Source: Cetorhinus maximus | Taxonomy: Eukaryota | Direction: 5' to 3' | NCBI RefSeq assembly: GCF_964194155.1 | Contig: NC_135896.1 | Location: forward strand, 25,110,001 to 25,174,000 | DNA: 64,000 nt | In this document: piece after piece, positions 1 to 64,000 of the stretch | Layout of the letters: each line of letters starts with the position of its first letter | Position numbering within the stretch: position 1 is the stretch's first letter | Position numbers and translations under genes: made by a program | Notes under the pieces: model-generated | Told to the model about the DNA's origin: nothing | The model's input: the letters and a program-made list of their open reading frames with translations, nothing else | Database searches by the model: none

Positions 1-607
1 ACATCATCAGCAATAGATCCTACTGCGTAAAGTAGTGTACTGACGTGGTCTTTTTCATCTTTTTTGTGTAATCCTGAAGCAGTTCTGTAACTTGTGAACC
101 TTTTTTTTCCGTTGTCCCAGTTCTGGGCCTGTTGCAAACCTTCTTCTGAAATGGTTCTGGGAGTGATAGTGTGGATTCCATGCTTCTCCCGAGCCCTGGA
201 ATTGTTCCTGCTTCTGTTTGCTGCTTTGGACCTGTGCTCACTGCTGTCCAATCTCTGAGTTTGCATCTGTTGCTCCAACGATGTTCCAACATTTTGGTCT
301 GTCTTAATTTTTTTCTTTTGTCTTTCCTTTGAGGACCTCTTTTCTTGCCAGCCCTGTATCTTTTTAAGGTTCACTGGGTCTTTTACTCGCTGCCACCATG
401 TTTTGTTGTGTGGTCAGGGTCTAGACAGGGGTTTGGGGGATTATCTATTCTCCTAAGGTATGCTGCTCAAGTCTGTGGTCTCTCAAGACCATTAACCTTT
501 ATTTTCAGCAGGTATTTGCACATTTGGACCTCTAGATTAGGTTGGAGCTTCTCCTCCTCCCAAATCTCTCTTACTTTTCTGTCATGTGATCTGACATCAT
601 TATTACA
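1..607 (-). mobile_element. 5' end of a Gypsy-type LTR retrotransposon: LTR 607-399, PBS 398-388, frameshifted gag start 181-1
   Basis: Minus strand TGTAAT...AAAACA with internal AATAAA, directly followed by TGGTGGCAGCG; gag-like MESTLSLPEPF then KKRFTSYRTASGLHKKDEKDHVSTLLYAVGSIADDV. Confidence 0.75.
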
Positions 608-639
608 TCAGAATCAATGGTAGTGGTAAGGTTTATTAG

Positions 640-932
640 CCTTTAACACTACCATTAACACTCCCTTTGTCCTTTTGTTCATGACATCTTTGTCAATCTC
701 TCATTTGTCCCCACCTATCGCTGGCTTTCTATCCAGCTTCATTTGCTCCACCCCTTAAACAGTATAAATTTCATCACATTTCTACTTCTCTTTAGCTCTG
801 AAGAAAGGTCATATGGACTTGAAATGTTAACTCTGTTTCTCTCTCCAAAGATGCTGCTAGACCTGCTGCGTTTTTCCAGCATTTTCTGTTTTCGTTTCAG
901 ATTTCCAGCATCCGCAGTATTTTGCTTTTTAC
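640..932 (+). mobile_element. Penelope-like-element-derived terminal repeat with hammerhead motif
   Basis: Same family as 58710-58965 (minus) and fragments near 7665, 15177, 25444, 26125, 55055, 59000, 60400. Confidence 0.6.
794..832 (+). ncRNA. Minimal type I hammerhead ribozyme motif (partly decayed)
   Basis: AGCT-CTGAAGA-A-AGGTC(ATATG)GACTT-GAAA-TGTT-AACT. Confidence 0.55.
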
Positions 933-2021
933 TTTATGTAGTTCCCATGGAAAAATGGTAGCAAGATTTTGCTGGCCTTTAACTTGAGGCCACATCCTAA
1001 AAGTAGGCAAAATATGGGTTCTCTGACCTTGGCAACCTTGATAAGTCCAGAAAATGTCATTTTTATCTGTGTGGAAGGTTAACTATATCAACCGCCTCCA
1101 CCTAGGTATTTAAGGTGCATCACACTTCCAAAGAGGGCAATCCTCCTTTGAACCAACTCCTGGAGAAACTGTTCGCCAGAAATAATAATTTCATCAACTT
1201 TCTCAGACAATCAATGTCGACGTGACAGAATGAGTACTGCAATTTTACCAAGAGTTCACCAAGATCCATAGATGGCACTCATTGAGCCGTATGTGCTCGA
1301 TTTATCAATAGCCAAGTGTACACCTAGAGGAGCAGATTGTACTCGCTCAGTGCACAGCTTGTTTGTGACCTGTAGCGTTGCAAGTGAATTCTCACTCTGG
1401 TAGGAGCTGCTACTGGACCTTTATTTTAATCAACTTCAGTGTCACTATTGTTTACCTTTGAAAAGCAAGTGCCTGAATGCTTCTTTGGAAGTAATGGCCA
1501 TCCTGTACAGCCTTGTTTGATGTTGTGGCTGACTCCGCTTACCTTGCCAGACATGGTGGGATCACTAAACTTCTTCCAGCACTGAAAAGCAGTACAGAGT
1601 TTAAGGGGTGCCCAATGACTGTACTGGCTACCTCTATCCACTGACCCTAAGCTGCTTCTATTGGGGCCATGTATCTCACAGTACCAAATAGGGCCTTCCT
1701 CCTGAACCTCCAGCAGGAATTCCTCCACATCTGCATGAACAAATCTGGTAGCTTTAGGCCCTCAAAGAAACCTTTTGGACATTCTTTGCAGCAGATGATT
1801 GTTATCACTTGAAAAAACGTCTTATGAAGGTGGCCACCCTTTTAAGCTGTGACAGGTATTTAAAGTGAGCAGCAGAATGCTGTATCCAATTGAAAATAGG
1901 CAATCAGCCAATCAGAAGCATTTTCAATTTCTGCAGCCCACCTGAACAATGCAAGTCACATTGACCTCAGAAAATATTCTGGCTTCGTATTACTGTACAG
2001 CAAAGGTTCCGCCTCACCTAT

Positions 2022-2390
2022 TTTTTTTTATTTGTTTGTGGGATGTGGGCGCCCCTGGCTAGGCCAGCATTTATTGCCCAACCCGAATTGCCCTTGTTCT
2101 AAGGGCATTTAAGGGTCAACCACATTGCTGTGGGTCTGGGGTCACATGTAGGCCATACCAGGTAAAGATGGCAAATTTCCTTCCCTAAGAGACATTAGTG
2201 AACCAGATGGGTTTTGACAACAATCGACAGTGGTTTCATGGTCATCATTAGACTTTTAATTCCAAATTTTTATTAAATTTGAATTCCACCTTCTGCCATA
2301 GTGGAATTCAAACCCAGGTCCCCAGAGCATTATCTTGGGTCCCTGGATTAGCAGTCCAGTGACAATACCGCTACTCCACTGCCTCCTCCA
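2022..2390 (-). mobile_element. tRNA-derived SINE with CR1-type 3' tail
   Basis: Minus-strand head with A/B-box-like motifs (GGTTTGAATTCC); homologous to 4330-4685 and 25225-25420; tail shared with the LINE at 51951. Confidence 0.7.
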
Positions 2391-3799
2391 TATTGATGGT
2401 AGTGAGAATGCCCCATGGAAAGATACAACCATGCAATATCTCTGGTCCTTATTTTTTTCTTCCTATTAAAGTGCTTTTTACGATGAGGAATCTTTGTGCT
2501 TAATGAAATGAACACTTTTTTCCAAAGGTATGTACTGAGAGTACTAAGTCCTATTACAATAATACAGTCTGCGATTGGATATGGTTCTTCTAGATATTAC
2601 CGTTCAGTAAAGTCTAAATGAATCCACTCTCACTGCACCAAGTGCAGCTTCTAATCATGTCACTCCTGGGCATTAAAAAAGGAGATTGCTGAATTTGTTG
2701 AATTTGCAGCATTTCCATGGTCTGACTCATTTCTGCTGCAATTTGGTTGTAGGTTATTAATTAACCATTCCTGAAAGAAACTGCCAGTTCTTTTTTATCA
2801 GCTCTATTAAGCATTGTGCACTGGAATTATGTATTTATAGCCCTACGAATGCACACACTTTACACTTGGAAAACCCTGACTGGCACTGTGCTCTCTAATA
2901 AAGGAGCCAACCTAACTAACTTTTGAAAAACAAATGTAATTCTTCAGGAAATCCACACATGCCCAGTATACTTCACCTTGCTGTGTATGGTAGCCACTAG
3001 TACAACTTCAGGTCCATTCTTTGTAACAGGAGGCAGCAGCTCCTGGCTTAGAGAACCCCTGTCCCTAGCCTTACCATTTGGCCTTTTAAAGGGTAGAAGT
3101 TTTGTTGAAGCTCTGAAAGCCTAGATAAACAGCGATTTACACTCTTTCCCTGTGAGCTCGGCTGGTCCTCAGCTGGAATTCTGCTGGTTCACTGGCAAAA
3201 TTCCAACAGAATTTAAAGGCCTACATTAAAACTCGGCAATCTGATGAAATAATTTCTCCAGGGATTTCACCAGCCTCCCACCACAACACTAAGGAGTTTC
3301 ATGAATGCCATCTTTTAATACTGCATGCATAGACAATGAAAATTTGGGTTCAGAATAAAAAAGTGCAACTAATTTGTCACTGATAAAGATTTAGTGCAGC
3401 TTAATGATGGATGAACAAAATATTACATGGCTTCACTTAGGACCGTGTGTCCTGGGCTCAGAATATAAACTGGGAGCATAGTGGAGTTATGTAGGAGTTG
3501 CTCATTATGTGGCATAGTGAAGACAGCATGTTGCCAAGAACGTGGGACATAAACTCACAATGGATATAGTGCATCAGGACACGAGCTGGAGTTGTGAAGC
3601 AGAATGATGGTGGAACATGTGCTTCTGATTAGGGGACATAGTCAAGATAGGACAGGAGATGGTAATTAAGGAACACAGATAAGATGGGCATAAGCTGACT
3701 TTGCAAGGTACCACAAAGGTAAGATGCGAGCTGCAGCTGTGCAGCACATTGAGGGCGGAACATATATTTTTAGTTAAGGGATATGGTAGAAATGAGGCA

Positions 3800-4105
3800 A
3801 ACTGACCAACATTGGCCCCAGTCTGTCAGAGCTTTCAATTCAAATTCTGTACCCTTATGTTTAAATCCCCTGTGGTCTCACCCCTCCCTATCTCTGTACC
3901 TTATCCAACTCAACAACCTCCAACACTTTTCCATACCTCTGACTCTAGGCTCTCATGCATCACCCCTTCTCTTGTCTCACCATTGGCAGTCAAGTCTTCA
4001 GTCATCTGGAATTCTCTTAAAATCCCTTTCACTGCCTTTTTGTTTGAATATGCATCAGTGGTGCACCTTTCTACTTCAAATGCACTATATAAATGTAGGT
4101 TGCTA
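3800..4105 (+). mobile_element. L2-type LINE 3' end
   Basis: Ends in GCACTATATAAATGTAGGTTG, like the copies at 37100-37650 and 46070-46625. Confidence 0.55.
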
Positions 4106-4329
4106 CAGTAATGGAGTGTGATGAACTGGGGACAAAAAATAACAGGGAATTCAGCATGGGAATGAGATTTGTAGATGCAGGAAAAGCTGAAAAGAAACGT
4201 ATTTGCTTCTGGTGCCTCTAGGATTTGCTCCTGTATCATCAAGAAATGTTTTGAACTCCTCACAATCAGTGTATTTTTTTTATATCTAACCAGTTTGTCA
4301 CAAGTTCAAATAGCAACTGTCCTAGTGCT

Positions 4330-4685
4330 TTTTTTTGTTTATTCTTTCATGGGATGTGGGCATCACTGGGAAGGTCAGCATTTGTTGCCCATCCCTAACT
4401 GCCCTTGAACTGAGTGGCTTGCCCCACTATTTTAGAGGGCAGTTAAGAGTCGACCACATTACTGTGGATCTGGAGTCACATGTAGGCCAGCAGATTTCCT
4501 TCCCTAAAGGGCAGTGAATCAGATGAGTTTTTATTGTTTCATGGTCACCATTCCTGAGAATAGCTTTAGATTCCAGATTTTTATTAACTGAATTCAAATT
4601 CCACCAGCTGCCGTGGCCCCCAGATCATTAGCCTGGGCCTCTGGGTTACTAGTTCAATGACATTACCACTACACCATCATCTCCT
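4330..4685 (-). mobile_element. tRNA-derived SINE, same family as 2022-2390
   Basis: Direct similarity along its length. Confidence 0.7.
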
Positions 4686-5249
4686 TAATAAATTCATGAA
4701 GTAGCTACCAAGGTCAGGCTAATGCCAAATTAGTCTGAGGATTTTATGAGAAAAAGAGCAGCTTGTAAACCTGTTGGGATGAATACAGCTATGTGTATAT
4801 TTACATTATTGCTTAGAAACTAGATTTGTTTTTCAAAGAAACCTTAAATCTCTTAGACAAGGTAAATAATTCTGAGGCACACTAATATTTTACGGTACAT
4901 CAGGGTGCCTTTGGGATAATGTTACTCATCCTGGGTGAATTACATACAGCACAGAAACCGGTCATTTGATCCAACAGAAGTCTCCTCCCAAACTACTGTA
5001 TTTAACCCTATCAGCATATCTTCTATTCCTTTCACTCTCATAAACTTATCTAGCTTCTCCGTAAACATATCTATGATATTCAACCTCAACAATTCCATGT
5101 GGTGGCAAGTTCTACATTTCAAACACGTTCTGGTAAATAAGTTTCTCCTGAATTCCTTATTGGAGACCCCCTAGCTGTGGAATTCCCCAAAAGTGGAAGC
5201 ATCTTCTCTAGCTGGCCCCCTCACATTCAAGTGGGGGGAGTGAAAAGAA

Positions 5250-6485
5250 ATGTGGTAGCAATAGGGAACAATACAGTCAGGCAGATTGAAACTATTCTCT
5301 GCGGTCACAAAGATTGCGTTGTCTGCCTGGTGCCAAGTTAAAAGACATCTCCTCAAGGCTGGAGACAAACTTGGAATGGGAGGCAGAGGGTCCAGTTGTC
5401 TTGGTCCATCTAGGAACCAACAACATAGGTAGAACTGGCAATGATATTCTGCTGAGAGTGCTTGTGTAGTTAGGGTCCAAATTAAAATATAGAACCTCAA
5501 AAGGTAATAATCACAGGATGGTGGCCTGACCCACTTGCCAATTGGCATAGGGTTATTGTGTGGGAAGAAGGGGTTTCAATTCATGGGGCACTGTCACCAG
5601 TACTGGGGAGGGAGCTGTTCTGTTGAGATAGACTCCATTTCAATCGGGCTGGGATCAGGCTTTATACGAAAAGGGGGGTGGGGTGGAGATGAGGGTAAAA
5701 AAGCTCAGGTGAAAGGAGATTTACAATCTAAAGAGAAAAGACAAGACAATAAAGCATTGTAGCAATTTGGGTAAAGACAAGCAGAGTGAGACAGGAAGGG
5801 TCAGAGAGTTTAACGATAATAGAGCATCAACGAATAAAGTGCATGCAAAGAATAGTGGTAAATATAATTAAAGACGCTTTATTGAATGCGCGAGGCATTC
5901 AAGATAGACAAATTAGTGGTGCAAATAAAGATACATGGGTTTGATCTAATTGCCATTACAGAGTCACAGTTAGAAGGTGACCAAATTTGGAAAATAAATA
6001 TTCCCGTGTACACATTTCAAAAAGACAGAATGGAAAAGGAGGCATAGCCCTGATAATAAAGGATAATATAAGAGCAGTAGCAAGAAAGGATATTGGCTCA
6101 GAAGATCAAGAAGTAGAATTAGTATTTGTGGAAATTAAGAATAACCAAGGTCAGAAATGCTGGTGGGAGTAGTTTATAGGCCCCCTACCAGTAGTTATGC
6201 ATTTGGACTAAACATTAAGCAAGAAATAACTGGAGCTTGTAACAAGGCAATGTAATAATTGTGGGGGACTTTAATCTTCATATAGACTGAACCAATCAAA
6301 TTTATAAAGGTGATTTGATAATGAGTTTGACAATACTTTGACAATTTTCTAGAACAATGTATTGTGGAACCAGCTGTAGCCAAAGCCATTTAAGATCTAG
6401 TATTATGCAAGAAGGCAGGATTAATTAGCAAAATCATAGTAAAAGATCCTCTGGGAAAAAAATTATCATAGTACAATTGAATTTC
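5250..6485 (+). mobile_element. Decayed CR1 LINE: ORF1 SGNH-esterase-like part and start of the ORF2 endonuclease
   Basis: Remnant motifs VCLPGA-like, VLVHLGTNNIG, DLIAITES, GVVYRPP, IIVGDFN with stops and frameshifts. Confidence 0.7.
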
Positions 6486-9400
6486 AGTTGGACAACTCTA
6501 TCAAATCTCCTCTTAACCTTCTTCACTCTTAACAAGAACAACCAATCTTCTTCAGTTTCTTCACATAACTAAAGTCCCTCATCCCTGGTTATTATTCTAG
6601 CAAATCTCTTCTGCACCCTCTTCAAGGTCTTGGCATCCTTTCTAAATTATGGTGCTCAGAATAGAACACAATAATCCAGCTGAGGCTGAACAAATGATTT
6701 ATAAAGATTTAGCAAAACTTCCTTGGTTTCGTAAAGTTTAGCCTGGGGCAGGTTTTGAGAGTGGGATTTGGTGGGAGATGTTGCACACTATGAACTTTTA
6801 ACTGTTATTAATTCCTTATGCGGCTCCAAGTCCTGCTTTGTTTTATAATGAACCTGTGAAGTGCCTTGGAATATTTTACTATACTAACAGTGCTGTATAA
6901 ATGCAAGATGGTGCTGTTGTATTAAGGCCAGTTACTTATTCCATGAAGCACATTTTGCCCCAGAAACTACAGTTTTCTGCTATTTTCAGCTGTACATGAA
7001 AGAGCTTAATTCCTGTGTTTATAAAGTGTTTCACTTTAATTTTTTAAGATTCTCAATATTCACTTTCTTCTCACTAACTTTGAACTGTTTTTACTTTTGG
7101 AGAAATCCCAAGTAAACTGTGAAGAGGAGGTGATATCTACTCACTGAGTAACAGCAAATCATTATCAGAAGAGGTAGACAACTCATTAGGCATATACTGA
7201 ATTATTTTTGAATGGGTCCGAGCTATTTATAGAATTATCTGATTAACAGGAAATAATATACTTGTATTGCACAGGCTTGGACAATGAAGGTGATACACTG
7301 CCATCTTTTGTAGATCTAGGTGTAATGCATTGCTTCACATCATTTAATCCAAATCACTCACCTACTTTATCCTGCCTTATAAAATGTAGCATCACTTAAC
7401 AGCCACCAAGAATGGCATTCAGTCCTGGGAAATGTAGATGTTAAATTACTTGTGCCTTCATCTATATTCTCCAATAAAAGAATGCCCCCACTTTGTCACC
7501 CAGTCATTGATGCAGTCCGAAAACATGAAACTAATTTCAAAGGGTAAAATAATCAAACTGAATTAAAAGTACCAGGTTGAAAAGTGAACATTTTGTTTTC
7601 CTACCTTCCCATTTTCCCAATGCATATGCAAAGACATCAGTAACGCCCTGCCAGGTTCTTCTTTCATACAGACTCGAACTGTTAACTCTGTTTCTCTCTC
7701 CACAGATGCTGCCAAACCTGCTGAGTTTTTCAAGCATTTTCTGTTCTTATTTCTTCTTTCAATTAGTTTGATCACTGAGGGTCCATATTAACTCTGTTCA
7801 TGTGGATAGGTTTTGAATAAACCAAAACTCTCACCCTGAATGTCAGAAGACAAATAAGAAAGTGAACACATCACAGCCTGACCCACAGCATTTTCAACAG
7901 GAGGTTAAGGAATTGTAATCAATATGGTAAACTCTGTCTATTTGTCTCCTCGTTAGATGAATTACAGTAACCCAACCTCACCCTAGCTGCACTTTCCTGG
8001 TCAGGCTGGAAGTGTTATAGTAATTGCAAAAGTTCTCTCCATTTTGATTCCACAGTCGCCACTTCGCAGACTAGAAACATTCAATTCAGACTTTGCAATT
8101 CCATTGTAGATTAGAATGTCATGAGCTGGAAAGAAACTGTCCATAGTTATTTCACAACATACAAATCACTGGATGATAAATTACCAAGGTGCATCTAGTT
8201 CACCTTCTGATAGAACTATAATGGTATTGTTGACCAATCATGGCAATCAGTCTCTGTAAATTAATCTAAAGTAGGCCCAGACATGAAGCAAGGGAAAACC
8301 CCTAGTAGTGGAAAGCATAGGTCCAAATTCACCTGTTCCTAACAAGTATGTTACACTAGTGTTAAGTCCCAAATTATTCATATACTGTATCCCAAAATAT
8401 TTCCTGAAATAAACCTATACAATTTGTTTTAGAAGGATAATTAAACTTACAAGTTTCAATGCTCAATTCCCCAAGTACACTTTCAATCCTTTAAATGTTA
8501 TCAAAATTTGGCAGTCATACATTTTATGGATGATTACATTTTATATTATTAACCCGATAACTGTAAAAGTGTGATATAAACTTTAGTGCTGACTTTAATA
8601 CCTCACTTACAGAGAATAGTCTGGTGGGAGTTAACCAAGTTACCCGAGTCCACTTGCAGGCCTGACCCTGAGGCCAAATCATTCCCACCTGGTGAAGTTT
8701 TACTTCAACTTCAAAGTAACTCGAGGATCGCAGTGCAGACACAAAGGGAAATAAGTTGAATATTAAAATCACAGTCCAATTAAGTCATTGGTGCTACATT
8801 TTAACTTCTGCATTCAGAAATCCATCACAGGGATAATGCAGGCATCTCCCTGGAGTGTCCAGGAAAGACTGTGGTAAATTTTGCAATGTAATTTTTACAT
8901 GGAATCCTTGTGGCCCTGGAGTAGGATCTATTTCCCCCGGCCCTGCAAGGATACCTTGGGCCTTCCCCTCCCCTGGGCCAAGCTTCCCCACCCGCCAACA
9001 CCCCTCCCACATAAAATGCAATCATTCCCAATCCATCTCTCTCCACACCTTCCTTCACAGCGACCATTTCCACGGGTCCCGAGCAGCGGTCTAACCATAC
9101 CCGACCCACCATACTTGCCCGTTTGCGTTGATATCCTAATGTCTTCAGGGAATTTGTTTCAGGATATTCAAAGAGTTAAAAAGGTTTTCTGGGCCTCACA
9201 CTCAAGGCAGCTAGACAGATCCACTCTCGCTCTGGCACCCACTCCTCTAGATTCCCACCCCCAGTTAAAATAGACTTCTAAATCCATAACTGAAGTATAA
9301 CCTCACCCCAGAATTTAAATATTCATGTGTATGGAATTATCTAAACCCCTAATCTGTACAAAGATTAATCTCTGAATAGATCAAAAAATGCTCATCTCCA

Positions 9401-9842
9401 TCATATTCTCTAGTGTTTCACTGAAGTAGTTCTGTTTATTTATGATGAAATACAATGTATTCCACAACAGGTTTAGATGTTTTCATTGTGCTGAGTGCAA
9501 CCTAATTCCAATTACTAAAATGTATACCGATATTTTGGTTATTTTACAGGTATAGAATTTTTAAATACATCAGCTTGTAATATTGCATGTCATGCAAAAT
9601 TTCAAACAGAATCTAATGTAACATTTGAAATATTAAAGTTCATCTTTGACCCTTGAAGTCTGACTCAGACATTTGAATGCACTCATTCTACTTTTACGTT
9701 CTTATTGATGAAGAAGAGCTTGTTCATTCTTTCCTGTCACATAGAAGATATGACATTTGAATAAAGCCTTTTTATTCTCCAGAGATGACATTGTATTGGG
9801 ACCTCTTCCAACATGCACATGAATGACAGGATAGTATGAGGT

Positions 9843-10925
9843 ACATAGGAACAAGATTAGGCCATTTAGTCCCTCAAGTCTGTTCCACCATTCAATAAGA
9901 TCATGGCTGATCTGTAACCTATCTCCATATGTCTTTGCCCCATATCCCTTAAAAACTTTTGGCTACCAAAAATGACCAGTGTCAAAGAGCAAGCCAGGAG
10001 CAGCATTCGGCTTACCAAAAAAATCACGTTCCAATCTACTGAAACTACTACACAGGATTACATGGATGCAAAACAATAGAAGCAGCATGCTATATACAGA
10101 ACAAAGTGATCCTACAACCAATGGATCAGATCAAAGCTCTGCAGTTCTACCTCAACCAGTTGCGAATGGTGGTGATAAATTAAACTAACAAAAGGAGGTG
10201 GTTCCATGATCTTTCCCATTCTTAATGATGGCAGAGCCCAGTACTTCAGCGCAAAGATAACTCTGAAGTTTTTAGGACATAGGAACAGGGATAAGCCATT
10301 TAGCCTTTCAAGCCATGTTCCACCATTCAATGACATCATGGCTGATCTGCAACCTAACTCCACATGGGCCTTTGCCCCATATCCCTTAATAACTTTGGCT
10401 AACAAAAAAAATGTTCCTGGAGGCAATTGACTTTAGCATTACCTGCCTTTTATTCCAAACCGCTGTGAAACACCATCCTTTGTGAAAGACACGTTTCCTA
10501 ATTTCACTCCTGAAAGTCTGGTTCTAATTTTTAGACTATGTTCCCCTGGTTCCTAGACTCTGCAACTACCATAAAGAGTTTCTCCCAAGCCACCCTGTTG
10601 ACTTTAATATTTTGGAATTGTGATGATATCACCCTTGAACCTTTCAAATTACAGGGAATGCAGACCAGGTTTTGATTATTTCCTGTACCTATTCATCCAT
10701 ACCTGAACCATCAAGCCCCTTTGGTTCTCCACTGTGTCTAGCTTTTCATTATTTAGAAAGTTAGGTCCAAAATGGATGACCTTACATTTGCCAGTTTTGT
10801 CCATTCCCTTAACCTACCAATATCTCATTGTAATTTTAGGCTTCCATCTACACTGCTTACAATAATGCCTTTCTTTGTGTCATCAGCAAATTTGGATGAG
10901 TAGCTTTCATCATATAAGTCGTTAA
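9843..10925 (-). mobile_element. CR1 LINE 3' fragments (two tails) with an intervening LINE fragment
   Basis: Reverse of the CR1 3' tail (CATAGGAACA...GGCCATTTAG...) at 9844 and 10277. Confidence 0.65.
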
Positions 10926-11189
10926 TAAAATTAAATGCTACCGCTTGTTTTTGAACAGGAGCGAGCTAGCATGTTCAAACAAATTTAAGCAGAAAGTAGT
11001 GTAAAATATTGAGACAGAAAAAATACAAATGAGTGTGTTGTATATTGATTGTAAAGTTGTTATCTTGAATTTAATATGAGAAAAGATATGTTAATTCACA
11101 ATGCCATTTGAAGCATGTTTGCAATGAGCCCTATTTTGTAGCTGGCTGTCAAAAATGGAATCAGAAAATGATATAGACATGATTCTTAT

Positions 11190-11500
11190 CCTGTCTTATG
11201 AGGAAAGGTTGGACAGACTAGGCTTGTATCCACTGGAGTTTAGAAGAGTAAGAGGTGACTTGATTGAAACATATAAAATTCTGACGGGTCTTGACAGGGT
11301 GGATGTGGAGAGGATGTTTCCTCTTGTGGCAGAATCTAGAACTAGGCGTCACTGTTTAAAAATAAGGGGTCGCCCATTTAAAACAGAGATGAGGTGAAAT
11401 TTTTTCACTCAGAGGGTCATAAGTCTTTGGAACTTCCTGGAAATGTGGTGGAAGCAGTCTTTGAATATTTTTAAGGCAGAGGTGGATAGATTTTGGTATA
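11190..11500 (+). mobile_element. CR1 ORF2 C-terminal fragment
   Basis: LSYEERLDRLGLYPLEFRRVRGDLIETYKIL is the CR1 ORF2 C-terminal signature. Confidence 0.85.
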
Positions 11501-12256
11501 ATATCAGAAGGCAACCCAACGCTGCAGAAAGGAAAATAAAACAAGTTCCTTGTGGCACAAACATTGAAGTGTTTCTTTGCCAACCAGGAGATTAGACATA
11601 GCAGGTTTTCTAAAGAGTGGTTTCTCACTCATAAGATGAAGACTTCAATTTCACAGGTTGGAGACCTTCTAAACTAATTTAATTTGAAGGTGACAATTCG
11701 TTGATGGAGGGGAATACCCTAGATTGATAGTAAGTAGTTTCCATCAGATTATTGCCCTCTTTTCAATTTTTTTTATGACATAGATTTGTTACCAAAAAAC
11801 TAATGAGCAGATCACAGAATAGAAGGGTGCTTTTGCTCCTTATGTTTATTCTACTAGGATTTCAATAATTTGTTAATATGGCTGCAATATATTTACATGC
11901 AAATTGAAAATTATACTTCCAATGTATCTCAAACGATCACAGCCATGATGGATGGTAGGGATACCACAATTAATTGGGTTTGCAATGGGAATTTCTACAC
12001 TATAGTCTCTTATCAAGTGACATCTACTGAAAGCTCACATGTCTAGATATAAAGGGTAAGAAGTGACACCTTTTACAGTCAAATAAATCTCTCAACACAC
12101 CCTCATGGATTGCTTGAATGAGTTTCTAGAGATTTCCCTGCAAGGAAACTCAGTTTGAACAAGAACTGGAGATGAATTTGCAAAAAGGAAATTTAAAAGA
12201 GGAATTTTCTAAACAATTTAATTGCTCCTTTCTTGGGTTTCAAAGCCAAGTTACAA

Positions 12257-12262
12257 TTTATT
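12257..12262 (-). terminator. Candidate CPSF2 polyadenylation signal AATAAA
   Basis: TTTATT on + strand about 720 nt past the stop; usage not demonstrable from sequence. Confidence 0.5.
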
Positions 12263-12981
12263 ATAAACACAAACTCAAAATAACAATTTTAGCCTTTATA
12301 AATGTGTTATAACTATTTACCAAACCTTTTCACAACAATATCTGTATATTGATGGGTTCTGCATTTATGGCTTTACAAAACCTGATAATCAACGTCAAAA
12401 GCTTTATAATACTGTATAAAGCAAGTGAATAGTCAGGATCTCGCACCAAAATACCAACTTTGTGCTATCAAAACATTAAAAACATTAAAACTGTTTCAAG
12501 CTTGTATCAGTTGAAAAATTACCCATTCAGCTTTGTCATTTTTTTTCTTCTCTATAAAATAGGTTAAGCTAGGTTTTCACAGACTAATAACATGAACTTT
12601 GGGATGCTTGAATTGTAGTTGCTGTGTTATAATCAGGTGAAATAAGAGTTGCTTTTGCTTGTATTCCTTTGTGAACCAGTGAAAGGTACTGTAGGTGATG
12701 ACTAAAAGAAAAATATGTAAGTGAGAACTGGTGAAGAGAGAACGTTTTCTAACGTTTAACAGAATAGTTCATCAGAAGTAAAATACACAACAGCAATTTG
12801 ACTTTTCAAATTTCTTCCAGTAGAGTTGAAGGAGGAAACCAAACACAAATTATGAACAAATGCTACTCTAGTTAGAAAAAGTTGTTCAGATTTTTTACAT
12901 GTCATAAATGTTTTCCAGCACACTGGCAGTCAACTCCTGGAGGGTAGGATCGATAGTTTTTCAAGAGTATTCCAAGTGCCA

Positions 12982-13074
12982 TTACACAATTGCATACTGT
13001 TCATATAAAAGGTCCCGTATTTTATAATAATCTTCACACAAACATCCTTCCAGTCCAATGCGTCCTGTCTCAGT
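12982..13074 (-). CDS. CPSF2: CPSF2 last coding exon ([30 protein letters not shown])
   Basis: 93 nt including TAA at 12984-12982; CAG acceptor. All 14 exons sum to 2358 nt. Confidence 0.97.
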
Positions 13075-13288
13075 CTGAAAAGAAAATAGAAAGAGCAACA
13101 TGAATTTAAAGGTAGGATCCTTCCCTTTTCAGGAGTGATGTTTATTAATAAGTAGTAGGATTTGGAATTTAAACAAAGGTCTTTAATTACTGCAAAGGCG
13201 TTGGATGGAACAATTCATAACTTTCAAAATTTGAAGATTTCTTACTAATTCTTCTAAACTAATAAATATAGGGTATGTAATATAGCTG

Positions 13289-13755
13289 TTGGCAGTCATG
13301 TGGCGTAGTGGGTACGTCCCTGCCTCTGAACCAAAAGCTCCAGGTTCAAATCCCACTCTAGGGCATGATGGCCAAGGAACATGTGTTCGTAACGCGGCCA
13401 AAAAGCTTGAGTATCAATTTGTAAATCCTTCCATCACACGCCAATGGCAGGCGGTAACAGCAGCAGAGATTCCTAGTCAGCTATGTGATTAAAAGAAATT
13501 GAAGCCTCGACCATCACTATGTATAGCTCCATGCTACAGCATGCATGCAAAAGTATATGTTGCCACAGCAACTCAGACTCCATGGAGGGGCCAGCTGGCT
13601 GGACAGCTGGGGTGGATCAGATTGGTGCCAACAACATGGGGTTCCCCATTCCGCTGGGGTGGATTCAGGACCTGCTTCCTTGCCCTACGCGTGGTGGAGA
13701 TCGATGTGCTGTGGGTCGGGCCTGCCTTCAGGCAGAGAATTAAAGAAGAAAGGAA
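13289..13755 (+). mobile_element. tRNA-derived SINE plus adjoining GC-rich repeat in the last CPSF2 intron
   Basis: A box TGGCGTAGTGG and B box GGTTCAAATCC. Confidence 0.6.
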
Positions 13756-14373
13756 ATACATCTGTTCTGATTTTGTTGTAAATCAGTAAACTGAATAGAA
13801 TAAATGTATTTTTTAAAAGCTATTCTACAATGTCTAAAATATTATTTTACTTTACGGTATTTCATATAGAAAATACATTTATCATGAATGTCAGTCTGCA
13901 ACTGAAAGGCAGTGCAGAAGCAAAAAAAAAAAACATTTTTTACTGAATTTTGTACTTTACGATTGATGCCATTAAACAAAACCGGATAGAAAAGGAAAAA
14001 AGTGCACTTGGAACCATTGTCTAAAGAGCAGTATTCTTTTTTTATCAGATTCTATTCGTTTCTGCGGTTTCTTGTGTAAGATCACCTTACTAGACATAAA
14101 TGCTCATCTTGCTGCACAACTGATTGTGACAATGGATAAGTCAAAGAAAATGCACAAAATACATTTCTGTTTACAACTCAATTTGTTCAACATGTGTATT
14201 ACAAAGATAAACCCACAAACTGTCTTCTTGACTTCTCAGATTGCTACAAACCAAAGGAAAAGAATTTTCTGCTAATGTAGGAATGTATATTATTGAGTAA
14301 ATTGATCAAATCTCACTTCTGACATATCTATAGACTGCTGGAGGTCTTTTAATACAGTAATACACCACTTCTA

Positions 14374-14589
<216 letters not shown>

Positions 14590-15329
14590 TTATTTGATAA
14601 ATGATAACTTCACATGGTTAGTACAACAAATGTGATGATTTACAGAGCAGAGTCAGAAATAATTTGGAAAGCACACATCTCAAGGACTGATGCAAGTTTT
14701 TTCGAATTAAATCTATGGTTTAATAATGTGGATCAGACATAATGATGCTATAGAGAGAAAGCATAGCAACTTGCCTCTTGATAGTGTTATCACTGACCAC
14801 TGCAACGTTTTCTGTTTAACCAGGAGTACTGGAGCAGAATTTTGTCAATTTACAATATTTCTTATATATTAAATGCATCATAAGACCATAAGACATAGGA
14901 GCAGAAACTAGGCCATTCGGCCCATCAAGTCTGCTCCACCATTCAATCATGGCTGATAAGTTTCTCAACCCCGTTCTCCTGCCTTCTCCCCATAACCTTT
15001 TATCCCCTTATTGTTATTGTTATTATCATGTTGCTGCTTTACAGTAACCATAAAGCAGACATAAAGCTATAGTGCCTTGGACTGTTAATAAAAAAAATAC
15101 GAAATCAATCTCTAACTTTTCAGGTCACGGTGATAAATGATTCCAGAGTGAAACATTCTGAGGGCTGGTCATCAAGACTTCTGATGAAAGGTCATCACCT
15201 AAAATGTTAAACTTATGTTTCTTTCTGCACAGATGCTGTGTGACCTGCTGATTGTTTCCAATGGTTTCTGTTATGTCAGAGATTCGGTTACTTTAGCTTT
15301 AGGAAAATGGGGATTGTTAGATTTGATTT

Positions 15330-16520
15330 GTTTTTTGTATTTAATCTCAAGGTCTTGGTGAAGCAGGCAGGACCACACTTAATGTCTATCCCTGGCATCC
15401 CTGATGTAATGGCAATCATCAATCCTCATTACAACTGCTCCTATTACAACATTAGGTTTTGAAATCAAAGATTTTGACTTAGCGACAATAAAGACAGTGG
15501 TAGTACAGGTCCAGGTTAAGATAGTGTGTGACTTCAAAGGGAATTTACAAGCAATGATATTCTCATAGGCAATAGAGGTTGTGGAAATGGGAATGGGAAT
15601 CGTTGTTGAAGTAGGTTTGATAAATTGTTGCAATACATCTTGCAGCTAGGACATTCTAGTCGAAGTGTGTTGATGGTGGCCGGGGTTCCTAATTAATTAA
15701 GTGACACGGATAATCAAAGGGATTGCTTTCTCCTAGATGATGTTGATCTTCTTGGGTGTCATTGTATCCATCAATGTAAAGTAGTGGGCATTCCATTACA
15801 TTTCTGGCTTGAACTATATAGCCATTGTGTTGATGTGGTTGGTCCAGTTAAACTTCAGGTCCATGGAAACCTCACGACTTTGTTAGTGGGTAGTGTTGAA
15901 AGTGAGGGGAATCGTCTGAGCCTTTTATTGTTGAAGATGGTCAGAGGGAGGCTTTTATGTAGCTTGAATATTACCTGCCACTTGTCAGCCCAAGCCTGCA
16001 TGCTACTCAAATCCTGATGTAGCTAACATGACTATTCTATTACCAGTCATTGTGAATGGAACTGAAAACAGCAGATTCATCAGCAAACAGCCTCACTTGG
16101 CCTTATGGCACAGAGAAGAAAATTGAGCTGAGTATGGTTATACCAAGGATGCTGGCCTCAAGAACATTGATGGAAATGCTCTGGGGCTGCAATGATTGGC
16201 CTCTAACAACGAGGCCGATCTTTCTGCCACTGCAGTCCCCAGTGACCTGTTTTGCTAGAGCTCACAAGTGCTTAAGCAGTCGAGTGTTGTCTTGATGTCG
16301 AGTGCAGTTACTTTCATTTCTCCTCCAGCATTCAGTCATTGTCTAGATAAAGACTGTGATGTGGGTAGCAGCCAAAATATTCTGGCAGAGCCCAAAGTGA
16401 GTATCAGTGAACAGATTATTGGTGACAAGTGAAGCTGGATTATTGTTGCATCATTATTACTTCTTTCAACTCTTTGCTGATATTTAGATGGTGGCTGATG
16501 GAATGGTAATTAGCTAGGTT
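15330..16520 (-). mobile_element. Old CR1-clade LINE fragment (family of 51951-53355)
   Basis: Degenerate similarity, e.g. TTACCTGCCACTTGTCAGCCCAAGCCTG. Confidence 0.55.
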
Positions 16521-18739
16521 AAAATAGTCTTAATAGTGCTTAAATAAACCCTTTACCAGGGAAAGCCATGACCAGTAAACTTAAGAATAGCTAGCTTGAA
16601 AATGATTTTTCACCTAGAACAACCGTAGAGCTACACTTTTCTTATTTGATGGTAGGAGCACCAACAGGAAAAAGACAATTCTCCCTGCAAAAACTGTATT
16701 AGGTCCATTCATGTATTTTATGGAGAAAAAATCAGTTTGTTGATTTACAATTGCATCTTGGCTCATTGGAGTGCTTTTCAGTCCACCTTTCGTGAAGATA
16801 GGAGAATGCTCATGGCTACAACTGCAAGATGACAGTAACCAGTCACACAACAATGGTTCTCACAGTCCAAAATCAAACTATCAGACAGTAAAGGTGCACA
16901 TGGGATCATACAGAACATAAGGTCCTTTTACATGAGCGAACACTGACCGGACAGAATACCTAATAAAAACCATACATTTTGCAACATCCCTACAGTAATT
17001 TTTCCTATTTTAAGTATGAATGATTACAACTCCATTAGCTCCAGCAATGTTATTAGTCCTGATGGCAAGGCCAGCAGTTATTTATAACACCAATTTATTT
17101 TTCTTAAAATAATCATCCTTATACCTACTACTAACCAGCTTTTAACATTTACAATTAAAAATGATAAAGAAATTTAGAATTTATTCTTTGCTTTCCAGTG
17201 AATATAAAAAGAAAACGCTGAAATCAACAATTTGGAAACAATGTATGTTTCACAACAATGGTTGGAACCAAATCCAAACCACTTTCATAGAATCAGTACT
17301 TAATATTTATTGACTCTAAGCAAGGAATATATTACTCTTTTGAGTGGATCATACTTAGATGCATTCCTCATTATTAAAATGATTTATTCTGCACACTAAT
17401 TAAGAAGTTTGCTGGCATTTTACAGTTAAAGATTAAATTTGCACCATAATAAGTACTTACTTGAAACACAAATTAAATACAAACAATGAATAATTGCTGT
17501 AGATATGGTTTTAAAAAATGGATAATGAAAAGAAAACTAATACATTGGTTTCGTCAACTTTTTTATTCCCCCCAGAAAAGAACCGAATATTAATTTAAAA
17601 AGTTATGGTTTCTGGCAAAGGCTGAATATTAATTAGATATGTAAATTTTAATTAAATTTAGGTTTCGGTCACATTATCAACTATCAAATTTCACTGACGC
17701 TGCTTATAAACTTTAATCTATTGTTCCCACTCCCTCAAATCAATTACATACTGGAGGAGAAAAAACATAGATAAGCCATTAAGAAGATGCTCTCAACATC
17801 AAAGTCTTTCCAAAAGTAACATGTCTTGACACTTAATTTAAACTAATACAAGTCACTCTTTCAAGTGAGGCAACTGAAGTGCGCTTCCAAATCGATTTTT
17901 TCCACCATATGTGGGAATCAAATAAAGCCCATTTATTTCAATTCAGAGCTTATTAGTGCCAATTACTGACTTGTAACTGTCAAGTGTGAAAAACCTAAAT
18001 TTGGTCTATGATGAAATCTGAGAATTCCAAAGTTTAATGATCTATAGATGTGTATGCTGAAAAGATAAATCTGATTTAATTTAGAAGTTATACTTCTTTA
18101 GCCCCATTATTATGTAATTTATCTGTTCGCAGAAAATCTATTGACTGATAGATACTTTTACATGGTCTGTGCAAGAGGAAGCTACAGCATATCTTGTAAT
18201 CCAGAACAACATTGTAAAATTATCTTAAAACAGAAGTTGGATGATTAATAGAACAACTACATTTCTTAAATGTGAATATACATTGCTCATAAAAAATTTT
18301 GTTTTTAAACATTAAGACTCAATTACGTTATAGGACTTCAATAAATCCCAGTGCTTGTAATGCCAAATCAACATTGGCTATGATCTGATCCGCAGGGAAA
18401 TGAATATTTGTGATCTATTAATGCACCTTCCAAACCTGCAATCTCTCGAAGGTCAGGGGCAGCAAATGCATTGAAGCATCACTCTTTGCAAATTCCCCTC
18501 CAAGTCACATTGAAACCTGACTTGGAAAGATAGTACACTGTTCCTTCATTGCAGCCGGGTCAAATACTGGAACTTCCTCCCTTACAGCACTGTGGCACCT
18601 TCACCACACAGCTACAGGCAGCTCATCACCACCGTCTCAACGGCAATTAGGGATGAGCAATAAATGCTCGCCTTGCCAGTGATGCCCACATTCAATAAAC
18701 AAATGAAAACAAATATCTTTCTCAATTTTATTTTCGTAC

Positions 18740-19048
18740 CTCATTTGGTGACAATGGTTCCAGAGTGGGAATTACATCAAGGTCTTCATTGGTTTCTTTC
18801 TCATCATCATCGAAGAGGCTCTTCATCGCTTTTTGCTGAGCTGCAACTTGGTCAGAGCTGTGTGTGGATGAGGGAGCATCAACCTGCATTTCCCCATCTT
18901 CATCCTCTCTTAACTCCCCCTCTTCCAGAACGACCCCAGTATCTACCTTTGACACCCTCATGTCCAAGACACCATCTATCCAGGCTAACTCTGCATCCTT
19001 TGCTTTACAGAACTGCAGAGAACTGACTAAAGAATCCTTTAGTCTAAC
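18740..19048 (-). CDS. CPSF2: CPSF2 coding exon 12 ([26 protein letters not shown]...[11 protein letters not shown])
   Basis: 309 nt, CAG acceptor, GTACG donor. Confidence 0.96.
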
Positions 19049-19929
19049 CTGTGAAAATGAAATATCCAAATATTAGGAAATCATAGAATGAGACAGCACA
19101 GAAGGCCATTCAGCTCACCATGTCTATGCTGGTTATGCAAAGATAAAGACAGTAGTTTTACTAAGCATGTGTAGGAAACTATAATATTCTGACACACAAT
19201 ACAAAATCTTCAAACTAAATATAAATTAAATCTTCTTTGAAAGATGACATTTATTTTCATAAATATTTTCAAAATTTTTTAGTTCTTTCAGAGTTTATTT
19301 CTGACTTATTTTTGATTGTTTTTCTCATTGTTAATTTAAAACAAATGTTATAACATATCAAGGTATTGAGCAATAATTCAATGGCTTCAGTGGTTACTTT
19401 ATACTTTCATCTATAGTTTGTGTGTCCTTCACTTTAACACAATTCTAATCTCTGAATAAATCTAAGTTCCATGCTAACAACCCTAAGGATTTAATTTTCT
19501 CAAATGCTAAGCAGCTTATTATTTGTGTTGCTGTAATTTGCTTTGGAAAATATCAAATCTTGGCGTCACATAAAATTAATTTGCAGAAATATGTAGGGCT
19601 TCCGGCAGAATTCCAATGAATTGAGGCTACTGCAATAACAGGACATTAAATTTGTCATTTCTGTTCATTCAGAGCGTATGTATTACCATTTGAAAGTGCA
19701 AATTGGTAGTAATTCCCATCTCATTAGAGAAACTTATATATAAGCTATCTTTCCAAAAGTATGAAGATACAATCAACCACTCAGGATTAGATACTTTTGA
19801 TCAAATGTTTAAAGCAGCAGCATGTTGAAGAAGTTGTAAAGTTGTGGTGCATTATAGTTCTGGACTCTGCTGAACTCAAAAAATTGTATTGTTACTTCCA
19901 ATTTAAAAATATATATTGTAGAGAAAGAA

Positions 19930-20330
19930 AGGACTTGTTCTTATTTAGCCCCCTTGAAATCCTCAAAAGGTTTCAAAGCAATTCATAGACAAAAAAACTT
20001 ATTCTTTAAAGTATAGTCACTGTTGTTATAATAAGCAAGTGTGGCAGCCAATTCAATACAGCAAGTGCCCAAAAATAATAAATAAATGAATAGCTAATTA
20101 AGCTGTTTTTGGCAGTGTTGGCCAAGGGATAAAAGATGGTCAGGACACTGGGAGAACTCACTGCTTCTCTTTTAGTCCCACCTACACAAGCAAACGGGAT
20201 CTTGGGTTTAACTTTGCATCTGAAAGGCAGAACCTTTAGTAATGCAGAGCTCATTCAGTACTGCCACGTAGTTATCAGCCAATCAAGGACTAAACTCCAA
20301 GAGTTGGGATTGAACCCAGCATCCAACTTT
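19930..20330 (-). mobile_element. Deu-domain tRNA SINE (SacSINE1/AmnSINE-like)
   Basis: Reverse-complement similarity to 34737-35150. Confidence 0.55.
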
Positions 20331-20425
20331 TAAGTGTCAATTTTGAGTCATTATTATTCAGCCTACAATGTCAATTGAAATTAAGTTAATAGCAGAAATC
20401 TCATTAGCCAGCAATTACTATATTA

Positions 20426-20674
<249 letters not shown>

Positions 20675-20793
20675 TTAAAAAAAAGCAAATTACTTGATGA
20701 ACTGGTACATGCAATCTTAGTGGAACTAAAATAAGCAGATTTTCTGTATACATGGCTTATCGGTTTTAAGCATTAAAAAATGATCTTACTAAC

Positions 20794-20946
20794 CTGATTT
20801 CTATGGTTTCTAATGCTGAGATACACTTTGTTGGAACATCAGATAAATCCTGATCCATAGGCTCCTCACCATTACTCAGACCAGAATCAAGTTTGCTCTT
20901 TTCTTCTTCTGCTGCCTGAAGTTCCGGAACTAAGAAATCCTCAGCT
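20794..20946 (-). CDS. CPSF2: CPSF2 coding exon 10 ([10 protein letters not shown]...[15 protein letters not shown])
   Basis: 153 nt, CAG acceptor, GTTAGT donor. Confidence 0.96.
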
Positions 20947-21409
20947 CTGAAATAAAGGAGTAGCAATAAACACAAGGAAGCACAAAAGGAGGAAACTCAA
21001 TTTTGGATTTCACATCTGCGTATATATGTATCAAATAGAATGTTAAAATGATCTTTTTACAGAAATGTCTCTACGAAGAAAAGTCAGTTGTCTACATACA
21101 ATGAGAAATATGGCAAACTTCAATGTAGCCGCAGAAGTTCCATTGATTAATGACCTTGGACTAGACCAATACTTGTTCACATCCAATGAGGCAACAAGCA
21201 GGAACTGTTATTCTCCAAACAACCCAAACAGACATTAAACACGTTTCATGTGTAAAAAGATCACCACATTAAGATAAAAGGGAACGGTCCAAAGAGGTTG
21301 TCTTAGAGCATGTTCTCCCCTTTCCTCTTTTAAATCCCTACATCATATATCTGGACAAGCAAGCCTTTTATGAGGCAACTCTCAAACCAGACTCTCAACT
21401 CTCAAACTT

Positions 21410-22095
21410 AAATTTATGTAGCATTTCTAACGTAGCAAAGACATCTTAAGGCACTTCGCAGAAGCATAATCAGATAAAAATGGACAAAAGGACAAATTAT
21501 ATTTACTAAAGATTAACTAAAATCTTGATCAAAATGTTTGCAGATGGCTGGTGTTGACTGTGTCAAAGGCTGCACAGGAGAAGGAGGAGGGTCATAGTAT
21601 ACTCATTCACAATCACAGAAAGTGTGATTTGCGACTTTGACTAGGGTCGTTTCAGTGCTATAGCAGGGACAGAAACCCAATTGGAAAGGTTCAAAGATGG
21701 AGCTAAACACATATGGGCACATGTTCAAGGGGTTTGAAGAGGCAAAAGGAGATGGGAGAAGGGACTGTTGTTTGCAAGAACAAGCAGGATCGAGGATGGG
21801 ATTTGAAGAGGGATAATAATGGAAGTATTGAAAGCGAGGGGTCTCTATCTGAGGAAAGAGAATGATTTTCATTCTTAATTAGTAAAGGAGCCAGGAAAGG
21901 AAGTATGATGGTCAACAGTTTAGTAGGAAAGAGGTCAAGAAAGCAAGAGGTGTGTCTCAAGGACAGGATGAACTCAGAGAGGGCACGAACAGAAAAAGAA
22001 ACTAAAGAAAGGCATGGATTCAGATCAAGGGCAGGGGAAGCTTGGGGAAGCATGGCATGCAGATGTGGCAGTTGAATGGCTGTTCTCAATCTCAA
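21410..22095 (-). mobile_element. L2 LINE ORF2 fragment
   Basis: FEPFQLGFCPCYSTETTLVKVAN resembles the L2 RT motif QSGFR..HSTETAL.KV.N. Confidence 0.75.
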
Positions 22096-25000
22096 TGATG
22101 AAATTAACTTTCTAATTAAAGTGCTATCGTGATATAACTGATAATTTTTTAAAGTAGAAATAGCGTGTCTTTCATGAAGTTACATTCCTTGCTTCACTCT
22201 GTGAAAACCACACACCACCTAATATAGAGAACAACTAGCTGATAAGGTTCAGTACTTCACATATCCATACAAGGACAAGTAAATTCAACTATCTTGATGA
22301 CACTACCCACAATATGATTTTGCACTTAATTAATTTCTTACTTATGGCCAAAACTATAGGGTTTTCAACAAATTTAGCAGAGAGGGTTATGTTTGTTTGT
22401 CCAACCCATTTTAAAACAATGATAAAATAAAAAATATAAAACATTCCATCGCCCAACAGTTGGCCACCAGGTCATAAGCCCCACCCCCCCAATTCACCCC
22501 CTTATGCTCATTGCTTTAAGTGGACTAATGAACAGAAGGGTGTAGGTGGGAAATAATGGCAAATCAGGGAAGTGAGACTCAGTGCAGAAGCATCATAATT
22601 CTGCTCACAGCTTTGTTAATGGCATAAAGGCATACCCTCAAAGATAAGGAGGAAGTCAGCCAACTTTTGCTTCCTTAAACAAAATGCACAAACCATAACT
22701 CTACTGATGATTTTGTAAAAATTAGCATGTTTCAGCAAATAATAGTTTGCTTTACATGAGGTATATTCATAGAGTTCTTGTTGAAAAACGTTGTGTGGAT
22801 CCACAACTTTGCTGAAACAGAATGTTAAGGATATATGGGACAGCTGAGAGTGCTGAAGGGATTTCAAGCTGTGTGCATTTGCTACACTATCAATTCGCTG
22901 TTGCTGAGTGCACGTAAAAAAGCTAAAATTTTGTAACATAAAGAATTTTTTGAATATATTTAGTGCTAAGAGTTTAATTCCGCTTCTTAAAAGTTTTCTG
23001 CTGTAAATGGACACCTTTCAAGAAATATTTTTTAAAAAGCTTAATAGCACATATCATCAGTAATATTATGAGGGGGAGCAAGAAACAATCGTAGCTACAA
23101 TTCCTAATTCTTTGGATGACTGATAACTGAGGAAGACAAATATAACACACTGGCCAAACACTAATAGGACATGATCAGTAATTTGTTATAGACAGCAATG
23201 GTGAAATGATCTTTAGGAATCTAACATAAAAATATCACCATGCCCCAGCATAAATGATCTCTCCACAAAGAACTTACAGATCACGTACATTGTACATAAA
23301 GTAATGCTAGAGCAACAATTATACACAAGGTATCTCACATTACTTGAACATTCATGATAAGGCCTTATTTTGCAGCTAATCCATGATTTGCATGGTTGAA
23401 ACTGTCCTTATTCATAAAACCTAGTGATTTATCACATTCATGTGTTGTTGCTAGTCCAGGAAACCATTATTAAAGCCAGGTTTACTTGACAGGAGCATCT
23501 GTCATCCAAGACACAAAACATGACATGGATGAATGGACGATGCCAACTAAACTCCCAATTCGTGCCCAGAATTAAATGAAAGCAAAGCAAGTTAATACAG
23601 TTGTGGCATTTACATAGATTTCTGGCAACGCTGCACTGAAAATTTGCCCTAAAGATCATGAGGTCCAGCACTGTATGCTTCTCAGTGTCATGGTTGTGAG
23701 TTACCTGGAAACAAAAGTTTTTCCAGAAAGTCATAGTGTAAGAGGCTAAACAATGGAAGGTGGTATTAATATTACTATTTAAATTTCCACAAAGTATATA
23801 TTTGAGATCAGCACATTTAGGAATCAACAACAGGAATACATATAGGTCCAGGTTCATCTCTATTTAAATGCTTAATTTTAATCATCATTAAAATTTTAGC
23901 AGCTGGATACTGCTTCCATAAATTCTGTAGTTCAGGAATAATCTGCACTCTCAGAACTCCACAAATAGAATGTTTATGAAAATATACTGTAAGTACTAAA
24001 TTTCTGAATGCAGTGCTATATTGTAAAACAAACTGGGATATAGTGCCATCATGTGGTTAAGAATGACAAAATGTTGCATAGCACTAAAACCAGACATTGC
24101 AAGGGAATACTGCGGGCAAAGTAAAGCAGCAAAAAGTTTGCAGTGAAAGTATTACTTCTTTGCTTTAAGCACTGCGACTATGCAGTAGATGCCAGAGTCT
24201 TTTCTACAGCAATTTCATCATCTAAAAGTCATTGTTTCCATGTAAAAAGTGTTTTGTAATCCTGAAAACAGTAGAAGATGATATCACAGGAAGAAGCCAT
24301 TCAATCCATCTTGTTTGTGACAGTTTTTTTTTTGCTGGGGCATCTAAAGTTAATCTCACTGACCTACCCTCTCCCCATGAATTTTCATCTGATTCAAATA
24401 TCTATCCAATTTTCTCTAAAAGATTTCAACATCTTCCTCTGCTCAATGAACTGTTTCCTCCAGAAACAAGTTATATTCCTGTTATACTCCAGAAAGCCAG
24501 GTGGTGAAGGATAAAACTGGAGTCAATTATTCAGATACACACATTACAAACATGTATCTCCTCACCCAACAACCGGTTTCAATCTGTTCCTTTCTACAGG
24601 AGCACATTCCCAGTTAATGCCCTAAGTCTGGCACACAATTAATATACAATTAACAGTGTTCCCAAATAATATCACTTCACTTGCATATATTGCCACTTGT
24701 CTCAAGTAATTGTTTCCTCTTGCACCTCAAGTCCATGGTGGCGATTTTGAATCAATTAGCCCTGAACTCCAGAACTGTCTCCTTTACATTCTCCTTCCTC
24801 TGCTCGAACATAGGTAACAGCTGTTAGCCATGTCAGTCTTATACTATAGAATTTCCTATGTAAACTCTATCACCTTTCTCATAGAGTGTTACAGCGAAGA
24901 CAGCAGCCATTTGGCTCATTGTGCCTTTGCCTGCTCTTTGAAAGAGCCATTCGATTAGTCCTATTCCCCTACCATTTCCCCATTGGCTTGCAACTTGTTC

Positions 25001-25443
25001 CCCTTTAAGTATTGGCCCAATTCCCTTTTGAAAATTACTACTGAATCTGTTTCCACCACCATTTCTGGCAATGCATTTCAGATCATGAAAATTTGTTCCC
25101 TTCCTTTAAAAGTCTTCAAAACCCATCTCTCCTACTAAATTTTTAATAATCTCTCCTAATTCTCCCATTAAAGTTGCACATGCTTGCAGCCATCATTCCT
25201 TTTTCCCACTGTGAAAGTAGTGCAGGTAGGGTGGTGTTGTGGTTACTGGATTAATAATCCAGGGAACATGATTTCAAGTGCCATCATAGCAATTTGAGAA
25301 TTTGAATTGAGTTAAAAAGTTCTGAAATAAAAAGCTGGTGTTGGTAAAAGTGACCAGGAAGCTGTTGAATTGTCGTAAAAACCCAATTGGCTCACTGATG
25401 CCCTTGAGAGAAGGAAACATTCTATTTGCATCTAGGGATTGAA

Positions 25444-25686
25444 AAAAGTACTGCAGGTTAATAAAAATAGAAAATGCAGGAAATACTGAGCAAGTCAGAC
25501 AGCATCTATGAAGAGAAATTGAGATAATGTTTCACTTCAAAAAACTTCCATCAGAATGTTCGAATGAAACATTTTTGACCTGAAACATTAACCTTTTTTC
25601 TTCACAGTTACTACCTGGCCTGCTGAGTATTTCCAGTATATTCTGTTTTTATTTTAGATTTCTAGCATCCGCAGTAAATTACTTTT
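25444..25686. repeat. Head-to-head inverted pair of Penelope-type terminal repeats
   Basis: Left arm AGAAAATGCAGGAAATACTGAGCAAGTCAG is the imperfect reverse complement of right arm CTGGCCTGCTGAGTATTTCCAGTATATTCT. Confidence 0.65.
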
Positions 25687-25881
25687 GTAGACATACCTCA
25701 GGAAATTCTTTACATAAAAAGATAATATACACAAGTTTTTTTTTTAAACTTAAGAAATTCATAGTGCCTTGACTTATTTGAAGATACTGTACATTAAAAG
25801 TTTTTGAATTATGAACAAAAGTTTGATAAAAGCTTTTTATGAAGAAAGTGGCCCTTTTAGAGTTAGGTCTGTTTGATATAC

Positions 25882-26082
25882 CTTATTATTTCCCCATATT
25901 CATCCCACTTCACTCTCTCTTCTGTAGCCGGGAACATGGGGTATGATTTTTTAGCCTGCTTGAAAAAGCTTCCCTTGCGACTGCTCTCACTTTTCATCAT
26001 GAGATCATGTTTGGTTTTTCCAGTCAGTGGTTGGTCCATGTCTTCTTCAACATCACTCTCATCACTGGAGTCAACATCTCGC
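25882..26082 (-). CDS. CPSF2: CPSF2 coding exon 9 ([18 protein letters not shown]...KWDEYGEII)
   Basis: 201 nt, CAG acceptor, GTATAT donor. Confidence 0.96.
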
Positions 26083-26563
26083 CTGCAAGGAAAACACAAT
26101 CAAGTACACTATTAATTTACTCTGCAGGTCAGGCAACTTCTATGGCGAGAAAACATAGTTAACTTTTCAGGTCCATTGAGTATTTCCAGCATTTTCTGTT
26201 TTTATTTCAGATTTCCAGCACCTGCAGTATTTTACTTCTGTACATTATTAGTTCCCAACAAAGAAATGTACTGTCATGAATACAGCTTAAAGTAACAATA
26301 GACTGACACATGGTATTTTGTTCAAAGCGTGTAAGTTAAAGAATTCAACCAAGACTTTAAACGTGCAGTGGTCATAATTTGTTATGTAGTTATCCGGTAA
26401 AAGAACTGCGAAGTACCAGTTTGAAAGTATTTCTTACTTTAGGTTATACAAAAAGTAATAACGTTAGGCAGCATTTCATTGTGTTCAAATGATCACACAA
26501 TGTGACCTTAAAGTGACAGCATCACCTACAATTCCATTACCTTAGGAATTGAGACCACTCGCA

Positions 26564-26680
26564 GGGTGGAATTTTACACCAGCGAGATTTTACAGTCCCG
26601 CTGAAGTCAATGGAGTTTAGAATGACTCGCCGCATTTTACAGCCCCATCCCTGATGCGATAGGGGCGTAAAATTCCAGTC
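26564..26680. mobile_element. Short MITE-like element with terminal inverted repeats
   Basis: GGAATTTTAC...GTAAAATTCC; related copy in opposite orientation at 38841-38970. Confidence 0.6.
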
Positions 26681-27277
26681 ATAATTTTTTAATATATAAC
26701 AGATAGTTTTTGTATTTTAAGAATCATGCAAAGATTACGAACGTTTTAACAGTTGACTTTAACAGTAACTTTGTCTTGCTGTGGAACTAATGTTTTTTTC
26801 AAAATATTCTTTATAGGATTTCATATAGAGTAAAGAAATCTGAAGTGGATTTTTTTTTCTCTTGCAATGCATTTCATCACAGAATTGAAATCTTATAAAT
26901 TCTGCAACATTTATTTTGTTTATGGCAGAACAGACCATGGAAGGCAGTACTGCGGTCTTGGCTGAGCAACAAGAGCCACAAAAACAGACTTAAATCTTCC
27001 TCGATATACTTTGAGCCTTGCAATAAGGTGCAAAATGCTTAACTCCCAAGGGATGCACTGGAGCAGTGACAGAGTGTTAGTATTTTGTGCTGGAATTTTA
27101 CATTTGTTTATTTTTTGGATTAACATAAAGCTGAAGATTTATGCAATTATGTAACTGTTCACTGACTACTGAAAGATCACCAACATACCAGCTACAAAAT
27201 GAGTCCATGTTAAATCCTCAGAGAGCAATAAAAATAATCCAAACCAGCTTGTCAGTTTGTACGTCACTTTTACTTAC

Positions 27278-27378
27278 TCCTTCTCTTGTTCCTGCTTTTT
27301 AGCTGCCTCCTTCTTGAGCTTCTCCTTCTCTAGGTACTCTTCCAGTTCTTTCCCTTCCAATTTTACACGACGTCTAAT
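27278..27378 (-). CDS. CPSF2: CPSF2 coding exon 8 ([33 protein letters not shown])
   Basis: 101 nt, TAG acceptor, GTAAGT donor. Confidence 0.96.
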
Positions 27379-28151
27379 CTATTGGTGAAATATTATGAAA
27401 GTCACAGAGCAGGATGACACAGAAATTGTCACAATATACAAAAAACCTGAGGTTCAATTATGTAGCCAGTCAAGACATAATGGGGGCCCAGTGAAAATAA
27501 GTTAATTCTTCAAAAACTTGTATGCTTGATAGTATATTTCTCCAAACTCCCTTATTACAGTATCAAATACCGACTTTAATGCTTCTTGCTCAAATAGTTA
27601 AGATGCTACAAAAAACATTAGCTGCGCCTAAACATTTATAAACATAAAATGGATAAAGGTACAGCTAATACAGAATGACTTTTGATGGCTGTGGAAAACT
27701 CTACCACTGGACAGCACAAAGTACTGATGCTCCAGGATGCTGGCTGACTGAGCAGCGGGGTGTAGATTGTGAATTTCCACCATCAGGCAGACTATTAAAA
27801 GGTAACACAGAGCACAGGAAATTATTTTTCCTTAGAGGAAGAAAAAGCAGATTGCCTATCACCCCACTTGTAGCTGTGTAACTATTCATGACCATCTTCA
27901 ACATATCATTGGTGGAAGCCTGGGAGCTGATTGCTTTCTTGTTTCTTCAGGCAGGGAATGGTGCATGCCCCAGGAGACCCAGAGAGACATTCATTCTTGT
28001 TCATTTGTCATTTTTTGAAGCTAACTTTATCAGCTGCAAATGCCTTCATTCATTTACATCCTGGTTCTAATACGTTGAAGAATTTTCATCAATATGTCTA
28101 GAACAATGTGTCCACATTTTAAGCTATTGCCATTTTCAGTTGCATACTTAC

Positions 28152-28442
28152 CTCGATATCCATTTTTTTGGTACTAGGATTGTCTATCAAATATCTCGCT
28201 AGTGTTCCAGGTGTCGTCCTATAAGTGAGGATCACAGAATTTTTGGGGTCCTGACACCACTGTATGAAAAGATCTCGTGAAAACCCACATTCCATGTCAG
28301 ATTGACTGGCTAGTACAACCTTTGGACTGGGTACTCGAGCCAGGTCTGAAAGGCTGTGGCACAAAGAAAGGTGACGAAACTGAAAGGGATTATTTCGTTT
28401 GTCTTCAAAGCATCTCATTAACTTGTCACTCATCCATTCTAC
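28152..28442 (-). CDS. CPSF2: CPSF2 coding exon 7 ([22 protein letters not shown]...PSTKKMDIE), beta-CASP region
   Basis: 291 nt, TAG acceptor, GTAAGT donor. Confidence 0.97.
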
Positions 28443-29391
28443 CTAAAATTAAAGGAAGAACAGACAATATTTAACTGCAGTGTCCTAATTCTAGATCAAC
28501 AAACTTCATAAGAGGTGAGGGTTGCTAACAGCATAAATTAAGCAAAAAGATTGGCTATTGAGGGGAAGTGACATTAACATTTTGACAATAGAATGATTGT
28601 AGACCATTGCAGACAAGAATGCTCCCAAAATACTTCGTTAAAAGATGAAGCAAAAATGCTGGCTAATGGCAGTTGCATTATGTTTTAAAAAAACAACTTC
28701 CAAAATAAGGTTTCCGATTAGAATTTAGATTTTTATAACTAAAGCAAACTGGTCACTGCATGCAAGTATTACAAAGAAACATAATACTTAAGACAAAGCC
28801 TAGTTATTGTGGGAAAATTTAAGAAGTGGGAGTCAAATCGGTTTATAAGCAAATGCTGAGTTGCTGGAGCAAAACATCTATATATCCAAATGCAATTCTA
28901 ATTAAAGGATGAAGGCAAGAAATTATTTGCTTTTGCAAAATAATTATCTTCAGTTATGGACACTAACTGAATATTGATAGCAATTTGTTTTTCACATTCC
29001 ACACTAATCAAGTCGTGCCATGTACTCAGAAGCACTGACTTTCAAAATTCTTCAATTGGTATTTAGAGCTAGAAAATACTAAGTATTGCTTACTCTGTTG
29101 GATATATTCACTGACAAGACCTGCTGCTGAAGTCAGTTGAACTATTCATTCCTCAATTTCCAAGCCTAAATTTGGGGTTTTTATAAAGTTGGTGGTAGAT
29201 AGACTTTGTTTTACATTAAAAATTTTCAATGGTTTATACACTTGCCTTTCTAAAAATGTGACAACTTTTATATTTAATTGTGACAATTTTTTTTTAATAA
29301 TGTGAAGAGGGACAAAAACTGAACTTTGAACTAATAAGACTTTTAACCAATTAAACTTTGATTCATTAGTTTGTAAAATCATCAATGGTTA

Positions 29392-29652
<261 letters not shown>

Positions 29653-30357
29653 TTAGCACGAAACAACAATAAATCTTATAATTTGCAGAAATAAAACATA
29701 AATAGGTCACATCTGTGCTAAATACGTAATCCAATTATGGAGTCCAAGGGGCTCCCAATTATGTTCAGATGTGGTTCATGTGCTCATTACTCAACTTGCC
29801 TAAGGTTCAAAGTAACTGCTTCCATACTGGCTTTCACGGAACCAATTGATGCTTTTCCCTATTGCTTGTTACTCTCTCTTTTATGCTCTATTGGTTATCC
29901 CCACGTTTTGCTCCCACTCTCTCCTCCTTCTCTACCACCGATATACTTGGAAAATAAAAGATACCTGCACTTTCAAAAGTTTAACCAGATTTACTCATTT
30001 GAGGTTTCCCTGCTTTTTCCACACAAGTACAACCATATTTTAGATCATTTGGTTTAATCTTACGGAATGTGACCTTCTAGAAAGAAGGGAATTGGGGAAG
30101 TATTAAATCAATATGGGCATTCACCCCAAAGGATTCTGCAAAAGAATGCCAGAGTATTTATATTCTAATCCTGCAGCTTTAAAAATCCACTTCCTACTGA
30201 AATTTAGCACTATGATGCGCAGAAACCATATAGAATTATAATTAATATTCATACTGATAACAGCCCCTTCCACAAAGTGTGTTTACAGTTTTGGTAATGC
30301 CCTTAGTTAAGGTTTGACTAACTTTTTTTTATGCATATATACATTTGTAACAATGTT

Positions 30358-30847
30358 GGGCTGAGTTTTTGTTTTGGTGTCAAACCTCTTACATCAGAAG
30401 CATTCCTGGGTCCCAGCCCCACATCACGTCAGCAACTGATGTGCTACACAATTTTGAATGAGACAGCCAATTAGTGGTCAGAGGACATGCATGTTGTCCA
30501 CTTAAAGATGGTGATGTCCCCCAATGTAGGGGGGTCAACAGGAGGCCCTCCAGCACTGAGAATACAGCAGGCCCACCATCAGAGGTGAGCGCTGTCAATG
30601 AAGGTAGGTGTGGGGGTTAGCTTGGGCTAAAATGATGCTACAGCAGTGGCCTCAAAACAGCAGCTTTAAAAGGCTCTTTAATTGCCTTAATAGACTACCT
30701 AGACTGCTTGCGGACAGGTAGATGTCACCACCCCGCCCCAAACCAGCCAATGCAAAAATGCCAGCAAACTGGTACATCGCTCTCCGACACCGATTTTCCA
30801 ACCCTCCTGCCTTCAGCCTCACTTCCGTGATTTGAAAATTCTGTCCC
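30358..30847. mobile_element. MITE-like element with imperfect TIRs
   Basis: GGGCTGAGTTTT...AAAATTCTGTCCC bounding a GC-richer segment. Confidence 0.4.
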
Positions 30848-31769
30848 TTATCTTCATCCTTACTTGCAGAGGCAAAGTAATGCCAGTTCAAGTTATATTG
30901 GCTAATATAAACAGAAGCACTTGACAAGCTTTAGATGCAAACCTAGATTGAATTGGTTTCAAATTATGCTTTTGTTGCATGTATAAGTAAATTAAATGTC
31001 AAACATGATGGTGCAAAGAAACTATAACAGCAATTGCAAAATCAAATCAAGCTGGGTATGGGGTTTTACTTAACTGAAGGTGGTTATACCAGTCCTGCTC
31101 TGTTAAAGGTGACCAGACATAACCAAGAGTCCAGTTGCCCTCCTGTTCATTGTTATCTTCAAGAAATCTATCCGTTAATTAGTAATTCCTCTTGCCTATC
31201 CACTGATAATCTCTCCCTTGCCTTGCAAAAGTCAGGAGGCCCTGCTTGCTATGTCAGCAAGCAACTCTGGAAATTATGTACGGCACTGTACAACTTCTAA
31301 CTGGAAAACTAGAAACCAGTACCATAATTTAGTTGGAATAAGAACCAGCAATCAGGAGACACATCCTGGTCAGAAATGAGTGCGGATGAGAAAGTGGTTG
31401 GGGGTTATCCAGATTCATAACATGCCAGAAGGGGAAACATGAAGGAGGGAATTGGTAATTTCAGATGCCAGTAAAACAATGGCAGCCACAAATAATGGCC
31501 CTGGTCTTCTGGGTCCAATAGCAGTGAACAGTGGGCTGCATTGGAAGTTCCAAGCAGCCAACTTACGCTGGAACCTCAAAATTCCAGTTCACCAGAAACA
31601 GCTCTGAGGAAGGCTGATGGTCCCGCCGCGATCTGTCAGTGAGTAAATTTGACTGTTGGCAGGGACTTAGCTACATTTTTAATGGTGATTTATTTAGGAA
31701 TAGCAGGTGTAGTGCCGGCTAAGAGCAGCCCTTTAAATCAGGAGGAAAGTCTGTACGATTCTGTTACCT

Positions 31770-32300
31770 CCAGTGCTGCTCACCAGCCCACCAACCATCA
31801 CCCCAGGTTCACATACTTCCCTCCACGCCACCTGGCTCACACCATCCTCCCCGCACTGGTACTTGCAGCTGACCACCACCAACCACATCACTGTCAACCC
31901 CAGATCTCACACATCCTGTCACCCCACCATGCACACCCCCAGCTTAACACCCCACTACTCTCAGCCCCGACTAACATGCCCCCACTGGTACCCCCGGCTC
32001 ACCACCCCCAACCCACACCCTAGCTTACCAACAGCCCCACAGCCCTTTACTGGCACCCCATTTTCACCACCCACACTCACCCCTGGCTCACTCCCATCAC
32101 GCATTCCTACGTTACCCCCTCCCTGTCAACCCTGGCTCCTTAGTTCCGGCGATGTCAGACCTGAGCCAAGAGTGTCATTGGGGGATTGAGTGGAGATGGC
32201 GGGGGGACCGGAGGCGAGTGTGTTGGGAGGGGGGAGGGGGAATGAGCAGCTATAGGAGTGTGGAGGGTGAGCAACACCAGGCCTGTGGTGCGGGGTTGAG
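31770..32300. repeat. C/A-rich low-complexity tract followed by a G-rich tract, probably the interior of a repeat
   Basis: Recurrent CACCC/CTGGCTCAC words; strong strand skew. Confidence 0.5.
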
Positions 32301-32887
32301 AGCAAGAATGAAAATTTGATTATAAATTAGGCGTAAAGCACTTGGAAACATTGAACTGAAGGCAGGTCTCAAAGGTGTGCCATCAGCTCATGACGACAAA
32401 GGGAACATATTTTTCCTTCAACTATGCCTCATATCTCCCTTCAGCAATTGGTCCATGCTGCAGTCGAGAGAGGGATTCTCGCTGCAGCTGATGAAAAAGG
32501 TAACAACGCAATTTAAAATGCAGTCAGCAGCATAAACCACAGCTTCATCAATGACAGGAAAATCTGAGTCACTAAGTTTCCTCGGAGAGGGAAAGGGAGA
32601 GAACTAGATTTCCCACCATACAATGTATTTTTTTAAATCCTCAAATTTACAGTTTAATAAAAAAGCAAAATAACGTTGATTTCATGATGATGTGAATGCT
32701 CACGTAATTAATGATTCAGAAATGTACCAGAACAAGTAGAAAACATACACCTTGAAAATGATCCCTTATATCCGTTCCAACTATGTTTGAAAGCACAGGA
32801 AGATTTAAACTGAGCTACAGCTGTTACTTGAATGTGACAATGGTACTGGTCTTTGTTTGATGTAAGCCTGCCAAATCTATACCATCA

Positions 32888-33040
<153 letters not shown>

Positions 33041-33686
33041 TTAGCTTTAAGTAGTGCCCTTAGCAATTACTTTTGAAACCAGCTTCACCAAGGGTCCATG
33101 CACATATTTTCCCGTGAAGTTATTAGCAATATACTGCAAAGTTCAAATATTTCAGACTTTGTGTTGGAAACCTGTAGAAGATCCATGCATATTAAAACAG
33201 TGCAGCACATAAACATTACTATTTTTGCACAGCACAGACTTTGTGGAGTAAAAGGTCAGATTAAAAAAGTAAACAAAGAAATAATTCTAGTGCTTATGAT
33301 TTTTGACAAACATAAGTTAAGGTTTAATATAATTTCTTAAACTGCAGATCACTTAATATTGCATCTTCCTTCTGGGCAAATTATTTTTTTTCTCCTAAAC
33401 TCTCAGTTTGCTTCCAATATGTACACTTTCAAAGGAATCAAAACATAAATGGGTATATATGACAAGAATGGAGGGGTCTGGAGAAATGGTGAAGTGATCT
33501 GACCTGTACCACATAGGTATGTACCTTTATCACTGTTTATTATTGAAAGCATACTCTTCCATGTGCAGCTGTGTCAGTGTTTCTTCAGAAGATGCTGATG
33601 ATCTTACTCCCTGGTGCTGTACATGGGTTTTTACAATAATTAAATGCTGCATACCACTGCTGAGCCAAAACTAGCAATGTTACTCA

Positions 33687-33848
<162 letters not shown>

Positions 33849-34736
33849 TCAGCATACAAGTGTGAAAGATACCAGCTCACATATTATATTTTAAAATATT
33901 CATTGCAACAGAATTTTATTACAGTCCTTGCGGGTACATAACTAAAGATGTGCCTCCAGCGTGTGCACAAAACATAAGACCCAAGGCTTGACAGAGATTA
34001 AGCCTCATTGTAACAATAGTTGTGAGCTGCCAACTCCTGTCACGCTTCCAGAGACAGCTCGCCCATTTACCGGGGTCCAAGTTGGGCCAACTGCCTCAGT
34101 GAAGGGAATTTCCATAACTCCTGTGTTAGTGCCAGGGGGAAAATGGGAGGCAAATGCAGAAAGGACTGGTAGCATTCCAAGTATGGTAGAACCAGTATTC
34201 TTGCTCCTCTGGCTCCAGGTCAAAGTAAGAATATTAAAAACTTAAATTTTTAATACCATCTTCAGTCATCTCCTGAAGGACTACTGGATATTCCACTTGT
34301 ATTCAGTGCTATCAAATTTGCTGGTGGACTCCTGAATCTCATTTAGAAATGCACGGAGCCTAATGCCCATTTCAGGTGGGCACTTCAGATGTCTGGAAAG
34401 CCTTCTCCACCAGTATGTCTGCACCCATGTCCCAGGCACAAATCAGGTGGGGAACACTACCCTGAAATCGGTCTGCGTTGCCCCATTTTGTGCCTGTGGA
34501 ACAAGGACAATTTTATGAACCAATTCAAAAACCCGTTTAGATTATTTTTTTCAATTATATTCTACCTTTTTGGGGATGGAGGGAGAGCAAGAGAAGGAGT
34601 CTTTTGTGTTCTGTATAATTCCCCAGCCAAGAAGTAAGAAAGTCTCAGATCTATGATAATACTCCACTGTAACTCAACAACAGATGTTGTGCTGAAGTAG
34701 ACTGAGTAGACTCGAACCAATTTTACGTCCCACCCT

Positions 34737-35150
34737 CAGGTATCAGCTATAGCTGTTGTAGTATTCTTGCCTCTGCGTCAGAGGTCATGGGTTCAAGCCC
34801 CACTCCAGAAACTGGAGCACAAAATCTAGGCTGTCACTTCATGCAGTATTAGTGTTGCAAAAATGGAGGTGCTATCTTTCACATACTACTTTAAAACTTG
34901 GCATGGTCTGTCCTCTCAGGTGGATGCAAAAGATCCCCTGGCACTATTCGAAGAGTTTTCCCTGGAGTCCTGGTCAATATCTCTCAAAAAAAAAAATTAT
35001 CTGGTCATTATCTCATTGCTGTTTATGGGACCTTGCTGTGTGCAATTTGGATTGCTTATCCTACATTACAACAGTGACGATGTTTCAAAAGTACTTAATA
35101 GGATGTAGTGTTTTGGGGCATCTTGAGGTCATGAAAAACACTATATAAAT
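34737..35150 (+). mobile_element. Near full-length Deu-domain tRNA SINE (SacSINE1/AmnSINE-like)
   Basis: tRNA head (B box GGTTCAAGCCC), central CAGGTGGATGCAAAAGATCCC...TTGCTGTTTATGGGACCTTGCTGTG, tail ACTATATAAAT; partial copies at 43190-43360, 44330-44490, 55450-55730. Confidence 0.7.
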
Positions 35151-35381
35151 TTTCTATCTTTCTCAGGTGAAGCAGGTATATGACGTACCTTCAAGCAATC
35201 CAGCTGAAATTGAAAATGCATGTAGGCACAGGACATGGATGCATGAATTCCTAAGTTATCCACCTACTGCAGCACACTGGCATCAACCCACATCACCAAT
35301 GTAAATTTCCCACTGTTTCATGGATCTATGTTAATAAATACAACATCTGGATCCCTATCCATGTTCTGTTTCTGGTCATAC

Positions 35382-35487
35382 CTTTTAAATTGACAATCTG
35401 GGAATATTTCAGTTGCTGAATCTTGTCAAATGCTGCATCCACATCATCCAAAGTAAACAGGGAAAACTCTTCTGTGTTGTGCCGAGA
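35382..35487 (-). CDS. CPSF2: CPSF2 coding exon 3 ([35 protein letters not shown])
   Basis: 106 nt, AAG acceptor, GTATG donor, phase consistent. Confidence 0.96.
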
Positions 35488-35796
35488 CTTGTAAGAAGAA
35501 ATTAAATCAATTTAGAATTTTCCAGTATCAAATTAAATTATGAGCTTAATATCATAATTATGAAAATGAACTAGAATAAACATACATTCTTAGGGTTTTA
35601 AATGCTTTTAAAAATTGTTCAAGCCAAAAACAATCATACATAAGGCTGACTAGTAGAGACTTGCTGCAGCTGGCAGCTTCTACGATCACAACAGGAATGC
35701 TGTTACTACCAATATTAAGAGCTCCAGACATTGGCGAACATCAGCAATATTCTTGAAGAAATGGATAAGAACACAGGTTTCTTCCAATTAACTCAC

Positions 35797-35956
35797 CTGA
35801 TAGAGATCATACATAAACATCTGCCCCATCTTGTAAACAGGAATTGTGGCATAAATTGCACAGTTTAAACCCAGCCTCCCAACAGCATAAGGGAGAGCTC
35901 CCAGGTGTAAAGGATCCGGATGAGAAAGTAGGATTGCATCAACCAAATGAACATAT
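35797..35956 (-). CDS. CPSF2: CPSF2 coding exon 2 ([26 protein letters not shown]...YDLYQ)
   Basis: 160 nt, CAG acceptor, GTGAG donor; carries the degenerate metallo-beta-lactamase motif SHPDPLH typical of CPSF100. Confidence 0.97.
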
Positions 35957-37099
35957 CTGCAACAAAAATTGCAATGCATTTTAAGATGGCCACAAGTAAT
36001 TGTCTTCATATCTAATTGATCAATTTACTCAAATAAGTAAAGACAAGAAGTAATTATGAACAACGCACTTTTTAAAATTTTAATCAATAAAATGGCTGCA
36101 GGAAATTTAAGCAACTGCAGATTTGAAGTTTGGGTTTGATATGAAACAAATCTACAAAAATAGTGAAATGAGAAACCTGAAACTGGTTAGTTTCTTTTAA
36201 AAATAATTGAACGATTTTTGAACCAAGGTTTCTCTAAATTTCTGATAAATGTAAAGGATTAAGTTTTACATGACACAATGTACCATGTGATATATTGAAC
36301 AAAACAGGCCACTGGAAATTCTGTTTGAGCCCTGGGGATGGGTTAAGGATTTTAGAGAAATTTAAGATTTGAGTCCACGGAGGCACCAGGGCCTCATTGA
36401 AATATTAAATGATTATGGATAAAGTATACCCAGATTCTGACGTCAAGTTAAAACAAGAAAATAAAACCCAAGAACGTAAATTAGAATCAATGAAAAGCAA
36501 CTTCCAAGTGGACGTAAAGATTTTTTTAAACTTGAAAGTCATTGTTATAGTCTAATGAGCAAGGCCATAGATTTTTTAAAAATTTGGTTTTATTGAAAGT
36601 GTAATTAGATGGAGGTTTTAATAAACAAAGGGGGTGAATTTCAATAAAGTGAATGATCTTTTTGTATCTCTAACTTTTCTTATGTTCAACGATCTCTGAA
36701 AGAAGCTATGTCTGGAAAATAGACAAAAACTTGTATCAGTCTTGACTGTGATGCCCCCTCTAATGATGAATAGACTATAAATAGTTACTGCCTCAGCTGG
36801 AATGTGAAGAATGGTCATTTGGATCAGGTACCAAATGAGTTCTAATATCCTCATATTCACAAAGTTACCAGCCAAAGGTGATGGGGACCTGAGTAGAGCA
36901 TTCAGGCCCTTGATCCTCTTCCATCAGTCAATTAGATTATGGGTGATCTGCACTTCAACTCCATTTACCCACCTTTCCTCTGTATCCCCATATAAATTTA
37001 CCTAATAAGAATCGTGCAATCTCAGATTCCTCCAATAAACCATTGGCAGGACCAAAGCTGTCGCTTTCGGCCCCTGCCACGAACACTGTTCCTAGCCAC

Positions 37100-37650
37100 C
37101 AACTCCATTCCCCTCCATGGACACTGTCTCAGATTGACCCAGATCATTCGCAAAAAAAGCATCCTATTCAATCTTGGGCTGAGCTTCCAACCCTATATCC
37201 TCTCTGGCACTCAAACCATCAACCACCACCTCCATAACATCACCCCGTCTCCACGCCTACCACAGTCTAATTACTGCTGAAACCCTCATCCACGCTTTTG
37301 TTACAGATTGAACTATTACAATGCTTTCCTGACCAGCCTCCCATCTTCCAATCTCTAAACTTGAGTTTGTCCAAAACTCTGCTGCCTCTGTTTTAACACA
37401 CGAGGCTATGCTCTCCCATCACCGCTGTGTTCACCAACCTACAATGGCACCTGGCCCAGCTATACCTCAATTTAAAATTCTCATCCTTATGTCCAAACCT
37501 CCCTAGGGCCTAACTCATTCCTATCTCTGTAACCTCCTCCAGCTCTACAATCCTCCCAGAATTTTGCATTCTTCCAACTATGGTTTTTATGCATTCCCGA
37601 TTTCTTTCACACCGCCATTGCAGGCCATGTTTTCAGCTATCTAGCTATAA
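37100..37650 (+). mobile_element. L2 LINE 3' fragment
   Basis: AETLIHAFV...LNYYNAFL-like remnant, similar to 46070-46625. Confidence 0.7.
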
Positions 37651-37679
37651 ATTAAATCATAACAATAATATTTTGCTTA

Positions 37680-37838
<159 letters not shown>

Positions 37839-38142
37839 TCAAATAAACAATCAGCACTGGCAAAGTTGAAAAAGATGTCAACACACATAAATAGAATTTA
37901 TACAGAATTTAAATAGAAACAAAATAATGTCACTGACAAAGTGACATCACCTTTGGAGATCAATGAAAAAAAAATTACATAGGAATATATCGAATATACG
38001 GCACAGAATCTGACTATTCGGCCCAACTAGTCCATGCAGTATTAATGCTCCGCTTGAACCACCTCCCTCATCAAAATCTATCACTGTAACCCTTTATGCC
38101 CTTCTACCTCATATGCTCATCTAGCTTCCCCTTAAATGCATC

Positions 38143-38314
38143 CAAGGCCTGTGCAACCACGAGGAAACTAGGCAGTTGTCTAGAGCGGCAAAATTTAGGG
38201 GTGTGCAAAAAAAACTCAATGAACTACTCATGAAACCAAATAAGTAACAAACAGACTTCAGGAGTGGCAATGAACTGTTCACCCATAGCACCTAATACTC
38301 TTGCGCTGGCCCTG
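38143..38314. mobile_element. Non-autonomous hAT-type DNA transposon (172 bp) with 8-bp TSD
   Basis: TIRs CAAGGCCTGTGCAA / TTGCGCTGGCCCTG (11/14 match); AATGCATC at 38135-38142 and 38315-38322. Confidence 0.8.
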
Positions 38315-38840
38315 AATGCATCTACACTATTCACTTCAACCACTATTATCTATTTCTTGAATTCAGCAGATAATTTTTAAAGTAATTTATTCTTAATTAA
38401 GTTATCTTAACCAAGATATCTTTCAGGCTCAGTTTAATGGTTGATGTGGTGCCACACAGGCTTGCACTTCTTACAGATTATTGAACATGTGAAGCTGCTA
38501 AATTTCATTTGCCGTTACTTCTTCCATCTTCCTAAAAGATTCAAATTTTCTTTCTGGGTGAGCTCTGTCACGCAGGAAGGGGGCTGGTGAAATTAGGCCC
38601 TAACAGGCATATTGGGTACAAAAGCTGGTTAAAGAGAATGGTGAACTGTGCTTGCTGCCCATAAGGTAACTTGTCAAATCTCTATAGCATAACCTTCCAT
38701 TTACTTGGCACTTTTTCCATTTGTTTATATCATTCCTACAATGGGCTACCCACCCTGCATACCAGACCTTGTCAAGGTTCAACATTATCTCCTGCTTTGT
38801 CTTCTGTACCTCTAGGTATATAAAGGATTTTTTTTAACCA

Positions 38841-38970
38841 GGGCCAGGATTTTACTGCCCTTTCGCTTGCGTGTCTCCCCCTGGCAGATGCGGTGAGCCA
38901 TTTCAATCTCCATTCAGTTCGGTGGGACCGTAATATCCCGCCAGGCAAGCGAGGCTGTAAATACTAGCCC
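38841..38970. mobile_element. MITE-like element (family of 26564-26680)
   Basis: GGGCCAGGATTTTAC...GTAAATACTAGCCC. Confidence 0.6.
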
Positions 38971-39806
38971 ATACCTTCTTGTGCTGTAACCTTTAGTCAC
39001 CCAAGTGACTCCAACACAAATTCCAACATTCCTCTATTCAAATCCTACTATTTGAAGTGTATTTCCATTCCTTTTTCTTACTTCCAAAATTTATTGCTTC
39101 ACATTTTTCTACATTGCACTGCATCTGCCACCTATCCATCTCGCTAATCTATGACCTTCTGCAGACTTTCACAATCCTCGCCATTATTTGCCGTGTCCTC
39201 CATTTTGCTGTCATTGGCATATTTGATTTTCTTCCCTAATTTCTGTTCAGATCATTTGTACATATAGTAAATTTGAAAAACCTCAATACAGACCCATGTT
39301 TCATGTTTATTAATCATTAGGCTTTATATAAAATAAATAGCTTTATTGTAAGCCATAGCTTCCTCATCCTCATAAAATTCCACATTACCATTGAGTTATA
39401 AATATTGTATAGAAAGCGTAACAAAAAAGATCTAATTACCAGATTGCCAACATAATATTAGATTTCCTTCGCCCACTATCTGTTGCCACTGTGCACCCTC
39501 AAATTCCTCATGTTCATTATCCAACCTCCCTCCCTACACACCATCTGCCCCCACACCCCCTCCACAACTTCCGCCAGCAGCCTTTTTCTTCAATTGTCAC
39601 CATTAGTACTTATCTTCCACCAAAGCAGGAATCCTAATCCCGCCTTTTTACCCTATTCCCTTACCTCCCTTTCCTTTAACCACCTTAAGTGTTGACGCTG
39701 TCACTTCTGCAAACTGCAATTCTGGTAGTATATTTCACAGCCTAACAAACCTCTGTGCAAAAGGTTTCTCCTGTCGGCTCCTCCAAATCTCTTACATTTA
39801 ATTAAT

Positions 39807-40502
39807 CGTTATGACCACAGCAGATGTTAATTGCTGAGCAAACCAAATCCCAGAGGGAAACTTGGCTTACAGGCCATATCCTTTTTCTTTATATTCTTAA
39901 AATGAGAAGAGAACATACTGATCTCAGCAGCAAGAAGTCCTGTAACACTTTTGTGATTTTAAAATTTAAAAATAAAAGCTTTATTAACAAGAAGAAAACT
40001 TAAGCACACAAGATTACACTTACATAGTTAAAATTAAATTTTACAAAACATTCCCTCAAAAGACTCCCTACTTGGTCAGACCCACAAGTAAACACCTTCC
40101 AGGCAATACTCCCTCATAGAAGTTAACTATAAAACCTTTCATGTTTTTATTTTGTCTCTGCTTTCAGGTCAATAAAATGTAACATACCCTCTTTTGTTTA
40201 CCCATGGAATTGCTGTAAGATGCAAAAATATTTTTTATCACCTGACTTCCCTTTGATATTCAAACAAACTCAACTTTTCTAAAAATGCAAACGCTAGATC
40301 CAACCTATTTACTTGTACTTCAAGCCACCATAATATTTCATTACAAATGCACAACCTAACGCCTCTATCGTTTCATGTCTTGAACCTCCCAGACAATCTG
40401 TCTCTAGTAGCCTTTCCCCAGCTTAGTTAAAATATTTACAAATACAGAGCCTTCTTCACAGAATAACACCATATTCTCCAACAAATATTTTTAAAAATAA
40501 CA
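39807..40502. mobile_element. Possible solo LTR interrupting a CR1 tail
   Basis: CGTTAT...ATAACA termini (TGTTAT...ATAACA with one change); CR1-like sequence on both sides; no clean TSD. Confidence 0.35.
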
Positions 40503-40688
40503 TCCACTCTCACATAATCTATATTCCCTCCTTATGGATCACCCAATCACTGGAGATAGTCTGTTCCTAACCCTCACAGAATAACACCATATTCTCCAAA
40601 AATATTTTTTAAAATAACATCCATTCTCACATAATCTATATCCCCTCCTTATGAATCACCCAATCACTGGAAATAGTCTGTTCCTAAC
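40456..40688. repeat. Tandem duplication, period 118 bp, two copies
   Basis: TCACAGAATAACACCATATTCTCCAA...ATAGTCTGTTCCTAAC at 40456 and 40574. Confidence 0.9.
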
Positions 40689-42157
40689 TATTGTGAACTA
40701 TCCCTTCATTATTTTAAACCTTTGTATCGAATTACTCTAATTTCATCTGTTCTAATTAATCAGTCTCAAATATAATGTTTTTCTTTGCATTTCTACTTCT
40801 TCATACAGAGCAGCTTTCAAGTGATTCTGCACACACTCTTTCCACACTGAAGCACACAATACTCCAATTTTAACTTTCATAATCTACATCATTTGCCACA
40901 AAACCAAGTATTGTTAGATTCTTACAGTCTTATCCATTAGAGATGCTGCTTTTAACCAAAACCCACACAAATCTTTCTAATCTTCCACATCTCAATCTTC
41001 ACCCAAAGTAAATGTACCACCTGCACCTGCATCAAATTCCATTTGCCATTTTTTTGCAGCTCTGCCATCTTATCAATTTCCCCTTGCAGCTTTCTTTGGT
41101 CCTCAGATTTACTATGCCTTCTATTTTTGTAGTTTGCTAACCTGGACTCTATTCTCTTCAAAGTATCCTGTGTGGCCCTTGTCCTTTCACATCACATCCA
41201 TTGCCTGTCCCCATTCACACTGTCACCTCCTCAAAGGACTGTTTCCCAAGCACAATCTTTCTTTCTGAAATCCATACTGGGTCCTTCTAATTATTTTTTC
41301 TCCATATATAATTCAGAAAAATGGCACACTTCTGCTGTTTTTTTGTCTTTTTCCCTGTTGCCTTCCCTTTCATATTTGTCACAATCCTTCCAGACCCTCT
41401 TGATCTCAGTTTCATAAACAAGACTCATAAACAAGTAACCAAGACTCAAAACCCTCATCCCAATCTGACCACTAAATATGTGCATAATGCTCTTTTTCCA
41501 GAAAAAATAAGTAGGTTTTTTTATACTATATCCTTTTTTACAGCAGAGGCTAAGAATGAGACTTCGTACTTGACAGAAAATGCAACTTTGGCTTTAAGGG
41601 TACAAGTTTTAAATCAGTCTGTGTACGAAGTCCCATTGTGTAACATGCATCAATTTGAGGGGGAAATTAGAATTCTATCGTGAACAACTCATGTGTTGTG
41701 AGTTGTGAATTCTGTATCATGTGCATAATACTGGTTGCGTTTTCCAAGAATATCGTACAAATTTGGTCTGGGTGCTCCTGCATGCTGCTGAAAATGTTCT
41801 CATCTTAACCATGGTAAAGGAATAACAAACTATTGTACTTTCATGTTGATGACTCTAATAAACTAGAAGCAAATCGCATGTCAACTGTGGACTGGAAGAT
41901 TTACTGTGTAAGACTAAAAGAGGAGAACGAGCGGAGTTTTGTTGTCTCCATGTCTATGAATTTGAAAGTTTTTGGAAGGGGATTATCAATGAACAAAAGG
42001 AATGAAACAGGTTAGATCAGGGGGTGGGGGTCTCTATAATCCCAACCCCCCACCACCACCCATTTCTGATGTTTCTCAGTATTTAATCTTTAAATCCACC
42101 CCATAAACACAAACCATTTCAATTAAGAGAAAGTTGACTGCTCTCTATAAAACATAC

Positions 42158-42300
42158 CGAGTTAAAATTAAGTACCGAGGCAACTGCCCGGCAGCCGGCC
42201 GGGTTTCTCCCGCCCTCTCTCTTTTCACACCACCAGCCCCGCACCGGCTCTCGCTTCCCCAACCGCCATCTTTCCCCCCTGCGTCACCGGGTCAGAGGTT
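42158..42300 (-). other. CPSF2: Probable non-coding first exon of CPSF2 (5' boundary unknown)
   Basis: CG|GTATGT donor on the minus strand at 42157 at the edge of the CpG-rich island; the coding exon has an acceptor upstream of its ATG. Confidence 0.55.
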
Positions 42301-42369
42301 AACGGGCTCCACCATCGCTCGCACTCCCCCCCCGCCTCCTGGGTGTGAATGGATCAGCCGGTTGCCCTT

Positions 42370-42433
42370 CGCTTCCTCCAGTTACTGAGGGGCTGGGGGA
42401 AAGACGGCCTCAGTCACAGGTCGCTAAAGGCAG
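42370..42433 (+). other. NDUFB1: Probable non-coding first exon of NDUFB1 (5' boundary unknown)
   Basis: Consensus donor CAG|GTGAGT at 42433/42434. Confidence 0.7.
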
Positions 42434-43366
42434 GTGAGTAACTGTGTCTGGAAGGCGGTCTCCGGCTCAGCGCGTTGAGTGAGCCAGCAGCAAATTGAGC
42501 TCAACTCAGGTTGGCACTGTCCTCCCGGGTTTAGCCGTGATCCCATGTCCTTGTTATACTTTCTCCTCCCCTCTCCGGCCTAACCAGACTCGGTAAAGGT
42601 CAGTTTGGAGCCACAGCTTCCAATACACACCAGGGCCACCTGGATAGGGGTAACGGCGAAGTGCTGAACAGAGAATTTAAAATGTGCAGACAACACAAAA
42701 TTAAAGAGCATATGGGGAGGAATGTAAGTGACTTCTGGATGGCACGCATTAGGCAGATCAATATTGGATGAAATGAGAACAGGCACATTTTGGGAGGAAC
42801 AATAGAGGAAATGCACAACAAATCATTCATGTTTGAACGTAGAAGACCAAAAAAGAGATGGGGAGGGGAGTCACTAACATCAGTCTTTAAAAATTATTGG
42901 ACAAAATTGATACTGCTGTTTCTTAGAGAAAAAATATATGGAATCCTATGATACACTCAACTGTTTACATCCCTTCAGTGTGAAAAATATCCATGAGCTA
43001 TTGATTTCTATGTAAAGGCAGAACTAGTTAGGAATGAAATTTTTGTCCCTCTATGCAAACTCATTATCCTTGAGTCTTATGTCCCTTTTCTTTGGTTGTT
43101 GAATTTTGAATGTTGGCATAGTTTCTGCCTCAACTACTAACCTCAAAAATAAATTCCTCAGCTTTGTAATTCTTTGTAAAGAAGTTTCCCTTGCTGCCTT
43201 ATTGTCTGGTCAATATTTATTCCTCACCCAACATCAGTAAAAATAAGATTATCTGGCCATTGTCTCATTGCTATTTCTGGACCCTTGCTGTATGCAGCTT
43301 GGTTGCTGTAACTATACTTCAGGACTTCATTGGCTGTAAAATGTTTTGTGGCATCCTGTGATTCAG

Positions 43367-43552
43367 ATTGCCATTCTAGTTCAGTCATTTTCCACATTAA
43401 TTGTGAATGAATACCACCTTCATGCAAGTTCTTATAACTTACAAACCTGTGCACAGCTTTTGGCACCTGTTTACTTGGAGTAAAAATCATTGGTATAATA
43501 TTTAGACCAAATTATCAGAACCTCCATATGACCATAGCAAGTGGGTAACTAT
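43367..43552 (+). repeat. Local duplication; paralog at 44573-45069 carries the tandem SINE insertion
   Basis: Long shared blocks such as AAAAATCATTGGTATAATATTTAGACCAAATTATCAGAACCTCCATATGACCATAGCAA. Confidence 0.9.
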
Positions 43553-44633
43553 ATCTGTTCTAGATCCCTCAAAGCTGTTGAAATAGCCTCTGTTTATCAT
43601 CTTCTAAAAAGACCTGATCTGATGGACCATGTAGGCCTTTTTTCTGCCCATATTTATGAGACCTGGAGGCTCACGGCTCCCTACCCTAGAAAATAGTGCA
43701 GAATGAAGAGAAACAAATATTTCAATGGGAGTATCGTGACATTATCTGAAAAACTTCTCTCATTTTGGATTCTTTGGTTACCTCATCATATGGATGATCA
43801 TATGGATTCTGTATTCCAGTTTTTCCTATTGTGTCCCTCGTAGTGAATTTGAGCTATGATAGATTGAATGGCCTTTTAGCTTTGACTTCTTTGCAAGAGT
43901 TTTACTTTGTATGTGGTGGTTTTTATTTCCTGTTTCAGTTTTGAAAGTCAACTTTTGTATTAGGACACATTTATTGGAACTAGCCAAATATTTAATGCTT
44001 TGGCTAAGCTATCATGATGCTAATATTTTACTGTTGAAGATATTATCATAGCAGAAAATGAACTATGAGTTATTTTGCATTGTATTAGCCATCCAATGTG
44101 TGCCTGGTTGCACAGATAATACAAATATAAACTAATATACTATAATAATGTAATTGTAATATTGCCAGCAGTATCAGTCTACCCAGTTGAAATACATTTA
44201 GCTGCCAAATCACACCAAATAGCCAAAGTTCCTAAAGATTGATGTTTGAGTTCAGTGTAAAAATCTTCTTCAAATGAGAAGACCAAGGAGTTCTTCCAAA
44301 ATTCCTTTTGTAACTAGTCCCCATAAAAATATAGATTAACTGGTCATTCATCTAACTGGTGGATGTGGATTCTTTCTAAACAGGAAATGACTTCCACGGT
44401 TACTCATATTAAGTCACTGCCCTTCAAGGTCATTAATTTGTGTTTGTTGCATTTGAGATATTTTGGATAGAAATGATACTTGTGGAAATGTAATTTTTTT
44501 TGATTTGGTAATGAATTACAAACCACAAAGCAGTAAAGAAAAAAATTCCAATTCTAATGATGTAATTTACTCATTGCCATTCTAATTCAGTCATTTTCCA
44601 CATTAATTGTGAATGAAGTGAATGAGTACCACC

Positions 44634-44961
44634 TTCATATAGGTTCTAGAGGTGTCAGCTGTGGCTCAGTTCATAGCACCCTCGCCTTTGAATAAGAGGG
44701 TTGTGGGTTCATGTCCCACTCCCGGAAACCGAGAACTGCGATTGTACTCGAAAGAGTTGCAATCTGTGACTGTTGATAACTCGAAAGAGTTTCATATAGG
44801 TTCTAGAGATGTCAGCTGTGGCTCAGTTCATAGCACCCTTGCCTTTGAATCAGAGGGTTGTGGGTTCATGTCCCACTCCCGGAAACCAAGAACTGTGATT
44901 GTACTCGAAAGAGTTGCAATCTGTGACTGTTGATAACTCGAAAGAGTTTCATATAGGTTCT
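44634..44961 (+). mobile_element. Two 143-bp tRNA-headed SINEs in tandem with a 14-bp target sequence present three times
   Basis: TTCATATAGGTTCT at 44634, 44791 and 44948; units 44648-44790 and 44805-44947. Confidence 0.9.
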
Positions 44962-45157
44962 TATAACTAACGAACCTGTGCACCTGTTTACTTGAAGTAA
45001 AAATCATTGGTATAATATTTAGACCAAATTATCAGAACCTCCATATGACCATAGCAAATGGGTAGCTATGCCCATGTAAGTAGGAACACAGCACCTTTTC
45101 ATCAGGAATTTCTGTATTAAACAGTTGTTTTTGTTTTTCTTTCCTCTCCTCAGCATA

Positions 45158-45294
45158 ATGAGTCTGGTTGGCATCATACGTGAGCATTGGGCCAATATCC
45201 TTGTCCCTCTAGGTTTTGTATTGGGATGTTATCTTGATAGAAGAAACGATAGCAAACTAACTGCATTCAGAAACAAAAGTTTATTGTATAAACG
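45158..45294 (+). CDS. NDUFB1: NDUFB1 coding exon 1 ([45 protein letters not shown]), complex I subunit B1
   Basis: Polypyrimidine tract + CAG at 45151-45153, ATG 45158, CG|GTGAGT donor; motifs HW..LVP.GF..GCYLDR and LTAFRNKS match NDUFB1. Confidence 0.95.
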
Positions 45295-45559
45295 GTGAGT
45301 ATGAAATTTACAGCTTGATTCCATGTTGCCTTATTTACAGATTAGTTTGTGTGGCTGCAAAACCCTTATTGATAATTGATTATTTTAATGCAAAACTGCA
45401 CCAATCTTGATGAGTATCATTCATTGAGTGAGTAAACAGTTTGACAAAATAAATAAAGTACATTTCCAACCATAGAAAATTTTTCAGTGTCATATGATTT
45501 GCCTACAATCTCAATGTTTATGGTTGGCTTATAACATCTTGCTAAATGTCTCAAGATAA

Positions 45560-46055
45560 TTATGTCCAATTCTGGGCACTAAGCTTTAGAAAGGTCTTGG
45601 AGAGGGTGCAGAGGAAATTTACCTGAATGGTACCAGGGATGAGAAAATGTAGTTATGTGGAAAGACTGCAGAAACTGAGATTGATCTCCTTTGAGCAAAG
45701 AAGGTTATTTTAAGAAAGGTGTTCATAATTATGTGGGGGTTTGATAGAGTAAATAAGAAAAAATAGTTTCTACTCGCAGGAGAGTCAATAACCAGAAGAG
45801 ACAGATTTAGGATAATTGGTAAAAAAAAAGACAGGAGGTTAATAAGAATTTTTTTTTTACTCAACGGTAATGATCTGGAATGCATTGCTTGAAAGGGCAG
45901 TAGAAACCAATTTAATAGGAGCTTTCAAAGAGGGTATATACTTAAAAATGAAAGAAATGTAGGGCAATGGGGATAGGACAAAGGAGTTTGATTAATTTAT
46001 GGCTCTTTGAGAGCCCACACAAGCACAATGGACTGAATGGCCTCCTGTGCTGTTT
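45560..46055 (+). mobile_element. CR1 LINE 3' end
   Basis: Degenerate ORF2 C-terminus and tail GGACTGAATGGCCTCCTGTGCTGT. Confidence 0.7.
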
Positions 46056-46069
46056 GTTCTATTAACCCT

Positions 46070-46625
46070 AGATGAAACTCTTATCCATGCCTTTGCTACC
46101 TCTAGATTTGATTCTACCAACACGCTCATGGTTGGCCTCCCATTTTCTACTCTCTGTAAACTTGAGGTCATCCAAAATTTTGCTGCCTGTATCCTGACTT
46201 GCATCAAGCCCCGTTAATCAATTACCCTGTGCTGCTGACCTAGATTGACTCCCTAATAAGTAACCCCTTGATTTTAAAATTTTCAACTTTGTTTTCAAAT
46301 CCCTCCAGCCCATAACTCTGTAAGATATCAGTGTTCCTCTAAGTATGACTCCTTGAGCATTCCGAATTTTAATTGCTCCATCATTGGTGATTGTGCCTTC
46401 AACAGCTAAGGATCTAGGCTCTGAAGTTCCCTCTCTAAACCTCTCTACCCCTCTTTTCTCCATTAAGATTCTCCTTAAAATCTACCTCTTTGACCACGCT
46501 TTTGATCATCTGCCCTAATATATCCTTATGTGGCTCAGTGTCAGATTTTGTTTGATAACATTTCTGTGAAGTGCTTTGAGATGTTTTATTACGTTCAAGG
46601 TGCTATATAAATGCAAGTTGTTGTT
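46070..46625 (+). mobile_element. L2 LINE 3' end
   Basis: ETLIHAFATSRFDS remnant; tail GTGCTATATAAATGCAAGTTGTTG. Confidence 0.75.
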
Positions 46626-47160
46626 TTTCCAGTACTACTGCTACTGCTTCAGACATAAACTCATCCACAAAATTATATGGATGAATTGCTAACCCTAAAT
46701 ATCCACAATTTTGTTCATTCAAAGTTTTTGCAACTGATATAAGTGTTTTGGTAATTTGCTTCTCTGGGGCAATGAGTATTGGAAGAAGTGCTTGTTTCAT
46801 TTCTGTAGGATGGAAGACAACATTTGTGAATTTGTTGCATTAACATTTTTAAAATGGAGAGTTGCAATATGCCACTGTCTAAGATGAGGTTACCAAGTTT
46901 ATCATGCCATTAAATCTGTATCTCTCAGTAACATAATTGGTTCAAGAACCCATAATTTATTTCCCACACTGAGTTTGCAAATTTATGCACTTTTTGTTAT
47001 ATTTAACAATATAAGGTTTTTCTTTATTTTGATTTGTCCAAGCTAATGCTTTCTTTATTTCCTGTTGTAACACTCTATTTCTTCTATATGCTATCCTTTT
47101 GCAAAATGCTTTTCTATTTGTCTATTTACCTCATCAACTTTATTTTTCTAACTAATTTTA

Positions 47161-47225
47161 ACCCCACTCCTCCTCTCCCCCTCCCCCCCCCCCCCCCCCC
47201 CCCCCCCACCTCCCCCCTCCCTCCT
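47161..47225. repeat. Poly-C/pyrimidine tract
   Basis: Run of about 25 C flanked by CCT words. Confidence 0.9.
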
Positions 47226-48953
47226 GGTTTAAGTAATTTTACCACCAGGGAGGAGATTTGTCACAACTAATTTTAACAATTCACTATGGTAACTTGGACC
47301 ACATGGCCTTGCACACAAGCAGTGGCAAATTATAAATTGCAATGGGTACAAACTCAAGAGGATCTTGATTTGCTCAATCATTGGCACTGTGGCAGATGCA
47401 ATTTAATACAGAGAAATGTAAGGTTCTGTGATTTGATAGAGTTAGTATGGATTATATATTAAATTGGAATGTACTTGAGGCCTTGGAACAGGAGAGAGAT
47501 CTTGGGGTTTTAATGAGAAGGTCAATAAAACCATCAGCACAATGTTCCCAGGTTACTTAAAAAAAGAAAATAAACCATTGGATGCAAAGAAAGGGTTGTG
47601 ACATATAAATCCAGAGAAGCTATTTGCAAACTGTATTTGGCCCTGTCAACATTACTGCCGCCTTCTGGCTCAATCATTTCAGGTTTTTCATTTTGTGCAT
47701 ATACTTTAATATGCTTCTTGCATCTTTTTCTTATCTAATCAGGGTTTGCTAATAAAACACCTTCTTTACTGTCTATTGCTGTTGTTTTCAGTTCTTTATG
47801 CTGAATGCCACTAATCTCCTTTGCTTTTGCAAACATAAGGTCTACCTTTCCTAGTTGATCCAATCTTTCGAGTACATCTCACTGCTCTTCTAACCACTGT
47901 TCTTGTGTTTTTTCTGTTTCTCGTCTTAGCTCATTGTTGAAGTATCTGTATTTCAGCTCGCCTTTGTCAGTATTGATATTCTTCCATTTTCTCCGTTCTT
48001 CCATCTTTCCATCTTCCATCACTGCAGCCGCAACCCATGGTTTCTTGATCCTTTTTCTTCTTAAAATGGGTCTGCTGTTTGCGCCTCCATCCTTGACAGA
48101 TTCTTTAATCTGTTTATATTGCTCATTCATGCTGGTGGTATCCTTATTGTTTCTAGCTAGTACTTTGTTTATTTCATTTACAAATTCTTCTTTTAATTAT
48201 TTCAGCTTCTCCAGATTCCAGTGTTTTCTGCATATTCCACCTTGGATCTTCTTCAGTCAGACTGTTTCCATTTTTTCAGGATTATGATCAGATTTTGTGT
48301 TGGTTCCCAGCTGAGCTTTCTAGTTCTTGACACTATTCCTGTATCATTGTCTCATCATTATGTAGTCTAGTTGAAATCTTCCTGTATCGCCAAACATTTT
48401 CAATGTGTATCAACCATGTATTTGTTATCATAAGTCTTGTTCTTCTACAAAAATCTACCAGAATTTGACGTTGCTCATTTCTTTCTCTAGTCCATATGGT
48501 CCTACTTCTTTGTCATCTCTTTCTTCTCCAACAACACTGTCCCAATCTCCCATTAACAATTACATACCTCTTTCCACTCCTGTTCAATTAGTTTTTCAAT
48601 TCTATCATGTCCTGATGAAATAAGAAAAAGGTGGAAGAAGGATATTGAAGAACTGTATGGGGGGGGGAAAAAAGAAAAACTCAAAGATTGAACTAGAAGA
48701 AGAGAGAAATGTTGACACTGATTTCATTGGACCAGAAATACTAGAGAGTGAGATAAGAGCAACAATAAATGAGATAAAAACTGGAAAAGCGGCTGGAACA
48801 GATGAAATACCTGCAACGCCAATTAAAAACATGGGAAACAATGTAAAATCAGTGGTTACTAAGCTTTGCAAAGATACAAATTTACTTATTAAGAGAATGG
48901 CTGGAGTACTTCATGCAGACAATAATGATCACCTTTAGAAAGAAGCCAGAGGC

Positions 48954-51690
48954 TGGACCAGCAGTATGCTATTGCACCTACCCCAGTATTATACAAACAG
49001 CATCTGGCTCTACAGACTGAATTTGACCTTCTTTCCACTAAACAAACAGAAAAGTTTATACTTGAATCATGTGGTACATTTTCTGAGCATGGTGAAAGAT
49101 CCGGTAGGCTCCTGGCTCACCAACTTCGCCAGTCTGCTTCCTCTCAACTTCTTACTGAAATCACCACTCCAACAAGGTCAACCACCACCGATCATCAGGC
49201 GATCAATGATCAATTCAAACTTTTTTATTCCACTCTTTATACCTCAGACTCCTATTCAGATCCTGGTTTATTTCACAATTTTATTGATAATATGGACATC
49301 CCATCTCAAACATCTGACTCTGTGAATGCGTTAGAAGTATCCTTTTCCCAAGATGAAACACTAAAGGCAATTAAATCCATGCAAAGTAATAAGGCACCAG
49401 GGCCTGATGGATTTCCAATATAATTTTATTTTAAAAAAACTATCACAACTTTCTCCATTATAATTGTCACTGTTTTTGGAATGCTTTCTCTCTGAAATGC
49501 TCCGTCCTATGCTGCATGAGGCATCTTTGTCTATTCTTTTAACAAGGGATAGGGATCCTCTGCATTGCAGTTCATACCAGTCTATTTCCCTTCTAAATGT
49601 GGATGTTAAGGTACTAGCTAAAGCCTTAGCCCACTGTCTTGAACCTGTCCTTCCATCTATTATATCTCCTGACCAGACAGGTTTCACACAGGACAGGCAA
49701 TCCTTCTCTAATTTAAGGCGTCTTTTCAATATTATTTATACACATTCAACTACTCCTCTCCCTGAGATTCTTATAATTATGGATGCAGAAAAGGCTTTTG
49801 ATAGAGTGGAATCGGACTACCTTTTCTTCACTCTTTGAAAATTTGGATTTGGACCCATTTTTATAAAATGGATAAAACTATTGTATTCCTCACCAGTTAC
49901 TTCAGTACGTACAAATAATATCCACTCTAAACTCTTTGACTTCCACCAAGGTACTAGAGAGGGCTGTCCCCTTTCTTCCCCCGCTACCTTTCACTATTGC
50001 TATTGAGCCCCTGACAATTTCACTGCAGACCTGTGGAGATTTACAGGGTGTTATACGGATTGGAGTCAAGCAGACACTCTCTCTTTATGCTGAAGACCTT
50101 CTTTACATCATGATCTGGCCTAATCTCGCCCATATATTTTCTCTAATCTTGAGTGATTTGGTCATATTTCAGGTTTTAAAATTAATTTGCAAAAGAGTGA
50201 AATTTTTCCTATTAAATTCTATTGCAAAGAGTTACCTTCTTCCCTCCCCTTCAAGGCCTCAGTAAACAGTTTTAAATATTTAGGAATTTTAGTTACTCGA
50301 TCCCTTGGAGACTATTTTAAGCTCAACTTTGACCCTTTATTGGAACATATGAAGCAGGATTTAGGACATTGGTCTAGCTTACCCCTTTCTTTAGTTGGTT
50401 GTATAAATTCTGTAAAGGTGAATATTTTGCCAAAATTTCTATACTTATTTCAGTGCATCCCATTGTTTATTCACAAGCGTTTTTTTGTTGCAATAGACCA
50501 ATTAATTTCTTCCTTTATTTGGAACAAGAAAACACCCAGAATTCATAAAGTTTTTCTACAAAATCCCAAGCATTTAGGTGGTTTGGCACTACCAAATTTT
50601 CAGTTTTATTATTGGTCTGCTAATATCCATAATTCTTTTTGCCTTCATTTTTGACCCTCTCTCTCAGAAATATGATCTGCCGTGCACACACTTCTTTCGC
50701 TATTTACAAATCAGTGATTTTGTGCACAAAAAAATCACCCAGTTTCCTTTATTGCCCCCCCAAATCACCAATAGATATTATGTTAAAATTAAATCCTTTT
50801 GTTAAGGGGTTCATTTCCAAATTGTATTCTCTAATGTTTTCACTACACTACCCTTTGTTTTCTACCATAAAAACTCTTTGGGAGCAAGATTTTTACTCAG
50901 ACTTATCAGAAGATAACTGGAAGTCTATTCTCCCATTTGTACATCCCTCATCCGTATGTGCAAGGCATGAGTTGCTACAATTTAAAATCTTATGTCACAC
51001 CCCTCTATCCAAAGTGAAATTATCTAAGATTTATCCAAATTTTGATCCAACCTGTGATAAATGTCATACTGCCCCAGCTTCTCTAATTCATATGTACTGG
51101 TCATGTCCTAAATTGGCTTTGGTTTGGACAAAAACTTTTACACCACTCTCACATATTTTTAGTGGCAACATTGAACCTCCTCCATTACAGCACACTTTGG
51201 AGTGGAACCAAATGGCATCCCTCTTACAAAAATGCACTCGCCTTTTCAACATTATTGGCTAGACATATTATTCTATTAAATTGGAAACAGACTGCCCCAC
51301 CTTCTTTTACTAATTGGCTACGTGATCTTATTCAGAATCTTGAAAATAAAATACACTATAAGGGGTTCCACTGATGGATTTAATATAGCTTGTCAACCTT
51401 TCTTAGATTACTTTGAGGAGCTACAGCTCTCTACTTTCATATAACTGAGCCTAATTAGGTTGTATGTATTATATTAGGTGAAACTATATCTGACCTGTGA
51501 TTGTTGTTGACTTTCTTATTATCTAATTTTTGGGGTTTAGGAGGTTTTTTTTTCCTTTTCTTCCTCTGACTTTTCCTTTCTTTCTCTTCCAAATGTAAGT
51601 GTATTGAATTATTGTGGTGCTGTAAGCTTCTTTTGTACATTTATTCATTATGACTATTGTTAAATTTTTTTTAAAATAAAGAATTAACAA
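48954..51690 (+). mobile_element. 5'-truncated L1-clade LINE (ORF2 RT and C-terminal Cys domain, frameshifted) with TSD
   Basis: YQSISLLNVDVKVLAKALA, PDQTGF, DAEKAFDRVE, FKYLGI, CDKC...HMYWSC; AATAAA near 51675; TSD AGA(A/G)AGAAGCCAGAGGC at 48937-48953 and 51691-51707. Confidence 0.9.
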
Positions 51691-51950
51691 AGAGAGAAGC
51701 CAGAGGCATGCCGATGTTCTGATGTTTGTACAATGATTCTGATTGTCCATTCATCGAAGGCTGTATTGAGAATTGTAACATAGAGAGTGGGTGCGAAAGC
51801 ACAGTTACATCGAATAGACTAGCAACAACAGGCATGAACTTTGGAATGAAAGTGAACATTGACAGAACCAAAGTGATGCATATCTCAAAATCACCAAGAA
51901 ATATGTTCATAGAAAGAAGAGAACTGGAACAGGTGCAAAAATTCATGTAT

Positions 51951-53355
51951 TTTTTTATTCATTCATGGGATGCGGGCTTCACTGGCTGGGCCAGCATTTA
52001 TTGCCCATCCTGAATTGCGGTTGAGAAGGTGGTGGTGAGCTGCCGCCTTGAACCGCTGCAGTCCATGTAGTGTGGGTACACCCACAGTGCTTTTAGGAAG
52101 GGAGTTCCAGGATTTTGACCCAACAACAGTGAAGGAACAGTAATATATTTCCAAGTCAGGATGGCGAGTGACTTGGAGGGGAACTTCCAGGCAAGTGGGC
52201 AGTATTCCATCACACCAATGACTTGTGCCTTGTAGATGGTGGACAGGCTTTGGGGAGTCAGGAGGTGGGTTACTCGTCGCACGATTCCTACCCCTGACCT
52301 GCTCTTGGAGCCACAGTTTTTATATAGCTAGTCCAGTTAAATTTCTGGTCAATGGTAACCCCCCCCCCCAGGATGTTGATAGTGGGGGATTCAGTGATGT
52401 TAATGCCATTGAACATCATGGGGCAATGGTTGGATTCTCTCTTGTTTGAGATGGTCATTGCCTGACACTTGTGTGGCGCGAATGTTACTTGCCACATGTC
52501 AGCCCAAGCCTGGATATTGCCCAAGTCTTGCTGCATTCGGACATGGACTGCTTCAGTATCTGAGGAGCTTAGCTCTGATCCATCGGTTATGGGATCACTT
52601 AGCCCTGTCTATCACTTGCTGCTTATGCTGTTTGGCATGCAAGTAGTCCTGTGATATAGCTTCACCAGGTTGACACCTCATATTTAGGTGTGCCTGGTGC
52701 TGCTCCTGGAATGCCCTCCTGCACTCTCTTCATTGAACCAGGGTTGATCCCCTGGCTTGGTAGTAATGGTAGGTTGGGGGATATGCTGGGCCATGAGATT
52801 ACAGATTGTGTTCGAGTACAATTCTGCTGCTGCTGATGGCCCACAGCGCCTCATGGATGCCCAGTCTTGAATTGCTAGATCTGTTTGAAACCTATCCCAT
52901 TTAGCATGGTGGTCATGGCACACAACATGATGGAGGGTATCCTCAATGAAGGTGGGACTTCGTCTCCACAACGACTGAACATTGGTCACTCCTACCAATA
53001 CTGTCATGAACAGATGCATCTGCGGCGGGTAGGTTGGTGAGGATGAGGTCAAGTATGTTTTTCCCTCTTGTTGGTTCCCTCACCACCTGCTGCAGACCCA
53101 GTCTAGCAGCTATGTCATTTAGGACTCAGCCAGCTCGGTCAATAGTGGTGCAACCGAACTATTCTTAGTGATGGACATTGAAGTCCCCCACCCAGAGTAC
53201 ATTCGACACCCTTGCCACCCGCAGTGCTTCCTTCAAGTGGTGTTCAACATGGAGGAGCACTGATTCATCAGCTGAGGGGGTAGTGCGGTACATGGTAATC
53301 AGCAGGAGGTTTCCTTGCCATGTTTGACCTGATGCCATGAGACTTCATAGGGTCC
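51951..53355 (-). mobile_element. CR1-clade LINE (internally deleted) inserted into the RTE
   Basis: QQDLGNIQAWADMWQVTFAPHKCQAM and KPGDQPWFNE motifs; splits the RTE F-M-Y|L-G-S motif. Confidence 0.8.
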
Positions 53356-54345
53356 ATTTAGGAAGCATTATGTCTGCAGATGGAAGATGCAACAAAGAAA
53401 TAAGAACAAGAATAGCAATGGGAACGGTCATACTTATCAGGAGATGGTTGTTAATTGGAAAGCAGAATTAAAAACTCAAGAAGTGACTTATAAAGAGTTT
53501 GAAGTGGAGTATTGTTTTGGATGGTTGTCATATTTGGACTTTATGGAAAGAGGAAAGCAACTTGCTAAATAGCTTTGAAATGTGGGTTTGGAGGAGAATG
53601 AAAAGAATCAGTTGGAGAGAAAAAGTAACAAATGATGTGCTGAGAAGAGTGAACGAAAAAAGACGTTTGCTGAATGTAATTAGGAACAAACAGAGTTTGG
53701 GTAGAGTACATCTTAACAGGAAACAGACTTGTAAGAGACGTTAGGGATGGAAGATTTCAAGAAAAAAGGGGAATAGGTTGGAAGAGAATATCAATGCTGG
53801 ATGGCTTGAAAATTGAAGGAATTTATTGGCAAATTAAAAGACTGGCACAGGACAGAGACACATGGAAAGACTACTATGAGCCTGCTACAAGGATCTGCTT
53901 TTGGGCAGAGCACATATGATGATGATGATGATGATTTGAATCTGGTGAAACCACACCTGCAGCAGTGCATGCAGTTTTGGTCTCCCTATTTTAAAAAGGA
54001 TATTCAATTTATTGGAGAGAATACAGAGGCTATGTGGTTGTCCTAGAATTTAAGAGAATGAGGAAAGATTACTGGTGAGGAGAAGCATGTTGAAGCTAAT
54101 CTAAATGTTTATTAACTAGATGATGATCTGCACAGGGGAATTTTATACCATGTGACTTGTCAGTGTGCAATGGAAAGATTTTCCCGGAATCAGAATAGTT
54201 GAGTCAAAAGCTGCAGATGAACTTCTGCCTTAACTTTGAATAGTGAGGAAAGTGAGTGATGTGATAATAAAATGTAATATCTATTTAGCAACTTCTGTAA
54301 TTGAAATGTTGTATATTTTAATTAATCACATTCACTTTCTTTTAG

Positions 54346-54382
54346 GGAATTGAAACCAGGTGAAGAAACTACATGGAAGTGA
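54346..54382 (+). CDS. NDUFB1: NDUFB1 last coding exon (R/ELKPGEETTWK*)
   Basis: ttttAG acceptor, phase completes the CG+G Arg codon; the C-terminus REL.P.EE.TWK matches NDUFB1; total 57 aa. Confidence 0.95.
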
Positions 54383-54513
54383 TGAGCTAAAAACCATGCT
54401 GAGAAAACAAGGAACTGTTTTGCATAAAAACAAGCCCAATGTCAATTCTAGTCTTGATGAGTCTTCAATCAGGGATCCTGTGAAAGTTTATTTGAATAAT
54501 GCTGTTTTGTCCT

Positions 54514-54703
54514 ATTAAATTTTGATCTATCACAAACTCTGCTTATCTTCGTGTAACAGATAATTGGTTTAAAGTCCTAAAATTTGCCAACATTTCCCTC
54601 TTTTTGTATCACTGGAATATAAAATTTAAAAAAGGCATGGCAAATTCATTCTATTTCTTTCATTAACTTAGATTAACACAAATGGAATGTCAGACTTAAT
54701 AAA
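54514..54703 (+). terminator. Candidate NDUFB1 poly(A) signals: ATTAAA 54514-54519 and AATAAA 54698-54703
   Basis: Hexamers downstream of the stop codon; which one is used is unknown. Confidence 0.45.
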
Positions 54704-56651
54704 TCTTACATTGAATTAACTATTGTTTGAATCTTTCAAGTTTTAAGTTTAAAATTGTAAAATGTTAACCGTAGGACATGGATTTGTATTCGTTAAGTCC
54801 TTTTTTATTCTTTTGCCCTGGGAATTGACAACGGGAAATATATAAACATTTCACTCAATTCCAATGATCACTGTTTGCACTGGAGTATATTTCATTTGTG
54901 TGTCTACAATTTTGAGTTGTTGATATTCCTCCTGAACCTGACTGATATCTTTGTAAATCCTGGAGTGGAATTTATGTTGCAATATTTCAATAACTTAATT
55001 GCTTTTACTGAATTGTTCGCAAGCTTTTGAGTAAGTTCATTTTAAATTTAAAATGAAAACAGAAAATGCTGGAAATATTTAGCAGGGCAGGCAGTGTTAT
55101 AATGGCACATGCTCACTGCATAAATCCAAATTAAATGCACCCTAGTATCATAGTGCTATGATAGCTGGTTTCCCATCTGCCATTTCTTCCCCTCCCACCA
55201 TAAATAAATATGAGACTCAGCGCTGAAAACCATGGCAGCCTGACATCCCCTTCAATGCGAAGAAGACCAAGTATTCCGGAGTGGACATCTTATCAGCTAC
55301 TTGTGTGGGCTGAACACTAAATACCTTTAACTTATACAAAGCAGGTGGCTTGCTTTTTTTGTTGTTCTTCTTTTCCCCTGTGATTTTCTCTCACGTTCGC
55401 TTGAAGATTATTTCATGGACCCCGATAAAGTCTCTACAAAACCCCAGTTTGAGAATCACTGTCTTAAATGACAGTGTCCCACAAACAGCAATGTGAAAAT
55501 GACTGAATTTTCTATTTTTATTGATGTTGGTTAGGGCCAGGATATCGGAAGAAAGCCCTTGCTCTTCAAAAAGATTCCAACTGAGAGGGGCCTTGGTTTA
55601 ACATCTCATCTGAAAGATGGTAGCTCCAACAGGGCAGCACTGGAGTGTCAGTCTAGATTTTGTGTTCAAGTCTCTAGAATGGCACTTAAACCCACAGCCT
55701 TTTGATTCAGAGGCAAGGGTGCTATCACTTAACCCTTAATTTTAGGATTTAGACCTAAAAATATGTTCTTAAAAAGAATCAAAATGTTTTTTCCTCCATT
55801 TAGATGATGAGTTAATTGCTGAAAAGTGATTGACAGGAAGACTAGCCATTTATGAAGGACATTGATTGCAAACCCTGATCCTTTCCAGCTTCTTGTCAAG
55901 AAATGCAAAAATTGCTGGCTGGATTTTGTAGTTCAAAATAAAAAGCAAAGCTCTATCAAAGCAGCCATCTGTTTATGTAGCATTCCAAAGAGGCAATGTC
56001 ACAAATAATGTACTTACTCATTTATGTAGCAGTGATAAATTTTTTTTACCCCACATTTCCACTGGCCCGTGTCCAGTTCTGCCAATGCCCCAATTCCATC
56101 TTCCATGCTGCTCAACTTCAGGATGCCCACTCTATTGCTGAAAAAATTCCAGGATCTTTGTTGCAGCACTGTTGAATCCAGGAGCAGCACTCCTCTATGC
56201 TACCAAAGCTTAGGAGTGCACCCAATGTTGCACAGTTGCATGGCACTGCTCTCCTGTACTGCTGATCAGGAAGCTAACTGGAACATTTGATTTAATCTGT
56301 TATCATAAATCAGTGGCTCAAAGCACATTGCACATTAGATAGCAGAACACATCAGTAGAACAAAACCATGGGGTATCAATCATGTAGTGTGCATTTGTTT
56401 TGTTTTATTCTTAGGGTGAGGGTGACACTTGTGTTTTTATTGCCCAGCTCTAGTTTCTATGAGAAGGTGGCAGTGGGTCTTATTAAACTGCTGCAATCTA
56501 TGTGCTGATGGTGTTCTCATGGCTGTGTTATATGTAGAGAATTTCAGGACTTTGGCCCAGTGGCGATGACAGCACAGTGGTAAATGCCCAAGTCGAAATG
56601 GTGTAAGACCTGAAAGGAGACTCGTTAATTGTCTTGCTGCTATTGTCCTCC

Positions 56652-56990
56652 TTGGTGGTAGAGATTGAGGTGTCAGCTGTGGCTCAGTTCATAGCACCCT
56701 CGCCTTTGAATCAGAGGGTTGTGGGTTCATGTCCCACTCCCGGAAACCAAGAACTGTGATTGTACTCAAAAGAGTTGCAATCTGTAACTGTTGATAACTC
56801 GAAAGAATTTTTTTTTTTGGTGATAGAGATTGAGGTGTCAGCTGTGGCTCAGTTCATAGCACCCTTGCCTTTGAATCAGAGGGTTGTGGGTTCATGTCCC
56901 ACTCCCGGAAAACCAAGAACTGTGATTGTACTCGAAAGAGTTGCAATCTGTGACTGTGGATAACTCGAAAGAGTTTGGTGGTAGAGATTG
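56652..56990 (+). mobile_element. Second tandem pair of the 143-bp SINE with a different 16-bp target sequence present three times
   Basis: TTGGTG(G/A)TAGAGATTG at 56652, 56817 and 56975; lies within an old LINE tail (56400-57050). Confidence 0.9.
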
Positions 56991-58709
56991 TTGGACTGGG
57001 AGGGGCTGTCTAAGCAAGCTTGGATGAGCTTGTAAGGCATTTTCTGTAATGACTTTGGAGCAACATTTTTATGTCATCAATAAAATGGGAAGTTCCTATG
57101 TCAATATTTGCCTGTTATGCTTTTAAATATAAATTATTGCGCATATGGGAAGCTGCCATCATGCTTCTATCCTGTGGCATTCAGCCATCGCACAGATATC
57201 TAGGGACCACGGGCAAGTTGATGGGTAGACCTTGGGGAATGATGTCTACCAGCCCCATTGAATAGGAACATTGCCATTGAGTCCAAGCAGCAACTAGTCA
57301 GGCAATGGAGAGGATCATGGGGGTTCTAGAAAATCAAATCTAATGCCTGGACAAGTCAGTGTGTTCTCCAGAATTATCTGAGGGTGACAAGAATAATTGT
57401 GGCCTGCTGTGCACTTGAGAATGTTGCCTAATGAGAAGTTCTCAGTCAGGACATACTGGGCAAGGAGCCCATGACACTAAAAAAACCCCTAAACCAAAGA
57501 GCCTGGAATCATCGATGATGTCTGCTCACTGCTCCAGGCTCCCAGGGCTGTCGCAAGGCAGCTTGTTGCACACGTGTTCAGCACTTATTGCATCTACCTA
57601 CAAAACACAGCTTGCCCACCTTTGCCCTTGTCCTCAAACAAAACAAAGTGTGAAAGCAATGCTCACACAAACAGATGACAATGGATTTGTGCTCTTATTC
57701 CCCACAGCAATATACCAACTTTCATCAGTGGAGTGAACTCAGAACCATCTGCCCGAACTATTCTTTGTGACTGCAATTTCATTGATTAATGAAGCAGAGA
57801 ATGAAAGTGGTAATTCAACTTTAGTATAGCAATGAACAGAACACAAACAGGCTTCCATGAATGACAAGGCACAAAATAAGTGAACTTTCAACCTGAACAG
57901 GAAATTGCAAGTCCTCGAGCATTCCCCATAGGGCTGCATACATGCTCAAAAGAATAGGTACACAAACTACAAAATTAACTGCAAGATATAAAGTATTCTC
58001 CACAGGACTGTATTAGTACACATCGAACCTTAGTAAAGAAATTTCCAAAGACAAACAGGATTGCATCAGTGGCTCAGTACAGAATAAGCATACTTATTCA
58101 TTCAGGCATTAACTGCAAGTTTATACATTTGCTTCAAAGAATCCTGGAAGCCCCATTAATCAGAGACAGGAAACTGATTCAAGGTGTCCTCCAATCCATC
58201 CCCCCAACTCCACCAGAGTTGCACTTTATATTCCAGGCTAACCTTTTCCCACTCTTAATTATCTCTCCCGCCCAGCCCCTGTATCCCTCCACACCATTCG
58301 ATATCATGCATGCACAAGGCCACCCCTTGAAAACATCAGTATTTGCTTCCATCACTACATGTGGCAGCAAGTCCCATTTTCTCACCACTGTATACAAAGA
58401 AAATCCTCCTAAATGATTTACCTATCTGTTAATGGCTATCATACGTATGCACCATTGTTCTGAAAAGCTGAGGTCCCAGCAGATCTCTTAATTGGGAAGA
58501 TGGGTGGCACGGTTATGGGTTGGGAGAGATGGGGGCAATCGGCTGGGTGGGAGAGATTGAGGGGGATAGAGATGGAGAGTTGAGAAATGGAGGTCCAAGA
58601 TGAGGAGAGGTAGGCATAGAACTATAGTTATATTATTCCAGCATCCGCAGTATTTTGCTTTTATATTAATATAGTTATGTCCTGCCAGTTTGAGACAATA
58701 CCCATTATA

Positions 58710-58965
58710 CAATACACAAGAACACCTGGAAAAACTCAGCAGGTCTGACAGCATCTGCGGAGAGGAGCACAGTTAACGTTTCGAGTCCGTATGACTCTTC
58801 AACAGAACTAAGGAAAAATAGAAAAGAGGTGAAATATAAGTTGGTTTAAGGGGGGTGGGACAGGTAGAGCTGGATAGAGGGCCAGTGATAGGTGCAGATA
58901 ACCAAACGACGTCGTAGACAAAAGTTCAAAGAGGTGTTGAAGGTGGTGATATTATCTAAGGATAT
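58710..58965 (-). mobile_element. Penelope-like-element-derived terminal repeat
   Basis: Reverse-complement homolog of 640-932. Confidence 0.6.
58771..58809 (-). ncRNA. Minimal type I hammerhead ribozyme motif (one core substitution)
   Basis: AGTT-CTGTTGA-A-GAGTC(ATACG)GACTC-GAAAC-GTT-AACT. Confidence 0.55.
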
Positions 58966-59129
58966 CTCTACTCACGTCCCCTACCTTCTATTATATACTG
59001 CCTGACCTGCTGAGTGCATCCAGCATTTACTGGGGTTTTTGTTTTGCAGATTTCCATGGAGCATCTCATCCTTAGCCCTAACGGTGCTTGCACATACGGG
59101 ATTTCTTTCGGACATTCTGGCCTCGACAA

Positions 59130-59870
59130 AACAAGGGGGCGGGAGGGGGGGCAATGGTCAAAGTAAAAATCCGCCGGCAGGAGAACACAGCGACGTAAAC
59201 GGGATTGAAGAAATTCCAGGTCCGCGTGAATGCTTTTGTTTAAATAAATAGGTCTCCATAGAGATGTTGCACTCTGTTTCTGGCTGCAGTCCATGTCCAA
59301 CTACCAGTAAACCGGGTGGGGGAGGAGAGCTGCCTCCCGCTGCGACTGTTTACGTCGCTGGGACGGCAGTATGTGTGCGCGCATGCGTGTGTGCCCCGGC
59401 CGTTGATTGGTTCGTGGGTTTGACCCCCGCCGGGTCACGCCGCACAGGATGATGGTCCATTATCCATCATGGAGGCGATATTTCACGAGAAAGTGAGTTG
59501 ATGCGGCGATTACTGTTTAAAATGGCCGTGGCGGCGGCTCGCCGGGCCCGGGAAGCAGCGGCGGGAGAGGCCGCCGTGGCGTTTGGCGTCGAGTTGCTCA
59601 AACCTCCCCGTCTTCCTCCTCCGGGGCTGCGGTGAAGCGGCTGTGGGGCGGGGAGTTTCACAGCCGCTGGCTGCCAGCGCCACAGGGTTCCCCACCCTTG
59701 GCCTGAGGCCGGAGCGGCTGCCCCCGTACATTCACCGCTCATAACTGGGCTCTGAGTCGCGGTGCAATAATCACATTGAATTCCGCTTTTAAAGGGCTGC
59801 CCTCGAGATGTGTCGCACCTTGGGAGGGCGATTAATATCCCGGCCCGACATCTAAAGAGAAACGTCCCAA
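59130..59870 (+). promoter_or_regulatory. ATXN3 CpG island/promoter: TGTTTAC forkhead-type motif (59347-59353), NRF1-like GCGCATGCGT (59379-59388), reverse CCAAT (59406-59410), YY1-like AAAATGGCCG near 59519
   Basis: High CpG density around exon 1; motifs read directly, function inferred. Confidence 0.75.
59469..59492 (+). CDS. ATXN3: ATXN3 (ataxin-3) exon 1 coding part, MEAIFHEK; rest of gene beyond the window
   Basis: ATG GAG GCG ATA TTT CAC GAG AAA followed by a GTGAGT donor inside a CpG island; matches the 8-codon first exon (human MESIFHEK) and the NDUFB1-ATXN3 neighbourhood. Confidence 0.92.
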
Positions 59871-60944
59871 AAAAAAACCATCCTATCAGGCAGGAGAGGA
59901 GTGCTCAAAGTTAGCAAGTGATGTTTGTGTAAATCCTCCGAAGTTGATCTTCTCAGTTCGTTGAACGGTTAAGTAAATCGTTTGTATCAGCTTCTGACTT
60001 CCCGTTTCTGATCCCACACACTTCTGATGGTTCTCGTGGAGCACGCATAGGAAAAGAGTTTTTGCGTAGTGCAACTTTAATTACTGCACGTTGTGTGACT
60101 CTCAAAGACGACGTACAGGGCACCACTTGAGCGTGGAAAAGTTGGACGTTTAGCCTGAAAGACACTACTGCACTATATAAAAGCACAGTTGTCCTGTTGT
60201 GGTTGTATTACAATCTTGGTAAAATCGCTGCTAATATGATAGTGTTTTACTTCATGATGTTGATTATTCATTAACAGTGCAGAAGTTCAACTATCTTTAC
60301 GATAGGCTATTGAATAGGTAGAATCGATGCTCAATACAGTAAAATGTTGAGTAGGAAGAAGGGGAGGCTACTCGACGCCAAACGCCACAGCGGCCTCTCC
60401 CGTTAACTCTGTTTTTCTCTCCACAGATGCTGTTAGACCTGAGTTTTTCCAGCATTTCTTGTTTTTGTTCCAGTAAAATGTTGGTTGTGACAACCTTACA
60501 TATGTAGTTTCCCATATAGCTATGGACATTGGAATTGTAATGGAAATACAAAAATAAAGACAGAATGGATAACTTAAAATGGGGACTGAATTACAATTGC
60601 TTCTTGATCCAACTATCTCTTGCCTTATAACTTCATTTGAAGACAGCACTTTGCCTTGACTCCATATAAAACGTCACAGGAAGTTACGAGTTTATAGTGT
60701 TTGTGATTAATTGTAAATTTCTGGTTGATTATACAGTACAGTTATTTTTGTGTTTTGTATACCTACAGTAAACATCTGAATTTGCCATTATATCTGGTAA
60801 TGTAAGGCTTATGTAAGCCTCTGACTCTTGTGCACAACAATATTGTAAATAGACTGGCTAAGTTTGTGGGTGAATCCCTTGTACAAATGCTATATCCATA
60901 TAATTACTAATGTTGTGTTTATATGGTAATTACTGTTTTATCTA

Positions 60945-62190
60945 CTGTGCATAAGGAATAGGAGCAGATGTAGGCCATTCAGTTCCTCCAGGCCTTGGCC
61001 ATTCAAGAAGATCATGGCCAATCTGATTGTGGCCTTAACTCTACTTTCCTGCTTTTTTCTCCCATAACCCTTGATTCTGTTGTTGATCAGAAGTCTGTTT
61101 AACTCGGCCATGAATATAGTCAATGACCCACCATCCACTACTGTGAGAATTCCAAAGACTAATGACCCCCTGAGAGAAGAAATTTCTCCTCGTCTCGGTT
61201 TTAAATGGGAGACCCCTTATTTTTAAACTGGGCCCCCGTCAAGCCACCTCAATCTTACATCTTTCAATAAGATCACCTCTCCTTCTGGAGCACAACCTGC
61301 TCAACCTTTCCTCATAAGACAACCCCTTCATCCCAGGAATCAACCTAGTGAACCTTTTCTAAACTGCTTCCAATGCAAGTATTATAACCCTTCTTAAGTA
61401 AGGAGACTAAAATTGTACTCTCGGTGTGGTCTCAACAATGCCCTGTACAGTTGTAGCAAGACTTTCCTACTTTTATACTCCATTTACCTTGCAATAAAGG
61501 CCAACACTCCATTAGCCTTTCTAATTACTTGATGTACCTGCATGCTAACATTTTGCGATTCATGTACAAGGACACCCAGATCCCTCTGTACTGCAGCATT
61601 TTGCAGTTTCTTCACTTAAATAATATTTTGCTTTTTGGTTCTTCCTGCCAAAGTGGACAACCCCACATTTTTCCCACATGCTCCAGACCCCAGCAGTGAT
61701 CCCTGTATCACTCCACTGGTTACAGTTGCCAAGTTGAAAATGACCCATTTACCCTGACTCTGTTTCCTGTTAGTTAGCCAGTTCTCTACCATGCTAATAC
61801 ATCATCCCCAACACCATGAGCTCTTGTGCAGCAACCTTTTATATGACCCCTTTTTGACTACTTTTTGAAAATCCAAATACTAGATCTACTGGTTAACCTG
61901 TATCCACTCTGCTTGTTACATGCTCAAAGAACTTTAATAAATTTGTCTAATACAATTCCCTTTCGCAAAACCATGTTGACTCTGCCTGATTGTATTATGA
62001 TTTTCTAAATGTCCTGCTTTACCTTCTTAATAATGGATCCTAGCATTTTTCCAGTGACAGACATTAGACTAACTGATGTGTAGTTTCCTGCTTTTTGATC
62101 CCTACTTTCTTGAATAGAGGTGTTACACTTGCAACTTTCCAATCTGCTGAGACCTTTCCAGAATCATGGAAATTTTGGAAAATTACCACA
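60945..62190 (-). mobile_element. Decayed CR1 LINE (RT to 3' tail)
   Basis: KCGVVHFGRKNQKAKY and CR1 tail remnants. Confidence 0.75.
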
Positions 62191-62614
62191 AACCCAGGTT
62201 TCCAATTTTGTAAATTACATTTGGACTTGTCTATGCAATACACTTGATGTGGGTTGAAACTTTATATGCCAGAAGTTATGCAACTCTCGCTGTCCTTCAA
62301 GAAATTGTTTCAAAATACAGGTTCTAAAAAATGATGCTTTTAAAATAATTGCTACACCTTTTCTGGCCATTTCATTTTGATTGTGAGAGTTGACATCCCA
62401 TTAATTAAAAAAAACCTTTCCTGTCAAAGTTAACTGTTTTAGGTGACAGAAGGATCAATAACCAAGAGGCACAGGTTTAACATAAATAACAGAAGAACCA
62501 GAGAGGAGGTGAAGAGACTATTTTATGCAGCAGTTTGTTAAAATTTGGAATGCACTGCCTAAAAGGGTGACGGAATCAAATTTAATAGCTTTCAAATGTG
62601 AATTTTATATATAT

Positions 62615-63490
62615 TCCACAGAATCACAGAATTGTTACAGCACAGAAGGAAACCATTTGGCTTGTCATGTCCGTGCTGGCTCTCCAAAGGAGCAATGCAC
62701 CTAGTGCCATTCCCAAGCCTTCACCCCATAACCCTGCACATTCTTCTTTTTCAGATAATAATCCAATTCCCTCTTGAATGCCTTGATTGAACCTGCCTTC
62801 ACTACACTCTCAGGCAGGGCATTCCAGATCTTAACCACTTGCTGCATAAGAAAGTTTCTTCTCATGTCTCCATTGCTTCTTTTGCCAACTACCTTAAATC
62901 TGTACCCTCTCATTCTCAACCCTCCCACCATTGGGAACAGTTTCTTCCTATCTGCTCTGACCAGATCCCTCATGATTTTGAATACCTGTATCAAATCTCC
63001 TCTCCAAGGAACACAGTCCCAATTTCTCCAGTCTATCTTTTTAACTTGAAGTTCCTCATCCCTGGATATATCCTTGTGAATCCTTTCTGCATTCTCTCTA
63101 ATGCCTTCATATCTTTCATAAAATGTGGCATCTGGAACTGGACCCAATACTCCATTTGAGGCCAAACCAATATTTTATGCAGGTTTAACATAACTTCCTT
63201 GCTTTTGTACTCTGTGCCCCTTTGAATAAAGTGCAGGATACTGTGTGCTTCATTAACCATACTCTCAACCTGTCCTGCCACCTTCAATGACATGTACATA
63301 TGCACCCAGGTCCCTTTGCTCCTGCATCCCCTTTAGAATTGTATCCTTTATTTTATGTTGTCTCTCCATGTTCTTATAAAAAAAATCACTTCACACTTCT
63401 CTGCATTGAATTTCATCGGCCATTGTCTTCTCATTCCATTATTCCCTTTTAAATTTCTACACTATCCTCCTCACAGTTCAAAATGCTTTG
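62615..63490 (-). mobile_element. CR1 LINE 3' part
   Basis: RGDLIQVFKIM, VKIWNALPESVV; tail ACAGAATCACAGAAT on + strand. Confidence 0.8.
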
Positions 63491-63584
63491 AAAATAAATA
63501 ATTTGCAGGGCCATGGTGAAAGTCCCATTCCCACACTCTAATTGGACAGCTCTTACAATGAACCACATAGGTGCAATTAGTTAT

Positions 63585-64000
63585 TGCAGAAAATAAAAGC
63601 TCATGGTGTAGGGGATAACATATTGGCATAGATAGAAGATTGACTGGCTTACAGAAAGCAAAGAGTTGGCATAGATGGGTCTTTTTCTGGTTGGCAGGAT
63701 GTGACGAGTGGTGTGCCACAGGGATCAGTGCTTGGGCCGCAACTTTTTACAATTTATATAAATGACTTGGATGAAGGGACCGAAGGAATGGTTGCTGAAT
63801 TTGCTGACAACACAAAGATTGGTAGGAAATTAAATTGTGAAGAGGACGCAAGGAGACTACAAAGTGACAAAGATGGGTTAAGTGAGTAGGCAAAGATCTG
63901 GCAAATAGGGTATAATGTGGGCAAATGTGAAATCATTCAATTTGGCAGAAAGGAAAAAGAAGCTTATTATCTAAATGGTGAGAGATTCAGAGGGATCTGG
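63585..64000 (+). mobile_element. CR1 LINE RT fragment running off the window
   Basis: [23 protein letters not shown]...FADNTK. Confidence 0.85.

What the first reader, a model, noticed from the sequence alone, without database searches (positions are those of the whole stretch)
44634..44961. SINE inserted as TSD-SINE-TSD-SINE-TSD (target site triplicated), locus 1
Seen: the 14-mer TTCATATAGGTTCT occurs at 44634, 44791 and 44948, separating two nearly identical 143-bp units (period 157). Established: ordinary target-primed reverse transcription gives one element between two target copies, and a dimeric master would carry a fixed spacer. Here the spacer is the local target itself, and the same design recurs with another target at 56652. 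Inference: the family has a built-in doubling mechanism, such as re-cleavage of the regenerated site, template jumping through the target overhang, or systematic TSD-mediated unequal recombination.
Basis: partly seen in the sequence, partly recalled or inferred. Interest (0 to 1): 0.78.

Follow-up and report, generated by a model that had tools for sequence, protein, structure and literature searches.

The report
SINE family that often lands twice
A young, very abundant short retroelement in what is likely a shark or ray genome sits here as two copies separated by a third copy of its own landing site, an estimated one copy in four to one in ten genome-wide has such a head-to-tail neighbour, and the likely cause is that the copying enzyme starts a second round at the same cut before the site is sealed.

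Summary
Both window loci (44634-44961, 56652-56989) are target-unit-target-unit-target, built from a 142-nt tRNA-headed SINE with a twin-hairpin tail. The 14-mer is host DNA: site 1 is empty in two related species and in an in-window paralog. Raw reads from another individual show the family is abundant, absent from both relatives, and often head-to-tail: 377+118 junction reads, an estimated 10-28% of units, with different spacers of about 13-15 nt. So most copies are monomers, but doubling is far above chance re-insertion (at most 0.3%). Paired units share 0 of 11 derived changes, and the two units of locus 2 have different 3' ends and different family variants, which points to two RNA templates. 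Best reading (0.5): serial target-primed reverse transcription at one cut. Rivals: later insertion guided to existing copies; DNA-level duplication through the target repeat. The architecture is known (Alu, blood-clam SINEs, snoRNA retrocopies, R1, Drosophila dimers); its frequency in a family without a fixed target is the new part. Spacer = local target is shown for 2 of 2 loci only; the partner LINE is unidentified.

The parts
44634..44647 (+). target copy 1 of locus 1 (14 nt)
44648..44790 (+). SINE unit 1A (extra A at 44648, then 142 nt); three private changes against the read majority
44791..44804 (+). target copy 2 (spacer), identical to copies 1 and 3
44805..44947 (+). SINE unit 1B (extra A at 44805, then 142 nt); two changes against the read majority
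44948..44961 (+). target copy 3; contigs of two related species begin to match exactly here (empty site)
   Evidence: table 8 records 14 and 23
44812..44884 (+). tRNA-like head of unit 1B with A box (44819-44827) and B box (44863-44873); same in all four units
   Evidence: RF00005, 15 bits, E 2.8, below the gathering score of 29; box patterns (recalled consensus) matched
44897..44921 (+). tail hairpin 1 (GAAA loop, one bulged U); about 33 nt around it is also a several-hundred-fold repeat in both related species, candidate partner-LINE end
   Evidence: fold; tables 2 and 3
44935..44948 (+). tail hairpin 2 (same GAAA-loop core) at the very 3' end; its last T overlaps the first T of the target
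56652..56666 (+). target copy 1 of locus 2 (15 nt; 16 with the ambiguous G)
56667..56816 (+). SINE unit 2A with variant 3' end and T run
56817..56831 (+). target copy 2 of locus 2 (one G>A)
56832..56974 (+). SINE unit 2B, carries the +A variant seen in 608 of 6143 reads
56975..56989 (+). target copy 3 of locus 2
43367..43552 (+). older local paralog of site 1, empty, with one copy of the target at 43419-43432 (11 of 14 identical)

Best explanation
This is a young tRNA-derived SINE whose copies often stand as head-to-tail pairs separated by a third copy of the insertion target, likely because the partner reverse transcriptase runs two rounds of target-primed reverse transcription with two RNA molecules at one staggered cut. 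Proposed order: the bottom strand is nicked and primes copying of RNA 1 (the downstream unit B); the top strand is cut 14-15 nt away; the enzyme jumps from the 5' end of RNA 1 onto the top-strand overhang and copies the target; this recreates the same 3'-OH end, letter for letter, that primed round one; in roughly one event in five a second RNA is engaged there before ligation and becomes the upstream unit A, followed by one more copy of the overhang. Immediate re-nicking of the upstream target copy by a complex that stays bound gives the same product and is counted under this reading. Shown: triplication, empty sites, family-wide junctions with varied spacers, unlike units. Inferred: the enzyme, the order, the coupling in time.
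For: Empty site with a single target copy in two related species and an in-window paralog. 377 reads in 11 joint rows go from the 3' end back to the 5' start, plus about 118 reads aligned through the spacer with mixed letters: 10-24% of units by the 3' side, 18-28% by the 5' side, against at most 0.3% for chance re-insertion even if only 1% of the genome is usable. The four shown full-unit spacers span 13, 14, 15 and 15 nt, like the window's targets. Units of a pair share 0 of 11 derived changes; the closest pair of the four is 1B-2B (3 differences), across loci. At locus 2 unit A has the G>A near the end (699 of 3313 reads) plus 8 extra T, unit B has the +A variant (608 of 6143 reads): two different family variants, as expected for two RNAs. 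Template jumping between RNAs and onto the nicked top strand is reported or modelled for L1 ORF2p (PMC7617806, passages); a machine that stays in place and takes a second RNA was proposed for rare snoRNA/SINE triplications (PMC1687206, passages).
Against: Only 2 loci have flanks, so spacer = local target is untested for the other junctions. The shared extra A at both 5' junctions of locus 1 (only 54 of 377 joint reads end on an A there) is what a DNA-level duplication would also give; the model needs that A to sit on the top-strand overhang. The divergence test is inconclusive: 11 differences in two pairs exceed expectation at 1.5% species divergence (P 0.005) but not at the 4.3% implied by shared words (P 0.67). 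All four units lack the four common variants (19-27% of reads) so they could be one subfamily. The partner element was not found. The reads come from a capture library that may favour pairs, and hidden table rows were filled by assumption.
Confidence: 0.5

Rival explanations
1. Later, separate insertions are guided to existing copies: the partner enzyme is tethered at the SINE's RNA polymerase III start site (as recalled for Dictyostelium TRE5 and yeast Ty3) or prefers the old target, and cuts again just upstream of the resident unit.
For: Explains two different templates and the shared A (a 15-nt second cut that takes it along). R1 tandems are explained by insertion into the TSD at the 5' end of a resident copy (PMC2718515, passages); Drosophila dimers by double insertion (10.1101/158386, passages).
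Against: The targets of the two loci and the 12 shown spacers share no sequence, so there is no R1-like fixed site. The second duplication has the same left boundary as the first at both loci (within the T overlap) although target lengths differ (14 and 15). The two older SINE copies with a related head (34738, 55725) have no unit in front, a sample of two.
Confidence: 0.22
2. A single insertion was later doubled at the DNA level, by unequal exchange, slippage or repair using the two 14-15 nt target copies as homology.
For: Gives exactly target+unit repeats, including the shared extra A at locus 1. It is the explanation offered for blood-clam TSD-(SINE-TSD)n arrays, citing the Alu triplication paper (PMC11481361, passages and section 15). 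A plain 117-bp tandem duplication lies in the window (40456-40688).
Against: No shared derived change in either pair (0 of 11); locus 2 would need an independent G>A plus 8 T in one unit and an independent +A in the other, both matching family variants. 10-28% in a family younger than the species split compares with about 3% of all tandem-like SINEs in blood clam and 2% in potato. No other repeat in the window is doubled this way. That 14 nt is too short for efficient homologous exchange is general knowledge, not tested here.
Confidence: 0.2
3. Many junctions in the reads are copies of dimeric source loci transcribed as one RNA, or two RNAs joined by template jumping with unrelated filler, and the two window loci are a minority class.
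For: Some junction contigs are 3 to 9 times deeper than single-copy DNA (254-696 against 73.6), as expected for amplified dimers or longer arrays; spacers outside the window are not tied to their flanks.
Against: Cannot give spacer = flanking target, seen at 2 of 2 loci. Seven of the 11 shown go-back junction contigs are near single-copy depth (85-112) and all differ.
Confidence: 0.06
4. The doubled loci are assembly artefacts.
For: No read or contig spanning locus 1 was seen.
Against: Units differ at 5 and 6 positions, two loci show it, and hundreds of raw reads of another individual hold such junctions.
Confidence: 0.02

Closest known systems
Target site triplication of Alu (Lee et al. 2015, Gene 561:283; title seen only in reference lists; paper not held) and of snoRNA retrocopies with Alu/B2/ID (Weber 2006, PMC1687206, passages)
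   Same: Two retroposed units between three copies of one target; Weber already raised a machine that cuts the same site twice and recruits a second RNA.
   Different: Weber's cases are a few loci of unlike elements with A-rich tails and L1 sites; here it is an estimated 10-28% of one family with no poly(A) tail. The Alu rate could not be read.
TSD1-(SINE-TSD1)n arrays of blood-clam (Scapharca broughtonii) SINEs (Martelossi et al. 2024, PMC11481361, passages and section 15)
   Same: Identical architecture in tRNA-derived SINEs.
   Different: All tandem-like forms together are about 3% of copies, units are highly similar and equally truncated, and the authors suggest unequal recombination; here the rate is several times higher and paired units differ.
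R1 tandem arrays in 28S rDNA (Stage and Eickbush 2009, PMC2718515, passages) and Drosophila double insertions (McGurk and Barbash, 10.1101/158386, passages)
   Same: Units separated by a 14-bp target copy; new units added at the 5' side; tandems can be as common as singles for R1.
   Different: R1 has one fixed target, which explains its repeat hits; this family lands in unrelated sequences. Drosophila dimers of non-specific elements were found as scattered strain-level events.
Rodent and bat SINE multimers: B2 40%, Dip 49%, Ves 11.5% (Vassetzky et al. 2021, PMC8466645, passages)
   Same: High multimer rates in SINE families; shows that a high rate alone is not unique.
   Different: Spacers were not analysed there and insertion into the A-rich tail of the neighbour was one suggested route; this family has no A tail and its spacer is the local target at both testable loci.
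SacSINE1 / HE1-type old SINEs of cartilaginous fishes (Luchetti et al. 2017, PMC5499810, passages; the naming of the window's old copies is recalled, not tested)
   Same: The 75-nt head aligns with two older SINE copies in the window and with abundant copies in the related species.
   Different: After the head the sequence is unrelated: no body domain, a 65-nt twin-hairpin tail; a tail-swap origin is inferred.

Membership tests
tRNA-derived SINE | tRNA-related head with A and B boxes | tested here: met
   Boxes present in 4 of 4 units; whole tRNA model aligns but weakly, 15 bits, E 2.8; ARAGORN and Rfam gathering threshold give nothing
tRNA-derived SINE | Short, non-coding, dispersed in many copies | tested here: met
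   142 nt; 8687 of 12.18 million reads, depth about 5500-6000 against 0 on the single-copy flank; contig depth ratio about 58,000 (rough, the tool warns it is no copy number)
tRNA-derived SINE | Target site duplication against an empty site | tested here: met
tRNA-derived SINE | Tail shared with a partner LINE | tested here: inconclusive
   About 33 nt of the tail is a high-depth repeat in both relatives but its carrier was not identified
tRNA-derived SINE | Transcribed by RNA polymerase III | not testable with these tools
   No RNA run laid
Target-site triplication, TSD-(SINE-TSD)n | Same-orientation units between three copies of a pre-existing single target | tested here: met
   2 of 2 window loci; pre-existing single copy shown for locus 1
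Target-site triplication, TSD-(SINE-TSD)n | Spacer equals flanking target across the family | not testable with these tools
   No genome held; reads give spacers without their flanks
True dimeric SINE (Alu-like) | Fixed linker between units in all copies | tested here: not met
   12 of 12 shown between-joint sequences differ; most units have no neighbour
Site-specific tandems (R1-like) | One conserved target sequence | tested here: not met
   Targets of the two loci and shown spacers are unrelated
Retrozyme / Penelope-type repeats | Self-cleaving ribozyme in the unit | tested here: not met
   No ribozyme family at E up to 10 in 44600-45000; an undescribed ribozyme is not excluded
SINE-derived satellites (sSat) | Arrays of partial SINE units | tested here: not met
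   Units here are full length and target-spaced; PMC10702118 passages describe repeats of SINE portions and never mention TSDs
SacSINE1 / Deu-SINE | Conserved body domain and L2-type tail after the head | tested here: not met
   Similarity to the window's old copies stops after the head; no published consensus was available for direct comparison

The most novel reading that the evidence does not exclude
The unidentified partner retrotransposon re-primes at its own regenerated nick in about one insertion in five, with no sequence-specific target. Thousands of target-spaced pairs in this genome would then be a natural record of the least understood step of target-primed reverse transcription, the joining of the 5' end: they would show that the reverse transcriptase itself copies the top-strand overhang and can take a second RNA, and would point to an enzyme that writes RNAs in series into one cut.
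Probability: 0.4. Interest if true: 0.78.

Novelty: new variant of a known kind. Interest (0 to 1): 0.56.

Why it matters
How non-LTR retroelements finish the 5' junction is still argued from test-tube work (PMC7617806, PMC2718515, passages). A young family with tens of thousands of copies, of which an estimated 10-28% carry a target-spaced neighbour, makes this testable from genomes alone: order of units, subfamily pairing, shared junction bases and the dimer:trimer ratio each separate serial priming from later re-insertion and from recombination. It is also a ready source of seeds for satellite arrays. If recombination explains it, it is a higher-rate case of something already described.

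Tried and rejected
Pattern scans for the tail found nothing in viral contigs or metagenome contigs. Three near-matches to the hairpin core elsewhere in the window (17334, 17855, 47862) are not family members; 47862 lies in the reading frame of a decayed LINE-like stretch. The L1/Tx1-like fragment at 48.9-51.3 kb (RT hit) does not carry the tail. Other local direct repeats (9843/10277, 25624/26177, 40456/40573) are not target-spaced pairs. No RNA holder listed. The age test on unit divergence was inconclusive. Joints with a 5'-shortened downstream unit (44948 to 44837, 44877, 44883) or a 3'-shortened upstream unit (44915 to 44806, 30 reads) were first taken as proof of separate templates and then dropped, because short reads do not show whether the partner unit is shortened alike. 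The T at 44840 shared by both B units (7.7% of reads) was considered as a sign of a dimeric master and set aside as a CpG change seen after the fact. Hammerhead/retrozyme and Helitron readings were rejected (no ribozyme match; Helitrons make no target duplication, recalled). A literature search on the 12-nt hairpin core gave only unrelated listings. Four look-ups in earlier findings gave nothing on this family.

Full report
Observation. The 14-mer at 44634, 44791 and 44948 is exact and occurs nowhere else in the window. The two units differ at 5 of 143 positions. A second locus has a different 15-mer at 56652, 56817 (one G>A) and 56975. BLAST of the unit against the window finds these four full copies and only two weaker head-only matches, at 34738 and 55725. 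So 2 of 2 loci of this family in the window are doubled.

Setting. Locus 1 lies about 190 nt upstream of an exon that encodes the complex I MNLL subunit (PF08040, E 7e-25), in what is likely intron 1 of NDUFB1; a fitting last exon starts at 54346 and locus 2 lies about 2.3 kb behind it. A CPSF100 C-terminal exon is at 18.7-19.1 kb on the minus strand. The host is a vertebrate; that it is a shark or ray is my inference from recalled likeness of the old repeats and was not tested.

The unit. A 75-nt head with A and B boxes (box patterns recalled) aligns weakly to the tRNA model (15 bits, E 2.8; nothing at the gathering threshold or in ARAGORN) and to two older SINE copies in the window, with similarity ending after the head. 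The 65-nt tail folds into two hairpins with the same GAAA-loop core, the second ending at the last base of the element. There is no poly(A) tail.

The spacer is target DNA. An older paralog of site 1 at 43367-43552 runs through the site with one copy of the target, 11 of 14 letters alike. In one search I laid four runs on 44771-45540 (20 nt of unit A, the spacer, unit B and the right flank). A contig of organism B (X5, record 23) starts to match exactly at 44948 with 1019 other letters in front; a contig of organism C (X12, record 14) runs from the paralog through 1064 letters to 44948, where the window has about 1080 letters before the first target copy. Both are empty sites. In both relatives depth over the last 26 nt of the unit is at single-copy level or below, and head matches continue after 44879 into the old SINE's sequence, so the family is absent there. 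About 33 nt around hairpin 1 is matched in both by 4-5 short contigs at 260-470 times single-copy depth: a repeat shared by all three species and the best lead to the partner LINE.

The family. In raw Illumina reads of another individual of the same species label (X21, capture library, 12.18 million reads read) 8687 reads lie on the unit, depth about 5500-6000, with none on the single-copy flank. Contig depth in X1 is about 4.3 million against 73.6, a rough ratio of 58,000 (the tool warns that this is no copy number). Of 54 joint rows 15 were shown; 11 of these lead from the 3' end (44947-44952) back to the 5' start (44805-44810) and sum to 377 reads. About 118 more reads align through the spacer with mixed letters and 1-4 nt gaps. 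Shown loose ends number 2786 behind the 3' end and 1803 before the 5' start (371 rows hidden over all runs). Raw shares are 0.10-0.22; with a simple read-geometry model and assumed values for hidden rows, 10-24% of units have a unit behind and 18-28% a unit in front. Capture may favour pairs; partner-LINE ends may dilute the 3' figure. Chance re-insertion into an existing target is 2e-6 to 3e-3 over the ranges tried. Of 150 rows of letters between joints 12 were shown, all from X1, all different; the four full-unit cases span 13, 14, 15 and 15 nt. These spacers cannot be tied to their flanks.

One template or two. Against the read majority, units 1A, 1B, 2A and 2B carry 3, 2, 3 and 3 changes; none is shared within a locus, one (a CpG change, 7.7% of reads) is shared by both B units, and the closest pair is 1B-2B. 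Unit 2A ends with a G>A seen in 699 of 3313 reads followed by 11 T, unit 2B ends normally with 3 T and carries a +A seen in 608 of 6143 reads. That is simplest if two RNAs were copied. Against this, both units of locus 1 begin with the same extra A, which only 54 of 377 joint reads show; a DNA duplication gives this for free, while the serial model needs the A on the top-strand overhang or inside a 15-nt second cut. The test of unit divergence against species divergence depends on which estimate is used (P 0.005 at 1.5%, P 0.67 at 4.3%) and decides nothing.

Mechanism. I favour (0.5) two rounds of target-primed reverse transcription at one staggered cut: after copying RNA 1 the enzyme copies the top-strand overhang, which rebuilds the original primer end, and sometimes takes a second RNA there. 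The geometry is inference from the standard model; jumping between RNAs and onto the nicked top strand is reported or modelled for L1 ORF2p (PMC7617806, passages). Rivals are later insertion guided to resident copies (0.22), DNA-level duplication through the target repeat (0.2), amplified dimers (0.06) and artefact (0.02).

What is known. The architecture is in print: target site triplication for snoRNA retrocopies next to SINEs, with the idea of a machine that stays and takes a second RNA (PMC1687206, passages); for Alu (title only, in reference lists; not held); TSD-(SINE-TSD)n in blood clam with about 3% tandem-like copies (PMC11481361, passages and section 15); R1 arrays spaced by the 14-bp target (PMC2718515, passages); Drosophila double insertions (10.1101/158386, passages). 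Multimer rates of 11.5-49% are reported for mammalian SINEs without spacer analysis (PMC8466645, passages). PMC10702118, PMC5499810, PMC3747384 and PMC8501958 were read as passages and do not describe this family. Ten searches found no report of this SINE or of a target-spaced rate this high in a family without a fixed target; Repbase and Dfam could not be searched, subscription papers are missing and no supplements were read, so the family may already be catalogued.

Verdict. Real, family-wide and far above chance, but a minority state and a known architecture. New variant of a known kind; interest 0.56, rising to about 0.78 if serial priming is shown.

Noticed in passing
window 45154-45297, 54346-54385, CpG-rich 42001-42500: Likely NDUFB1 gene (MNLL subunit): coding exon just downstream of locus 1, last exon at 54346, possible promoter at 42 kb; CPSF2 exon at 18728-19072 on the other strand; second CpG island at 59-60 kb.
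   Followed up: partly
window 44888-44920 (runs X5 and X12): About 33 nt of the SINE tail, with G>A at 44916 that perfects the hairpin, is a several-hundred-fold repeat in two related species that lack the SINE; candidate end of the partner LINE.
   Followed up: partly
window 44912-44919 (joints): Some units end after the first hairpin and are then followed by a spacer and a new unit (30 reads at 44915): a shorter subfamily or priming at the inner hairpin.
   Followed up: no
table 5c: Four shown junction contigs are 3-9 times single-copy depth: longer arrays or amplified dimers may exist.
   Followed up: no
window 43367-43552 and 44573-45069: Older local duplication about 1.2 kb apart (83-85% alike), also present in organism C.
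   Followed up: partly
window 40456-40688: Plain 117-bp tandem duplication, 94% alike, no third boundary copy.
   Followed up: yes
window 47500-48940 and 48929-51262: Decayed LINE-like stretch interrupted or adjoined by an L1/Tx1-like fragment with a reverse transcriptase match (PF00078).
   Followed up: partly
window 47162-47225: C-rich run of about 45-60 nt.
   Followed up: no
window 44855, 44880, 44899, 44916: Four common variants (19-27% of reads) suggest at least one more subfamily; none of the four window units carries them.
   Followed up: no

What the first reader, a model, noticed from the sequence alone, without database searches (positions are those of the whole stretch)
56652..56990. 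Independent second locus with the same triplicated-target dimer
Seen: a different 16-mer, TTGGTG(G/A)TAGAGATTG, at 56652, 56817 and 56975 around two copies of the same SINE. Both family loci I can see in this window are dimers. The two units differ (first ends GAA+T11, second GAG+T3, plus several substitutions), which argues against an assembly echo. The first unit at both loci reads CCCTCGCC and the second at both loci reads CCCTTGCC; this may be parallel CpG decay or a position-specific variant. Inference: the structure is a family property rather than an accident.
Basis: partly seen in the sequence, partly recalled or inferred. Interest (0 to 1): 0.72.

Follow-up and report, generated by a model that had tools for sequence, protein, structure and literature searches.

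The report
SINE inserted twice at one site
Two slightly different copies of a short jumping element sit head to tail between three copies of a 16-base target that two related species carry only once, likely because the copying enzyme inserted a second RNA before leaving the site; this pattern is already described in mammals and clams, and most copies of this family appear to be single.

Summary
Real. The 16-mer lies at 56652, 56817 and 56975 around two ~143-nt SINE units. Two related species carry the empty site with one 16-mer, so this is target-unit-target-unit-target, the known 'target site triplication'. The middle target is locus DNA, which excludes a ready-made dimeric RNA. Reads of a second sample of the species show that tail-to-head junctions recur but are a minority: about 1 in 10 unit ends (model range 3.5-20%). 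So dimers are a family tendency, not the family form. The CCCTCGCC/CCCTTGCC pattern is a CpG site and fits chance. The units of each dimer share no private substitution, and B1 and B2 each carry a different variant that is common family-wide. I favour two RNAs inserted in one integration event (0.45) over DNA duplication through the target copies (0.30) or later re-insertion (0.17). The partner LINE was not found and no genome was available for the decisive tree. Known kind, new member; useful as a test bed for an open mechanism.

The parts
56652..56667 (+). Target copy 1 (16 nt); its last G doubles as the first base of the element
   Evidence: relatives join 56651 to 56975 with 16 letters fitting both sides; family reads begin at 56667
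56667..56816 (+). SINE unit B1: tRNA-like head (to ~56739), two-hairpin tail, variant end with A at 56807 and a long T-run
56817..56832 (+). Target copy 2 (middle), one G>A change; locus DNA, not element DNA
   Evidence: depth 11.6 at 56821 in the same-species contigs
56832..56974 (+). SINE unit B2, family-majority 3' end, one extra A at ~56909
56838..56910 (+). tRNA-like head with imperfect A- and B-box motifs (56845-56855, 56889-56899); shared with an older SINE family of the window
   Evidence: Rfam tRNA 15 bits, E 4.1, below the gathering score of 29; ARAGORN 0 genes; alignment to older heads; box consensus from established knowledge
56924..56975 (+). Tail: two repeats, each a predicted hairpin with a GAAA loop (56924-56948, 56962-56975); the element ends at the base of the second, a short form at the base of the inner stem of the first (56942)
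   Evidence: fold z -3.31, 3 of 200 shuffles as good; 0 of 19 pairs covary in 4 copies; short-form joints
56975..56990 (+). Target copy 3
44634..44961 (+). Sister locus A: 14-nt target at 44634, 44791, 44948 around units A1 (44648-44790) and A2 (44805-44947)
43367..43552 (+). Older local paralogue of the locus A flanks without the insertion (in-window empty site)

Best explanation
Two copies of a young tRNA-headed SINE lie head to tail between three copies of their 16-base target, likely because one integration event reverse-transcribed two different RNA molecules in a row. Inferred steps: a partner LINE protein (not identified) nicks the bottom strand at the left edge of the target, whose AA end pairs with the RNA's terminal U's, and copies from the base of the 3' hairpin (unit B2). 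It cuts the top strand 14-16 nt downstream, jumps from the RNA 5' end onto the freed top-strand overhang and copies it. That rebuilds the same 3' end that primed the first round. In roughly one event in ten this end would leave the top strand and prime a second RNA (unit B1) before the jump is repeated and the gap sealed. The result is target-unit-target-unit-target with identical boundaries, units of equal age and independent templates. Shown: anatomy, empty site, recurrence of tail-to-head junctions. Inferred: everything about the enzyme and the single event.
For: Empty orthologous site in 2 of 2 relatives. No substitution is shared by the two units of a locus and absent from the other locus; 5 differences within each locus, 2-6 between loci; a copy made at insertion time is favoured 5- to 23-fold over a DNA duplication at a uniform later time. 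B1 carries non-G at 56807, seen in about 8-12% of family depth in contigs, against 0.02% and 0.3% for two private changes; B2 carries a 4-A run seen in up to 16% of reads; likelihood ratio 4-99 for separate templates if these are inherited variants. Each locus repeats its own target length (14 and 16) exactly for both units. Junction share of 3.5-20% exceeds random re-use, which gives at most 0.06% for a TT preference and 1.4% for a 4-base preference. 3 of the 12 spacer rows shown (of 84) join a whole tail to a whole head across 14-15 nt of other DNA; 6 join 3'-shortened units to heads across 1-10 letters, which target misalignment does not explain. Template jumping onto the top strand with melting of the target is a published model (PMC2912911; PMC6895275); 'machinery stays in place and recruits a second RNA' was proposed for mammalian triplications (PMC1687206).
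Against: Both A units have an extra A at the 5' junction and both B units lack it, which favours copying of one junction about 4- to 5-fold. The two 'family variants' may be recurrent mutation rather than inherited variants; only the G share at 56807 was printed, so A is inferred. T-runs at SINE ends lengthen after insertion in mammals (PMC8466645), so T11 against T3 is weak. A duplication during or just after integration also gives no shared mutations. Plain tandem and local duplications exist in this window (40456-40688; 43367-43552). For junctions at other loci the flanks were not seen, so their spacers are not shown to be targets, and spacer letters of the raw-read junctions were among the hidden rows. 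Only two loci were analysed.
Confidence: 0.45

Rival explanations
1. DNA-level tandem duplication: after a normal insertion, the 14-16-nt target copies misalign (unequal exchange, or slippage during second-strand synthesis or repair of the fresh insertion) and the unit plus one target is copied.
For: Gives exact boundaries automatically. The 5' junction is the same within each locus (ratio 4-5). Proposed for bivalve and Alu cases (PMC11481361 passage citing Lee 2015). Ordinary tandem duplication occurs in the window.
Against: No shared private substitution in 2 of 2 dimers, so it would have to be early (95% bound about half the copy's age). B1 and B2 differ at two positions that vary family-wide and in the whole 3' junction. 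Junctions with 1-10-letter spacers after shortened tails (6 of 12 rows shown) need another route.
Confidence: 0.3
2. Two separate insertions at different times: the target, or the unit's own GAGTT end next to it, is a preferred site and is cut again at the same two positions.
For: Explains different templates. Accepted for P-element, jockey and R1 tandems (10.1101/158386) and offered for snoRNA retroposons (PMC1687206). Tail-to-tail-module joints (10 and 9 reads) could be insertions at unit ends. Targets begin with TT at both loci.
Against: Needs about 6-base specificity at 100,000 copies to reach 8%, while flank letters behind unit ends agree only 0.34-0.46 in 3 of 4 rows shown. The second cut must reproduce 14 nt at one locus and 16 at the other. 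Units look equally old (2-3 departures each).
Confidence: 0.17
3. Assembly echo: one insertion written twice by the assembler.
For: No single contig spans the whole locus, the same-species run laid may be the source sample, and the second sample has no depth on the flanks.
Against: The units and the middle target differ. A contig at single-copy depth covers the middle target; the left-flank contig ends at 56688, exactly where targets 1 and 2 would merge in a 31-mer graph (weak, a large family could end it there too). Raw reads of another sample hold at least 106 tail-to-head junctions.
Confidence: 0.04
4. A dimeric or ordered-template element (Alu-like dimer, or two subfamilies used in fixed order), as hinted by the C/T pattern.
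For: First units C and second units T at both loci; A2 and B2 differ at only 2 sites.
Against: The spacer is each locus's own target (empty sites), which a dimeric RNA cannot supply. The site is a CpG with a 6-34% chance pattern. B1 has a strong T-run terminator between the units. Most copies are monomers.
Confidence: 0.04

Closest known systems
Target site triplication of mammalian retroposons (snoRNA retroposons plus SINE, Weber 2006, PMC1687206; Alu, Lee et al. 2015 Gene 561:283, not read)
   Same: Two retroposed units between three target copies, empty orthologous site, 13-16-nt target; same two mechanisms left open.
   Different: No poly(A) tail and no TT/AAAA site here: T-ended unit with a hairpin tail, target starting TT. 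Both units are of one family, and junctions may reach about 10% of ends.
Bivalve SINE arrays TSD-(SINE-TSD)n in Scapharca broughtonii (PMC11481361)
   Same: Same arrangement; about 3% of high-scoring SINEs in tandem-like structures.
   Different: There units are highly similar, truncated at one position, up to 15 long and ascribed to unequal recombination; here whole, equally diverged units differ at family-variable sites.
Double-insertion TE dimers in Drosophila (P-element, jockey, R1; McGurk and Barbash, 10.1101/158386)
   Same: Target duplication preserved inside the junction; proposed seed for satellites.
   Different: Those are ascribed to separate insertions, helped by site preference; no strong preference is visible here.
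Head-to-tail multimers of B2, Dip and Ves SINEs (PMC8466645)
   Same: A sizeable share of copies in multimers: 11.5% (Ves), 40% (B2), 49% (Dip), so the rate here is not unprecedented.
   Different: Those have A-tails that offer L1 sites; the passages read do not report a triplicated target.
RTE-mobilised SINEs such as hagfish SINE1-1_EBu (PMC7245038)
   Same: Young vertebrate SINE, swapped tail, about 17-bp targets, weak target preference; RTE-like remnants lie in this window (family name recalled).
   Different: No tail match: motif absent from that paper's 2 supplements held as text; the in-window remnant ends in GAT repeats.

Membership tests
Target site triplication (retroposon) | Three copies of one target flank two retroposed units | tested here: met
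Target site triplication (retroposon) | Orthologous empty site holds the target once | tested here: met
   one contig in each of 2 relatives skips 323 nt with 16 letters fitting both sides; paralogue for locus A
Target site triplication (retroposon) | L1-type site and A-tail, as in the mammalian cases | tested here: not met
   unit ends in a hairpin and T's; targets start TT
tRNA-derived SINE | tRNA-like head with A and B boxes | tested here: inconclusive
   Rfam tRNA 15 bits, E 4.1; ARAGORN none; head aligns to older SINE heads
tRNA-derived SINE | Short, non-coding, dispersed at high copy with variable-length targets | tested here: met
   8233 reads laid with unlike flanks, 0 depth on the unique flanks; contig depth ceiling about 154,000 copies; targets of 14 and 16 nt
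tRNA-derived SINE | Transcribed by RNA polymerase III | not testable with these tools
   no RNA run was laid
tRNA-derived SINE | 3' tail shared with a partner LINE | tested here: inconclusive
   no partner in the window or in the collections; relatives hold the first half of the tail at up to 400-640 single-copy depths
Dimeric SINE (Alu-type, amplified as a dimer) | Fixed linker between monomers, one target pair around the dimer | tested here: not met
   the linker is each locus's own target
Shark DeuSINE/V-SINE families (SacSINE1, HE1) | Conserved Deu or V body after the head | tested here: inconclusive
   the unit leaves the older in-window family right after the head; naming that older family is recalled, no consensus library was available
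RTE-mobilised SINE | Tail homologous to RTE 5' and 3' ends | tested here: inconclusive
   target length fits; no sequence match found

The most novel reading that the evidence does not exclude
The partner LINE of this family routinely re-primes on the target copy it has just made, so that about one insertion in ten delivers two different RNAs with an exactly triplicated target. The family would then be a natural record, in thousands of loci, that the reverse transcriptase itself copies the target duplication by jumping to the top strand, and a source of instant SINE tandems.
Probability: 0.35. Interest if true: 0.7.

Novelty: new member of a known kind. Interest (0 to 1): 0.4.

Why it matters
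The structure has a name and precedents, so it is not new in kind. What is unsettled since 2006 is whether the two insertions are simultaneous, separate, or a DNA duplication (PMC1687206). A young family with at least thousands of copies, locus-specific 14-16-nt targets, several common variants and perhaps 10% dimers would allow that to be decided by counting. If the single-event model holds, it supports the idea that the reverse transcriptase writes the target duplication, a step still poorly understood (PMC6895275), and shows how SINE tandems and satellites can start.

Tried and rejected
No genome was held, so the proposed tree of first against second units could not be built. Tail patterns found nothing in viral contigs, metagenomes or prokaryote genomes; a 17-mer gave 80 metagenome loci, all chance (mean upstream identity 25% in the 77 measurable). 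No RNA holder was listed. Rfam gave no ribozyme or other family above threshold for 56500-57100; a hammerhead reading of the GAAA hairpins was considered from memory and dropped because the core does not fit. The tail-like hit at 47864-47889 lies inside a decayed LINE coding stretch and is taken as chance. The third evenly spaced triple at 53543 is unrelated. The tail motif gave 1 unrelated paper. Three look-ups in earlier findings returned nothing. Position-specific variant: rejected as unsupported. Lee et al. 2015 could not be read, so its counts and mechanism are not used.

Full report
Observation. The finding is in the sequence as described. The 16-mer stands at 56652, 56817 and 56975, with chance expectation 0.07 for the pattern at two mismatches. 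Between the copies lie two units of about 143 nt. A second locus 12 kb upstream has the same form with a 14-mer. These four units are the only full-length members in the window. Pairwise substitutions are 5 (A1-A2), 5 (B1-B2), and 6, 5, 5, 2 between loci. No internal position sorts by locus; one sorts by position, and it is a CpG.

Anatomy. The first ~73 nt are tRNA-like (weak Rfam match; none by ARAGORN) and align with the heads of an older SINE family at 34738 and 55677. After the head the unit leaves that family and carries a ~68-nt tail of two similar repeats, each folding into a predicted hairpin with a GAAA loop (z -3.31 for the B2 tail, -1.43 for the mutated B1 tail; no covariation among 4 copies). 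The element ends at the base of the last hairpin and overlaps the target's opening TT. The window holds decayed LINEs (RVT_1 hit in 1 of 5 frames scanned). That the host is likely a cartilaginous fish, and the names of its older repeats, are recalled resemblances and were not tested.

Other sequence data. No genome was held. I laid four runs on 56350-57300 at 88% likeness: contigs of the same species (X1, possibly the source sample), raw capture reads of another sample of that species (X21), and contigs of two relatives (X13, X5). Each relative has one contig that joins 56651 to 56975 with 16 letters fitting either side: the empty site. Their flanks differ by 3.1-3.5%, so the insertion postdates that split. 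In X1 both flanks are identical to the window and a contig at depth 11.6 covers the middle target, as for single-copy flanks. No contig spans the whole locus. Relatives hold only the first half of the tail, with an A at 56777 that turns a predicted U-G pair into U-A; their heads run on into the older SINE body.

How common are dimers? X21 gave 8233 laid reads and no depth on the unique flanks, so they come from other loci. Of 33 joint rows 15 were shown; four of them join the tail end to the head start (53, 35, 11 and 7 reads). About 70 more reads are laid through the middle target with 10 or more differences. The four 3' loose-end rows shown hold 389, 449, 396 and 1067 reads (634 loose-end rows over all runs were hidden). 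Uncorrected, 176 of 2477 reads at unit ends are junctions (7%); corrected for detection, 8-19%. A depth-based estimate from the 5' side, with denominators I read off the depth bins, gives 3.5-20%. It is a capture library, so loci are unevenly weighted. Most copies are therefore monomers. Two dimers among two loci would have a chance of roughly 0.1-2%; selection of the window may explain it, but this remains unexplained. Of 84 spacer rows 12 were shown, all from X1: 3 join whole tail to whole head across 14-15 nt, 2 join a tail to a 5'-truncated unit, 1 joins tail to tail module, 6 join a 3'-shortened unit to a head across 1-10 letters. Flanks of those loci were not seen.

Mechanism. The middle spacer is locus DNA, so a ready-made dimeric RNA is out. 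Random re-use of a site gives at most 1.4% unless the enzyme reads about six bases. That leaves DNA duplication through the targets or two RNAs in one event. Neither dimer has a shared private change, which dates any duplication close to insertion (ratio 5-23). B1 and B2 differ at two positions that vary across the family: non-G at 56807 is 8-12% of X1 depth while two private changes are 0.02% and 0.3%, and the 4-A run is in up to 16% of X21 reads. This favours separate templates if the variants are inherited, and says nothing if they are mutation hot spots. Against it, the 5' junction is the same within each locus (ratio 4-5 for copying), and T-runs can lengthen in place (PMC8466645). My model: after first-strand synthesis the enzyme jumps to the top-strand overhang and copies it, which rebuilds the primer end; that end sometimes primes a second RNA. 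The jump and target melting are published models; the re-priming step is my inference, close to Weber's suggestion. Odds: one event 0.45, duplication 0.30, later insertion 0.17, artefact 0.04, ordered templates 0.04.

The C/T pattern. At 56866, 261 of 847 reads laid on B2 keep T, at least 5% of the family; a neighbouring CpG is decayed in 19%. With 4-8 CpG sites the chance of one position-sorted site is 6-34%. It carries no weight.

What is known. 'Target site triplication' occurs in 3 papers of the library; six other wordings added only one of the same papers. Seen as passages: PMC11481361, 10.1101/158386, PMC8466645, PMC10702118, PMC2912911, PMC6895275, PMC7245038 (its 2 supplements searched for one motif), PMC5814959, PMC4824008, PMC12840619, PMC8501958, 10.64898/2026.06.26.733778. 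PMC1687206: passages and one whole section. PMC3747384: passages and part 1 of its tables, which list T-ended plant SINEs and three shark SINE pairs. Lee et al. 2015 and El-Sawy and Deininger 2005: reference-list entries only. Searches for this family found no description, but Repbase and Dfam were not searchable and figures are not held, so it may be named already. Weber's supplementary figures, unread, hold the mammalian examples.

Verdict. A real, young SINE double insertion of a known structural kind. Interest 0.4; up to 0.7 if the single-event model is confirmed genome-wide.

Noticed in passing
window 43367-43552 vs 44573-45069: An older local duplication 1.2-1.5 kb apart; only the second copy holds the locus A dimer, giving an in-window empty site.
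   Followed up: yes
window 56738-56976 (joints): Tail modules joined directly behind tails (10 and 9 reads in X21; one X1 contig at depth 74) and short units ending at the first hairpin (7 and 11 junction reads). May point to a partner LINE with a tandem 3' module.
   Followed up: partly
window ~56745-56781 (runs X13 and X5): Two relatives hold the first tail repeat alone at up to 400-640 times single-copy depth: a candidate trace of the partner or ancestor.
   Followed up: partly
window 56939 to 56667 joint (X1): One head-to-tail junction has depth 143, about 12 single-copy depths: possibly an expanded array or a duplicated dimer.
   Followed up: no
window 59562-59597 and 60367-60402: A 36-nt piece of the nearby GC-rich island is copied in inverted orientation (94%) and fused to a repeat at 60402 that recurs at 826, 7681 and 15208: looks like a templated capture at an insertion junction.
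   Followed up: no
window 40456-40688: Plain 117-bp tandem duplication, 94% identical, with no SINE inside.
   Followed up: partly
window 48929-51262 (+): Decayed LINE with a reverse transcriptase match (PF00078, E 1.2e-10); L1-like by recalled motifs.
   Followed up: partly
window 53480-53936 (+) and about 47700-48400 (-): Decayed coding remnants that read like RTE-clade LINEs (recalled motifs); the first ends in GAT repeats, not in the hairpin tail.
   Followed up: partly
window 47177-47221: A 45-nt C-rich run.
   Followed up: no
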